A stretch of 63,994 nt of DNA, counting the filler, from Fonticula-like sp. SCN 57-25 (lineage: Eukaryota): the NCBI GenBank assembly GCA_001724245.1. It is 4 parts of 4 records of this genome, joined end to end, with 100 filler letters (N's around TTAATTAATTAA, not from the genome) between each part and the next. Parts side by side here need not be neighbours in the genome. Positions count along the whole stretch, not along the records: positions 53,188 to 63,994 come from MEDX01000215.1; 3 more parts are not named here. The stretch is one strand, 5' to 3'. The notes under the pieces are model-generated. The model saw only the letters and a list, made by a program, of their open reading frames with translations. It did no database searches and had not been told where the DNA came from. Of the stretch, positions 1 through 63,994 are shown in pieces. Position 1 is the first letter of the stretch. Every line of letters begins with the position of its first letter. Position numbers and translations under genes: made by a program.

Positions 1-347
1 AGCTGACCGACAGGACGCGCACGCCAATAGGACAGCGTTCACGCCTCGTAGCTTATCTTTGACTGGTTGAACCTTTTGTATACTCTCTGTGTGTTGCCTC
101 GTGGCACCTTCGGTTCTCTTGTGCTCTCCTCTTTGCATGAGCAATACAAGCTTGACACATTGTCACACATGCTCAAAAAATGAACTTTCAGCACGAAAAA
201 AAGACATAAATGCACGCAAAAGACATAATAAATAGTATCAAGTGTGTCGAAAATTGCCAGTAAAAAGAGATAATGTCTATGAAAAGTACATTGAGAAACT
301 AAATGCATGAAAGGTAAGGTACAAACAGTTAAATATGACAAGACGAC

Positions 348-2777
348 TCACTCGTCCTGCAAAAAGGACATGTCTTGTTTGATGTGCAGCATCGAGGGCG
401 TCGTCGTCTGCGACTCTGCCTGCTCCTCTTGCTGCTGCTGTGGTGATGGTGGATTATGTTCTTGCTTCTGATCCTCTTGCTGATCCTGCTCATCTTGCCG
501 ATCTTGATCCTGACGATCCTGACGATCCTGTTGGCGATCCTGCCGATCCTGTTGGCGATCTTGCTGCTGTTGCGGCAGAGGCCGCATGAGCATGCGCATG
601 TCCTCGAGCCGCTGCTCGCGCTGCGCATTTCTGTTGCGCTCTCGCCCGAATGCCTGGTCCATGATGTCGCGCTTGCGCTCCTGGAGAAGCAGCACGCGCT
701 CCTCGACCGAGTTTTCCACGATGAAGCGGATGACGTTGACGGTGCGTGTCTGGCCAATGCGGTGAACGCGGTCAATCGCTTGGTCTTCAGCAGCCTACAA
801 AATTATGTTAGAATACATGAGAAAGAAAAAGAAAAGCAAAAAAAATATGCACGAAAAGGAAATAATTGTAACTAAAATCACGTAAAAACAATGAAAATGC
901 CACAAAACACGCACAAAAAGAACCCATTTACACATAAAATACACACAAAAACATCATTCACTATTCACTATTCACCCTTCCCTTCCACGTGGCCATACCG
1001 GGTTCCACCACGGATCCAAGATCACCACCTGCGACGCCGCCGTCAAATTCAGCCCAATCCCGCCACACCTCAGCGACACCAAAAACACCGTGACGTCACC
1101 ATCATTCTGGAACCTCTCAATGACGTCATCGCGCTGCTTCCTATTCATATCGCCATCCAGCCGCACATAAGAATAATCCCGATCGCGCAAAAACGGCTCA
1201 AAAATATCGAGCATGGACGTCCACTGCGAAAAGATGACTGTCTTAATATTCGGGTCTGATTGGCGCGTCGTCTCGAGAAAGGTCAAAGCGGCGTCGATCT
1301 TTGGGCTAGAAGTGAGCGCGCGGGCTTGGGCGGCGGCGGAGCGCGCGCGGGCACGTGACTGCTCGCGCTTGTTGTCGCGGAGAATGTCAGAGGGGGCGAG
1401 GGGGCGCTGGCAGACGGGGCACTCTTGGCTGGTTTCGAGGTGCGTCGATATACAATTGAAGCAGCATATGTGAAGGCACTAGAAAAAGGATTAATATGGG
1501 AAATAATATGTGTCAATGAAGCAATAAAGTATAAAATCATCTTTGAAATTCAATGTCAACAGGAAAATGAACCAAAACAGAGTCAAATTTACATGAAAAC
1601 CAAAATTACCTTTCAAAACAAGACCATAAAATGCCTACAAATTACACCAACATGACCATAAAATGCCTATAAACTACACATAAATGCAATATTATGCCAT
1701 TTTTCTCCCCTTTTCCCTTCACTTTTCCTCCCTTTTTCCCTTTGTACCGGTGTGATTGATGGCTCCTCTAGTGTCCTCATACAAATCGCACAGTCCTCCG
1801 CCTCACTCCCTCTCATCAGCGCAATCATCTCCTGCTGCATTGACCCCCCCACCGCCCCACTACACAACCCCGGGTGGTCGCACAGCTGCCTCAGCCTCGT
1901 CAGCAGCACCAAAAAGTGCATATACTTTCCAATATTCCTTTCCGCCGGGTTGACCCCCGCCGCGCGGTCCGCCGCCGCCTCCTTTGCCGCCTTCAAATAC
2001 GCCTCGAGCGCGTCCCTGCTGTCCGTCTCGAGGCGATCGTACAGCGCGCGCTCGCGCTCCTGCAGCTGAATCTTGTACACGACCACGTGCCTGTCGGGCA
2101 GCGAAATGAGCCGCTCGCCGTCCAGCTCGGCGTTCTTGACGCGACGCAGGCACAGGCTCTGCATCAGCTCTTGGAGGCGCGGCACGCTCTCATTCGGGTT
2201 GTGCCGCAGCGGGCGCGCAAAGCAGCTCGTCCACCAATAGTGCTCGCTGAACGGCACAGCACGTAAAAACTTTAATAGGGAATACAGGTCGTCGAGCTGG
2301 TTCTGAATGGGAGTTCCGGTGAGGCACCAGCGGCGGCGGGCGCGCAGCGCGCAGGCGGCGAGCGACTGCTTGGCGCGCGCCGTCTTGATCGAGTGCGCCT
2401 CGTCGAGCACGACGCGGTCCCACAGGATCTGGTGAAGAATGCCTTGGCGGTCGAGGGGAAGGGGGGGTGCAGGGGGGTCGTCCTTGGAGGTCGAGGGGGG
2501 GCCGACGAATTCTTGAGCGAGGATGGAGTAGGTGGTGATGATGACGTCATGTTCGGCGAGGTATTCGGCGTTGGCGGAGCGGGAGGAGCCGTGGTAGACG
2601 TACACGCTAAAGGTGTTGGGGGAGAGATGGGTCTGAAAAAGGGGTGAGTAGGGAAAAGTGGGCAGGAATAGAGAAGAAATGGACTGGAATGGTAAATACA
2701 GAACTTGAAGAGTCATATTCACACATCAATGACACTTATCAATGACACTCATCAATGTCACTCATGACACTCGTCTT

Positions 2778-2842
<65 letters not shown>

Positions 2843-5156
2843 ATCATCATCATCATCAATGATACTCATCAATGACACTCAATAATTGCCAATGGTATTC
2901 AAGTATCAACACGAACAATAGCCAATTATCATCAACAACATACACAACTCTCAGCAAATCATCATCAATAAACACCCAAAAACCCAAAATCCCTTCCAAA
3001 TATCCTTCAACGTACGTCCATCTGCGACACCCAATTGCCAATCACCGACAGCGGGCACACAATCAGCGTCGCGCGCGTCTTTATCATCTGCGCCAGCATG
3101 GCGTCATCCTGCACGCCCGTCGACATATCTGACACGTCATCAATAAATTCGCCCGCCGCCAGACGCGCGTCCTCTGCTTCGCGCGCCGCCGCCATGAGAG
3201 AAATTACTTGGATGGTCTTGCCGAGGCCCATGTCGTCGGCGAGGATGCCGCCGCGGGGGATGTACGGCGCGTGGCGCATGGCGGATGTCGTGACAGAGTT
3301 GATAAAGGCGTTGCGGAGAGGGTCCCATTTCCAGAAGAAGACGGTTTCGGTGGCAGTGGGGCGAGGCGGATTCTGAAAAGGAGAGGAGAAAAATGGAGAC
3401 AAAAGGAAGAAAATTGAACAAAAATGACAAGGAAAAGAAAGGGAAAATGACACAAAAATGACACAAACAAACAAAAATCAACACAAAATCAATACAAAAT
3501 CGACACAAATTGACACAAAACATACCAAAAATTATTCAAGCCAGTGAGAAAAATCACTAAATTGTTCATTCGCACCTCGTGCTGCTTCATCCACCAAAGG
3601 CCCTGAAGTTGATGCGGCAACAACTGCGCCTGGATGGCCGCCGGCGGCTCAGCCTTTGGCAGGCTCAGCTGCTGCTGCTGAAGCTTTGCAAAGATTTCCT
3701 ACGGCCACGTGTCAACATCCACATGGTCATTACCCACATGGTCCGTACCTCGAGCATCTGCTTTGAGTTTTCGAGCACTTGGCCGCCCTCGAGCATGCTC
3801 GTGTGGGCCGACGCGGCGCCAACCAAAGCGGCGCTCTGCTCGGCAGTACCGACGGCAAAGGCGGGCATGTCCACGTAGCGGTAGGCAGAAGTTGAACGCG
3901 GGCCGTGAATGGCAGAGTAGCGGTCAGTGGCAATCAGGCGGCCACGCTGAAGAGAGGTTAAAATGAAAGGAAAGCAAGTCAAAGTGAGGCGAAAAAGTAA
4001 AGAAAAGTAGTCGAAATATGTCAAAAAGTAGAGAAAAGTAATCAAAATGACATCAAAAATAAAAAATGCGGTCAAATTTTAACCAGAAATAAAAGAAACT
4101 CAAATAATTCTGGCGTACGCGGCAGACGTCGAGGACCTGCATGTGGTGCTCAGGGCGACCGTACAAGAGCAGCTTGAGTGGTATCGAGTACACGGCGGAC
4201 TCTGTCACGACGCCTTCAATGCGCACAATTTGCTGGTCGACGAGCGGCGCGAGGAACTGCGACTGCTCGTGCAGAATGTTGCCGACTTGCTGGTTCTGCG
4301 AGTTGACCACCTTTAGCGCCGTCGGGTCGAGCTTGTTTTGCAGGTCGCGCAGAACGCCGACCGTCTCGCGCACGCTCACCTTGCCGGAATAATATTGAAC
4401 GCCTGGAAAGTGCATTAGCGCGATGGAAAATCAGCAAAAATGACTTAAAAGCACGAAAAAGTCGCTCAAAACAACAGAAATAAAATGGACAAAGTACGTA
4501 CCGACAATGCGCGAAAGTACTTCAAATAATAAAAACTCTTCTGGCGCGTCAACGTCGTAAACAACCGCTTCAGAAGGCTCGGCCTTTGATGTTGCGGCGG
4601 GGGCGGGTCCCGCCGGCGGCTCCACGACGGACGGGCCGCCGTCGTCGTCGGTCAGATCGACAACTTCCCACGGCAGGACGCTCGTCGAGCGCTGGGCTGG
4701 CGGCGGCGGCGGGGCAACATTCGGCTCGGCCTTTGCCGTCCGCCCCATCGTGCGCGGGCGAGCCGCCGCCATCCGAGCGGCGTTCTGCGCGGCCATCATG
4801 GACGCTTGATGGCGGCGATGCATCTCGGCCGTCAACGTCGCCTGCATATGGGCAAAGTCGGTGGCGAGCGACGTCGCCGGCGTCGGAGGGGCCTGCGGCG
4901 GGACGCGCGGGGTAGACACCTCCATCGCGTCATCATCGCGCTTTCGCTTGAGAGATTCGGCCTCGGTATCAAAGGTGGCGACCGGGGTGCGCTCGGGCAG
5001 CGGTGCCAACAAGGCGGCCTCGGACGGCCACATGACGCGCGGGAGCTCGTCCTCGCCTAAATCGAAAGCTGGTTGTGAGGCCCCGTCGTCGGTGCCGTCA
5101 AAGAACCCGCCGGGATCCGAGACGGGATCGCCAAAGAGTTGCCCATTGGCGGACAT
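348..5156 (-). CDS. RAD5/HLTF-like SNF2 helicase (HIRAN + SNF2 ATPase + RING + helicase C), multi-exon
   Basis: HIRAN-like [24 protein letters not shown] (4110-4402); [64 protein letters not shown]../[13 protein letters not shown] split by an intron; VIFSQWT, LNLTAAS, DPWWNP. A further small 3' exon (39-~130) is possible. Confidence 0.92.
2779..2858. repeat. (CAT)n microsatellite within a helicase intron
   Basis: About 26 near-perfect CAT units read directly. Confidence 0.95.
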
Positions 5157-5411
5157 GCTCGCGGTCCGTGACGTTGGCTGCGACCCGCCAAAAAATCATA
5201 TGATCACGTGATAGATATTTGCATTTGATTTGTCAGCATTACGTTGGCATTGCATGCGAGCTGCTTTCCACTGGCCATGCCGACGCGATTCGCGCCGCAT
5301 CTCGAACGGCATCGTTATAGTAACCGTGCTATTAAGCTCGCTATAGCAGTACAATACTGGCAAAAAGTTACATACTAATAGACATACAACAAAAATTTCA
5401 CAATACTTGAT

Positions 5412-6954
5412 TTATCGCGCTCTCCTGTCTGCCTTTGCGCCTCCCGCCTTGGCCGCCTGCGCTGCCTGCCCTGCGGCCCTCCCTCCCCCCTGTGCCGCCT
5501 TTGTTTCCTTTTTCGGAATCGCCGCCTTTGGCGCCTCCGCCGCGGCTTCGACCTTTACCTCGGCCTCATCTCCCCTGCCCGGCCGCCGGCACACGAGCAC
5601 CGCCTTGTCGGCTACGCTGCCGATCACCAGGTGCCGATCTGCCACGGCCACAACACTGGCGGCGGCAATGTCACCGCCGGTGACGCTCGTCCCATTACCG
5701 TGCGTGCGGAAGAGCTCGGACACGGCGGGCGAGTAGAGTGCGTCACGGACGACGAACGCCTGCGACGGCGCGCCACCTAACGTGCGTCAGCAAAATGACC
5801 GCGTAAGATCGGGATCGTACCGGGACGCCCGCCGTCTTTCATGTAGACGACGAGGGAAAGGACGTCGGGGTGCGCGCCGACGTACACGTCGCCGGTCTCG
5901 CGGTCGACGGACACGTTGTCAAGGCCGCTGTCGATGCCGACAATGTTGGCCAGGGCGAGCGAGTTGTCGGGCTGAACGCGGTACACATTCAACCGACGGC
6001 CAATCGTCTCGGTCACATACAACTAGAGAAAAAGACAGACATATAAGTAACATTTATGAGGCGCACAGATGAGGAACAAATAGGACGAGAGAAACAGAAA
6101 TGACGGTGAACATTGAACGTACGAGATCGCCCTGCGGCGATGTCTGGACGCCGTTGGCAAACTTGAGGCCCTTGGCGGCGACCTGCGCGCCGCGACCCGC
6201 CGCGTAGTATACGACGTTGCCAAAGGGAACGAGGGCGAGCATTTCGACGGCGCGCATCGCCTCGTTGCTAAACATGCCATCGTTCGTCACGTAAAAGCTG
6301 ACAGGAAGAATGAGCAATCGGCGCGGGAGGAACAATAGAGACGAACCTGTCGGGCCCGACGGCCGCAACGTCGTTTGGCGACACAATTAGAGGGTCCTCG
6401 TAGGAGGCGACGTGGCGCAGCTGGAGGCCGCCGGCCGCCTCGACAATGTCAAACACGGAGACGCACGGCATGTAGATTGGCCACAGGGCTTCCATGATCG
6501 CCGTCTTGCGGAAGCGGCGGCGTCGGTTCGCCACGAATAGCCGGCGAATATTTAGCCGTTTGTCGACGTAGACCGAAATGCCGACCGGCCGGAATGACGC
6601 AAACGGGTAATCCACCAGCGGCAGAGGCGTCAGGGCGGCGCGCGGCGACGGAAGAGACGCAAGATTCAAGGCGTAAATCCCTACGTGATCAAAGGACGGC
6701 GCCATCCCTACGGCCGGAATAAACTCTGAACGAAGAGAATTCGAAGATACAAAGGCGATATTATTGTCATGGTCAATGGCGATATCCTCTGACGCATCCA
6801 TCCCGAGATACCGCACACACGCGTCCAGACCATGTGGTGAGAAGGATCCATCTCCACTCCCGCTCACTCTGATGACATCAGAGACAACCAGCGCAACATA
6901 AACAGCCAGTGCCGTGGCGCCCAGCGCCCCAAAGAGCGCACGCGCCCTAAACAT
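5412..6954 (-). CDS. Paraoxonase/arylesterase (PON-like beta-propeller) with N-terminal signal anchor, multi-exon
   Basis: ASEDIAID, PNDVAAVGP, FYVTND, FANGVQTSP, YVTET, LDNVSVD and GSVADKAVLVC match PON family motifs; hydrophobic N-terminus MFRARALFGALGATALAVYVALVV. Confidence 0.85.
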
Positions 6955-7406
6955 GGTGCTCGCAACCGCGTCCCAACCGAAAAAAACGACTCTTATCGGA
7001 GCGAGCGAGCCTTTTTCATGCACGTAGTTCAGCAGCCAAAAAAGGAAATTGGATTGTGGGGAAAAGTGATCTGATTGGTCAGATTGTTTGGCGCGCAGAT
7101 TCCGCGCTAGGCTGGCGTCACCAGAGATAGGGGCGGGAACAGGGGAAGTCGGAGGTCGGTGGATCGTGTATAATGTTACAAACAACGAGTTAAAATCGAG
7201 ACATATCATGATGATAAAGTACAGACAGAGAAGCCATAGTTGGCATCCTAACATAAACCCGTCGAATGATACTAGTGAACTGGTGGGGTAGGTAGGTAAT
7301 AAGTAATGCGGGTGCCTTGTGACGCCGCGCGGTGGACATGATAAACTAAAGAGACGATACAGTTAACTCGCCTTGAATGAATGAACCTGTTGAAATGCAG
7401 CTATGC

Positions 7407-10164
7407 TCAGGGTGAAACTGCGACGATGCTAATCTCGGTCGTCACCTCCTTGTTCAGGAATGAGTCGGTACGTTTGACCGTGCGGTCTCGCTCCCTCTGC
7501 GGCAACGTCTTTTGCCACATTTTCGCCGACCAATCCTCAAGATCCTTCTTCTCCTGCTCCTCGCTGTTCTTGTTCTGCTTGGCCCACTTTTCAATGAGGC
7601 GCTGCTGCGGAGGCGACCCGTCGCCCGCGTGGCGCGGCTCGCACAGCAGCGAGCACGAGTACAGCACCGTCTGCTCCATCATGGCATTGGGGACCTTGAG
7701 GTACTCTTGCATCGCAATTGAAAGGCGCGTCGTCGGGAACTCGTACGGGACGCGCTTGAGCATCTGCACGAAAAAGATGGGCTCGGCGAGGCGGCGCAGC
7801 TTGGAAAAGCTAAACACCTTGGGGCGAAGCGTCTTGGGGATGCCGTCATTGAGGAAGGTAAGGTCGCGAAGGAGAAGGCCGAGGAACGGAATGCACGGCG
7901 TCTTGATCGACGTCGGGCTCTAAAAATGAAATTTCGTCAGAAAAACACGCAAAAATACGCCAAAATGCAACCAAAAACGTACAGTGCCGAGCGCCGCCAT
8001 AAACTCGCGGTAGGCGCGAAAGTTACCCGCGTCGCTCATGAGCGTCTCGAGCTCCATAAATGCCTCGATGAGCTTTGGGTTGACGTGGTTCCATGTCTTT
8101 TGCAGCCTGCGCACTGCGCTGTTGTTGAGGCCCGACAGGATGGCCATGGTCGCGTTGAGGTTGTGGATGCGGCGGCACTCGACCGCGACGCGGATAAAGT
8201 TTTCGAGAAGGCGCACGCGCTTCTTCTGCTCGGGCTGGACGCAAATTTCCGTCGCGACAAAGTAGCTGATCGTGTTGAACCACTCGATCATGTCCTGCAG
8301 GTACTGCGTCTTGACCGAGTTGCCCTCCCACAGGCGGCACACAAACTCGACCGGGTGGATGGCGGCAAACTTTTCATAGTCGACTAGCGTCAGCTGGTGC
8401 GCAAACTCAATCGGGTCCAGAATGTAAAACTCGAGCTGCCGGTCGCGCTTCTGCTTCTTGAGCTCGGCCTCGCGCGCCTTTGCACGCCGCGCGTTCTCGG
8501 TCGCAATCTCAAACTCTTCGTGGAGGCTCTGCGCGCGCTGGCGGAGGCGGCCAATGAGCCCGGCGAGCTGCGGGTTCTGCTCGACAACCATGTCAAAAAA
8601 GTCTTGCAGGCCGGCGCGCGCCGTCGGGTCGTGCTCAAAGTCCATCCAGTAGTGCTCCATCCACCGCTTGATGATGCCGATCGTGCGGATCTGGATGACG
8701 GGCTTCCACGTCTCAAAGTAGACAAGCTGGTGCATCTCGGCGTTGGGCGGCGGGATCACGTTGAAGCGCGAGCTCAGGTGCTCAAGAAGTACAGTGGCAG
8801 TGCACAGGTACCGATAGGTCAAAAGGAAAATGTCGGCGTACTTGCGGTCGGGAACCTCCTCGTCCGCCAGGTGCTCAACAAGCATCGACAGCGAGCCGCC
8901 GAGCACGTTCAGACGGTCGTACGTCCCGTCCGTCTTTTTCTGGAATTGCAGCACGAGCTCCTTTGAGTCGACGCGCAGCATCCGCGACAGGTCGGGCGAC
9001 GCCGACGGCGACCGCGGCGTCGTCACGAGCGACACTTCCTCGTCGTCGGCAGTGTCGTCGGGGCCGGGCGACCCGCCTTCGCCCAACGCGGCGGCAGCGG
9101 CGGCGCGCTTCTCCTGCAGCGCGCGCATGCTCTCGAGCATCTTGCGGCGCGAGTTTTCGCGCATGAGCACAGACTTGCGCTGCCGGCGAGCGTCAATGAT
9201 GGCGTCGCGCAGCATCGCCGCCTTGGCCTCCTGCTGCACAGACACGGCGCCGGTCTCGGTCGCGACCGCTTCGGCCTTGCGCTCATGCACGCGCAGCTCG
9301 GCGCTCAGAATGTTGCGCGAGTCGTCGGCGAACAGCATCGAGGTCGCGTTGCGGCCAAGGGTGCGCGACGGGGCGGCGCCCTGGCACTGCTTGAGCACGT
9401 CAAACCACGTATCGCGCTCCTCGGCGTTTTCTGCGCGCAGCATAAAAGTGCCGGTGCTCGACCGCTCCACGAGGATCGTGTCGTCGTTGAGCTCAGAGAC
9501 CTTGGCGTTGAGCAGCGGGATCTCAAAGATGGCATCGTCGAGATCATCGGGCTCGCGGAAGGCGCGAAGGACAAAGTCGTCAAACACAAACCAGTGCGTT
9601 TGGCTGCCCTCGGCGGTCACATAGCTGAGCGAGCCGCGGCAAAAGCTCGAGATACCGTATTCGGTAGGGTGAACGTGCGACGCGGGAAGGCTATTTTGGA
9701 CAATCCGCCGACCGGTCAGCATCGAGTCCGAAAAGGCATCCTCGGGAATCTCGTAGAGGTCCTCCTTTGTCCGCGAGCGAGCCTTGCCCATCGACTGCGA
9801 GATGCCCTTCTTCAGCACCTTCTTCTCCTCGGACGGGGTCCGCGGGGTCTTGGGCGACTTTGGTGACCGCTGGGACGTCGGGGTCGATGGCGAGCTATCA
9901 TCGTCATTGGGAAACGTTGCCACACGAAGCGTGTGCTATATAAAACCAGGGTCAGCACACTGAGGCGGTAACTTTGCGAGTCGGCAAGTGCCAAGGAAAG
10001 AGGAAAATCACGGAGAGAAGAGACAAAACGACCCAAGCTCGGCATCCCGGAGCATTTAACCCACGCACATTTTGCCTCTGCCGCCCGAGCGACTTGAAGA
10101 ATCCACCTTCCCCACTAAACGAGAACCGCTTCCCGCGGTTCTGCAGCCTGACGGTTTCCGCCAT
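7407..10164 (-). CDS. Ras guanine-nucleotide exchange factor (PH + REM + CDC25), 3 exons
   Basis: PH-like HWFVFDD..LRAENAEERDTW; REM LVEHL..FLLTYRY; CDC25 FAHQLTLVD, WFNTISYFVATEI, NLNATMAILSGL, CIPFLGLLLRDLTFL. First exon MAETVRL.. at 10164 splices in frame to 9935. Confidence 0.92.
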
Positions 10165-10626
10165 GCTCGATCGCGCAGGGAGCCGCCAAGAGGTGCTTTG
10201 CGTTGCTAAGCAGGCGCGGGCCTTCGATACAAGGGGACTTTTTCCTTCTCCCCCCTCCCGTGGTTTGCCTTTGTTGTGCGTTCGCCCACCATATCGGGTC
10301 ACCAAAGAGAATTCCGTTCCTTTTTGGGACAATCGGCGAGGGACGCGACGGGGTGAGGGCCAGACTCTGCCCTTGAGTCTGCCCCGGAGTCGCGGGTGGC
10401 CGGCGATGGTGATTCGGGGAGGGCGGGGGGGCAGAAAGTGGACACCACGGAAAATGGCAGGTTGAGAAAGGTTGACTAGGGAAAAGCTCCATAAGGGTGG
10501 GCTGGAGAGGCAGAACGGGGCGCAAATGCGCGGGAAATGACGTGTTCGTATACTGTATGTATAGTGAGTCTATTGAAAAGCATTCTCTACGGCAATTAAG
10601 ATGATGAAAGTAATAGGAAGAATCGG

Positions 10627-11958
10627 TTAGAGCCCCGAGTAGGTTGGCCCATTCGAGCTGAGGATCCGCTCCGACTCGGTATTGTTCTCGGCCTCCTCCT
10701 TGTTTCGCCTGAGGTGCGCGATGAGCACGATGAGCCCCGAGAGCCCCGTGAGCAAGCCGAGCGCGATGATGACATACATCCACGGCCCGGGCGAGCACAG
10801 GAGGTTGTTGTCGCTCGCCTGGTGCAGGCTGCCGCACGGCGAGTGCTGCGCCGACCCGCCGGGGCAGATCGAGTTTTCGGGGCACGGGGACGGCGCCGCT
10901 GTCCTCTCGGACGGGCAGTAGTACCCGGGCGGGCAGGGCACGCACGTGTCGGACGAGTTGGACCCGACCACGCTAGAGTAGTAGCCGGCGCCGCAGCCGA
11001 CGCACATGGCGCTCGCAAAGCGCTCAGTGTACGTGCCGGCGGGGCAGAGGTAGCAGTGGTCCATGCCGTACTCGTCCTGCGCGTAGCCGGGGGTGCACTG
11101 AATGCACGCCTCGCACCCAACGTCACTGAGCAAACAGGAAAGGAGGTTAGAATTTGAGAAAAGAGCCAATAAAGTATGGCGCACGGGCAGTAGGAGCCGG
11201 GGGTGCAGCGATCGCACTTTGTGAAAGGGAACTTGCTCGTGGACCCGGCATCGCACTCGGTGCAGTTCACGCCTCCCTGCAAAAACAGCGCGGTTAGCAG
11301 ACATACAAACAGAAATATAACAAGGACGCACGCGGTCGGGCGAGATGGTTCCGTTCCAGCATGTGGTGCACGAGATGGTGCCGTTCGCGGGGGCGACCTG
11401 GCCGGGATCACAGAGGGCGCAGTAGGTGCTGTTGGTATCGGGCTGCTCGGTGCCGGGCTCGCACAGGATACACGACGCCTGGCCCTGATACCGCAACAAT
11501 GTTAGCAACAGGAAAGGAAGAAAGAAAAGAGATGCGCACGGCATCGGGCTGATACGATCCAGCATCGCACGGGGTGCAAACCGACGATCCCTATGGCGAT
11601 AAAAGTCAGGGACCGTGCAGATTGAGGCAAAAAGCGGTGCGCGCACGGGTTCGGGCGCATAGAATCCTTCCTCACATGCCGAGCAAAGGCCCTCGTAGCA
11701 CGTTCCGGGCTCGGCGCAGTCGCACCGCTCGGGATCGGGAATGAATCCCGTGGGGCACGGGATGCAGTTGGGGTCAGGCGGGGATTCGGTGGGTGCCTCT
11801 GTCGGGAATTCCGTCGGGAATTCCGTCGGCGGCGTATCATTAAAAGCCCGGGCGAAACCGCTGGGCGCGTTAAGAGAAGACGACGACGCTGACTGGGCAT
11901 GTACCAGCAAAAGTACTGCTAAAAGCGCGACGGCCGCCGTCGGCCATCCTCGCCCCAT
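10627..11958 (-). CDS. Type I membrane protein with Cys-rich GCC2/GCC3 (ephrin-receptor-like/TNFR-like) repeats
   Basis: Signal peptide; repeated CxxCxPGxY/CPAGTY units; TM WMYVIIALGLLTGLSGLIVLIA; short tail ending PTYSGL; frame changes explained by short introns. Confidence 0.8.
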   Translation of the reverse strand: MGRGWPTAAVALLAVLLLVHAQSASSSSLNAPSGFARAFNDTPPTEFPTEFPTEAPTESPPDPNCIPCPTGFIPDPERCDCAEPGTCYEGLCSACEEGFYAPEPVRAPLFASICTVPDFYRHRDRRFAPRAMLDRISPMPCASLFFLPFLLLTLLRYQGQASCILCEPGTEQPDTNSTYCALCDPGQVAPANGTISCTTCWNGTISPDRVRPCYISVCMSANRAVFAGRRELHRVRCRVHEQVPFHKVRSLHPRLLLPVRHTLLALFSNSNLLSCLLSDVGCEACIQCTPGYAQDEYGMDHCYLCPAGTYTERFASAMCVGCGAGYYSSVVGSNSSDTCVPCPPGYYCPSERTAAPSPCPENSICPGGSAQHSPCGSLHQASDNNLLCSPGPWMYVIIALGLLTGLSGLIVLIAHLRRNKEEAENNTESERILSSNGPTYSGL

Positions 11959-12187
11959 CCTGTGTCGACGTCGTCACACCCGACTTGAACACCTGACTTT
12001 GATAATTGACTTTGATTTTAATCGAGAAAATCGCATGCGGTTTGGGTGCGGGAAAGTCGATTGATGCGTTCAATAATGCGTGTTCACTTTGCAGATTGTT
12101 TTGTACGGTTTTGCAGTCGCCAAAGAGTCCAATTGCGGCGCGCTAAAATACAGAAAGCATGTATGACGACTTGCTCAACAAAAAAGT

Positions 12188-13132
12188 TTATTCGCTTTCA
12201 TCTAACTTTGGGAAAAAAACAGCAGTACAACTAATCGCGCCGTCGATCTTGCGCGCCTCGGCGCAGTCAAGGTCGATGATGGTGTGAACCGGCGGGTTCG
12301 GAACACTACTCGAGCGTTAAACAACGACAAAAGTAAATGAGCGGCGTACTTGACGAGCGCTTCCGTAAGAATGGCCTTGCTACGCGGGCAGTCGGCCGGC
12401 ACAAACAAGACCCCATTGACATGGACGACATTCGCGGCGGCCGCGTCCGGCACGTAGATGACGCCATACTGATGCGACGATATCGAGCTGATCGTATGGA
12501 CGCACGCGTGCCCAGCCTCCGAGTCGTGCGCCACAAGGCGGTCCGGCGCGGCCAGCGTCACCATGGACTTTAGGTGCAGGGCGCCCTTGACCGTGACCGG
12601 GTGGACGGGGTAGTCCGGGAATGCTGACTGAAGCACCTTTAGCTGCGGAAAGGGTCAACAACTATCAAAAAAGCGCGCAAAAAGAGCGTACAGCGCGCAT
12701 ATTTGTCCGCTCTGATTGGCCAACAAAAAACTCGCGCCCGGTGAAAAGAACGTCGCCGCCGTCCATGTACGCGATAGGATCCTTCTCCACCATGTTGACC
12801 AGGTTAAAGCGTGGCGCAAAATGCGAGCGAACGAGGTCGCGGACGGCGCGAGACTCGGCCCGCCGCGTCGGGTGACCCAACTGAGTAAATAGCACGGTGT
12901 TGCCCGCCACGATCATCGTGTCCTCGATAAACATGCAGTCCGGCAGCCCGTCATCGGCCTCCAGCTTGTGGACATTAGCCGGGCCGAGGATGGCGCAGAG
13001 ATGCGACCAGTACGAGTCCCAGTCCGCCTTGACGGCCGCGTAGCTGGGCCCCGTGCCCTTCTCAAGAGACTGGCCGGCCGCGACATTCGAGGAAACATCG
13101 CGCAGCACAGCGTGGGCGTACCGCATCGCCAT
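12188..13132 (-). CDS. DDAH: Dimethylarginine dimethylaminohydrolase (amidinotransferase family)
   Basis: LPDCMFIEDT, RRAE, MDGGDVLFTGREFFVGQSERTN, LHLKS; spliced last exon KIDGAISC carries the catalytic Cys. Confidence 0.9.
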
Positions 13133-13232
13133 CGGTTACGCTGCCAATAAAGGAGGCAGAACAGGGGCGAAGCGGAGGAAAACAAAAAATAAATGAAACC
13201 AAAGGGAATAGCGCCTAAAGGAGAGACACGAT

Positions 13233-13515
13233 TCACTGCCGAAGATCAGGACGGTCAAACGCGTTCACGTCCATTAACTGGTCGAGCGATTCCTGGACAA
13301 AGCCGAGTGCTGACGCCTCGATGAAAACGTGCGTTTCGTCCAAGTCCTTGATCACGAAACGCTTCTGACCCGACGCCTGACGCTCCGTATCCTTATGCAG
13401 GATAAACTGCTTAATGGCCGGGTCACTGTATCGCCACCGCGTTAGCGACAAACCCATGCGCTCGCCAAAGCCCTGCGTACACGGTGAGCAACACGCCCTT
13501 CACCGCGTTCACCAT
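13233..13515 (-). CDS. TFB5: TFIIH subunit TFB5/GTF2H5
   Basis: Spliced MVNAVKGVLLTV/DPAIKQFILHKD..FVIKDLDETHVFI, typical of TFB5. Confidence 0.9.
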
Positions 13516-13661
13516 CCGGCGTCAACTTCAATACAGCCCTGCCACAAGCCTGTGCGCATCACTTTGTGTCAGCATTTAACCACAGCCCTGCCACAGCACT
13601 GCGGCTAGTTAATTGTTTGGTTTGCGGCTTTGTGAGGTGTGCGTCGGCCGTTCGGGTCCGC

Positions 13662-16141
13662 ATGGCGCTCGGAGTTGGAGCGCTGCCGAACCGGCTGGTT
13701 GACTACTTTGCTATCGTCGGTCTATCTGAACAGACACAGCTTCGCCCCGATGTTGGCGTTGACAGCGGCGCGATTGAGGCTGAGCTGCTGACGCGGTACC
13801 CTCCGGATCATGCCGACTTTACGCTCGACGAGCAGATGCTCCCGTGGCTCTGCTTTCCGTCGGACGTGCGCATCACCGAGGAGCAGCGCAGCCCGTACCA
13901 CCACATGTTTGTGCTCACCAAGGTGGACGGGATCTGCGTGTACGGCTTTTGCTACGTTCTCTCGGAGCCCATGGTCGGTGCCGTCGATGACGGCGATCTG
14001 TTGTGCCTGCGGCGGTACATTCCTAAAGCAATCTGCCTGCTGTCGCACTACCCGCTCTTTTCCCCGTTCCGCAAGCTGCTCGAGCACCTGCGCGCCTTTT
14101 CCAAGAGCCCTGAATCGCTCGATCTTCCCCTCGAGTGCATCATCTCGCAGATCATCCACGATCTGCCGTTGCCTTCCGCCGGCGGCCCCCCCACGCAGAT
14201 GGCGCTGTACGAGGAGGATCCCATCGTCTTCCAGCGCGCACCCAACACGCACATTGAGCCTCTTCGCATTCCTGTCCGCCGCCTCCTTTCCCTCCTCCAT
14301 CTCGACAACGTGCTGCTGGTACTTAACGCCCTCCTTCTTGAGCGCAAGATCATCCTGCTCGGCGATCGCCCGATGCAGCTCACCGAGGTCGCCGAAGTTT
14401 TCACGCAGCTTCTCTTCCCCCTTCACTGGCCGTACGTGTACATCCCCTGCCTGCCAAACCACCTCGAGGACGTGCTCGAGGCGCCGCTGCCGTTCATTGT
14501 CGGCACGTCGCCCGAAAACATCAACCTCGACGCGCTCCCAGAGGACGCGCTCATCGTCGACCTCAAGAACGACGAGGTGTTTGTGCCGCCGGGCGCGTTC
14601 CCGGAACTTCCCGCGCGGCCCGCCGCCGTCCTGCGCTCGTCGCTAAAGATTGCCATCACGGACGGCGACAAGCTCAATGACGCGGTCGTGGACAGGACGG
14701 TGCAGCAGGCCTTCCTTTCGTTTTTTGTGTCGGTGGTGCACGACTGTGAGGCGCACTGCCTCGTGAGGTCGAGCAGCACAGTGCTGTCGGCGGACGCGTC
14801 CGGAGACTCGCTCGACGGGGCAACCAACGTGCGTAGCTTTTTTTTTTGTGGTTTTGCAATGCTAACGTGTGCCTCTAGTTTGACATTGAAGGCTTCATTG
14901 ACGCTCAGCCCGCCGAAAGCCGCGCCTTTTACGCCGACTTTCTCTCTGGCCAAACCTTTTCCAACTACCTCGACGAAAAACTCCTCGGCCGCTCCTCCCT
15001 CACGCGCCTCTTTGACGACGAAATGCGCCGCGTCAAGGAAAACGGCACTGTCTTTTTCCCGCCGCCGCCGCCCAACACGCTTCCGCCGGTCGTCGTCCCG
15101 CGCGCCTCGCTCGACGACTTTCACATGCGCGCCGAGTACCGCGACCCGTCCCGCCTGCTCCGCTTCCCATTATTCGACGCCGAGCACGTGCCGCGCCTTA
15201 CGCGCGCGCGCCTCACGGTCAGCACCGAGTCGCCGATGCGCCGCCGCCGCATGAGCATATGCGCGTCGGCGCCCGGTCAGCCTGCGTCGGCGCTGCTCCT
15301 AAGTCCAGGCGGTTCGACGTCGGGCGCGCAGTCGAGCGAAGAGCAGCGGCGCGTGCTTCACGAGCGGCTCAAGATGACGTGCCGCGAGCTCATTATGCGC
15401 CGCGGCGAGTCGCGCGATTCGTCGCCCGTGCTCGCTGCGTCCGTCGCGGCGGCGCATAAAGAGGCGCGCGTCGTGGCGAGCGAGCGGATGGCCATGCGGC
15501 TCGCGAGCGCGCTTGAAGCCATTTTTGCGCACGAGTATTTGCCGCAGGAGCCGCGCACGACGCGCGCCGCCGCGCTCTGGCAGAGGATAGAGGCGTGCAA
15601 GGACAAGACTGTTGCCGCGCACGTGGAAATTATAAATTCGCTGACGGCGGTGCGGCCGGGCGTGTCACGTGGGCGCGCGTGGGTCCGTTTCGCGCTTGAA
15701 AAGAGGTCGCTGTACGCGACAGTAGAGGCCGTGCTGGATGAGTACAGGCAGTGGGCGCCGCTGTACAGCCCCGCGGCGTTTATGCGAGACGAAAACTGCC
15801 GCGTTGCGATGGCAACGGCGCTGCTTGGGCTGCTCGAGACCAACTTTGAGGGTATTTTTAGCGACATGTTTGGCGTCGGCGTCGACGGAAAGAGGTCGAG
15901 AAAGCAATCATCGACATTACTAATTAGCAAGCCGACCGATTTGAAGCAACAAATTGCGGCAAGGAGAGTGCCGTTCAGTGGAGGGGCGCTCTACAGGTCA
16001 ATGAATGGCCACGTGGCGCCGCCGCCGTTGTCATTGGCGATTGAGATTGTAAAGTCGAGCTCGATCACGCTGTTTTCCAACAAGGGGACGCCGGCGACGC
16101 CACGTGCAGAGACGCCCGTTATGAGAATGTCGAGCTTGTAA
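13662..16141 (+). CDS. DENN-domain + RUN-domain protein (Rab GEF, DENND5-like architecture)
   Basis: uDENN LVDYFAIVGL..LCFP; DENN PKAICLLSHYP, LLERKIIL, FPLHWPYVYIP; RUN LEAIFAH..GRAWVRFALEKRSL..LYSPAAFM; one intron ~14830-14878. Confidence 0.88.
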
Positions 16142-16413
16142 GCCGAAATTGTACAGATGTTGTCCTATTTTGTGGTTGTTTTGTGGTTTTTTATCGTGTT
16201 TTGTGGGTATATCCATATGTACAGGCTCAAATAGACTAATGTATTAATGTAATCTATACATGCGTTGCAAGGATAAATAATGATTGGAATCAACGCAAAA
16301 CACATTGAAAATAAATACGTTGCAAAAACATCGCTAATGCGCCGTTTAGTGGGCTTGCTACACACGCACCAACGACGCACAATACTATAACCAATTTTCC
16401 TTCTTCTTTCTTG

Positions 16414-19400
16414 TTACTCTGACGAAAGCGCGCTCAAGTGCGCAAATATCTCTGTAATGAGCGGCCTCTGCGCGTACTTTTCAATAAACACATTCGCGAC
16501 AATAACCGCCATTTCGTCGACAATAAGGTCGCCCGTCGGCTGCGGCACCTGCAAGAACCTCCCCTGGCACACGCTCTTGCCAATGTCGACCTCGGTCCAG
16601 GTGTCCCACGGCACCGTGCGCGTCAGCATTTCCCAGAGGACGACGCCGTACGAGTAGACGTCGCTCGCCATGTCCTCTTCGACGGACCAGGGGGTGAGGG
16701 GGTCGTGGATGTGGTCAAACATCTGGGGGGAGGCGTAGCGGAGCGAAGAGCCGGAAACAAGCGTCGTAGGGGTGTCATTTCTGAGGAGAAAAGCAGAAAA
16801 AAGCAGAAAAAATGGGCACAAAAATACACAAAAATGTACCAAATTTACATCAAAATTGCAAATTTAACATCAAAATGCACAAAAATGCACAAAAATCAAC
16901 CAAAATCAAAAATAAAAATTTAGCAACAATCCCAATCTTTTCTCGCGCGTACGGTGTGCGACACGTTGACAGGTCACATAGCACAGGCGTCGGGTACCGC
17001 TCCCCCGGCGCCGCCTCCTTTAGCAATATCTTTGTCGACTTTACATTCCTGTGGGCAATTCCCAGCTCGTGAATGGCGCGCAGCCCCGACGCAATCCCCG
17101 TGGCCAAGTGCAGCAGCATTTCCGGTCGAATAGGCGAGCTGGTCGTTTCGTGGACAAACATAAACAGGTCCGAGCGGTAAAAGCGCGTGAAAATGACGCG
17201 CGGCACCATTGAATAGGCCACAATTGCGACGACATTCGGGTGGAAGGAAAGCGACCAATAGAGGGAGACTTCAAGGCGGAAGCGCTCGTCGTTTTCGTCG
17301 TCGGTCAGCGTGGGCTTGCCAATGTACGACTTGGCGGCAAGTTGGTTCGTGCCGATGCGCTTAACAATCGTTTCATCGGAGATTTGGGCGCTGTAAACGG
17401 TGCGGCTGTGGCTCGACTGTGCGAAAAAAGTGAAAAATATGGTTAGAAAAAGTGCAAAAGGTGGTCAGAAAAGGGTTAAAAAGACCCAAAAAGGGGCCAA
17501 AAAAGGGCCAAAAACAAACAAAAACAAACAAAAAATGGCGTACGCGAACGTGCGCGCCTGCTTGAATGCACTTGTCATAGTCGACGCAGAGGAAGCCGGG
17601 GAGCGCCACTTCGAGCATTGTGTTGACGATGGTGTCGGCGGCGTTGCCGAGGTGCTCGCGTGACTCACTAAACTTGGAGCTGCCGCGCGTCTCGGCAAGC
17701 GACTTTGTGTACATCTGAATCGATTTCTGTGCAAAAATAGCGGGAAAAAGCACAAATCATGACAAAAGTGACCAAAATTGCAACAAATTTGCAGCAAAAC
17801 ACAACAAAATGACCAAAAACACACCAAAAAATATCATTGTTAGCGCACATAAAAACAAATGTCTCAACGTACGAGAGAGTTGAGACCGCCGTACTCTGCC
17901 ATGGCCGCCGTCTGCCTCTTGTGCCTCCTCCTAAACACGACCACAATCGCAATGGCAATAACAAGGAACACGACAACGACCGCCACGCTGACACCCGCAA
18001 TAATCCCCGACGCGAGCCCGAGCCCCGGCTCCTCCACAATACTCTCCTGCGTCGACTGCGTTGTGGCAATAATGCGCGCGCCGACCTGCTCGACACTTTC
18101 GCCCTTGCCCGCCAAGATGAGCACTTCGTACCGCCTTCCCGGCTCGAACGCGCTGATTGTAATGCTCGACGCCGGCGCCTCGACGCGCTTATCGAACGTG
18201 AACCCCGCGGGCGCCTCGCGCTTGGCCGCCATGTGGCGCCAGTACGCCTCATAGTACTCTGCGTGCGCCGACGCGACCCACGAGACGGTGAGCGACGACC
18301 CGCTGACGGCCTCGAGCTTGAGCCCGCTGACGGGCGAAATGTACGTCGCGACGGTGAGCGCGAGCGCGTTGCGCGTGCCGTAGCCGCGCTCGTCGCCGAC
18401 GCTGACGCGGAAAAGGTAGACTGTGTCGGGGAAGAGACCCGTGACGACGAGCTTGGGCTGCTTGAGGCCGACGCCTTCGCCGGAATTGGCAATGACAAAG
18501 GCGCTCGCGCTCATCGCTACTTCGACCATAAAGGTCGTGTTGGCAGTCATGTTCACCGCCGTCCAGGAAAGAGACACTTCGGAAGAGGTGCGCGAGTCGC
18601 ACACGAGGTTGGACAGCGTGCCGGCCTCGTCGACGGGTATTAGCGTGCAGGGGTTGCTGAACAGCGACTCCCACGTGCCGTTCGCGTAGCAAAGGCGCGA
18701 GGGCGGGCCGAGGGGGGAGGGCTCAAAGTCGGTCGGGCAGTTGCCGACGGACGTCTCGCCAGCGGCAGCGGAGGGGAAAAAGGTCATTCCGACCGTCTCG
18801 CTGGGGCAGTCATCATACTTTATGGTGCACGGGGAAGTGATCGTGGCGTTCCATGCGCCAGAGGCAAGGCATACGCGGCGCGGCGTGCCTGCATAACCGG
18901 CAATGCACTGCCCAACAGTCTCCTGGCCGGCGCCCGTCGCGGCCCAATTTGCGTTGTCGTCCAATACGGCCGGGCAAAGCACCGCCTCGCACGGGTCGAC
19001 AATGTCGCCCCAGTTGCCGCTCGCGTCACATGACCGCCGCGGCGAGCCGACAAAGCCAGCGGGGCACGCGCCTTCAACGGGGCCAGAAAGGGCGGGCGTC
19101 AGCGGCCAGTTCACGTGGCCGTCAACCACGGCGGGGCAGACGTTCTGTGCGCAGGGGTTGGCGATCGATTCCCATTCGCCGAGCGACGAGCACCGACGCG
19201 AGGGGCTGCCGGAAAAGCCTGCGTCGCACTTGCCAGCGGCAGAGCTGCCAGCAGCGGTAAGCGGCCACTTCACGTGGCCATCAACAAATGCCTGGCATGA
19301 TCGCGCGGTGCATGTGCCAGACGCAGCCGTCCATGTGCCATTAATAAGACAGTCGCGCACAGGGGTGCCGTCCGAGCCGGCGGGGCACGCGCCCTGAACA

Positions 19401-19727
19401 GAAAAAGTGCCGGCGGGCGTCAGAGGCCACGCGCCAGCGGCCCCGTCGAGCGCCGCACACGTGGTCCTGATGCACGGGTTGGTCACGGCAGAGTAGATAC
19501 CGCTTTCTGAGCAGTTGCGCAGCGGCGCGCCCTGCCATCCTGCGACGCACGTGCCGCGCACGCCATTCGTCATCGAGTTTTCCTCGGGCCACATGGCGTT
19601 GTCAAAGGTGCCATTTTGGCAGCGGATGCGCGCGCACTCGCCGCTTACAGCGCCCCATACACCACTCGAAAGGCACTCGCGCATCGGTGTGCTGCCGCCG
19701 CCATAGCCCGTCAAACATACGCCATTG
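16414..19727 (-). CDS. Single-pass receptor pseudokinase (>=6 HRM-like repeats, 2 FN3, TM, TKL-type kinase fold); 5' truncated at contig end
   Basis: Repeats C..WPLT.AG..G.C..G..G.P.R.C...G.W...PC; FN3 SLSWT/LFPDTVYLFRV; TM GIIAGVSVAVVVVFLVIAIAIVVVF; kinase HPNVV, IAHRNVKS, SDVYSYGVVLWEMLTRTVPW. Confidence 0.85.
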
Positions 19728-19827
19728 NNNNNNNNNNNNNNNNNNNNNNNNNNNNNNNNNNNNNNNNNNNNTTAATTAATTAANNNNNNNNNNNNNNNNN
19801 NNNNNNNNNNNNNNNNNNNNNNNNNNN
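19728..19827. other. Artificial contig linker (N44-TTAATTAATTAA-N44)
   Basis: 100-nt N run with a six-frame stop cassette; genes are cut on both sides. Confidence 0.97.
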
Positions 19828-20968
19828 CCGACGTCGACGGCGTCCGGGTAGAGAACGCGGAAAGTGTCGGCAAAGCCGTACTCGCGCAGGGCAATAATCT
19901 CGGTCGAGTTCTCCGAGTTGTTGTTAAAGTCGCCCGTGAGGACAAAGGGGAGACCGTCGCCGCGGCGGCTGTCCACAAAGTCGAGCAGCTGAGCGACGCT
20001 CTTCTCGCGCGACTCTTGCGACGAGTGGTCCATGTGCATGTTGAGGTAGTAGAAGAGCTCGCCGCTGGCGCGGTCGATGAAGATGCCCCACGTGCACACG
20101 CGCGGGATGCTGTTGCCGTACGAGGTGCAGCCGGGCTCGTAGGGCGAGTCGCAGTACCAGAAGGTGCCAGACTCAATGGGGTAGTAAAGGTCCGACTTGT
20201 ACATGATAGGGGAGTACTCGCCGGCCTCCATGCCGTCGTCGCGGCCGACGCCAATGTAAAAGTAGCCGCGGCTGTTTTCAACTGCAGGATGATGTCAGAA
20301 GGGAAAACAGCGGCATCGCGCGTGCGTACGCATATCCTCAAGCTGGAAGAGGTAGGCCTCCTGAAGGCCGATGAAGCCGGGCTCGTGATCCTCGATGACG
20401 GCGTAGACGAGATCAGTGCGGTAGGGCCAGCTGTTGTCGCCATCGTTGGCCATGCCTGAAAAGGGGGTGAGTAAAGAGAGGGGCACAAAGTGAGGCGCGC
20501 ACCGTTGCGAATGTTGAAAGACATAAAGGACGCCGAAACGGCGTTCTTGTCGGCGTTGGTGGCCACGCGGGCCGGCTTGGCCATCAGCTCGTCGATCATG
20601 ATGGACGACACGTTGGCCTGGAGGACAGTCCAGCTGCTCAGATCGCCGTTCCAGCGCAGAACAGCCTCGCAAAAGGCGCCAGTCACATCAGTGCGGTCGC
20701 CGGCCTCGACCCAGGCGAGCTCGCGGGCCTCGGCAGTAACGCGCGGGCGGCCCATGGCGGAGAGGAGCGGCGAAAGCGTGGCAGCCCACGTCAGCGACGC
20801 CGACTTGCCGGCGACCAGGGCATCGCCATTGAGGCGAAGGGTGAGGCCGCGCGCGGGAAGAACCTGCGAGAGGGGAGTCTCGTTCGCTCCGAAAGCGGGG
20901 GCAGACGCAGCCGAGGCAACGGCCACGGCGGCCAAGACGACCACCGCAACAAAGCGCGCAGACGCCAT
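19828..20968 (-). CDS. Secreted endonuclease/exonuclease/phosphatase (EEP) family protein, 3' truncated
   Basis: Signal peptide; SFMSFNIR, SWPYR, IGLQEA, GEYSPIMY, TFWY, PRVCTW, NMHMDH, LTGDFN, DTFR. Confidence 0.88.
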
Positions 20969-21261
20969 CTTGGATGCTGTCAATGATAAGAAGTGTCACG
21001 CGCGAAACACTCACAATCAAGGGGAAATCGACCAATCAGAACGCGATTCAGAGACACATGCAGAGATTTGTTCAGATATGCTGCTGTCTATCTAAGCGTG
21101 GACGCATACTGTAGTTGTTCAAATACTTTAAGCCCAATTCCAAAAAAGTATCCCTCGAATTTTAACCATGCAATAAGTGTATTGTGTATCTCAAAAAATG
21201 CATCAAACTGTCTATCACATCATCCCCACTCACAAAAATAAACTCTATATAAACGGGCAAT

Positions 21262-22968
21262 TCAATGCGATTTCTCGCTCTTATCCACCGAACATACGGC
21301 GAGCGGATGGTTGTTGAGCATGAGCAGGTGGCTGCTTGACAACGACCTGCTGCGCACGCACCCCCCCCTCGAGGGCGAAGTTGCGCACGATGACGACACT
21401 GGGCTCGACGACGACGAGCCCGTCCTGAACGGCACGGCGGCCGGGTCGACGGCCGTTGTAGCGGCGGCGGCGGCCGCGGCGGCGGCGGCAGACGGGCACG
21501 ACAACGCCTTAAAGATGCCGCCCGTGTGCGGCCGCCTCCTCACCCATGTGGACGCCTCGGGGATGGCGTCGGATGAGCGGGAGCGCAGACCGGCCAGGGG
21601 CGCGGATGCAAGGTGCGGGCGCAGCGACATCATACTGGCGTCAGTGTCGACCAAGCTGGCTTTGCTGGCGGCCGGCGCGGCCGGCGCGGTGGGCGCGGCG
21701 GGCGCGGCGTCGGCGTCGATGTCGGCGTCGTCAGTGTTGATGAGGCGCGTGGCTTGGGCGAGCGGCGCGCTCGGGTTCGAGTGGAGCGCCGGCTGCAGCT
21801 TGACGAGCAGCCCCATAAAACCGAGATTTGGGCAGATTTCGGGCCTTTTCAGCGACACATACTTGTACGCGCCCTCGACCGACATGCCAAACTTAAACAT
21901 GAGGTAGGCGATGACGACGGTGACGGAGCGGGAGCGGCCGGCGGCGCAGTGCACGAGAAGGCTGCCGCGGCCGCTGCTCAGCGCAGAGTCCATAAAGGCA
22001 AAGGTGTCGAGGAGAACAGTCAGGGCGCACTGCTGCGAAGGCGTGTCGCACAGCGCGAGACGGTAATAAATAAACTCGCTGTTGACGGCAGAGTCAAACA
22101 CGTTGGGGCACTCGGTGGTCACATTGACAATAAAATGAATGTTGGCGGCGCGCAGGCCCGCCAGGTCCGCCGCGAAGCGAATGTCGGCCAGGTAGAGGTC
22201 GTCGAGGATGCGCGACGGCGGGCAAAAGACGGGCGGCAGCAGAAAGGCCGGCATCGACGTCGGCAGCGCGGGGATCGGCGGCGGGAGCGACGATGGAGCA
22301 TTTAAACTGGACTCGCAATTGTTTGCCTTGTCCGACAGAAAGGGCGAGCCAAAGGCGTCCGTGGCGGGCTTTAGGCCATGCACGACGCGCGACGGGTACT
22401 GCTCAGCAAAGTTATTGAAGCCGCCGACGAGCCACCGGATCGAGCGCACGAGGCCCTCAGACTGCAGCTGGCGCGCGACGCTCGCGAGCAGTGGGCTGTC
22501 GGTCAGGTCAACGCTGCTAGTGTCAAACAAAATAATGTCGCGACCCGACCGCAGATCAAACTTGAGGCGATCGGCGCCGCACAAAGAGTCGGAAACGGTC
22601 CCGATCGTGAGAGGGGCGCGCTTTACGAGCGGCGGCGGGACGCTCACGTTGAGAGAAGCGTAAAGGTGCGACTTTTGGTAGCTCAGAAAGGAGCGCAGAT
22701 CAAGAAGCAGGATTTCGTCACCCAGCAATGGCAGCCGGGCGAACAAGGCGGCAAGCTCGGATGCCAAGAGCGGCTGAGGCAAGAGGGGCGGTGGCGTCAT
22801 GGAATGCGACGAATGAATCGAGCCCGTGCTCACGGTCGAAGACGTGCGTGAAAGCCAGGACGGCAGCGTCGCGCGCTCACCGGTTAATGAGTCGCATCCA
22901 CGAGCTGACGTATGCAGTACCCTCGAGGATGACGAGGAAGTCGACCCAGACGGAGCCTCATGAGACAT
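21262..22968 (-). CDS. MAP kinase phosphatase (rhodanese + dual-specificity phosphatase), intronless
   Basis: LLLDLRSFLSYQKSHL and WLVGGFNNF (rhodanese/CH2); VHCAAGRSRS; AYLM; RPEICPNLGFMGLL. Confidence 0.92.
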   Translation of the reverse strand: MSHEAPSGSTSSSSSRVLHTSARGCDSLTGERATLPSWLSRTSSTVSTGSIHSSHSMTPPPLLPQPLLASELAALFARLPLLGDEILLLDLRSFLSYQKSHLYASLNVSVPPPLVKRAPLTIGTVSDSLCGADRLKFDLRSGRDIILFDTSSVDLTDSPLLASVARQLQSEGLVRSIRWLVGGFNNFAEQYPSRVVHGLKPATDAFGSPFLSDKANNCESSLNAPSSLPPPIPALPTSMPAFLLPPVFCPPSRILDDLYLADIRFAADLAGLRAANIHFIVNVTTECPNVFDSAVNSEFIYYRLALCDTPSQQCALTVLLDTFAFMDSALSSGRGSLLVHCAAGRSRSVTVVIAYLMFKFGMSVEGAYKYVSLKRPEICPNLGFMGLLVKLQPALHSNPSAPLAQATRLINTDDADIDADAAPAAPTAPAAPAASKASLVDTDASMMSLRPHLASAPLAGLRSRSSDAIPEASTWVRRRPHTGGIFKALSCPSAAAAAAAAAATTAVDPAAVPFRTGSSSSSPVSSSCATSPSRGGCVRSRSLSSSHLLMLNNHPLAVCSVDKSEKSH

Positions 22969-23705
22969 TACCCAGCAAACCAGGCAAGGGCTACGCAGTC
23001 AAGGGTGTGGTGGCCTGTAGAAGTAGGCTCAAGGCAAAGAAGCAAGGAAAAAAGTGAAAAGTCTTCAAAGGACGATCCAACGCAGATGCCGGTTGGCTGA
23101 CGATCCACTCAACGAGTGACACATCGCGCCCAGCCCTATATGCTCGACCCCGATTTCAAAGCCCCGCAATGACGTCAACCTTAGGCTGACGTTATCACGT
23201 TTGCCCACGTGGGCGGTCTGTGATCTGGTCTGGACGTTGGCGGCAGGGTGAAACGAGTACGGATCGGGCATGGATGTCCGCATTTGGAAAAATCGAAAGC
23301 GAGAAATGGACAGCGAGGCACAGCAGAATGAAACTGTTTTCCGATTTACAGAGTAAAAGGAACAGAAGGTGTGGATGTACAAGGCCGAGAGCCTGTAATT
23401 CCTGTATACTTGCTGCGCGTTTGCGATATAGCGCAGGCCAGCAGGACAGGAAATGGAGTCAAAGGGATAGGGCAGGCATAGTCAAGTCTGTCACTACTAC
23501 ACCTGTACTACAAAGCACTTTTATTTCGTGAAATTGATACATCAATACGTATACGCCGTGCAATACCCTTTGCCAAGTCTCAATGCACCTCCTGCACGTT
23601 TTTGAGCCATTTCTCAAGCTCCGATTGGTGAAAAATCCAAATACTCCCGGATTATCGACCAATCAAGTTACCCTTTCATTCCTGCCCCTTTCAGCCGCGC
23701 AGAAG

Positions 23706-24304
23706 ATGGCCGGGCGCGAGAATTTGAAGCAGCGAAAGGGGAAGCGCACCCCATCGTCGCCGACGGGCGCCAACGAAGATGACCTCCCGTTGCCCCCCAA
23801 CTGGGAACGCGGCATGAAGGACGGCAAGCCCTACTATGTCGATCACACGACCAAGACGACCACCGTACGCCATGCACTCTCTTCCTCGGCACGCTTCAAG
23901 TTCGTGTCCCTAATGCTATAATAGTGGCAGCATCCCAGTCTTGCTGCGGTGAACCCGCTTCCCGCCGGATGGGAGCAGGCTCGCGATGCGAATGGCCAGG
24001 TATACTTTATCAACAACGTAAATCGCACGACGACCTTTGACGATCCCCGCTTCGCCAGCCCTTCGGCCGTGTCGCGCTCGTCAAATATGCCGTGCGTGCC
24101 GATACCTTACGATGCCGCAGCTAACGCATGGACAATAGGGCGCGGCAGCAGGGCAGCGACGCCTTGGTCAAGCTCATGTTGTTGCTGATCTTTATGGGTC
24201 TGCTGATCATCGCCTTCTGCTTCTTCATGTATGGCGATGAGCTCAATCGCTTCTTCCCCAAGCTCTGGCGTGTGTTTTGGCGGCAAGTTAAGGGCGGGAA
24301 ATAA
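23706..24304 (+). CDS. Small tandem-WW protein with C-terminal transmembrane anchor, 3 exons
   Basis: PLPPNWE..PYYVDHTTKTTT/WQHP; PLPAGWE..YFINNVNRTTTFDDPR; spliced TM LVKLMLLLIFMGLLIIAFCFFMY. Confidence 0.82.
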
Positions 24305-24527
24305 TCTGCATTGTTATTATTGCCAAATACTCGCATGATACATCCGAAATAAAAAAAGTGATATGTCATTTATGCCGGGGAATTTACAACCTTGAGCGGT
24401 GCCAATGAGCAACAAAATGCACCAATGAACAAAAAGAACCAAAAAGAACCACAAAAAGGAAACACTTATGCATGTCTATGCTTTGCTTGCGTGCAAATTA
24501 TGCGTTATGAATGCAAACCCGAGGCGA

Positions 24528-27110
24528 TCACACGTCGTCAATGACTGGCGCCTCCTCCTCGTCTTCGTCAATGTCGAGCTTCCTCAACTTTGACGACTTT
24601 CTATCCGACTCGATCAGCTTGTACAGCTTCTCCCTCTCGCCCTTGACTGCCTCGCGCTTCCACTTTGGAATACCCGCCATCGGGCACGACTCTGCGTCGT
24701 CCGACCGAAGCGCCCTTCCCTTCAAGTGTGCGAGCTCCCTTACGACCATGCTTGGCGACAGCGCGAGCAGCCGCCTGACCTCTCCTGCAAAGCGCAGGAT
24801 GGCCGTGTCGCGCTCCTCGTTCAGTCCCGCGTCGGCCGCCTGCCAGTTGCTGTCCTTCCACGACCCCGTCCAGCCCTCCCTGACGCGCTTGCCCCACTCC
24901 TCGCGCGACTTTGTGTAGTAGTGGTTGAGCGTCAGCTCGGCCGGCGGGAGCCTCGCGTCGCCGCAGCTCGGCGCGAGCAGCCACTTGTGGACCATGCCGC
25001 GCGCGGACACGATGCACCGCGTCAGCGCAATGCTCTTGTACGAGTGAACGAGGCGCGCGTCAAGAGGGCGGCGGAGCGACTCGCGCGTCTGGTCGGGGTG
25101 GCGCTGCGTGTACGCCTCAATGCTCAGCAGGCCGGTGCCGTTGAGCGTGTCGTGGCCCGACGACCCAAAAAGTGACCACGCGACGACCGCCTGGCCGCGG
25201 CTAAACGCCGGGTTGATCATCTTGTGGAGCAGCGGCAGCAGCGACCCCGGCTCCGGCGCGGCGGCGCCCGGCGGCACCTGCGAGGCGGCCGAGCGCAGCA
25301 TGCACGTGGCAGTGGCGATGACGCACGTGCGCACGCCCGCCGTGAGGATAGAGGAGCAGTGCGTCCGGGTGGCGTTGCACTCGCGCTCCGACACGCCTTC
25401 CGACACGGTCGGCGCGCTGCAGTTCCGCGACGCAATCAGGTCGCTCACGACATAGTTGCTCATGTCGTTGGAGCAGACCTGCGGCGAGCACGACGTCGTG
25501 CAGTCGCCCGCCTTGTCGCAGCGCGTCTTGCACGACTCGCAGTGCACCTGGCAGTCGTCGGGCGACTCTTCCGGCGGCGGTGCGCGCTCCGTCACCAACG
25601 CGGCATCCGGGTGCTTTGCGCGGTACGCCTCGTGCGCAGCTTCGGCGGTGGCGTCGCGCGGCACAAAGTACTCGTCGACGTCAAAAAAGGAGACGAGGCG
25701 GGAAAGCGAAGAGAAGCGCAGGCGGAAATCCTCCATGGCCGCGACCTGCCTGCTGGCGCTCGCGCCCGTGCGCTGCCAGCGGACGATCGTGACGAGCCGC
25801 GCCTCCACAAAGGGGCGCAAAACGTCGAACGTGTCGTCCGTCGAGCCGTCGTCGTACACGAAAAAGTGCTCAAATCCGATCTGATAGTGGTACAGGAGCC
25901 ACGCGGGCAGCGCGCGCGCCTCATTGAGGACAAGCGTCGCGCCGACCAGGCAGAACGGCTGCCACGAGGGGGGCAGCACGCGGGGGAGGTACGTGGTCAC
26001 GTGAGGGCGCAGCCACGCGCCCGTGTCGCTCACAATGCGGTACGAGGGGCCGCGCGGGAGCGCAGAAGACCACTCGAGAACAGAGGCGGGGTCGCGGCCG
26101 GAAGCCGAAAGGACCTCCGCGCCGTAGCGGCGCTCGAGGCCGCGCGCGAGCTGCGGCGGAAGGGGACATAGGCTGATCACGCCGCTCGTCGACCGAAGCG
26201 GGGAAAACAAAAGGACAGGCGACGAGGTGGCTGAGGGAGTCGACACTGACGAAAATGAGGACGGCGCGTCGCCCGCGGCGACGTCTTCCGGGTCGTACAC
26301 GTCCCATTTCTGAAGAAAACTGGCGTCTTCGTCCTGATCAGGGTCCCATTCAAAGACGCACCACAGCCGCGTTGTCTTGGTGACATTGCAGCGATCGAGC
26401 GGGCCCGCAATCAGCTCGACGCCCCACTCGACCGTCTTGTGCATAATGTCAACATGGCGCGTCAGGTAAGAGCGGCCGAATTCATGGTTGCAGTCGGCAT
26501 CGCCCGACTGCATGGAGGTAAAATTGGGCGGGGGGGTCTCATAGTCGTCCGTACGCGGAAGGCGCCGAAGCGATTCGGCAGTCTAAATACACAGCCAAAA
26601 AGGTTAGAATTCATGGAAATGCAGATAAAAAGTGAAATTTGGTACGCACAACGTCAAGATCGCCAAGGACTTCGTCGACCATCTCCGTCTGGAGCACGAG
26701 CAGCTCGTCGATCGGCACGAACGCCTGCCATCATCAGGTCAGCAAAAAATGCAAACTTGCCAAAGTTTGCATACCGTAGTTGAATCGCGGATGACATAGC
26801 CGCCGCTGACCAACTGGACGTCCTGCGCGTACTTTTTCGCGTACGACTGCGTTGCGCCCCGCGCCGCTAATGAGACGCCGGCCAGCCGCTGGGCCGGCTG
26901 GACTGCATTGTCAACGTGAGCGGCCCGATATGCATGTGAAAGTGAAGGGTGAACGCCGGTAGAGATCGCTGGCAGATCGGGCAGGGGTCAGCATCCATGC
27001 ATATGCATCGCACGCAGCGTACGCTGTGAACTTGAATTGAAAAAGGTCAAAATGAAAAGCGCCGCTAGGACGAGTGAGGCGAGCCGCACGCGCCGAAGCC
27101 GAGGCAACAT
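24528..27110 (-). CDS. Type II membrane glycosyltransferase family 92 (DUF23)-like protein, 4 exons
   Basis: NEARALPAWLLYHYQIGFEHFFVYDDGSTD, FFDVDEYF, FGSSGH, YKSI, LNHYYTKSREEW. Three upstream exons splice in frame from MLPRLRRVRLASLVLAALFILTFF at 27110. Confidence 0.8.
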
Positions 27111-28152
27111 GATGCGGCGACGGAGCCAGGTCGCCCACAACAGTAGAAAATGAATTTTGCAACTAGTCGAATACTAACGAGGGCGATGGTCACCGCGATC
27201 TGCTCCTCCTGCTCAATCTCCACTCGGTCGCGCGCGGTATGGAAATGAAAAGAAAGCACAAACTGGGGCCAACGCAGGGAAAGCGATTTAAATAGTTGAG
27301 CCGAGACCTAAAGACACCTTCAGAGACGGTCAGTAGTTAAAAAGACGCGGCAGGTCCGCCTGCGCACCACCAAAGTCGCAGAATGATGGCGTCGCACGTC
27401 TTCCTGCAAATCTAGTACTGCAAAAAATGTCGCCCAGGTATGCTCCCGCTCGTTCAATGAAAGGAATATAGTGCCGTCAAAGGGAGGCTGGATGCAGAAC
27501 CTCGGCGGTCTCCAGCGGTAAAGATCAAACGATCGCAACAGAATCGCAGCCACTACACAACTAGATCGCACATAACACAAAAAGGAGACTACCGACCTTG
27601 ACGCGTGCAATTGCCCGGCCCCTTTTTGCCTCTCTTTTAGCGATATTGAAGTGCAAGAGGGGAGGAACGTGCAGGGAGGAGACACGCGCGAATTAGGAGA
27701 CGGCGCCGTCAACGTCCGCAGACGTCCGTGTCAACCCTTCAAAGTTGATCGGTCACCTGTGACATTGTGGCAGTGCTGTCACAGGTATCGGAACCGCGGA
27801 CCTGCGCGGAACCTTATTCAAAACCTTTGGCAATGCAGGCCAGCGTGCAAGTATACTTGAAATAACCATGTGAAAGACGACCGTTTATGAACATGCAGCT
27901 TCGTTTACTGTGTAATGAGGTTATAATTGAAACGGCTTCATCGAAATTCACAGGTATAGAATGCAACACACCAGGCGCACAGCCGATGAACGAAAGCTTA
28001 AAGGCCAGACTGTTGTTGTTAATAGCACTGCATTAAAAGGATGATGAATATATCAACAATTGTAAATGTACACCAAAAGAAGCTGCCATGGGATTGCCGA
28101 TGGCGAGCTGAACCTGAGCGCCATCACAGCGACAAGCACGAAAAGGGCTAAT

Positions 28153-28474
28153 CTATTGGGCAGCCTTGGCGTCCCTCTCTGCGCGGTTGAGCTCCAGCAC
28201 GCGCTTCTCGTACCGCTCCTGCCTATCGAGCGCCTTGCGCTTGTTCGCCTCCCTCCGCATCTGGTACTGCTCGGCATCACGCGTGAGTACGTCAGCAAAT
28301 GGTCAAAGCGCGCCGGCCGCGTACATCCTGGTCCAGGCAGTGGTTCAAGGCCGTCTTGATAGAGTTGCATGAGCCAATGAACTTGGCCAACGGCGTGCTG
28401 TTGTGGCAGGCATCGAGGTCGTTGATGATCTGCTGGCAGTCCAGCTGCTTCTCGGGCACGAGCATCGGATGCAT
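28153..28474 (-). CDS. CMC2: Twin Cx9C mitochondrial protein CMC2
   Basis: MHPML..CQQIINDLDACH..KFIGSCNSIKTALNHCL, spliced to YQMRREAN.. Confidence 0.88.
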
Positions 28475-28594
28475 GATTGCGGTGTTTGAAATGACCTACC
28501 CCGGATGCGAAAGGAGGTGACGATATCGAATCCCCCTTTTGGACAAGCTGACAGAGCGTTTGGGTTCCGTCGACGACGCAGGCACGAGCGAGCG

Positions 28595-29959
28595 ATGGTA
28601 CCTGAGCTGCGAGCATGCGCACGTTAAACTGACGCTATTGGCCGCAGGGTGTGAGTGGCTCCAAGCTTGGCGACATTGCCGAGGACACGCCGGAGCGCTA
28701 CTATGGACTTGAGAATGTGCGTCATTTCATCAGTATTCATGCATGACTGACGCTTGTTTGTTCTAGTTTGGCAACACCTGCTACTGCAATTCCGTGCTTC
28801 AGGCGCTCTACCACTGCCGCCCCTTCCGGGTTCATGTACTGCAGCACTACGCCACCATTTCCCGGAGGGACGGACAGCAGCCGCAGTCGGACGAGGAAAC
28901 TCTTCTTGTCGGCTTAAGCGATTTGTTCAGCAAGATCGGCGGCCAGAAGAAGCGGACGGGCGTGTACGCCCCGCGCAAGTTTGTTGCCAAGCTAAGGAAA
29001 GATAATGGTACGTTATTGTGCTGCATTTAACGTGTTTTTAATTGTTTTTGTTTACGTTCTCTCTTTTTTCCATTGGATCTTTGGGCTTATCTTTCTTGTT
29101 CCACAGAACTGTTCCGCGGCTTCATGCATCAGGACGCGCACGAGTTCCTCAACTACCTTTTGAATGTGATAAGCGACCTTTTGGTAGCCGACGCGAAGCG
29201 CGCCGCGGCATCTGGCACGTCGACGCCTGTCTCGGCGGGCGTCAAGGACGCGAGCACGACACCTCGCACATGGATCCACTCTCTGTTTGAGGGCATTCTG
29301 ACCAATGAGACGCGCTGCCTGACGTGCGAGCGCGTCACGCGCCGCGACGAATGCTTCCTCGACCTTTCCGTCGACATTTCGCAGAACAGCTCGGTGAGCG
29401 CGTGCCTAAAGAACTTTTCGGCATCGGAGACGATGTGCCACCGCGACAAGTTCTTTTGCGACGCGTGCAGCAGCCTTCAAGAGGCCGAAAAGAGGTACTT
29501 TTTTTAGTGTCAATTTGCGGTCAACTGAGTTTTGCTGTGCTAGGCTAAAGATCAAAAAGCCGCCGGCCGTGCTCGCTCTGCACCTGAAGCGGTTCAAGTA
29601 CATCGACTCGGTGTTTAAAAAGCTCTCGTACCGCGTCGTGTTCCCCTTTGAGCTGCGGCTGTTCAACACGACAGACGACGCTGTCGATGGCGAGCGCCTG
29701 TACGAGCTTTTTGCCGTTGTTATCCACATTGGAAGGTACGCTTTTTTGCACCAATCATTTTGTGCTAACGCGTCGCAGCGGGCCGAACCATGGGCATTAC
29801 ATAGCCATCATCAAGAGCAGCGGGCAGTGGCTCGTATTTGACGACGAAAACGTCGAGGCGATTGACGAGCGGATCATTCAAAACTTTTTCGGATCAACGC
29901 AGGAGACCATGGGCGGCAACGAGTGCGGATACATTCTCTTTTACCAAACTGCAGCCTAG
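28595..29959 (+). CDS. Ubiquitin carboxyl-terminal hydrolase USP12/USP46 family
   Basis: ATG-only first coding exon; [13 protein letters not shown] Cys box; [28 protein letters not shown] His box; GYILFY. Confidence 0.93.
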
Positions 29960-30026
29960 TGTCGCGCGCGCACTGTGATTTTAGTATATTATTGACTTGT
30001 ACAATTGCATTCGTGTAAATAGACTT

Positions 30027-31831
30027 TTAAGTACGCCGCACGTTGATCGACGCGAGGATGCGCTCGGAAAGCTCGACGTCGCGCTTTGAAGCGAGCGACT
30101 CGTTGTAAATGCTCTTTGCGATGGTCGGGCTGTAGCGCGACAGCGGGTCGGCGGACCACGAACCGCCCGGGAGGAGAAGCTCCATTCTAAAAGGGAACCA
30201 GGTGAGCAGCTTCCACGCAGACAGGTGCTCCTCCTGCGCCTGCTGCCATCCGCCGTCGCCCGCGTGCTTGAGGTAGATGGCCCACACGGCGTCGAGCGAC
30301 GACTGGAAGCCGCGGTTGACGCCGAGGCCCTGCGGCCAGAACGGGTTTTGCAGCGTGTCGCCGATGGGCGCGACGAGCGCCCCGCTGTCCTCGCCGAGAA
30401 TACGGTGGATTTTGGCCAGCTTGCCCTTGCAGGAAAAGTCAAAGATGTTGCAGGCGTGCTTGTCGGCAAATTCGACGCTCGCGGGGACGCCGGCGACGGT
30501 GCCGAGCGTCCGCGCGTACTCCATCAGTCGATCGAGATCGACATTGTCCGCCGCAAGGGAAGCCTTGACGGTCGAGCGGTTCTCGCGCAGGACGCCGCAC
30601 TTTACGAGATTGTCGCGCAGCGCAGTGACCACAACAAAGTGCGTCGAGAAGCGCAGGTACTCAATGTTCTCGACAAGGATGCCGTGGTCGCGCGAAAGAA
30701 CGCCGACCGGAGTTTGCTGCCAGTCGGCCATCGACCGCGCATACACAAACTCGGGAAGCTGAGGGAAAACGGTCAGTAAGATGAACAAAAAACACAATTA
30801 AAGAGCAGTACCTTTTTCTCGGCGGCGTTGTTGGGGTCAAACTTGAGGTTGACAATGATGCCAATGGCTTGGTTATAGCGCGTGACGAGCCTGTCAAAGC
30901 CGAGGTGGCGCACGAGCTGCGACGACTCGCCCTCGGCAATGACGAGGCTGTTAAAGTCAATGATGCGGCCGCAGCGGTCGGCGGGAGGCAGGCGGTCGAT
31001 GCACTCTGCCATGCACGCGGCACGAACAATGGCGCCGTCGGTACTCGACGCCGCCTCAAAAAAGTCGACCTTTGACGTCTTGGCAAGGCGGCCGACGTCC
31101 TGCTCGCCTACGTGCAGCGCAAGCTCTTCCGGCTCCAGCGCCGGCGACGACGTTGAAGAGGGCTCGGGCGACGTGAAGGAGCGCAGGAACGAGCCATGCT
31201 GGGAGGACTCGGTGAAAACGCGCCACGACGATCCCGCCGGGGAGCCGTTCCACTCGGCGTCGGGCGCCAGGATGCCGCTCACAGCTTCGCCTACCACAAA
31301 CTCGACGCCAAGAAGAAGGGCAGTCTTCAAAAGGCACGTCTGGATCTCGCGGGTGCCGATGCTGTGCCGCCCGTGCGTCTTAAAGGTCGGGTAGTAGTTC
31401 TTGAAGCCGAGCGCAACAAGATCATCGACAGTCCCCGACCACGTCTTCAGGATGTTGTGGCGACTAAACTCGCGGCGCTTCTCAACCAAATGAACGCGGA
31501 AGCCGAGAAGGCACAGCTCGACGCTGGCGCGGAGACCGCACGGGCCGCTGCCGCTCACGACGACCGTGTGAACACCGGCATCCGCCACGCGCTTCCGCTG
31601 AGTCGCCGAAAGCGCCCACCGCGCGTCCAGCTGCTGAAACAGGCGCTGGGCAATGAACGGGACGTGAGGTAAGACACCACCCCGAAGCGCCGAGTAGCGC
31701 TCCCACGGAGGAAGGGTGAACAACGAAGGATGCGCGATTTCAACGAGCGTCGCAAAAGAATCGACAATCGGACCCAGCTCTTCGCTGGCCACAAACGACT
31801 TGAAAGCCTCGGCTACGCTGGGGGCTGCCAT
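30027..31831 (-). CDS. MICAL-type flavoprotein monooxygenase, stand-alone domain
   Basis: GSGPCGLR, EKRREFSRHNILKTW, IGTREIQTCLLKTALLLGV, AIGIIVN, GILVENIEY, THFVV, IFDFS, GDTLQNPFWPQGLGVNRGF, DPLSRY; one intron ~30761-30810. Confidence 0.88.
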
Positions 31832-32386
31832 GCTGTTCACTGAAAGATGCGCTTGCTATAAAGCAGTACGGCGAGGTCCGGCGATGCTTACACGTCGCAT
31901 TGACAGTCCGTGACAGCCGTGGTTTTATACGCCAGCGGTATACCACTTTCGTCCAATCGGGAGCGTTGCACATTGGATTCGCGTGGATTTCAACCAATCA
32001 GAAGCCGGTCATGCTGTTTTGCAGCGGTCGAGACGTCAAACCGCCAACGTGGGAAAATACGGCGACTGCGGCAAGGAAAGCATAAAACCGCATATGCACC
32101 ATGCAGTTGTAGTGCCACGTAGGCCAGCCTGTCAATACATGCACATCGTATGTTAATTATGTCATACAGGCATCATATGCGCCCGCCGTCCCTGCGCCTT
32201 ACTTGCATGTATGGCCATGTCAAACAAAGATGAATTGAAAGGGGTATTATTATACTGTTATTATATCAAAAGATTGGTTATATAGTATTGCAAATATATC
32301 ATAACTAGTAGAATACAGTAAGAACTTGCCGTATTTCTAAAGCATCAAGTGGAAATTATAACTGACGGCCGCAAAGGTATCCGACA

Positions 32387-32991
32387 TTACAAAAGCACGC
32401 AGCCTTGGTTGCCTGCCTGGTTCACTGTAGCATTGTCAAAAATAGCTTGCATCCTGCGCTGCTGTAGCTCTTCCAGCGCACGCGCGCGAATATTGTTGTG
32501 CTCTAGGATTCCTACAGCAGCGTGATTAGCACAAGCGGGCGTGTGAATGGACATCGTGCCTGTTCGCGATCCTGACGTTTCATTGCCTTTCTCGTCAAGG
32601 CGTCGAAGCCGAAGCAAGTTGAAACCACAGCGGTACACTTCAAACCCGTCAAGCACATGCGCAAGATGCTCTTGAGGATGTGCTTCAATGTCCTGCAGCA
32701 CCTGCGATTGCTCGTGTCAGTAAATCACCGTCACAAAGTGCAACACACCTCCTTCAGAACAGGCTCAGCTTGGAAAGCGCGCAGGTCAACGTTTTGCGCG
32801 ATGCACTTGAAAGCCTCACTGAAATCACACTGCGGTCCGCTGCATCGGTAGGTACATGCTGCGATCGGTTTGTCGTCCGTGTTAATCGTCCCGGTTTTGG
32901 GGTATGACATTTCGTCCATCAAAACCTCATGCCGGCGCTTCTCATTCAATGCGCGCAGATACGAGGCCACGAACTCTGACGTGCTTGCCAT
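32387..32991 (-). CDS. Hypothetical protein ending in CaaX (CVLL), 2 exons
   Basis: ORFs 32731-32991 and 32387-32701 join through a GTGTGT..CGCAG intron; C-terminus GCVLL-stop. Confidence 0.6.
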
Positions 32992-33173
32992 GACGTCCGT
33001 TGGCCGAGCGGGCAGATCATATCCCTGAAATGATGGTGACGGTGACCGCTGGGTGACCGCCTGCTGTCAGCCAGCTGTCAGCAAACCAAAACCGTGACTC
33101 AGCAGTGCACATCACGACGTGCCAGCGACGTGCTGACAACTCAGACAACTGGTGTCGGCTGACTCTGCCTGAC

Positions 33174-34640
33174 ATGCATGTGAAGCGCACTGAGCAGCAC
33201 TCGGTGCACTGCGCGGATGCCTCGTCGACCGCGGCCTTTGGCCAAGTTATGCGGCTAGGTCCTATGGACCATATTGTGGTTGCAAACATCCCGATAGCAG
33301 TCATCTTTGTGTATGCGCAGCCCAAGCAGGATGCGACGCGTCTCATCCCATTCGCTCGGCTGCAATCCGCCCTTGCTCGGCTACTAGACTACTACCCCCA
33401 CCTCACAGGGCGCATTGTGCTTAACACGGATGATAACAGTCCCGAGGTTCAGAATATCGGGACTGGCGCGAACCTAGTCGAGGCGACATGCGATGCTGCG
33501 TTGGACGAAATTCCGCACAGTGGCCCCCGATTGAAGGTGACTGACCTGCCAAACGGTGGCATCGACTTGCTCCCTGTATTTGAGCCTGTGGTAGGCTCTA
33601 TCTATCCCTGTGCGCCACTTTCTGTTCAGCACACGCGGTTTGCGTGCGGCAGCGTCGCGCTCGGCTTCCGCGTCAGCCATTTTATGTGCGATGCCGACGG
33701 CGTCTTTCAGCTTGTTCGGGACCTCGCCGAGCTCTACCGCGGCGGGCCGAGCGCGCACCTCACCGCGCCGCCGCACATTCGTCCCTTCATGTCGGACGTG
33801 GTGCGCGACCCGACCGCCCCCGTGCCTCCGACCGCAATGTTCCAGCTTGCACCTTCAATGGAAACAGGTGGCGGGCTCGACCTCAAGCCGGCGACAGGTG
33901 CGCTGCCGCCGCCACCCACGGAAGGCCGCGTCCTTCGCTTCTCCGTGACCGAGCTCGGCGCGCTCAAGGCGCTAGCCACCGACGCCGCCTCTCCGAGCGA
34001 ATGGGTTTCCACGTTTGACGCCCTCGCCGCACACCTCTATCAGAGAATCTACGCGGCGCGCGTCGAGTACGCGCTCGCTGTCGGCGCGGACCCGGCGCTC
34101 CTTTCGACCGATATGCTGTCGCCCGTGAATTGGCGGAGCGCCGATCGTCTTGCTCTGCCGCCGCGCTACTTTGCAAATGCAGTGATTTGCGCCATCTTTA
34201 CCACGTCGCCTGAGGAGCTTGCCACGGCACCACTGTCGCGTGTCGCACGGATCGTGCACGATGGGCTGCGGTCGCTCACGCCGACCGAGGCCACTGCGGC
34301 GCTCCATTGGATATGCAGCCAGCCGGACAAGCGCCGCATTATGCAAAACTTTCGCTACGCAAACGGCGGCTTTATGCTTTCGCAGTGGTGCAAGACGGAC
34401 GCGTATGTAAAGACGGATTTTGATGTGGACCAGAATGGACAACCCGTGGCCCCGCTGCTCTCATCGACGCCGTTTACGCCAATCTCGAATATCGACGGAC
34501 TCGGATACGTCACGGCGACAGAAGAGCAACTTACGAGGGCCCCGGGAGAAACGGCCGCGGTCGACGTCTGCCTGGCGCTCGCAGCGCCCATATGGAAGAT
34601 ACTGGACAAGGATCCGCTCTTCCGGCGCTTTGCCGAGTAG
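33174..34640 (+). CDS. BAHD/Transferase-family CoA-dependent acyltransferase, intronless
   Basis: LLDYYPHLTGR, QHTRFACGSVALG, HxxxD (SHFMCDADG), WVSTFDALAAHL, PVNWR, YFANA, TDFD. Confidence 0.88.
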   Translation: MHVKRTEQHSVHCADASSTAAFGQVMRLGPMDHIVVANIPIAVIFVYAQPKQDATRLIPFARLQSALARLLDYYPHLTGRIVLNTDDNSPEVQNIGTGANLVEATCDAALDEIPHSGPRLKVTDLPNGGIDLLPVFEPVVGSIYPCAPLSVQHTRFACGSVALGFRVSHFMCDADGVFQLVRDLAELYRGGPSAHLTAPPHIRPFMSDVVRDPTAPVPPTAMFQLAPSMETGGGLDLKPATGALPPPPTEGRVLRFSVTELGALKALATDAASPSEWVSTFDALAAHLYQRIYAARVEYALAVGADPALLSTDMLSPVNWRSADRLALPPRYFANAVICAIFTTSPEELATAPLSRVARIVHDGLRSLTPTEATAALHWICSQPDKRRIMQNFRYANGGFMLSQWCKTDAYVKTDFDVDQNGQPVAPLLSSTPFTPISNIDGLGYVTATEEQLTRAPGETAAVDVCLALAAPIWKILDKDPLFRRFAE

Positions 34641-34773
34641 AATGTTTCGGATGCATCTTTGTATAATGTGATATGTGTACAGCATTGAGGCGGCAATACA
34701 ATGAAAAAATGCAATTTTGATCATCGGAAATGTACACAAAAGTACCAAAAAGTACCAAAAGGAGAGCATCGCA

Positions 34774-36414
34774 CTACTCCTTGAGGAGGGCGAGCGCCCG
34801 CTCGTACGCCTTTTTGACGCGCAGTCGCTGGCTCTTTGGCGTGATTGCGCTAAACACCTGCTTGGCCTCCTGCTCCTGCGACTCTTCGTCCGTGTCGTTG
34901 ATGAGCGCCATGCTCCTCGCGTCCTGCTGGCGCACCCAGCCCCACAGGGCGGGGTCAGTCGCTGCAGCAGCGGTGTCGCCGTCGAGGAATCGGACGAGAA
35001 CAAGCTCCTGGCCACGGCGAGCCTTGGGCCGCGCTTTCCGCGCAAACGCGGGTGCGTCGCGCGACGACGAGACGACGGCCGGAAATTCCTTAAAGTGCAG
35101 ATAGGGAACCCACGCGACATCATCGACCGCAAATTCGCCATAGTCGTCTTCCTCCTCTTCGTCCTGTTTGTCCTCCTCCTCGTCGTCCGATGCTGACGAG
35201 GCCGCGGTGCGCTTACGCGGGGAAGATGCAGAGCTCTCCGCGGGGCGCTTGCGCGGTGATCCGCTGCTCTTTGCCAACAACTTTTCCTCCGCCGCCGCTG
35301 CTGCAAGGGCATCGGCGATGATGGCGTCGTCGGCGCGCCGAACGAGGGTCGTTCTCACGGTCTCGCGGCGCATCAGGTCCGTCCACAAAACGGTGATATG
35401 TGTGCGGCTGTCCTGCAGAATTCCCCACACGGTCGCGGCGTACGCGTGGCCGTCCGTCCACGACACAAAAACGCGCTCGCCTTCCCGAACCTGCGTCAGG
35501 GAAATTGCGGGAAGCTTGTCATAAACTTGCATCGGGATCGACGACGACTGCGGTGTGGACACAGGCTGCTTGGGCGCGGGCGGCGCGGATTTTGGCGGCC
35601 GTCCGCGTCGGGCGCGATGCGGTGACCGCTGCTCGTCTACCTTTGCATCTGCTTCAATCAGCTGAGGGAGCGGTGTTAAAAAGGGGAAACAAGAATGGCC
35701 GCAAGCACCTTTTCATATGATTCCTCGGCAGCGTTCTTGATGCGCTGTGCCGCCTTGTAGTAGATCGTATCCATCTTGTTATATATCATTGCATTCTCCC
35801 ATATCAGTTTGCAGTTGTCCCAGAACTGCTCTAGCGTGATAATCTCTGCGCTCTCCACCCTTGACATCAAGGTGCCAAAGTCCATGGGCCTTGCGATAAC
35901 CGACAGGTAGTCGGGGACCTCTGCAACGTCGACCGGCACCTCAAAGTATCCCTCGCGGTCCACCAGGCGAAGCGAGAGAATTGTGCGCACAAACGAGGAG
36001 AGCAGCGGGGAGCACCGCTCAATGGCGCACGCAAAGGAAAGTCGCAATTTCGTCTGCCAAATGTTAGGAACGAATAAAATTAAATCCCTAGCGTACCGCT
36101 TTCAGTTTCTCGCGTTGGATTGTCAGTGCCGCCAATTCTCTGCCCTTGATGACGTTGTCCCTCAAGTCACGCAAGGTGCGCAGCTTGTCCTCCGCCTCTT
36201 CCCGCGTGGTGGGAACCGACGGAAGCTGGGAGGAAGACTCGATGTGAAGCCTCTTTAACAGCGGTGTGTTGTTTCGCGCGTGCCGCTTTTCTCTCCAGTG
36301 CGACGCAACGGCGCTCAAAACAGCGGAAGATTCGCGCAGGGAAGAAAAACGTTTGCGCAGCATCGCCCTGACGCGGTCAAACACCGTGTCAAACAGGGGC
36401 TTATGGTCGTCGCC
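34774..36414 (-). CDS. BRPF/BRD1-like chromatin reader (bromodomain, AT-hook, Tudor-like, PWWP-like), 5' truncated
   Basis: HWREKR..TPLLKRL; bromodomain FEVPVDVAEVPDYLSVIARPMDF..NAMIYN; RRGRPPK; VAWVPYLHFKEFPAVV. Confidence 0.82.
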
Positions 36415-36514
36415 NNNNNNNNNNNNNNNNNNNNNNNNNNNNNNNNNNNNNNNNNNNNTTAATTAATTAANNNNNNNNNNNNNNNNNNNNNNNNNNNNNN
36501 NNNNNNNNNNNNNN
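36415..36514. other. Artificial contig linker
   Basis: Identical 100-nt N/TTAATTAATTAA cassette. Confidence 0.97.
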
Positions 36515-36737
36515 GGGGGGGGGGGGTGCTCCCAGATCTGGATCTGGGATGACCCTGAGACCGAAATCTGGGATGTCGGTTTCGGTCCGTCTCAGACCAA
36601 ATTTGGTCATCTGGGTTTACGGGATCCCATCCAGCTGCTCTTACGGCCACGTGGTGAAATGCTGACACATCGCCATCGAGGACGGCCCATAACAAGATTC
36701 ACGCTCGTCCCCTGTCTACGTGTGGGGCAACGTGGCC

Positions 36738-38472
36738 ATGCCGAACCCGTCCGGCCCGCCCAGCGCCTCGGCCAGCGTGTCGCTTGTATATAAGGAGTTG
36801 GTGCAGCTAGAGCTTCCAGATAGGCGGCGTATAAAGATAAACAAGCTGCTGGGTCACGGTGAGTTTGGTCACGTATTCCTGGGCGAGCTGGGGATCCGGC
36901 AGGTGGTGGTCAAGCTGCTCAAGCCCCAGTTTTTGAGGGGGCGAGAGGAGGAGGCGTTTCTACAAGAGAGCGAACTTTTGTCAAAGCTCTCGCATCCTAA
37001 CATTGTCCAGATTCTCGCGCAGCACAGGAGACCTGCATCGTCATCGGGCAAGGAGGGTAATGAGCCGTACTTTGTGCTGGGCTTTGCCGGGCTACGGACG
37101 ATGAGGCACATGGTCGAGCTGGTGGACGAGGACATTGTGGCACCTCACGAGATTATATCGTGCGCTGCCCAAGTTGCAAGCGGACTCGCGTATCTGCACC
37201 AGCTCGAGATCGCCCACTTTGACGTCAAGCCAGAAAACATTTTCATAAACTCCACCGGATTGTACGCGCTCCCCCCGCTCCCCGGCCCAGCGCTTACTCG
37301 ATAAGTTCCAGCGTTACGTTGGGCGACTTTGGCCTTGCCCGCCACATATCGAGTCATGATTTTTGCATGGGAAAAGGTACGCCGAGCTACTCTGCCCCGG
37401 AAGCGTTCCAGGACGACATGTGCCTCGCGTCGGACGTCTGGTCGCTGGGCGTCGTTCTTTTTGAGGTCTTTTCGAGCGGAGCGATGCCCTTTGTGGTAGC
37501 AGGAACGCAATCGAGGCGCGAGTCTGTCTCCCGCACGGGGCCCGCGCCGTTCCCGTTCCACTGCCGCGTCCCTACCAATGTCCAGTGCGCAACTTGATGA
37601 CGTGGCATTTGATTGCTGACGCGATTCGCAGGCAAATCATTCTGCGGATGCTCGTCAAGGACCCGACGAAGCGGCCGCTGTCCAGTGTGCTCTACACGGA
37701 CCTGACCGCGCTCGCGACCGAGCTGCGCCTGGCAGACGAGGCGGCGGCCAAAGAGCTGAGTGACGCCATCGCCCGCCGGCTGTCCTCAGAGGAGCCTGTG
37801 TCCTCCCGGCCCACATCGCCGGCCCGCTTTGGCCGCGACCCCATGGACGTGGGCAGCGTTGCCTACCTCGCCCGCACGCTGTCGCCTCTTCCGTCGCCTC
37901 TCCCGTCGCCCACCAAGACGCCTGTCTCCCTCGCGCCGCCGTTCACCCTCAAGCGCGACTCGGGCGACCTGCTGGCGGCGTCAATTCGCATCGCCCGCGC
38001 AGCAAGCTCGTCGCACAATTCAAGTACAAGTATTTTTGTTCATGTTGACAAGCACGTGCTGCAGAGCGCGGGGCACGTTGAACCCTTGCCGGTGGCGCCC
38101 ACTGCGGTGCAGCCCGCGCGGCCCGCCTCGCTGCCCAGCGACGCGCCGCCTATTCGCAGCGCGCTCAAGACGCCGCGCGCCTCTTCGGAGAACCTTTTGG
38201 CGGATACAAGTGTTGCTGTCGGGTCGCAGCCGCCGTTCCAAAAGCCGCAGCTGAAACGCGCGGTTTCGTTTGTGGAACCAATACGGGAAACCGGCGAAGT
38301 GGCCGCGGAATCTGACCGGGATTCGCCTGGTAGCACCCCGACAGTGCCGCAGGCAACGCCAGAACCTCCCGTGGTGCTGTCGCCGGCCGCTGCGCAAGCG
38401 GCGCGTCGGCAAACCGCACAGGAAATGCTTCGCAACCTTCATCGGTCGGCTGCAGGTCTGCCGCCCAAATAG
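36738..38472 (+). CDS. Protein kinase (TK/TKL-like fold) with Pro/Ser-rich tail, 3 exons
   Basis: LGHGEFGHV, VVVK, HPNIV, HFDVKPEN, GDFGLAR, GTPSYSAPE, SDVWSLGV, DPTKRP; introns ~37262-37310 and ~37585-37631. Confidence 0.88.
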
Positions 38473-39311
38473 CCCTATAATTATTGTATTGTTCTTTGTA
38501 TAAATATAACGCCCTTTTTGATGTTTAATAGTGGCCTATTGTACCTAGGCTGAAAGAAAAGTGCAGTCTTTCAGCTACATTTGCATGGCAGGAGATTTTT
38601 TATCAAGCAAAACCACAGGTACTATGGCCCATATTGACCACATCAATTTTGGTGCGTGTCGTGAGTTATTCGTTGGCAAGTGTGGCACGGTATTCACGTT
38701 CGCGCAATGGCGCCACATGTGCATCGTGTGCCTAAACATTGTGTACATGGTTATTATCTCCTGCTTTTTTGTTCATGATGGTGACAGATTGACGGCTCTG
38801 TTACCATGGTGTGAATAGTAATGACGCACAGTTGACCCCTGGCGAAATTCCTCAAGCTGACCTAGCCGACGGGTGCCGAGACAGTGTTCTTTTCACGCCG
38901 AGTGCTTGGTTTTTCCGTGGAAGGACGCCATTCACGGTTGCGCGAGCGCGTGCCTGCACCTTCCAGCCGCCGGCCACCTGATTTTCACGCGCCAAATTTT
39001 CGCGCCAAAAAACCTGTTCAGAAAATCGCCTTCCTGATAATCACGTTCGCCCGATAAGGCGACCAATCGGGAGCCACGCTCTTGACCAATCACACGCTTG
39101 CAATAATCCGGGCCATGCGTCCCCACCATTTTTTCCACCCCTTCAGTTGAGAGCTTTCCCGCTACCAACCGGCCCGCGCGGACCTCTTGAAGGTTTTCGA
39201 CCACCGGTCTTCCTGCACTTTTCTCTTGCACGCGCAGTACTCGTCGAGTCGCCGTGCATTCGTTGTTGCGCTTTTTCGCTCGCCGATCTTGTGTCAACCG
39301 ATCTCTTTAAA

Positions 39312-40376
39312 ATGGCGTCGAATACCGAGCTCCTTTCCCGCTTCATGACCCTGCCCCAGAACGGCCTCATTCAGGCGACCTACATCTGGATCGACGCCAT
39401 CGGCGAGCTCCGCCAGAAGACCATGACGATCGATCGCCTGCCGACCTCGCCGAGCGAGCTCAAGATCTGGAACTTTGACGGCTCGTCGACCGGCCAGGCC
39501 CCCGGCCACAACTCGGATGTCCTCATCCGCCCGGTCGCGATCTTCAAGGATCCCTTCCGCACCGGCGGCGAGAACATCCTCGTCATGTGCGAGACCCTCA
39601 ACACCGATCTCTCGGCGCACGCCACCAATCACCGCGCGCTCGCCCAGAAGATCTTTGAGAACCCCGCGGTCAAGGCTGCCGAGACCTGGTTCGGCATCGA
39701 GCAGGAGTACTCGCTCCTCGACACGGATGGCCACCCGCTTGGCTGGCCCAAGGGCGGCTTCCCCGGTCCCCAGGGCCCCTACTACTGCGGCGTCGGTGCC
39801 ACCAAGGTCTACGGCCGCGACATCGTCGAGGCCCACTACCGCGCCTGCCTCTACGCCGGTGTCCGCATCTGCGGCACCAACGCCGAGGTCATGCCCTCCC
39901 AGTGGGAGTTCCAGGTCGGCCCGTGCGAGGGCATCTCTGTCGGCGACCACCTGTGGATGGGCCGCTTCATCCTCGTCCAGGTTGCCGAGATGTTCAACGT
40001 GATCGTCTCGTTCGACCCCAAGCCGATCCCCGGCGACTGGAACGGCGCTGGCTGCCACACCAATTTCTCCACCGTGGCCATGCGCAACCCCGTCGGCGGC
40101 CTTGATGCCATCAACACCGCCTGCGAGAAGCTCAAGCCCAAGCACCTCGAGCACATTGCCGTCTACGGCGATGGCAACGAGCGCCGCCTCACCGGCAACC
40201 ACGAGACCGCCCCGATCCACCAGTTCAGCTACGGCGTTGCCAACCGCAAGTGCTCGATCCGCATCCCCCGCCAGGTCAACGAGGAGGGCTACGGCTACCT
40301 CGAGGACCGCCGCCCGGGTTCCAACTCGGACCCTTACCGCGTGGCCAGCAAGATCGCTGACACGATCATCTTGTAA
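39312..40376 (+). CDS. GLN1: Glutamine synthetase type II, intronless
   Basis: [70 protein letters not shown]. Confidence 0.97.
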
Positions 40377-40701
40377 CCATTTGGTTGCATGATGGTACCT
40401 TTTTCCTAGACCCATGATGCTTAGTCATTTTGCCTATTTCATTCTGTTTTTAACCTTCATCATTGCAATATACTACTACATCTCTTGTAGTACCCGTTGA
40501 CGGAACGCGAACAACAAGAGCTCCCAAGCGTCGACTCTCGAGGTAACTCTTCCCAAGTACATTATATTCATATGCGTGTGTGAATTTTATATCGGGTTAT
40601 ATCGGGTCTCAATCTAGGGAATCGTTTTAAAACTATCCTGATATATTCAAGCCCACATTACAGAGAGTACACAGTAGAGGACCACACGATATAGGCCCAC
40701 G

Positions 40702-41880
40702 CTAGGCGCTGCGCAGCACAGCGAGGATGTCGACGACGAGGCGCTCGTACAGCCCGACGTGCTCGACGAGCTCCTGCTTGCTGATGGACTCATTGTCGCT
40801 GTGCGCCACCTGGATGGAGCCGGGCCCCATGAGGAACGCCTGGTGGGACCCGAGCAGGTACGGGATGTCGGTGTTGTAGTTGAGCACCGTCGTCTCGTAC
40901 CCGGGCAGCGTGGCGCAGATGACGGGCTCGTTCTTTGAGAGCACCGTGAGGTTTGCCTTGTTGTCCACGATCTACCACGGGGCGGTGCGTGAGATCAGGC
41001 GGGGGCTATGCGGGCGTGCGCGTACCTGGTCGATGGCGGACGCCGTCTCCTCCACCGTGGTCGCCACCCGGACCATGACCTCTGCGCGCGCGTACTCGGG
41101 GATGACGTTGGCGGCGACGCCTCCGTTAAACATGCCCACGTTGAGCGTCGTCTTGCCCAGGACGGGCGACGTCGGCAGGTCGGCGCGCGAGAGGTCGAGG
41201 GCGACCTCCATGAGCGGCTCGATGGCCGACTCGCCGAGCTCGGGGTAGCCAGAGTGCGCCGCGCGGCCCTCGCGCTCGAGCAGGAACTTGTACCCTCCCT
41301 TGTGCCCGACGCCCATCTTGGACTCGGTCGGCTCGCCGACGACGAGGTACTTGATCGCGAGGCCAAGCTCGTTCGCCTTGATCATGCCGGCGTGATCAAC
41401 CTCCTCGCCAACCACAAAGAGGAAACCAATGCGCTCAACATCCGGCTCGCCGCTCTCAACCATATTCTGCACCGCGGTGAGCATGGCCGCAAGGTTGCTC
41501 TTTGCATCCGTCGACCCGCGGCCGTAGATCCGCTCGGCATCCTCGCTGAAGCCAATGTACGGCGGCACAGTGTCCATGTGAGTGTTGAACAAAAGCTCAA
41601 TGTCCGACAAGCTTGAGGAATTGCGGTACGCAAGAACATTCGCGCGGTCACCGGCACCGCCATCCACCGACTGAAGCTGCACGGTCCATCCGCGAGCCTC
41701 GAGCCAGCCAGCAATAAAGTTGGCCACGGCGCGCTCGGATCCGCTCGTGCTCTCGATCTCCATGAGGGAGCGAGTCAGCGAAAGAACCGGCTCATCGGCC
41801 GTAACATAGGCACGGGACGACATGGACGCAGAGGCAACGCTAATAAAAACTACAACACAGACCAAGAGGCGACGCAGCAT
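40702..41880 (-). CDS. Secreted M20-family metallopeptidase (ArgE/DapE-like)
   Basis: Signal peptide; NTHMDTVPP, GRGSTDAK, VGEE, GEPT, AAHSGYPE, GPGSIQVAH; one intron. Confidence 0.9.
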
Positions 41881-42324
41881 CGGCGGGCTGCAGCACTGAT
41901 TCGCAAACGCAATGGATGATCACAACGATGACACACCAACATTCCACGTGGCCATTTATTATGGACAGGTATCTTGCTTGGGCCGCCCCGATAGCCTTGT
42001 GAATAAATGATTTTATTATTTGGCATAGTCAAAAGTAAGGCCGCAAAGATGCTTTTTGCAGTGCCTAAAACACGCCCGCATGTTGAAAAGCCGCCCGTTG
42101 CTCCCTTCCGGCATCATGGGGTCGAAGCGAGGCTGGAGCCCGCTATTCCTCCTCTCTCTATTGGCTCATTTTCTGCCGATCGCATGTGCTCGACCAATCA
42201 GGAGCGACTTATAGGGGTGGGATTTATTTAGCAGCTCGGCTCAGCAAGCAGCTGCTTACAATCCTGCATCCCTCTCCCCTAGGGCTCAGCATCCCATCAG
42301 GCGAGTCTGACGCTCTACCCCACC

Positions 42325-44895
42325 ATGTCGAGCGCGCGTTCCACTGTTGTCGTTGTCGGCGGCGGCCTTGCAGGTCTTTCGGCGGCCATTGAGGCGAGCC
42401 GCGGCGGCGCCAAGGTGATCCTCCTCGAGAAGGGCGGCAATGTTGGAGGAAACTCGGCCAAGGCCACCTCAGGTGCGTGCTCTACTCCTGGAATCCAGAC
42501 ATGTTGCGTTCCATTTTTACCCTCTTCTTTCTGCTTGCTTCTACCAAGTTTCCTTTGGGCCTTTTCTTACTAGTTGCGTGTAGGCATCAACGGTGCTGGC
42601 ACCCCTGCCCAGGCGGCCGCCAACATTACCGACTCGCCTGCCCAGCTGGACAAGGACACCATCAAGTGCGCCATCCCTTTCCCCCTTGCCCTATTCCTTG
42701 CCTTTTGTCCGTGCTTAACATCGGCCTTTTCCCCTCCTCCCCCCCATCTTTAGGTCCGGTCATGGCCTTTCCGACACGAGCCTCGTGCAGGTCCTTTCGT
42801 CGGACAGCGCCGATGCCGTCAAGTGGCTTCACTCGTTCGGCCTTGCCCTTGACGTTGTGTCGCAGTGCGGCGGCCACTCGCTCCCTCGCACGCACCGCCT
42901 GACGCCCGGCCCCGACGGCAAGGTCGCCCCCGTCGGCTTTTCGATCGTCTCCAAGCTGAGCGCGCACCTCGCGACGCTCCCCGACGTCGAGATCATTAAG
43001 AACGCTAGCGTCTCCAAGCTGCTGACCGAGTCGATTGGCAAGACCAACACTGGCATCACGGGCGTCGAGTACAGCGTGGGCGGCGGCGAGACGCAGACGC
43101 TCAAGGCCGACGCCGTGATTCTTTGCACTGGCGGCTTTGGCGCCAACGTCGAGATGCTCGAGAAGCACGCCCCGCGCTGCCGCCTGCTGCCGACGACCAA
43201 CGGCGACAGCGCCGACGGTTCCGGCATGAAGCTCGCCGAGGCCGCGGGCGCTGCCCTCGTCGACATGGACCAGGTGCAGGTGCACCCGACGTCCTTTGTC
43301 GACCCCGCCGCGCCCGACGCGCGCACCAAGTTCCTCGCGCCGGAGGCTCTCCGCGGCTCGGGCGCCATCCTCGTCAACGACAAGGGAAAGCGCTTTGTCG
43401 ATGAGCTCGGCACCCGCGACAAGGTCACCGCCGCGATCACCAGCGGCGACGTTCTCCCGCGCGTCAACGTGCACCTCGTCGTCAACGAGGCCATGGTCGA
43501 GACGTTCGGCCGCGCCGCGTTTGACTTTTACTTTAAGGTGAAGAAGTTCTTCGTGCAGGTCAAGGGAGCCGCCGGGCTCGCTGCGCACCTCAACGCTAGC
43601 GCTGAGGACGTGGCGGCGACGCTCATGGCATACGGCAACGGTCAGGACGAGTTTGGAAAGACCGTCTTCCCGGGCAAGTTCACCACCGACGAGGATCTCT
43701 GTACGCTATTTGGGCTTGTGACCTAGTTTGGGAAATTGGTCAAAATTGTCTCTTTTATGATCTCTTTTTTATGGACTAGGTTTGCCTCTTTTTGGTCTAC
43801 TTTTGCCGTATTTGCTCCTTTCTGACCCTCTTTGACCCGTGTTGACCATCTTGACCCATTTTGACCCACTTTTACTAACATTTCCCAGGGGTTGCCGCGA
43901 TCACTCCCGCGATCCACTACTGCATGGGCGGCGTCCGCATCAACGGCTCTGCCGAGGTCCTTGAGGAGCGCCACCTTCCCGCGATGTCGCACCACCAGGA
44001 CGCCTCGCTGCGCTTCTGCCCGATCCTCGGCCTGTTCGCCGCCGGCGAAGTGACTGGCGGCGTTCACGGCGGCAACCGCCTCGCCGGCAACTCTCTCCTC
44101 GAGTGCGTCGTGTACGGCCGCATTGCGGGCCGCCGCGCGGCCAACACTCACCTCGGCGGCGCCGCCCCCCTTTCGCCCGACTCCTTCACGCCTCTTCGCC
44201 TGCGCCACTCCAAGCTGCTCGGCGTGTTCACGCACGTCTTCACCTTTGACCTTGCCTCTGTTCGCCAGCGCGCGAGCGGCACCGTCGGCCAGTACGTCAA
44301 GGTTCGCTGGGTGTCGGCGGACGGCCAGGTGGTTATCCGCTGCTACTCGCCGATCAGCTCGCCGGACGAGTACGGCACGCTGCAGCTGCTCATCAAGTGC
44401 GAGCCCGGAGGCGCGCTCTCGTCGTTCATGGGCACGATGCGCCCCGGCGAGATGCTCGACTTTAGCGGCTTCCACGGCGACCTCGACGTGCACCTCGAGC
44501 AGGCCAAGTGCGTCGGCATGATCGCCGGCGGCGTCGGAATCTCCCCGATGATCCAGATTCTCCGCCACGCCATCGTCCAGGGCAACAACGACGTCCAGCT
44601 CAAGCTCCTCTACGGCGCCGTCACGCTTGACGAGCTCGTCTACTACAAGGACTTGCTCGACATTGTCGCGCTCCACCACAACATCAAGGTCACTTTCTAC
44701 CTCAACAACCCGCCAGAGGGATGGAAGGGCGGCGTCGGCTTCATCAACGAGGAGGCCATCAAGCGCGAGCTCGCGCCGCCGGGAGAGGGCGTCCGCGTCA
44801 TCCTTTGCGGTCCGCCCGGCATGTGCCGCTCGCTCAAGCCGGTCATCTCGGGCAACTGCGGGTACACCAGCGACATGTTTTACAGCTTCATGTAG
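42325..44895 (+). CDS. Soluble fumarate reductase (flavocytochrome c/Osm1-type) fused to a cytochrome b5 reductase-like FAD/NADH domain, 4 exons
   Basis: [56 protein letters not shown], followed in the same exon by [25 protein letters not shown]. Confidence 0.92.
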
Positions 44896-45139
44896 GATGG
44901 CAATTTCATCCTTACCGCACGCATATCGATTAATTAAACAAATATATTTATCAATCCAATTTCAGTTGCCAATTTTACTGTCCATGCTCAGCGGTGCACA
45001 CTCTTCTCTTTGCATGGCTCGAATCACGATACTTGATATGTTTAATATGCATTCATGGGTTGCAAAGCCGACCGGGTTGATACAAGCGCGGAAGGAATAG
45101 AATACAAGAAAAATGAACTGATTTGATATGCAGGTGCCT

Positions 45140-47047
45140 CTAGCAAACGCCCTTGACCCACAGGGAGAACGGCGGGAACAGGCGGATGTTGGGGATGCTC
45201 GCGCCAATGTCCCTCAGCATGTCGCCCGTGTCGGCCTCTATCTGGTGGCCACCGCTGCCGCCCGCTACCGCCTCGCAGGTGACCGCCAAATGGCGGCGGT
45301 ACGGCGCGTACCGGGCAGCGCTGGCGTACAGCGCGAGGTGGGCAAAGAACGGCGTTTTGTCGATGGCGTCCGATCGGATGGACGAAGGGATGCTCGCGAG
45401 CGCCTTTTCGAGTAGCGCGGCGCTGATCACAAACGGCCCCTCAAGCGGCACAAAATAGTGATTGCCGGCGCCGTCGGACGCCTGCACGTTATCAAACGAG
45501 GCGCTCTCGGTCAGCCCACCGCCACTGCCCTCGACAACGTGCCGCAGGCTCGACTTTGTCGTGACGATGTGCAGGTAGCCGCCCTCGCGGAACCCCTGCA
45601 GCATGCCGTTCATCTCGACGAGGCTATAGCGCTCAACATTTTCTATCACAAGCAGCGGCGACGTGGTGGTCACGCCAACGGCGACGCTGATCACGTCGTA
45701 CTTGTTGATAGGGTTGGCGCAGAAGCAGACCGTGATCGGGCGCGACCACCGCCCGCTGCCCTTGATGGGGTACTCGATGGTCGAGCACCCGCGCTCGAGC
45801 GGGTCCTTGCTCGGGGCGAGCACGATGATGCGGGAGACGCGTGGCAGCTGCGCGTAGTGCTGCACGAGCGCGTCCATGGCAGCGGCGTCCGTAGACGGGA
45901 CGGAAATGGCGAGGATGACGTCGTCAAAGTCGTGCAGGGCGGCGCGCTGGACGCCGTCGGTCATCTCGGCGAGCGACCCGACGGGCTCGCGCCACGCGTT
46001 AAAGGCATCCAGGTCGACGAGCCTGCCCGACGACGTCGTCAGCACGACCGACGAGTCCTCGTCCTTGACCAGGTTCACGCTGTAGTGCTCGTTGAACCAC
46101 TTGACGGCGTTCTCGGAAACGTGCTCGCCGACGGACGCCTCGTTTCGGCTGCAGGACATATCCACGTGGGGGTACAGGAGGTACCCGCCGTCCTCCACAA
46201 AGAGGCGCACCATAAACATCTTCCAGCTGGTGCGGGATGGCCAAAGGTTGGTCATCGAGTTGGGGATGTACGGCGCGTCGAGGCCGCGCGGGCCAAAATG
46301 CCACTCGAGGAAGAACTCGCGCAGGCGGCGCCATGAGCGCGCAGTGTACACGACGCCCCAGCTGTTCGGGTACTGGTAGATGTACGGGTGCGTCGTCTCC
46401 ATCTCGGGCGCTGTCAAAAGCTGCGTCGTCACATCATTGTAAAAGGGCGAGTAGAGAGAAATGCCCCACAGATTCGGGTCCTGATTAGTCACAAAGTACG
46501 TCTCAGCAAGAACTTCAATGTAGCGCAGCGCGACGGCGGCAAGCTGAATGTCGTCTTCCAAAAATAGCGTGAGCTCGCTGTTGTCGTCGGTTTCCGGCTC
46601 CCAGTTTCCGAGAATGGACGTGCGCAGGCCGAGGCGATGGCGCGCAAGATGCAGCGTTAGCGGCGCAAGGCTCGGCGGCTCCAGCTTCAAAAGGACATCG
46701 CGCTGCTCGTTCCACTTTTCCGAAGGGTCGTCCGCGTGGTCATGGTAGATGTGGATGCCGCTCACGCACGATGTCGGCCACGCGTCCATGATCGTGCTCC
46801 ATAACCGATTAAAATTGTCCGGCCGATTGTAGACAAAGATGGCAATTCTTAACGAGTAGGGACACGACGATGGCAGTTCAAATCCCGAGCCACCGCCGCG
46901 AGGCAACGTCTCCCAGTTGCTTACCGAGAGCAATGATATCCTTTCGTTCCTCGCATTGTCGTGCGCGGGCCGCCGTCCAGCGATGGAGAGCAGTCCCACA
47001 AGGAGTGCGACTAGAGCGAACGCAACAAAGTAGACGCGCTTCCGCAT
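45140..47047 (-). CDS. Type II membrane glycosyltransferase (GT-A fold) with degenerate C-terminal second domain, intronless
   Basis: Signal anchor MRKRVYFVAFALVALLVGLL; FVYNRP, LGLRTSI, LFLEDDI, GISLYSP, QYPNSWG, SWK. Confidence 0.75.
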   Translation of the reverse strand: MRKRVYFVAFALVALLVGLLSIAGRRPAHDNARNERISLLSVSNWETLPRGGGSGFELPSSCPYSLRIAIFVYNRPDNFNRLWSTIMDAWPTSCVSGIHIYHDHADDPSEKWNEQRDVLLKLEPPSLAPLTLHLARHRLGLRTSILGNWEPETDDNSELTLFLEDDIQLAAVALRYIEVLAETYFVTNQDPNLWGISLYSPFYNDVTTQLLTAPEMETTHPYIYQYPNSWGVVYTARSWRRLREFFLEWHFGPRGLDAPYIPNSMTNLWPSRTSWKMFMVRLFVEDGGYLLYPHVDMSCSRNEASVGEHVSENAVKWFNEHYSVNLVKDEDSSVVLTTSSGRLVDLDAFNAWREPVGSLAEMTDGVQRAALHDFDDVILAISVPSTDAAAMDALVQHYAQLPRVSRIIVLAPSKDPLERGCSTIEYPIKGSGRWSRPITVCFCANPINKYDVISVAVGVTTTSPLLVIENVERYSLVEMNGMLQGFREGGYLHIVTTKSSLRHVVEGSGGGLTESASFDNVQASDGAGNHYFVPLEGPFVISAALLEKALASIPSSIRSDAIDKTPFFAHLALYASAARYAPYRRHLAVTCEAVAGGSGGHQIEADTGDMLRDIGASIPNIRLFPPFSLWVKGVC

Positions 47048-47373
47048 CTGAGGCCTGTCTTCCGATCCCTCTCCCCCCCACTGAAAGGCTTGCTGACAAT
47101 GGGGTAGACCGACGACACGCGCCGGATCCTGGAAGAACTCGCCTAAAGCAATGGTCCCGCGCAAACCGGCTCGCGCGCCGCTCTAAGCCCCTAAACGTGA
47201 CGGTCAAACTTGAACTACGCGTGCGATTGGTCAGTTTATTTACACCTGGATTCCAATTGGGTAATCTACTAGACGGAGGTATGTGATTGATCGATTATTT
47301 TATTTCAAGTTGCCGATTGGTCTGTCAAGTTGTACAAGGGGCGTGAGGTCCGAAATGAAGCACGCGTGCGCGC

Positions 47374-50121
47374 TCAGCTGCCCAGGGGAGCGGGGGAGGG
47401 GCGCCGGTAGCGGTAGGACAATACGAGCTCGCCGCTATTGCGCCACAAACAGTTCTTTATCGTGCCGAGGTTGGTATCGGGCGCGAGCGCCTTGTCGTTG
47501 CACAGCAGTTCCACGCGCGCCTCCCGCGCAGCGTCCAATCCGAGCCGCTCCGACAGAAACTTTATAATCTTTTTCGTGCGCAGAATGCGGTTCGCGTTCA
47601 GGCGGCGGCTGGCGGCGGGCAGCGCGGGGATCTCCTTCTCGTCCTCGGACTTTAGCGTGAACGCAATCTTGCCGGCGTCCTTTTTGGCGTACCGATCCTA
47701 GAAAAATGCGCACAGGCGTCAGACACACAGAGAAACATTTATATAAAAAAAAGCGGCAGCGCACCTTGAGCACACAGTCGAATATCCAGATTGGAGCGAC
47801 TTCCTCGAGCCGCTGCGCGTGCAAGGCGAGGTTGTCCACGCGGCTGCGCAGGACGGTCAGGCTCGACCCAAGATTGCCGACCTCTTCAGTAATGACGACG
47901 AGCGTCGACGGCGCAAACTGAAACCGCAGCACAGCGGCGGGTGTCTCTGGCTCGGCGGCCGGCTCCAGCACCGGAGCCTTTGCGGCGCCGCTGGGCGCCG
48001 AGTCGCCGAGCGACCGCAACCGCCCCATAATGCCGCCCCCATTGCTGCCGCTGCTCGCCTTCTTGGCCGGCGCGCCGGCGTCCGCCTTTTTGGCGCGCAA
48101 ATCGTCCGCCGAGGCCGAGGCCGACATGCCGTCCTTGCCGGCCACCGAGTCGACAATGGACTCGTCGTCAGCCGCCGTGGCCTGCGTCGTGCCGCCGTTC
48201 GCAAGCCCAGCAGCATTTCCCTCTTCTATTTTGACCGCGTCAGCAATGGAAACAAAAACTAAAGCAAGTCGCACCCTCGTCGGTGCCGCGGCTGCGCGCG
48301 CGCTCCATACGGCGGTCAAAGTCCTCGCGCCACATCCGGAATAGGTCGCGGATGACGGCGTACCCCAAGTTGATCTGCATGTCGTCGTCCGCCGCCGCCG
48401 CGTCGCCAAAGGGAAGCTCGCTCACAAACATGTCGGCGCCAAAGCACGCCGGGTCGTCCAGGTTGATGGCGAGCGACTGCCGCACAGAGTCAGCATAAGC
48501 AAAACAAACAAGAGCCAACGATGCGTACGCCCGTCTTGACGGACACCGAGAACCAGTTTGGCATCCACACCTGCTCGTTGAGCTCCGCTGTAACATCATC
48601 CACGTGGTCGCGGATGCCGAGGTCGCGCTCAACGACGCCCTAGTACGGGTCAGCAACAAAGTTATGCGGCGGGCAGCGTACATTTAAAATGTCCCACAGC
48701 AGCACGCGGCCGTCGCTGTCGCGCGAAAGAACTTGACGACGATTGCTGAGCGGGACCGCCGTCGTGACGCCCGGCGCGCCCTCAATTGTGTTGTGCGGCG
48801 CGTCCAGCAGCGGCTTGACCGGCGCGGCAAGCACATAGTCCTCAGTGGGGCCAACGTCCACGACGTGCTCGGCGGGCGCGTCGCCGGTCGGGATTGACCA
48901 GCCGTGCAGCGAGGACGACGGCGTGCCGGCCCAGATGGAGCCCGACCGAGTGATGACGAGCTAAAAATTTAAATGAGCATACAAAAAAAGCAACACCGTT
49001 TCAGCGCACAGATTGAATTGAGGCGCTTTCCTTGAACAAAAAGGTCGATTTCAGTTGGCTGCAGTCGGTGCGATACACGGCGCCGTCGCGGCTCCCAGAG
49101 TAAATTGTGTTGAAATCCTGTGCAAAGTGAGCAAAATGAACATATAAAGGCAAACAGCGCGTACGTCAGAGGCGCGGACACACCACACCGAGTCATCGTG
49201 GATGGAAATGGTCGACGTGCAGCGCTGCTGGCCGACGTCCCACAGCTTGAGCGTCGAGTCGGACGACCCCGTCGCGCACTTTGCAAAAGGTTAAGCATAT
49301 CAAAAAAAACATAAATTCTAGCGCACCATCGTCTCGTCGGCGCTGAGCACGATTGACTTTACGTTATCCGTGTGTCCCACCAATTTGGACGTCATCTTGC
49401 CCGTGCGCGGATCCCACAGACGAACCACCTTGTCGGGCGACCCGGTCGCGAGCAGGTTGCCCGGCGCGCTAATCGCCATGCTGTAAATTGATGTCTTGTG
49501 CGCATTCAAAAGCACAACTAGAAAGCATTGTAAGACAAAAGATCATCAGGCGATTTGGCCGCGTACAAAGCGGCTCAGGCATGGTTTCAGAGGCCGACAC
49601 GAGACGCTCCAGATCCCACACGTAAACGCTACGATCCAGGCCAGCCGTCGCAACGAGGTTTGCCGCAGAAGACACGGCCAGCGCCTTTTCAGCAGCGTCA
49701 GCAAAAAGCAAAGATCTATAGAGCGTGCGTGCCTTGACGTAGTCGGCATGCCGGCTGAAGCTGCGCAGGCAGGCGCCCGTGTTGCAGTCCCACACCTTGA
49801 GTGCGAGGTCGCTCGACACAGAAAGCACTACAGGCGATTAGCCAAATGACCCACACATAAAGCGGACGTACTGGTCCTTCCGTCGTTTACAATAGAAATG
49901 TCGTTCACCCAGTCTGTGTGGCTGTCGAACACGAGCCCGGCCGCGCCATCAGGGACGGTCCATGACCGAATCGTGCTGTCGCGGGACCCGCTGTATAACA
50001 AGTCGCGTACTGGATCGTACGCGAGAGCGTTAACGCCTAGCCTGTGCTTTGGCGTCTCCACCTCGCGTCCGAGTATATACGACACGCGGCTCTTTGGCCT
50101 GCGCGGCGTCGCTGCAGCCAT
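47374..50121 (-). CDS. WDR48: WD repeat protein 48 (UAF1), multi-exon
   Basis: [79 protein letters not shown]. Confidence 0.92.
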
Positions 50122-50384
50122 GCCCGTTCGGGGACGCTTGCTTGCGTCAGGCAAACACCTGGAATTATGGCGGGAAAGCCTCCCACAAGCCTGTCACAGC
50201 ACAATGTCGCAGCACTGTCCACACCCATGCCACAGCAAGGTGGCCCGTGGCACCAATCAGCGATTGTTGAAACCGCGTGGTTTTGGTCGTCTATTGCGCC
50301 GCCGACGGGTTTTGGGGGTGTCTTTCACAAGTTTTTCTTTTTTACTTTTTGCTACCCGCGGGTGTTGTGAGCTGAGCCGTCAGA

Positions 50385-51607
50385 ATGACTGGTGTTAACG
50401 AGCGTTTCCTCTTCACGTCCGAGTCGGTCGGTGAGGGCCACCCCGGTGCGTATAGCGGTTTGGCGCGAGCTCGCTGCTGACCCTTCTCTCTTGTTTCTCC
50501 CTCGATATAGACAAGATCTGCGATCAGGTGTCTGACGCGATCGTCGATGCGTGCCTGGCGCAGGACCCCTTTGCCAAGATTGGCTGCGAGACTGCCGCCA
50601 AGACTGGTCTGATCATGGTCCTCGGTGAAATCACCACCAAGGCCATCATTGACTACCAGAGCGTCATCCGCGGTGTCATCAAGCGCATTGGCTACGACAG
50701 CTCGGACAAGGGCTTTGACTACAAGACCTGCAACGTGCTCGTCGCCATCGAGCAGCAGTCGCCCGAGATTGCCCAGGGTGTGCACGTGTCGCGCTCCATT
50801 GAGGACACTGGTGCCGGTGACCAGGGTATCATGTTTGGCTATGCCACTGATGAGACCCCCGAGCTCATGCCGCTGACCATCATGCTGGCCCACCAGCTCA
50901 ACATCAAGATGGCTGAGCTCCGCCGCAATGGCGAGCTCGGCTGGCTCCGCCCCGACTGCAAGTCGCAGGTGACCGTCGAGTACGAGCTCGACAACGGCGC
51001 GTGCATCCCGCTCCGCGTCCACACCGTCGTCATCTCGACGCAGCACGCGCCCGAGATCACGCTCGAGGAGCAGCGCCGCCTCCTCAAGGAGAAGGTCATC
51101 GATGTCGTGATCCCCAAGAAGTACCTTGACGATCAGACCGTGTACCACCTCCAGCAGTCTGGCCAGTTCGTTATTGGTGGCCCTCAGGGTGATGCCGGTG
51201 TCACTGGCCGCAAGATCATTGTCGACACGTACGGCGGCTGGGGTGCCCACGGTGGTGGTGCCTTCTCTGGCAAGGACTGGACCAAGGTCGACCGCTCGGC
51301 CGCGTACACCGCGCGCTGGGTCGCCAAGTCGATCGTCGCCGCTGGCCTCGCCCGCCGCGCCCTCGTCCAGTTCTCGTACGTGATCGGCAAGGCCGCCCCG
51401 CTTTCCGTCTACATCGACACCTACGGCACTGGCAAGAAGTCCAACGCCGAGCTCCTCGAAATTATCAACAACAACTTTGACCTCCGCCCGGGAGCCATGG
51501 TCAAGGAGCTCGACCTCACCAAGCCCATCTACGAAAAGACCGCCGCTTACGGTCACTTTGGCCGCTCCGAGTTCACCTGGGAGCAGCCCAAGGCCCTCAA
51601 GTTTTAA
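50385..51607 (+). CDS. MAT: S-adenosylmethionine synthetase
   Basis: [41 protein letters not shown]; one intron 50446-50510. Confidence 0.97.
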
Positions 51608-51860
51608 GCTGATTTAAACATGAATAAACTCTTTGAATAGAATTTGAAACCTTTGATGTCCATAATGAAGCCATCGCTGCACAACTATAAAGAGAGTTGA
51701 AAGAGATGCAAAAGGCAAGATAAACTTCGAGTACTGTGTACAAGAGCATTTTATTATGAAAGTGAGGGAGAGAAGGAGAATGAATAGCCAAAATGAACAT
51801 GAATTGGGCCGCGTTTCTTGGTCTGTACAACAAGAAAGCCGCCCTCGGAAGCAGACAAAA

Positions 51861-52197
51861 TTACGACGACGCCTTGGGGGCGGCGGCAGCGCGCTCGCCA
51901 TCAATATCCGAAAAGTCGTCCTGCTTGATGGCCATCAACGAGTACACGTCTGCAAGGCACCGCACATTAGAAAAAATACATACGCCAGCGCATCGGGTCA
52001 AAGTGCGTACAGACGCTGCCAGCGAATGCAAAGAGGACGGCGCCGAGCGCCATGTTGCGCCCGCGGAAAGAATCGCGCGCGCGGAGCATCTCCGGCGGCA
52101 TTCCGGAGGACTATACATCATTCAAATAGTGAGCACATACTCGACATGCGAGGAAATGGCGCACGGCAGCGGTCAAAGGTGTGCGCAGGAAGCCCAT
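51861..52197 (-). CDS. COA3: Cytochrome c oxidase assembly factor 3 (Coa3/CCDC56), 3 small exons, not resolved by the ORF track
   Basis: Spliced ..GMPPEMLRARDSFRGRNMALGAVLFAFAGSV/YVYSLMAIKQDDFSDID matches the Coa3 pattern. Confidence 0.75.
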
Positions 52198-52367
52198 CTT
52201 GGTGGAAACGTGACAAATACGGGTAGTGGTGAAATTGTCCCCTCGAACGGGCTATTTACTCGTGAAAAACACGGGGGTGATAAAAATCATCCCCCTTAAA
52301 AGCTGACGGGGACTATGATTGCGCGTGCATTCGGGTGGAAGATCATACAAAAAACATGCAAATATTG

Positions 52368-53087
52368 CTAGCGGCGGTCCCGTTCGCGGTCCCTGTCGCG
52401 GTCGCGATGCGAATCTCTGTCCCTTCCGCGGTCCCTATCGCGATCCCTATAGTCTCTATCGCGGTCCCTATGTTCCCGGTCGCGGTCCCTATAGTCCCGG
52501 TCGCGGTCCCGGTGTTCCCGATCGCGGTCTCTGTGATCGCGGTCGCGCTCCCTAGGCGCCTCCCTGTCCTTTCCGCGCTCCCTTTCGCGGTCGCGGCTTC
52601 CGCTCCCCTTGGCGGCCCTCGTATCGTACATGTCGCTCATATCGCCCTCAAACACCATGGAGTACTTTCCTGCCTGCTTGTCTTCCTTGTACTTGTCCTT
52701 GAGCTGGATGCCCTGGCTCGAGAGCATCTCCTCTCGTCCCTCTGCAGCGCACAGTTAGCCAAGCAAGCACATAATAAAGAGAGCCGCACGTCGCCATTCG
52801 CCGTGCAGCCGTGAGACCGACTGAGAAAAGTCGACGTGGATGCGCCGATCGTCGATGAGGACATTGTCCATCTTGACGTAGGCGGCCTCGCAGTCCTTTT
52901 GGTTCTCAAACTCGATAAACGCAAACTGCAGCGAGTCGCCCGTCTTGCGGTCGCGAATCACCTGCGCGCTGCGAACGGGGCCGAAGCGCGAAAAAATGAT
53001 CTCCAGGTCCTCATCGCGAGTCACGGGGTTGAGCTTGCAGACGAAGAGGACGTTTTCCGGCGGGAGAACGTCTTCGAACGGAAGGTC
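52368..53087 (-). CDS. PPIL4: PPIL4 (cyclophilin-RRM) C-terminal part with RD-repeat tail; 5' truncated
   Basis: [57 protein letters not shown]. Confidence 0.9.
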
Positions 53088-53187
53088 NNNNNNNNNNNNN
53101 NNNNNNNNNNNNNNNNNNNNNNNNNNNNNNNTTAATTAATTAANNNNNNNNNNNNNNNNNNNNNNNNNNNNNNNNNNNNNNNNNNNN
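53088..53187. other. Artificial contig linker
   Basis: Identical 100-nt N/TTAATTAATTAA cassette. Confidence 0.97.
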
Positions 53188-54414
53188 AGGATCAGTTTGC
53201 AACAGTTCAACTTGACCAGTATTAAGACCTACAATAATGTTGCAAGACGCAGCTTGATACGACAATGACGTCACCTGCATAGCAAAATGGATGAGCGATA
53301 TAAATAGACAATGCATGACACACCTCTGCACCATATTTGTATTTTGCAGTTTGCACTCCATCAGAGGTGCGCCAAATAAGGAGGGATTCATCGTTTGACC
53401 CAGTGATCACGTGTGATTCATCGCCGAGAAAGGCGCCGCCACAGACACTACCCGTGTGCCCCTTGAGTGTCACGTGAGGAGTGGATGACCACGTGGCATC
53501 ATATGGAACATTCCAGATGGAAGCAGTACTGTCATCACTTGTGACCAATAGCATGCGGCCAGAGGGACTGAAGCAGAATGAAATGATCTAGGAATAATTA
53601 GTAGTAAGTATAATTATATAGACGATTACAGTATCATACTTGACGAGAATGATACTTGATATCTGATACTTGCGCCCATTTGCCATTGGTCAGTCCAAAA
53701 ATGTACACGTGGCCATCAAAACATCCCGCGGCAAGAATATTCCCATCAGGGGAAAAGGCAACACGCCACACCTAATACTTTCTTGTGAGCAACAGCAATT
53801 ATTAATCATTCAAATACGCACCATAGTAGACAATCCAGTCAATGTTTGAATATCAGCATAGTTGTTGGATGGACTCAAGAATCTCACTGCTTTATCATCT
53901 CCACCGACAGCAAGGATCCCACTGGGACTGAATGCGCATCCAAACAACTAGACAAGGGATGAGCAGAGGAAGAGCGAAAACATGATGCATACAGGCTTGT
54001 TGATCTTGTATACTGTCGAGTGCGCATTGTTGTTTGTGACTTGGACAACACTGCCACCATGTTCATTGGCTGTCACGGCAACAAGACGCGTCCCGTCGGG
54101 CGACCACGCAACATCAGCCACCTTTCACGATGGTCAGAGAAAAAGAGTCTAAAGTGGGCGACAAGGGTGGCAAAAGGCGCGTACATGGCTATCACACTTC
54201 GCAGTGTACACATTTTCCTGCGTGGCAATATTGGTGATGCAGAATGACTTGTCACTACTGCCTGTTGCCACCAAAGTGCCGTCGGGGGAAATCGCACACC
54301 CATACACCTGATAACACAAGCAGCATCAGACCAGCAGCACATCAAAAGCAAAGAAAGACGTACGATACCCGTGTGGGGTTTAATAACCGCCTTCTTGACC
54401 AATTGATGCGCCAT
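53188..54414 (-). CDS. WD40-repeat protein, >=7 exons, 3' truncated
   Basis: Spliced repeats VYGCAISPDG, VADVAWSPDG, LFGCAFSPSG, VWRVAFSPDG, IISFCFSPSG, LKGHTGSVCG, VTSLSY. Confidence 0.85.
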
Positions 54415-55263
54415 TATGACTACCACTCTTTTCTCTTTCTCTTCCTACAACTTCAACTGACTTTACTCACGCACAGCCAACACTCGATTGTCCACTTGCG
54501 CGCACAGCAGACACCAGGCAGACACCAGGTAGAGACAGGCACTTGCAAAGTCGGCCACGTGGTGGTGCAAAGTCGGCCACGTGGTTGTGTAATATATCAC
54601 ATGATAAACATGCATCCGGCCCTTTTAGCGTCACGTGATGTCGCCTCTGTGCAGCAACACCACAAGCCATTGAAGTGAAATATTGGCCATCATTATTGTG
54701 TGATCATGCAACTATCCATAGAGCTTTGAGCCTCGCTGGCAACGAAAGAGTCACGCGCGACAGTCACGATGAACATTTTGCTTGCCCAGGATAGCAAGGA
54801 ACGTTGCAGAGGCCGTATTGGTTGCCACGATTGCGGGACATTAGCATGACCACCCGACGAACTAAGGGATCACATCGAGGCCAAAACACCTCTGCAGCCA
54901 CATGAGTCTGAGGAAAAAAATTTTTAACGACTTGCGGGTAAAGCGGCCCATTTTTTCATGTCATCTCTTCATCTAATCCTGTTCTATGGCCCTATCATGG
55001 GCATGTTGTACGGTCACCGAAAGTGACTTATACGTTACCTTCACGACCGCCTTTTGTTATTTTATGCTTCATATTTGTCCATATTATGTATTGTGACCGT
55101 GTTCTTGTTTCCATATTTTCCATAATCATTGTACGTGCACACCCATGATACGATCACCCATGACCCCCATGCGCTCCCAGCGGTCCACTAACAACATCTC
55201 TTACACAATTGTATTAAAATATTTCCGTTTTCCTCTTTCCTAAATACATTCTCTCTTTAAAAA

Positions 55264-55977
55264 TTAGCGGTACATATAGTCAGCCTCGATATTCCTCGCG
55301 ATCTCGGCCTCCCACTTGTCTCCATTGGCGAGCAGCTTTTCCTTATTGTAGAGCAGCTCCTCGTGTGAGTATGTCGAAAACTCTGCGTTGGGCCCCTCGA
55401 CGATGGCGTCGACGGGGCACGCCTCCTGGCAAAAGCCGCAGTAGATGCACTTGGTCATGTCAATGTCGTAGCGGGTGGTCCGGCGGGCGCCATCGGCGCG
55501 CGTCTCGGCCTCGATGGTGATGGCCTGCGCGGGGCAGATGGCCTCGCAGAGCTTGCAGGCGATGCAGCGCTCCTCGCCAGAGGGGTACCGCCGGAGAGCG
55601 TGCTCGCCGCGGAAGCGAGGCGAGAGCGGGCCTTTCTCAAAGGGATACGCGATCGTGTAGCTCGGCTTGAACATGCCCTCGAGCGCGACCCAAAGGCCGC
55701 GGCCAATCTCGGTCATGAAAAGCTCGTACGCATTGCGGTCCATCACGGTTTCGTGCGTGGCGGGGTGAAGAGGATCAACATCCTCGGGGGCGCCATAGGC
55801 ATGAAGGCGATCGCCCTCGGCGCTGGGATCACGAGGGAAACGGAAATTCACATTCGCGAGGGGATCGCTCGAGGGGGTGCCAGAAGTGGGCTTGGGGACG
55901 TGAGCAGAGGCAAGGGCGCGAGAAGAGAGAACGGCGGCGGAGCGGCGCGGCAAAAGGCCACGCAGAGGACCGAGCAT
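55264..55977 (-). CDS. NDUFS8: Complex I Fe-S subunit NDUFS8 (TYKY)
   Basis: [45 protein letters not shown]; Arg-rich presequence. Confidence 0.97.
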
Positions 55978-56041
55978 CGCAGCAATCGTGGGCACCGGAT
56001 CCCTTATCACCGCACCACCAGGAAGAAAAAGTCGAACCGAA

Positions 56042-56111
56042 AAGTGACGTCACGCGTGACGTCACTTATAATCGGTGACGTCACAGTGTCATTTTGAAAC
56101 AGTGACGTCAC
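56042..56111. promoter_or_regulatory. Bidirectional promoter with four GTGACGTCAC (CRE/ATF-type) sites
   Basis: Copies at 56044, 56056, 56075 and 56102 between divergent NDUFS8 and EXOSC8. Confidence 0.7.
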
Positions 56112-56129
56112 ACAATCCGAGCCATCATC

Positions 56130-57169
56130 ATGGCGGCTGCGACGGCGGCATCGGCTGCGGCATCGGCCGCGGCATCGGGCGTTGTCGACCCCGAGACGTT
56201 CCGCAAGGTGCACCCGCGCGAGTACCTGCGCAAGTTTGTGGCGCAAAAGATCCGTCCCGATGGCCGCTCGCTTCATCAGCCGCGCGAGCCGCATCTCATG
56301 CATGGCGCGATCACGACCGCTGACGGGTCGTGCACGGTGCGCGTCGGCCGCACCATGGTCGTCGCGGGCGTCAAGGTCGAGGTGGCTGAGCCGACGCGCG
56401 CGGCGCCGAGCGACGGCTTTCTCGTCGTCAACGTCGAGATCCCGCCAATGTGCTCGCCCAATGCGAGGCCGGGGCCGCCGAGCGATCTCGCGCAGATTAC
56501 AAGCCAGCGCCTCCAGAATGTCCTCACCACGTGCGCATCATCGCCTCGATCTTTCTTTCCATTTCTGACGCAGGAAAATGTTTAGCGCCAAGGTCGTGAA
56601 GCTGTCGGACCTGTGCATCGCCGAGGGCAAGTGCGTCTACGTACTCCACGTGGACATCGTCTGCTGCCAGCTGGACGGATCTCTTTTTGACGCCGCCCTG
56701 CTCGCTGCCCAGGCCGCTCTCGCCGACCGTACGCACATTTTTGACTTATTTTTGACTCCTTTTTACCGTATTTTAACGTCTTTTTTCTGCTTTTTTCATT
56801 GCTTTTCCGTCCTTCCCGCCACTTTTGCCTTTAGTTTCGCTCTTCGCCGTCATCTACAACCCATCCCGCGGCATCGCCGTGCGCGACGCCACCTCCCCCC
56901 CCCGCCGCCTCTCCCTCACCACGACCGCCGTGGCGCTCTCCTTTGCCGTTTTCGACGATCAGCATCTGCTCGCCGATCCCACCGATGAGGAAGAGATGCA
57001 GGCGAGCGGGCACGTGACGGTCGTCGTTGATGATCGCGCGGCGTTGGTGCATCTTGAAAAGGCGGGCATTTTTCCGCTGGACGCGAGGGCACTGGACGCG
57101 TGCTGCAGGGCGGCGTTGGCGCATCATGCGATGTGCGTGTCGATACTCAGGAAGAGGAACGAAGTCTAA
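56130..57169 (+). CDS. EXOSC8: Exosome subunit RRP43/EXOSC8
   Basis: FRKVHPREYLRKF..RPDGR, ADGSCTVRVGRT, RPGPPSD, LCIAEGK, DGSLFDA, LADPTDEEE. Confidence 0.92.
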
Positions 57170-57669
57170 GTGGGGAGAGAAAAGAATTGTATTTGTAGAT
57201 GTACATAGGGATGAGTGATGTCGCAATAAAAAGTTATAATGAATGACTGTCATAGTAGAACATGTCTTTAGTATAGGAAAATGACTCACTTGAGTGTTCA
57301 TTCTATATGAAAGTCGCTGTTTTACATACTTGAATCTGGATTGGGATGAATCAGGGTGTGTGCAGAGAATCTGATGGTTATGCTAAAGATGTTTCACATG
57401 CTAAATAGTATCAAAAGAGCAGATAAAGTGGCTTATTGTAGACCTAAATCGTTCTTTACATGATCAGTACTGTCTCATGTTGATCAGCATTACTTTTCTC
57501 GTCGATCATCGATCGCCATGATTGCAATCGCCATCATCCCCATGGCATCTTTCTGCTCCACAAACCCCAAAATGACTCGATATTAAAACATGAACGTCAT
57601 TTAATTGAAACAAACGAGTTATTTATGTACAGCATAATTCTCTTCTCTTCTCTTCTTTCCCGCCCATTC

Positions 57670-58200
57670 TCATGCGTCCGTCATGGCGGCATCGACGATT
57701 GGCGGGATGGGATCCGCCACCGGCGTCCCTCCCGTGCGCGCGTTCTCCTCGTCAAAGAGGCCGAGCATGTGCTCGCACACGGCGTGGAGATTGTCCAGGC
57801 CGGCGTACATGCACTCGGTGGCGGAATGGCCGGCGTAGCACTGGATGCGGAGATGGATCTTGTCCTCGGAGGGATGCGGAGCGCTGTAGCCGCAAAAGGA
57901 GACACGAGGGCTATTTAAAGAATAATAAATGGTTAGAAAGGGAAAAAAGACGGAAAAAGAGCCTAAAAATAATAATAAAAGATCGTTTGACGCACTCTTT
58001 CATGATGAGATGGCGAAGGGCATTGCCGAGCGTGTGATCCTCCTGAAGAAGCTCGAATGTCGCCTGCTCGCCATTCGGCGTCAATTGCAACTAGACATAC
58101 CAAATATTAGCCACCTTCATTATTGTTCACACAAAAAAGCACGCACAATCTTGACTTTCGGGCGGATCTCCACATAGTACGGCGTCGTTTCCATGCTCAT
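57670..58200 (-). CDS. POLR1D: RNA polymerase I/III subunit RPAC2 (AC19), 3 exons
   Basis: Spliced ATFELLQEDHTLGNALRHLIMK/PRVSFCGYSAPHPSEDKIHLRIQ. Confidence 0.9.
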
Positions 58201-58227
58201 CTTGGCGGCGGCACGTGGAACTCAATA

Positions 58228-58256
58228 TGATCACGTGACTCACCAAATCACGTGAT
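58228..58256. promoter_or_regulatory. Two TCACGTGA E-boxes in a 72-bp bidirectional promoter (POLR1D/DOT1)
   Basis: TGATCACGTGAC and AATCACGTGATT read directly between the two start codons. Confidence 0.6.
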
Positions 58257-58272
58257 TTAGCGTCGACGTCGA

Positions 58273-60929
58273 ATGAGCAAGGTGCGTCGATCAATGCGTT
58301 GCGCATCGATGGTTTCTAATTGACATGCCTTGATAGCCGAACAGCGGAAGCGAGAGCGCGCCGGGTGTGACTCACGGCAAGCCGCTGCTGCAGCAGACGG
58401 GAAGCCGCGGCAGCTCGCCGGCCCCGAAAGGCGTGGCGGATGATCCGCCCATTCCGACTGTCGATGACTCATTCTTCCATCATGAAGACTACGTTCTTCT
58501 CCACAAAAGTGCGTTCCATAATACGTATAATTATTAAGTATTGTTTTATGACTCTTTATGTGTTGTTTTTGTTATTGTTATTGTTCATCTTTTTGCAGTA
58601 GTCATGTTCATGATGCCATGGCACATTCATGACGCACTTTTTCTCTCTTCCTTCTCTCTTTCTTCTCTTTTTCTTCACTTTTCTTCTCTTTTTTCCTTCT
58701 TTTCCACTCTTTTTCGTCACTTTTTCTTTACTTTTCTTTACTTTTCTTCACTTTTTCCACTCTTTTCCTTCCCCTTCTCACTCCATCCCCATCCTTCCTC
58801 TAGATCGATTCTCGATCCCCCCCCCCCCCCCCCGCATCTCCCTCCTCTACCCCGACAACACCCTCGAGCGCTACCTGCTCGTCCCCCCCACCGACCCCCA
58901 CGAGCCCTTCCCCGCCGCCGATCTCGCCGCCACCCTCCGCGTCATCGCATCGTACGCGTTCGCATCCGATGATGCCATCGCGCGGGCGATGCCGGACAGG
59001 ATCGATCGGGCGATGGTGAAGGGGAATGTGAGGATGATTATGGATATCGTGGAGGAGTTTAATATCAAATTGGCAGAGAGACTTGGTCTTAAAGTACGTA
59101 AAGGAAGAGGAAAAGAAGGGAAAAAGAAGGGAAAAAGTGGGAAAAAGTGAAGAAAAGAGGGAAAAAGTAAAGAAAAAGAGGGAAAAAAAAAAGACATATA
59201 ATATGACATAATATGACATAATATGACATATATGATGACATATGATAGTGAATAGTGACTATATATTAGTATATTAGTATATTAGTCTATTAGTGTATTA
59301 GTTGATATTAGTTGATATTAGTTGATGTGTATTAGTTGATACTAACAGTGTGTATAGTATGACAAGAATGACAATGATAACGCCACTACGTCATCACCTA
59401 CGTCATCACCTACGTCATCAGTCCCTCCACTTAAGTTGTCCCAATCAGCACTGCATGACGTCATCTCGCATGCCTGGCGTCAGTCCTATGACCGCGTGGT
59501 CGTCCAGCCTGCCCTTCTCAACCAATACAAGTCATTTTCACGTGAAGTGTACGGCGAGACGCGACATGCGCTGCTGAGGAAAATATTTTCACGACTCGTA
59601 CGAGATGTCCCAACATCGGCATCGGCATCAGCAACATCAGATGCAGCATCAGGATCAGGATCGGCATCAGGATCAGCATCAGGATCTGGTGCAACATCAG
59701 GATCAGGATCTGCATCTGCATCAGGATCAGGATCAGGATCTGCAACATCATCGACATCGGCATCGGCATCGGCATCAGATGCAACATTGGCATCTGCATC
59801 TGCGTCAGGATCAGGATCAGGATCAGGATCTGATGCAACATCAGATTCTGCATCTGCATCTGCATCTGCATCTGGATCTGGATCATCTGCATCTGCATCA
59901 TGTGCATCATCTTCAAAGCGTACCCCTGATTCCACCCCTGCATCGTCTTCTTCCTCATCTTCATCTACTACTACTAAAAGTACTACTTTTCCTTCTTTCT
60001 CTTCTTCAACCCCAGATTCCACCCCTGTACTCACTTTTCCTCCTACCCCAGACTCCACCCCCAACACCACCCCAGACTCCACCCCAAACCGCCCAAAGCG
60101 CTTTATCGACCTCGGAAGCGGATTGGGCAATGTCGTCCTTTACGCCTCTTCCTATCTAAATCTCACCTCCTCAATAGGCATAGAAATGCTAGACACACCA
60201 TATACATATGCAACGCGACTATTGCCAGTATTAAAGCGCCGCATGGCCGCACTTGGCGCGCCAATCAAAACAGAGATAGAGTTACTTAAAGGGGACTTTA
60301 TGAATTCAGAACGGGTAGTTGAGGCGTTGAAGGATGTTGATGTTGTGTTTGTGAATAATTTTGTGTTTGATGAGGCGACGAATATTGGGCTTATGAATTT
60401 GTTTCTGGAATTGAAAGAGGGTGTCACTGTTGTCTCTTTCAAGCCTTTTGGTGACGAAAAAAGCAGTTTAAATAGTGGTAAAAGTGGTCGAGAAAGAGGA
60501 AACATCAACAAGGGCAAGGGCGAAAGCAAATTCAAATTGGGCAAATTCAAATTGGGCAAAAACGACGAAAATGAAAGCAAATTGGGCGCGATTGAGCACA
60601 AGATAAATTCACAGCGGGGCATATTCAGGGTCGAAAAATTCACTTATTATGGCGATGATGGCGTTTCGTGGACAACGTCTGAAATGAGTTATTATGTGCA
60701 GACTGTTGATAGGGGGAAATTGAGAGAGGCTGTGGAGAGAATTCAATTTGGGCAAGGTAAAGGAAAGGGAAAAAAGGAAGAAAAGGGGAAAAGGGAAGTA
60801 AAGAGAAGAAAAAAGGACTATTCTAGTAGTAGTAGTAGTAGTAGTTCATCATCTAGTAGTAGTAGTAGTAGTAGTAGTAGTGAGTTGAGTGATTCGAGTG
60901 AATTGAGCGAGTCATCTGACGAAGATTAG
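58273..60929 (+). CDS. DOT1: Histone H3K79 methyltransferase DOT1, multi-exon
   Basis: YDRVV..LNQYKSFSREVYGET, FIDLGSGLGNVV, GIEM, KGDF, VVFVNNFVF, VVSFKPF, GVSWT. Upstream exons (MSK/PNSG.., LLYPDNTLERYLL) inferred. Confidence 0.88.
59608..60090 (+). repeat. Low-complexity hexamer array (GCATCA/GGATCA/GCATCT) and TPDST repeats inside DOT1
   Basis: Read directly; encodes (SA/SG)n followed by TPDST x5 in the DOT1 frame. Confidence 0.9.
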
Positions 60930-61237
60930 TCAATATTGTATTGAATATTGATTAATATATCATCATTTAACATCATCTAATATGACACTTTCCCATCTAT
61001 TATGACACTTTTCTCTCTTTAATATCATACAATATGATATTGTATCATCTAATATGACACTTTTACCTCTATCTACCATTATGATACATTTCCCTCTATC
61101 ATCTAATATGACACTTTTCCCACTTTGAATTTTACTTTACTATCTCTTGTACTATATTATACATCTATCTACAATATATCTCATTATATAGTACTATATT
61201 AATACATCTATATACACTTTCATTATATACACTTACA

Positions 61238-63994
61238 CTAAATATAGTCACCCAATATGAATACCTTTCCACATACCTTTCTTGCCCTTATAACATCCCC
61301 ACTCATTACTATTTCCACCAGTCCACTTCCCCTTTCCTCTTTTCCCGCCACATCTCCCGCCACTCGCCTAGCCACAACAGAAATCGCCCTCGCATCAACA
61401 TACGACTGTCCACGTGACATGTTTGCAAGTGCAGCTGGCAGTGACTGTCTTGTGGGCAGTGCTGTGGAGAGAAGAGAGGAATGGCGGGAAGGGAATGCGG
61501 TGATGTAGAGGCACGTGACTGACCATGCTCGCATAGCAACAGATGTAATAGTAGGAGTGTTGCTAGTAATAGTAACATTACTAACATTACTATTTATGGA
61601 AGGTGCGTGAAGGGCGATAAAGTCAATAAGGTGTTGGAGGACGAGTTCGATTGGTGACATGTCAATAGTAGTTTCTAATGGTGTGTTTAGTAAAGACATA
61701 GAGTGGGCATAGAGTAGAGAGTGACCATATATCATCGTAATAGTGACAATATATCACTTATATAATATATCTACATATAAACAATATCACTCATCATAAT
61801 ATATCTACATATACAGCAATATCACTCATCTATCTGTTCACAGCAATATCACTTATCATCATCAATGATACTCGATAACATTCATCAGTAACACTCAATG
61901 ACACTCATCATCATACTTATCATACCCATGATCATACTGATTCTCATCATCAATATCAATATCAATAACACTCATCAATATCACTCTATAATACTCAGTA
62001 ACAATCAATAACAGTCAATATACACAGTCATCAATATACACTCACATCACTCATCATTCTTTCCCATTTCCTTCTATTCCCTTCTATTTCGTACCTTCTT
62101 TTCTCCCCTTCATAACAGCCTCTACAATCCCCACCACGTGGCCAAACACCCCCACTGCCCTCACATCACCCGCCCTGCCCCTCAAGACCTCTGCCATTCC
62201 CGCCATTCCCCCAATCACTATTGCAGGCTGAATTCCCGCCAATCGGATAAGCGCATTTACTGCAGAGTCAGCATTTGATGGTCGTGATAGGCGTCCAATC
62301 AGAATTGAGAGAGCACGTGGTGCTGATGCTATGGCCACGTGGACATTGAGTGGGACATTTAACGATGTAGAGAGGGCAGCGAGGTCGGCTAAGATGAGAT
62401 TGGTCACGTGAGTGGTCACGTGAGAATTGGCGGGAAGGGATGCGATGCGTGTGGCCACGTGGGTGAGGCATGTTGGGTTGAGTCGTATGATGGAGGATAG
62501 AAGGAGGGACGATCGCATATCATAGGAGGAGATGACGACATCAGCTAAGGCATCTAGTAGTTCAATTGATCTTGATAGTGTAACAGCACATGATGACGTA
62601 TGTGATGACGTAGTAGTAGTAGTAGTAGTAGTAGTAGAAGTAGTAGTAGTAGAGCGAGGATGACGTAACAGGGAAATGATGAGTGAAAGGCGAGTGTGTG
62701 GTGTCACGTGATCCATAGGGGGTGAAAGAAGGAGTGTGTCGTGTAATAGTAGTAATAGTCGGTGTGGGGAAGAGCATAGTAATAGGGATGAAAGATGTTC
62801 ATCAGATGTAGATGATGACGTGATGATTTGATTGGGTGTCTTGATTGATGTAGACAATTGATTGGATGATGGCATGGCGGGAATGCTCAATTGGGAAGAT
62901 TCAATTGGACGATCAATTCCAACAAACCAATCATTGTCCATATTGTCCATATTGACATCAGTGTCCAATTGAACCTTATTGTCCACTTTTCCCTCTTCTT
63001 TTCCCGCCAAAATATGACCAATTCTAACACGAACATTCTCCTCCAATCCAGACACGCCACTTAGTCTCTTTGCAGCGGCCACGTGGACTGAATATGGCAC
63101 ACCAGCCCTCATCAAAACTGCCTTTAATTGCGCCGCACTCGCTCGACCAATCACAGCGTCAATCGCCTTGCTTTTCCCGCCAATTTCTTGTCCTTTCCCG
63201 CCAATTGCAGAGCATAGACGCACAGCTTGATCAAGTGACAACCACGTGGCCCCATCTTCAAGCATCCTTCCCGCCACAATACCACCACGTGACGCAGCCA
63301 CTTCAACACTCAACGCACGGCCACGTGTACCATCATATTCACCATCATCATCACCATATTCACCATCATGATTTCCCGCCAAAAGTGACTGTATCTTGTC
63401 CAGTAATAATGGCTCAAGTGACCTTATAAGCATTGGCCTATTTGATAGGGCAGATATGAGCATAGTAGTATGCTTCATATTGCAGTTTGCAAGGCAGAAT
63501 GAAAGTGTAGATGACGTAATCAGAGTGTCTGTTTCGACACTTATGCTCTTGATTAGATAGGGAAGGGCGGTGAAAAGTGCGTCATTCGAGATGGAAAGTA
63601 GCCACGAATAGTCCAAAGGAGTCGAATGAGAAGTATAAGTGACGTCATCAGTGATGTCATGAGTGACGTCATCAGTCATATTGACGTCAATATTGTCATG
63701 TTTTCCTCCCTTTTCACCCTTTCCATGACCACCACATGACGCAATATCAGCCAATATTCTCCGACCAGCCCCCCTAATAAAACCCGAATTCGAACACGTC
63801 AACCCAAACAAATCACCGATAAAAATAGAATCCTTATTCACCCACGTGGCCTTCACCAGTCTATCAAGCACAGCAGCATCAACTTGACCACCCTTCAATA
63901 CATCTCTAACGGCCACGTGGAGAAGAACACTCGGCGGAACAACATCAAGCACAGTGGGTGTTGATATGATCACGTGATCTAACCACGTGGGTGC
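61238..63994 (-). CDS. Divergent Integrator subunit 1 (INTS1)-like protein, 5' end outside window
   Basis: SWLL..ALPYLIKSISVETD..SSTLSF and QPAIV..MAEVLRGR..FGHVVGIVEA resemble INTS1 segments as I recall them; long AT-rich intron ~61750-62090. Confidence 0.5.

Follow-up and report, generated by a model that had tools for sequence, protein, structure and literature searches.

The window analyzed here, a stretch of 63,994 nucleotides, is divided by three N44-TTAATTAATTAA-N44 linkers, and the cluster of short words described below is carried by its last piece, from 53188 to the end. The word-rich gene was found to lie on the minus strand, and its coordinates and those of the words are collected in Table 1. 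The open reading frame at 62084-63994(-) extends over 636 codons, is open at the 5' end, and displays the periodicity of a coding sequence in the large exon (G1 0.34/G2 0.16). This exon terminates at the donor AAGAAG/GTACGA, with the intron beginning at 62094, and the acceptor ccattag/AAACT leads into a downstream exon that starts at 61674 and lies within the open frame 61238-61735(-). A neighboring gene in convergent orientation is Dot1-like (Pfam DOT1 at 3.8e-43). The only match in Rfam for 53188-63994 was a sub-threshold C/D-box in the intron (25.3 bits versus a gathering score of 39). In an independently assembled contig of 1450 bp, 319 of 322 encoded residues are identical (P0001), and thus the word-rich sequence did not arise through an isolated error of assembly.

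Table 1. Coordinates of the gene parts, word families, and word patches in the last piece of the window
Feature	Position	Strand	Remarks
Large coding exon, unnamed gene	62095..63994	-	runs off window end; no detectable family
Intron, 420 nt, AT-rich, low-complexity	61675..62094	-	in-phase donor and acceptor; zero of the five words
Terminal coding exon, same gene	61238..61674	-	splice phase; 2 CACGTG and 3 TCCCGCC
3' flank between convergent Dot1-like gene and word-rich gene	60930..61237		zero words
17 CACGTG	61411..63989		61411, 61512, 62135, 62314, 62336, 62405, 62417, 62456, 62705, 63080, 63243, 63286, 63322, 63843, 63914, 63971, 63984
5-E-box patch, 148 bp	62314..62461		includes 12-bp in-frame tandem duplication (62405/62417, family D12)
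12 E2F-like TCCCGCC, 11 as full 9-mer TTCCCGCCA	61342..63381	9 +, 3 -	word counts
Patch of 5 E2F-like words and 4 E-boxes, interleaved	63002..63381		21-bp duplication (63175/63196; D7, D8)
9 CRE-type words	62594..63801		3 palindromes TGACGTCA (63640, 63664, 63682) and 6 half sites
Six CRE half sites, mostly GATGACGT	62594, 62606, 62661, 62816, 63512, 63796		
20 CCAAT pentamers, CpG-free	61252..63755	12 +, 8 -	
6 CAATTG, CpG-free	62563..63207		four inside 62855-62971
Smaller patch in low-GC Dot1-like open frame	59388..59544		3 tandem ACGTCATCACCT, one each of TGACGTCA, CCAAT, and TCACGTGA
4 CACGTG in low-GC WD40 gene exons	53408..53711		reading ATW, PHV, SHV, GHV
Cluster of 4 TGACGTCA, 66 bp, intergenic (divergent genes)	56045..56110		

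The original prediction had described the open frame as INTS1-like, and this assignment is not borne out. No match to the open frame was obtained in Pfam or in PDB sequences at E<=10, no homologue was returned by a word-based search of longer proteins or by searches of metagenome contigs and viral contigs, and phmmer against 1.84 billion representatives recovered only the same sequence again (P0001). An Atlas feature match to DUF3730 (rank 15, score 0.88) fell under that tool's own threshold. The product of the large exon is predicted to be all-helical by a poor AF2 single-sequence model (mean pLDDT 43.4). The nearest proteins to the Dot1-like protein are 30-32% identical; the lineage is therefore sparsely sampled, and the missing homologue of a fast-evolving helical protein is weak evidence. 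Among the metagenome contigs, the Dot1 domain was matched at one distant locus (L001, 51% over ~40 residues), where the word counts are unremarkable, and a search of the genome contigs with the WD40 alignment gave zero matches.

The region from 61411 to 63989 has a GC content of 0.445 and a CpG o/e of 0.71, compared with 1.13-1.35 for the bins up to 59432. It is thus AT-richer and CpG-poorer than the rest of the window, as had been proposed, where the rest of the window in these composition comparisons means other contigs. The low-GC parts have CpG values of 0.72-0.75 and CpA/TpG values of 1.23-1.5, versus 1.2-1.3 and ~1.05, respectively, for the GC-rich contigs. The intron and the 3' flank together have a GC content of 0.27 and a CpG o/e of 0.16. 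Outside the words, the exon bases have a CpG o/e of 0.54 and a TpG+CpA o/e of 1.28. These values support the conclusion that the DNA around the words is CpG-eroded. The usual criteria for a CpG island are a GC content of >0.5 and a CpG o/e of >0.6, and the word-bearing stretch, at 0.445 and 0.71 with an o/e of 0.54 outside the words, does not qualify as one. RIP is ruled out as the source of the AT-richness, since CpA/TpG is elevated rather than depleted. The viral contigs searched gave no support for derivation of the low-GC block from a virus or another foreign source, and the genes in this block are spliced.

All 17 of the CACGTG hexamers that had been reported for this region were recovered at the same positions. 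The expected number for 61411-63989 is 0.63 with a uniform model, in agreement with the earlier figure of less than one in 2.6 kb, and 0.48 from base composition, and thus the hexamer is ~35-fold in excess of the latter. An order-2 Markov model of 61200-63994 expects 2.7. The window as a whole contains 58 copies, compared with 22.4 ± 4.2 in dinucleotide shuffles (58 was reached in 0 of 100), and 17 of the 58 fall within the last 4% of its length (binomial p 2e-10). The density in the large exon is ~7.9 per kb (15 in 1898 nt) versus ~0.5 per kb in the GC-rich contigs, the reference being 27 copies in about 53 kb from three contigs. The hexamer was found to be the center of an extended E-box, GG[CT]CACGTG[GA]CC, that is, GGCCACGTGGCC/TCACGTGA. 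The base at position -1 is C or T in 31 of the 34 half-sites, and the GC-rich flanks extend for only ~3 bases.

The E-box is accompanied by four other words, namely TTCCCGCCA, GATGACGT(CA), CCAAT, and CAATTG. The original prediction had placed the main signal in the ACGT core, and this emphasis has to be shifted, since the most extreme word is TTCCCGCCA, which it had overlooked. The CpG-free CCAAT and CAATTG are enriched as well. There are 13 copies of TTCCCGCCA in the window versus 0.74 expected; 11 of the 13 are in the word-rich region (p 7e-14), and the remaining 2 are elsewhere in the window. Three of the E2F-like words are joined to CCAAT as TCCCGCCAAT. The three TGACGTCA-type repeats that had been noticed within 63640-63690 were confirmed as palindromes of TGACGTCA. 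The assignments of words to factors (E-box, E2F, and CRE) are matches to consensus sequences, and the E2F identity of TTCCCGCCA and its role as a promoter word are accordingly putative.

The counts were compared with those obtained when the codons of the large exon were shuffled among synonymous positions. The numbers of CACGTG (15 versus 2.83 ± 1.39), CCACGTGG (8 versus 0.36), TTCCCGCCA (9 versus 0.21), GATGACGT (7 versus 0.81), and CCAAT (18 versus 8.5 ± 2.2) were each reached in 0 of 2000 shuffles, and that of CAATTG (6 versus 1.75) in 2 of 2000. TGACGT/ACGTCA was found 12 times versus 3.0 in the synonymous shuffle. The five words pooled occur 60 times compared with 16.5 ± 3.5 in the amino-acid-preserving shuffle. 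When the codons were redrawn, the expected number of CACGTG was 2.77 with 26 GC-rich frames as the source and 0.76 with the Dot1 exon, which is low in GC (both 0/2000). There are ~60 exact copies of five promoter-style words in these coding exons, beyond what the protein or the base composition accounts for.

The words are present in all three phases of the open, spliced frame and on both strands. The E-boxes of 62084-63994(-) read as 9 His-Val, 3 x-Thr-Trp, and 3 TRG/SRG/PRA, which are the codon phases originally described. Every one of the nine His-Val dipeptides is encoded by CAC GTG, for which the chance is 2.5e-10 from the codon use outside those pairs; the corresponding fraction in the GC-rich frames is 10 of 33 (Fisher p 2e-4). 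The dipeptide itself is used fivefold more often than expected (9 versus 1.8). Thr-Trp is encoded by ACG TGG in 3 of 3 instances and Ala-Gly by GCG GGA in 5 of 8. The words force the choice of codons and even the choice of amino acids. It could be argued that the words are instead a by-product of the protein, its codon usage, or a repeat-protein motif. Five of the nine E2F-like words in the large exon read hydrophobic-Ala-Gly in one frame, which could represent a helical-repeat motif, and the residues encoded by the E-boxes of the WD40 gene are conserved among 12 relatives. Against this stand the synonymous choices given above, the occurrence of the same words in three frame/strand combinations, and the amino-acid-preserving nulls, which never reach the observed counts. 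This interpretation, to which we assign hardly any probability, is refuted, and the claim that protein selection fails as an explanation and that a DNA-level feature is overlaid on the gene is upheld.

A dispersed repeat or mobile element was considered as the carrier of the words and rejected. The repeat families consist of only 9-13-nt words with short biased flanks, and, since long shared flanks are absent, the words did not arise by the copying of such an element. Neighboring copies are in part in-frame tandem duplications with a spacing of 12, 21, or 24 bp, and slippage therefore adds to the word count. The exact words also outnumber their one-letter neighbors. Intact CACGTG was found 17 times compared with 7 across all nine one-letter variant classes, the numbers for the GC-rich contigs being 27 and 337, and intact TTCCCGCCA was found 11 times compared with one one-letter variant, the numbers for the GC-rich contigs being 1 and 23.

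An excess of this kind is what directed repair predicts, and a mutational or repair drive, in which some process makes or restores exact words that then accumulate with no function, is an unlikely alternative to selection. Sequence-specific T:G mismatch repair, for which bacterial very-short-patch repair provides an analogy, biased gene conversion at protein-bound sites, and in-frame replication slippage are the candidate processes. The low-GC stretch is rich in short tandem duplications and coding microsatellites, at least four of the word pairs with the spacings given above have partly similar flanks (D7, D12, and D13), and the CpG-to-TpG decay signature indicates that deamination mismatches are frequent here. 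However, the five words are unrelated, two of them are CpG-free, and one drive would be required for each. When copies within 40 bp of one another were collapsed by eye, 11 separate places with E-boxes were retained versus 2.8 expected, and the dispersed copies have no common flanks. The adjoining Dot1 exon, with the same composition as the word-rich exon and much slippage, contains only 2.0 words per kb.

The words are letter-perfect where other CpGs decay. CATGTG, the product of CpG decay in the E-box, is present in only 2 copies despite the CpG o/e of 0.54 in the exons outside the words. It had been suggested that ACGT-core sites are spared from the erosion of their surroundings. In its passive form, this explanation would take the surviving CpGs of a methylated, AT-drifting stretch to be the sites of methylation-sensitive factors. 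The depletion of CpG and the excess of TpG and CpA outside the words are consistent with such a process, as is the finding that 30 of the 97 CpGs of 61238-63994 are inside CACGTG or CCCGCC alone, compared with 104 of 5572 in the GC-rich contigs. Sparing cannot be the sole cause, however, because it cannot make a word denser than it was at the outset. CACGTG is at about tenfold its density in the GC-rich contigs and ~35-fold over base composition, TTCCCGCCA is found 11 times here versus once in 53 kb of the GC-rich contigs, His-Val is over-used, and two CpG-free words are enriched. The suggestion thus stands for the erosion of the surroundings and fails as the whole account; as a sole cause sparing is largely refuted, and we regard it as improbable.

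None of the five words was found in the 728 non-exon bases of the intron and the 3' flank (Poisson p 7e-6 at the exon density). The broad chromatin-domain signal that had been envisaged is a poor fit to this result, and the exon-only distribution also counts against a pure DNA platform, because such a platform does not predict it. A strictly exonic placement would be expected of elements that act in the RNA, either as exon-definition or protein-binding sites in the mRNA or through intramolecular pairing of the self-complementary palindromes. The frame independence of the words and the 9:3 lean of the E2F-like word to one strand agree with this possibility. The strand bias, however, is nowhere significant (p 0.15 for the E2F-like word, 0.22 for the CRE halves at 5:1, and 0.5 for CCAAT at 12:8), and this result, together with the palindromic nature of two of the words, fits readers of double-stranded DNA. 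Palindromes and half-palindromes are typical of dimeric DNA binders, clusters of the words are also found at non-transcribed promoter positions, and an exon of >1.9 kb with a strong donor would probably have little need of many exon enhancers. We therefore think it doubtful that the words are RNA-level elements.

The words are not spread evenly over the genes of the window, as a uniform density in all genes would require. The word-rich open frame contains 19.0 words per kb, and 27 of the 29 other frames contain 0-6.3, the comparison being with ~30 unvalidated frames, each defined from stop to stop, on four contigs of a single metagenome bin. The two frames near 10 words per kb are the last exon of the same gene (10.0) and an exon of the WD40 gene at 53300-53587 (10.4). 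The four copies of TGACGTCA in Table 1 are flanked by the open frames 55264-56010(-) and 56130-56585(+), and therefore this word stands in a promoter position in this organism. E-box clusters are found in promoter positions of the same contig as well, with three copies at 54556-54637 and three at 58212-58254.

We propose, as the best explanation though one to which we give slightly less than even odds, that these are words of the transcription factor type that are maintained by selection on the DNA itself, most likely through the proteins bound to them. The sequence data suggest that the last two exons of the gene may have a second role as a regulatory or chromatin platform inside the gene, in which a dense mixed cluster of exact words of the kind read by dimeric transcription factors would serve, with an activating or a silencing effect, either as an internal enhancer or promoter or as a recruitment site by which the chromatin or the methylation of this low-GC gene is set. 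A more specific and rather unlikely form of this proposal is that the array is the eukaryotic counterpart of the iterated-word overlays of bacteria, a selected recruitment platform for the chromatin state of particular low-GC genes. In one version, an ancient PRC1.6-like system of E2F and MAX would recruit silencing together with cytosine methylation. The recruited methylation would itself produce the CpG erosion and the AT drift, and cause and effect would then be reversed relative to sparing. The patches in the Dot1-like and WD40 exons, which are low in GC and on the same contig, could follow this rule in a weaker form.

Should the words indeed be bound and selected, this gene would be a natural example, and an extreme one, of a sequence that carries two codes, with regulatory words dense enough to dictate the choice of codons and amino acids, including every His-Val. 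It would allow a clean test of the extent to which a protein can be bent by regulatory DNA, and could reveal whether the binding of factors within a gene body shields the DNA from methylation-linked decay or recruits it. The combination of CACGTG with an E2F-type word in an organism that is not an animal would be informative as to how old the E2F6/MAX type of silencing logic is. If a repair or conversion drive is responsible instead, the region would represent a eukaryotic analogue of very-short-patch repair that shapes word frequencies. At present the practical value remains limited. The organism is known from nothing but metagenome contigs, and the analysis covered a single gene.

The literature search returned papers of a general kind, none of which described a comparable pile-up in exons; this is not proof of absence. 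Five known systems were compared with the word-rich exons. In the point centromeres of budding yeast, Cbf1 binds CDEI (RTCACRTG), and such a centromere is one compact, non-coding element that has an AT-rich core and, in addition, a conserved third box. The original prediction had drawn on this analogy, in which the words would form a centromere-like or domain-marking array with a Cbf1-type reader. CACGTG is the core of RTCACRTG and the region is AT-richer than its surroundings, but the consensus is a partial fit, with the RT flank on at least one side of 7 of the 17 sites; the sites occupy 2.7 kb of coding exons that are spliced and are absent from the AT-rich non-coding DNA, nothing in the form of one compact non-coding element was seen, and four other words are co-enriched. 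A centromere-like function is thus most improbable. In the logic of CpG islands, bound factors keep CpGs unmethylated and hence undecayed. The CpGs inside the words likewise persist where others decay, but at a GC content of 0.445 and a CpG o/e of 0.71 the stretch is unlike a CpG island, and retention alone cannot yield the observed density.

HIP1 (GCGATCGC) is a highly iterated palindrome of cyanobacteria (PMC5861425, PMC4390886). Like HIP1, the E-box is a short palindrome that is over-represented inside genes, frame-independent, and apparently selected. HIP1 is genome-wide, bacterial, and tied to DNA methyltransferases, whereas the array described here is gene-specific within the window, eukaryotic, and composed of several words. 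The targets of PRC1.6 in the mouse combine the words for E2F6 (TCCCGC) and for MAX/MGA (CACGTG), and the silencing recruited to these sites ends in DNA methylation (PMC8195999; see also PMC8639735, PMC5375644). Both CpG words co-occur in the present gene, with 12 TCCCGCC and 17 CACGTG in 2.7 kb of a CpG-eroded stretch. The mouse sites are described as lying at promoter CpG islands close to transcription start sites (PMC8195999), whereas the words reported here are in 3'-terminal coding exons with a GC content of 0.445-0.47 and a CpG o/e of 0.71-0.75.

A further resemblance is to exonic transcription factor sites, or duons, and exonic enhancers (PMC13216554, PMC6790085, 10.1101/085795). As in the duons, DNA words of a regulatory type overlap coding exons and constrain the choice of codons. 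Duons usually number no more than a few per exon and are defined by occupancy; there are ~60 words of five kinds in the 2.3 kb of exon described here, which are defined by sequence, and unlike the duons they shape the amino acid content as well. Two of the features expected of exonic transcription factor sites are found here in the form of predicted recognition words inside coding exons and a constraint beyond that of the protein (shuffles, 0/2000).

All 17 copies of the E-box word CACGTG that the original prediction reported between positions 61411 and 63989 were found where claimed, relative to 0.48 expected from base composition. The window contains 58 copies in total (22.4 ± 4.2 expected; 0 of 100 shuffles reached 58), and 17 of these fall within its last 4% (p = 2e-10). 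Three copies of the CRE-type word TGACGTCA, described earlier as TGACGT(CA), were confirmed at 63640, 63664, and 63682. An unbiased word count of 61200–63994 ranked first an E2F-like word (TCCCGCC/TTCCCGCCA) that is absent from the original prediction. In this count, TCCCGCCA was found 12 times (0.05 expected) and TTCCCGCC 11 times (0.03 expected), followed by CCACGTGG and GGCCACGTGG (8 vs 0.14 and 7 vs 0.02, respectively), and GATGACGT was found 7 times (0.24 expected). Across the whole window there are 13 copies of TTCCCGCCA, with 0.74 expected, and 11 of them lie between 61342 and 63381 (p = 7e-14). CCAAT (18 vs 8.5 ± 2.2) and CAATTG (6 vs 1.75) are also enriched, and CCAAT is fused to the E2F-like word in three places as TCCCGCCAAT.

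The principal features are collected in the table below. The big exon has normal coding periodicity (G is 0.34 at codon position 1 and 0.16 at position 2), and 319 of 322 residues are identical in the product of an independent assembly contig. The "INTS1-like" label given to this ORF was not borne out: no match was obtained in Pfam, even at E ≤ 10, or among PDB sequences, a word-based protein search found no homologue, and the sole phmmer match among 1.84 billion representatives was the ORF sequence itself. The sole hint of a family is a sub-threshold Atlas match to DUF3730 (rank 15, score 0.88). The AF2 model is all-helical, but its mean pLDDT of 43 was too low to support a fold search. Within the intron, in the sense orientation, there is a sub-threshold Rfam match to the sR28 C/D-box snoRNA family at 61838–61892(−) (25.3 bits vs a gathering threshold of 39, E = 0.003); TGATGA-rich DNA could produce such a match by chance.

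Coordinates of the spliced gene and of word clusters at promoter positions
Feature	Position	Strand	Remark
Big-exon ORF	62084–63994	−	636 codons, no stop before the window end
Donor AAGAAG/GTACGA	intron from 62094	−	joins in-phase acceptor
Last exon	starts 61674, ends 61238	−	in-phase acceptor; spliced to big exon
Four perfect TGACGTCA (as GTGACGTCAC)	56045–56110 (66 bp)		between divergent genes
E-box triplet	54556–54637		promoter position on the same contig
E-box triplet	58212–58254		promoter position on the same contig

In 1-kb bins, four word classes gave 22 and 24 matches in the last two kilobases; the next-highest bin, with 14, is a putative bidirectional promoter. The summed density of E-box, E2F-like, and CRE words was determined to be 19.0 per kb in the big exon, 10.0 in the frame that holds the last exon (61238–61735), 10.4 in one low-GC WD40 exon, and 0–6.3 in the other 27 frames, so a uniform density across genes was not seen among the frames compared. 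Within the four contigs of the window, the pile-up is specific to this gene, the one gene examined in detail. All five words are absent from the intron (420 nt) and the 3′ flank (308 nt), both AT-rich low-complexity DNA (GC 0.27); the Poisson probability of this absence is 7e-6 if CpG words occurred there as densely as in the exons. This restriction to exons speaks for a role at the RNA level, an explanation that we consider quite improbable. The + strand of 60930–61237 and 61675–62094 is nearly free of G and is built of stuttering 10–25-nt units (e.g., ATCTAATATGACACTTTTCCC, about 4 times), with strong strand asymmetry and slippage.

The claim that protein selection cannot explain the sites was upheld. 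CACGTG occurs in all three phases of 62084–63994(−), with 9 copies read as His-Val, 3 as Thr-Trp, and 3 as x-Arg-x. When synonymous codons of the big exon were shuffled 2000 times with the amino acid sequence kept, 2.83 ± 1.39 copies of CACGTG were obtained relative to the 15 observed. The corresponding values for CCACGTGG, TTCCCGCCA, TGACGT/ACGTCA, and GATGACGT were 8 vs 0.36, 9 vs 0.21, 12 vs 3.0, and 7 vs 0.81, and in every case 0 of 2000 shuffles reached the observed count. Redrawing codons from 26 GC-rich frames, which are stop-to-stop ORFs picked by length and unvalidated as gene models, gave 2.77 copies of CACGTG, and redrawing from the low-GC Dot1 exon gave 0.76 (0 of 2000 in each). 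Twenty-five of the 26 frames have at least 200 residues and one is a shorter start-codon frame (56130–56560); a Pfam match was found in 17 (16 of the 25, plus one). These shuffles and redraws exclude a protein or codon artefact as the source of the excess. His-Val is written CAC GTG in 9 of 9 cases in the ORF vs 10 of 33 in the GC-rich frames (Fisher p = 2e-4), Thr-Trp is ACG TGG in 3 of 3, and Ala-Gly is GCG GGA in 5 of 8. Since His-Val pairs are themselves in excess (9 vs 1.8 expected), the influence of the words extends beyond codon choice to the protein itself.

The region was correctly described as AT-richer and CpG-poorer, with a GC content of 0.445 and a CpG o/e of 0.71, relative to 1.13–1.35 in bins up to 59432. 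In the low-GC parts CpG is 0.72–0.75 and CpA/TpG 1.23–1.5, vs 1.2–1.3 and ~1.05 in the GC-rich contigs, and this is the signature of CpG deamination; the raised CpA/TpG does not match a RIP signature. Outside the words, the CpG o/e of the exon bases is 0.54. The words themselves are letter-perfect: there are 17 exact copies of CACGTG vs 7 for nine one-letter variant classes together (27 vs 337 in the GC-rich contigs), and 11 exact copies of TTCCCGCCA vs 1 one-letter variant (1 vs 23). The decay product CATGTG was found twice. Sparing of bound CpG sites from erosion, as originally proposed, explains the survival of the CpGs inside the words. However, the density is about tenfold above that of the GC-rich genes, the His-Val excess is left over, and CpG-free words are enriched too. 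Passive sparing explains none of these three points. The words need either selection on DNA or a word-making process. The proposed centromere analogy found no support.

The words are compact: GC is raised for just ~3 bases around the E-box, and runs of T and A border the E2F-like core. A dispersed element that carries the words is ruled out, since the repeat families consist of words with short biased flanks. The base before CAC is C or T in 31 of 34 E-box half-sites, which we take to be the forms favored by bHLH-ZIP factors. Strand biases were not significant (E2F-like 9:3, CRE halves 5:1, CCAAT 12:8). Some copies are accounted for by in-frame tandem duplications with a spacing of 12, 21, or 24 bp. 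A drive by repair, conversion, or slippage that makes the words is the main rival explanation, and we regard it as unlikely. The reading that we favor, at somewhat less than even likelihood, is that selection for binding by transcription-factor-type proteins would keep the words, with the exons doubling as an intragenic regulatory or chromatin platform. It is favored because five unrelated promoter-type words are co-enriched on both strands and kept exact.

The four perfect CRE-type words lie between an NDUFS8-like gene (55264–56010(−)) and an ORF from 56130(+), a textbook-looking candidate for a bidirectional promoter built of one word. Two further low-GC genes on the contig, WD40 and Dot1-like, have smaller versions of the word pattern. 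The exons of the WD40 gene contain four CACGTG, read ATW, PHV, SHV, and GHV. The E-box-encoded residues are conserved among 12 aligned relatives, the 12 of 33 matches that were short with 64–78% BLAST identity (21 long multi-repeat proteins at 27–44% were dropped); judged from this alignment, protein constraint and DNA constraint could explain the conservation equally well. The WD40 exon (53300–53587(−)) has about a dozen metagenome-assembly relatives at 61–78% identity, which could be paralogous members of one gene family in the same or similar organisms; the big ORF and the Dot1-like protein have no such relative, and none closer than 30%.

In the Dot1-like gene, a stretch of open frame of less than 160 bp holds four CRE-type words, one CCAAT, and one TCACGTGA. 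In the motif FS-x-EVYGE, TCACGTGA falls on the variable residue, which is Arg here and Pro/Asp in two homologues, as read by eye from alignment rows since the aligner misplaced that segment. An insert at 59600–60060 of ~150–190 low-complexity Ser/Gly/Ala/Thr residues, with coding microsatellites (GCATCA/GGATCA and others), divides the catalytic region, separating FS-x-EVYGE from DLGSG; the two homologues do not have it. At ~58990–59030, in the first coding part of this gene, codon third positions, as judged by eye, lose their GC-richness and become AT-rich over a few dozen bases. This very sharp shift in composition lies inside an exon and could mark a boundary of mutational regime or recombination, or an assembly join. 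The GC-rich DENN/RUN (14879–16141(+)) and HRM+fn3 (17864–19726(−)) frames have 5 CACGTG each. They differ from the sites of the big and last exons in that, for about half of them, G or A precedes CAC in one or both half-sites; some may therefore be compositional.

Three N44-TTAATTAATTAA-N44 linkers (19728–19827, 36415–36514, and 53088–53187) join at least four separate contigs into one chain. The word pile-up is on the last of these, which runs from 53188 to the window end, so setting it against other parts of the window means crossing contigs. In each linker, TTAATTAATTAA is a stop in all six frames. The two complete middle contigs are similar in length (16587 and 16573 bases). The segment 59300–63994 is almost complete (0.99 of sampled words) in one bioreactor-metagenome sequencing run and partly present in wastewater and "fungus metagenome" runs, and the contig therefore comes from an uncultured organism. 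The domains on the pieces are eukaryotic (SNF2, RasGEF, DENN/RUN, HRM plus fn3, Ephrin_rec_like, Mical, and DOT1), and spliceosomal introns are present. The lineage is poorly sampled, because the closest database proteins to the Dot1-like protein are just 30–32% identical. Both introns inspected have GTACG at the donor and a yeast-like branch-point word near the acceptor (gatactaacag, 59335–59358; tttactaaacac, 61675–61700), a possible clue to lineage.

Factor sites and enhancers inside exons are already known, and our literature search returned no report of a comparable word density in exons. HIP1 of cyanobacteria is an iterated, frame-independent palindrome that is genome-wide, whereas the pile-up here is, within the window, specific to one gene. 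TCCCGC and CACGTG, combined in this gene, are also the hallmark of mouse E2F6/PRC1.6 targets, which are later methylated (PMC8195999). Those mouse sites are promoter CpG islands, and these exons are not. The parallel invites a bolder interpretation, namely that the words themselves would recruit the state responsible for eroding the surrounding CpGs.
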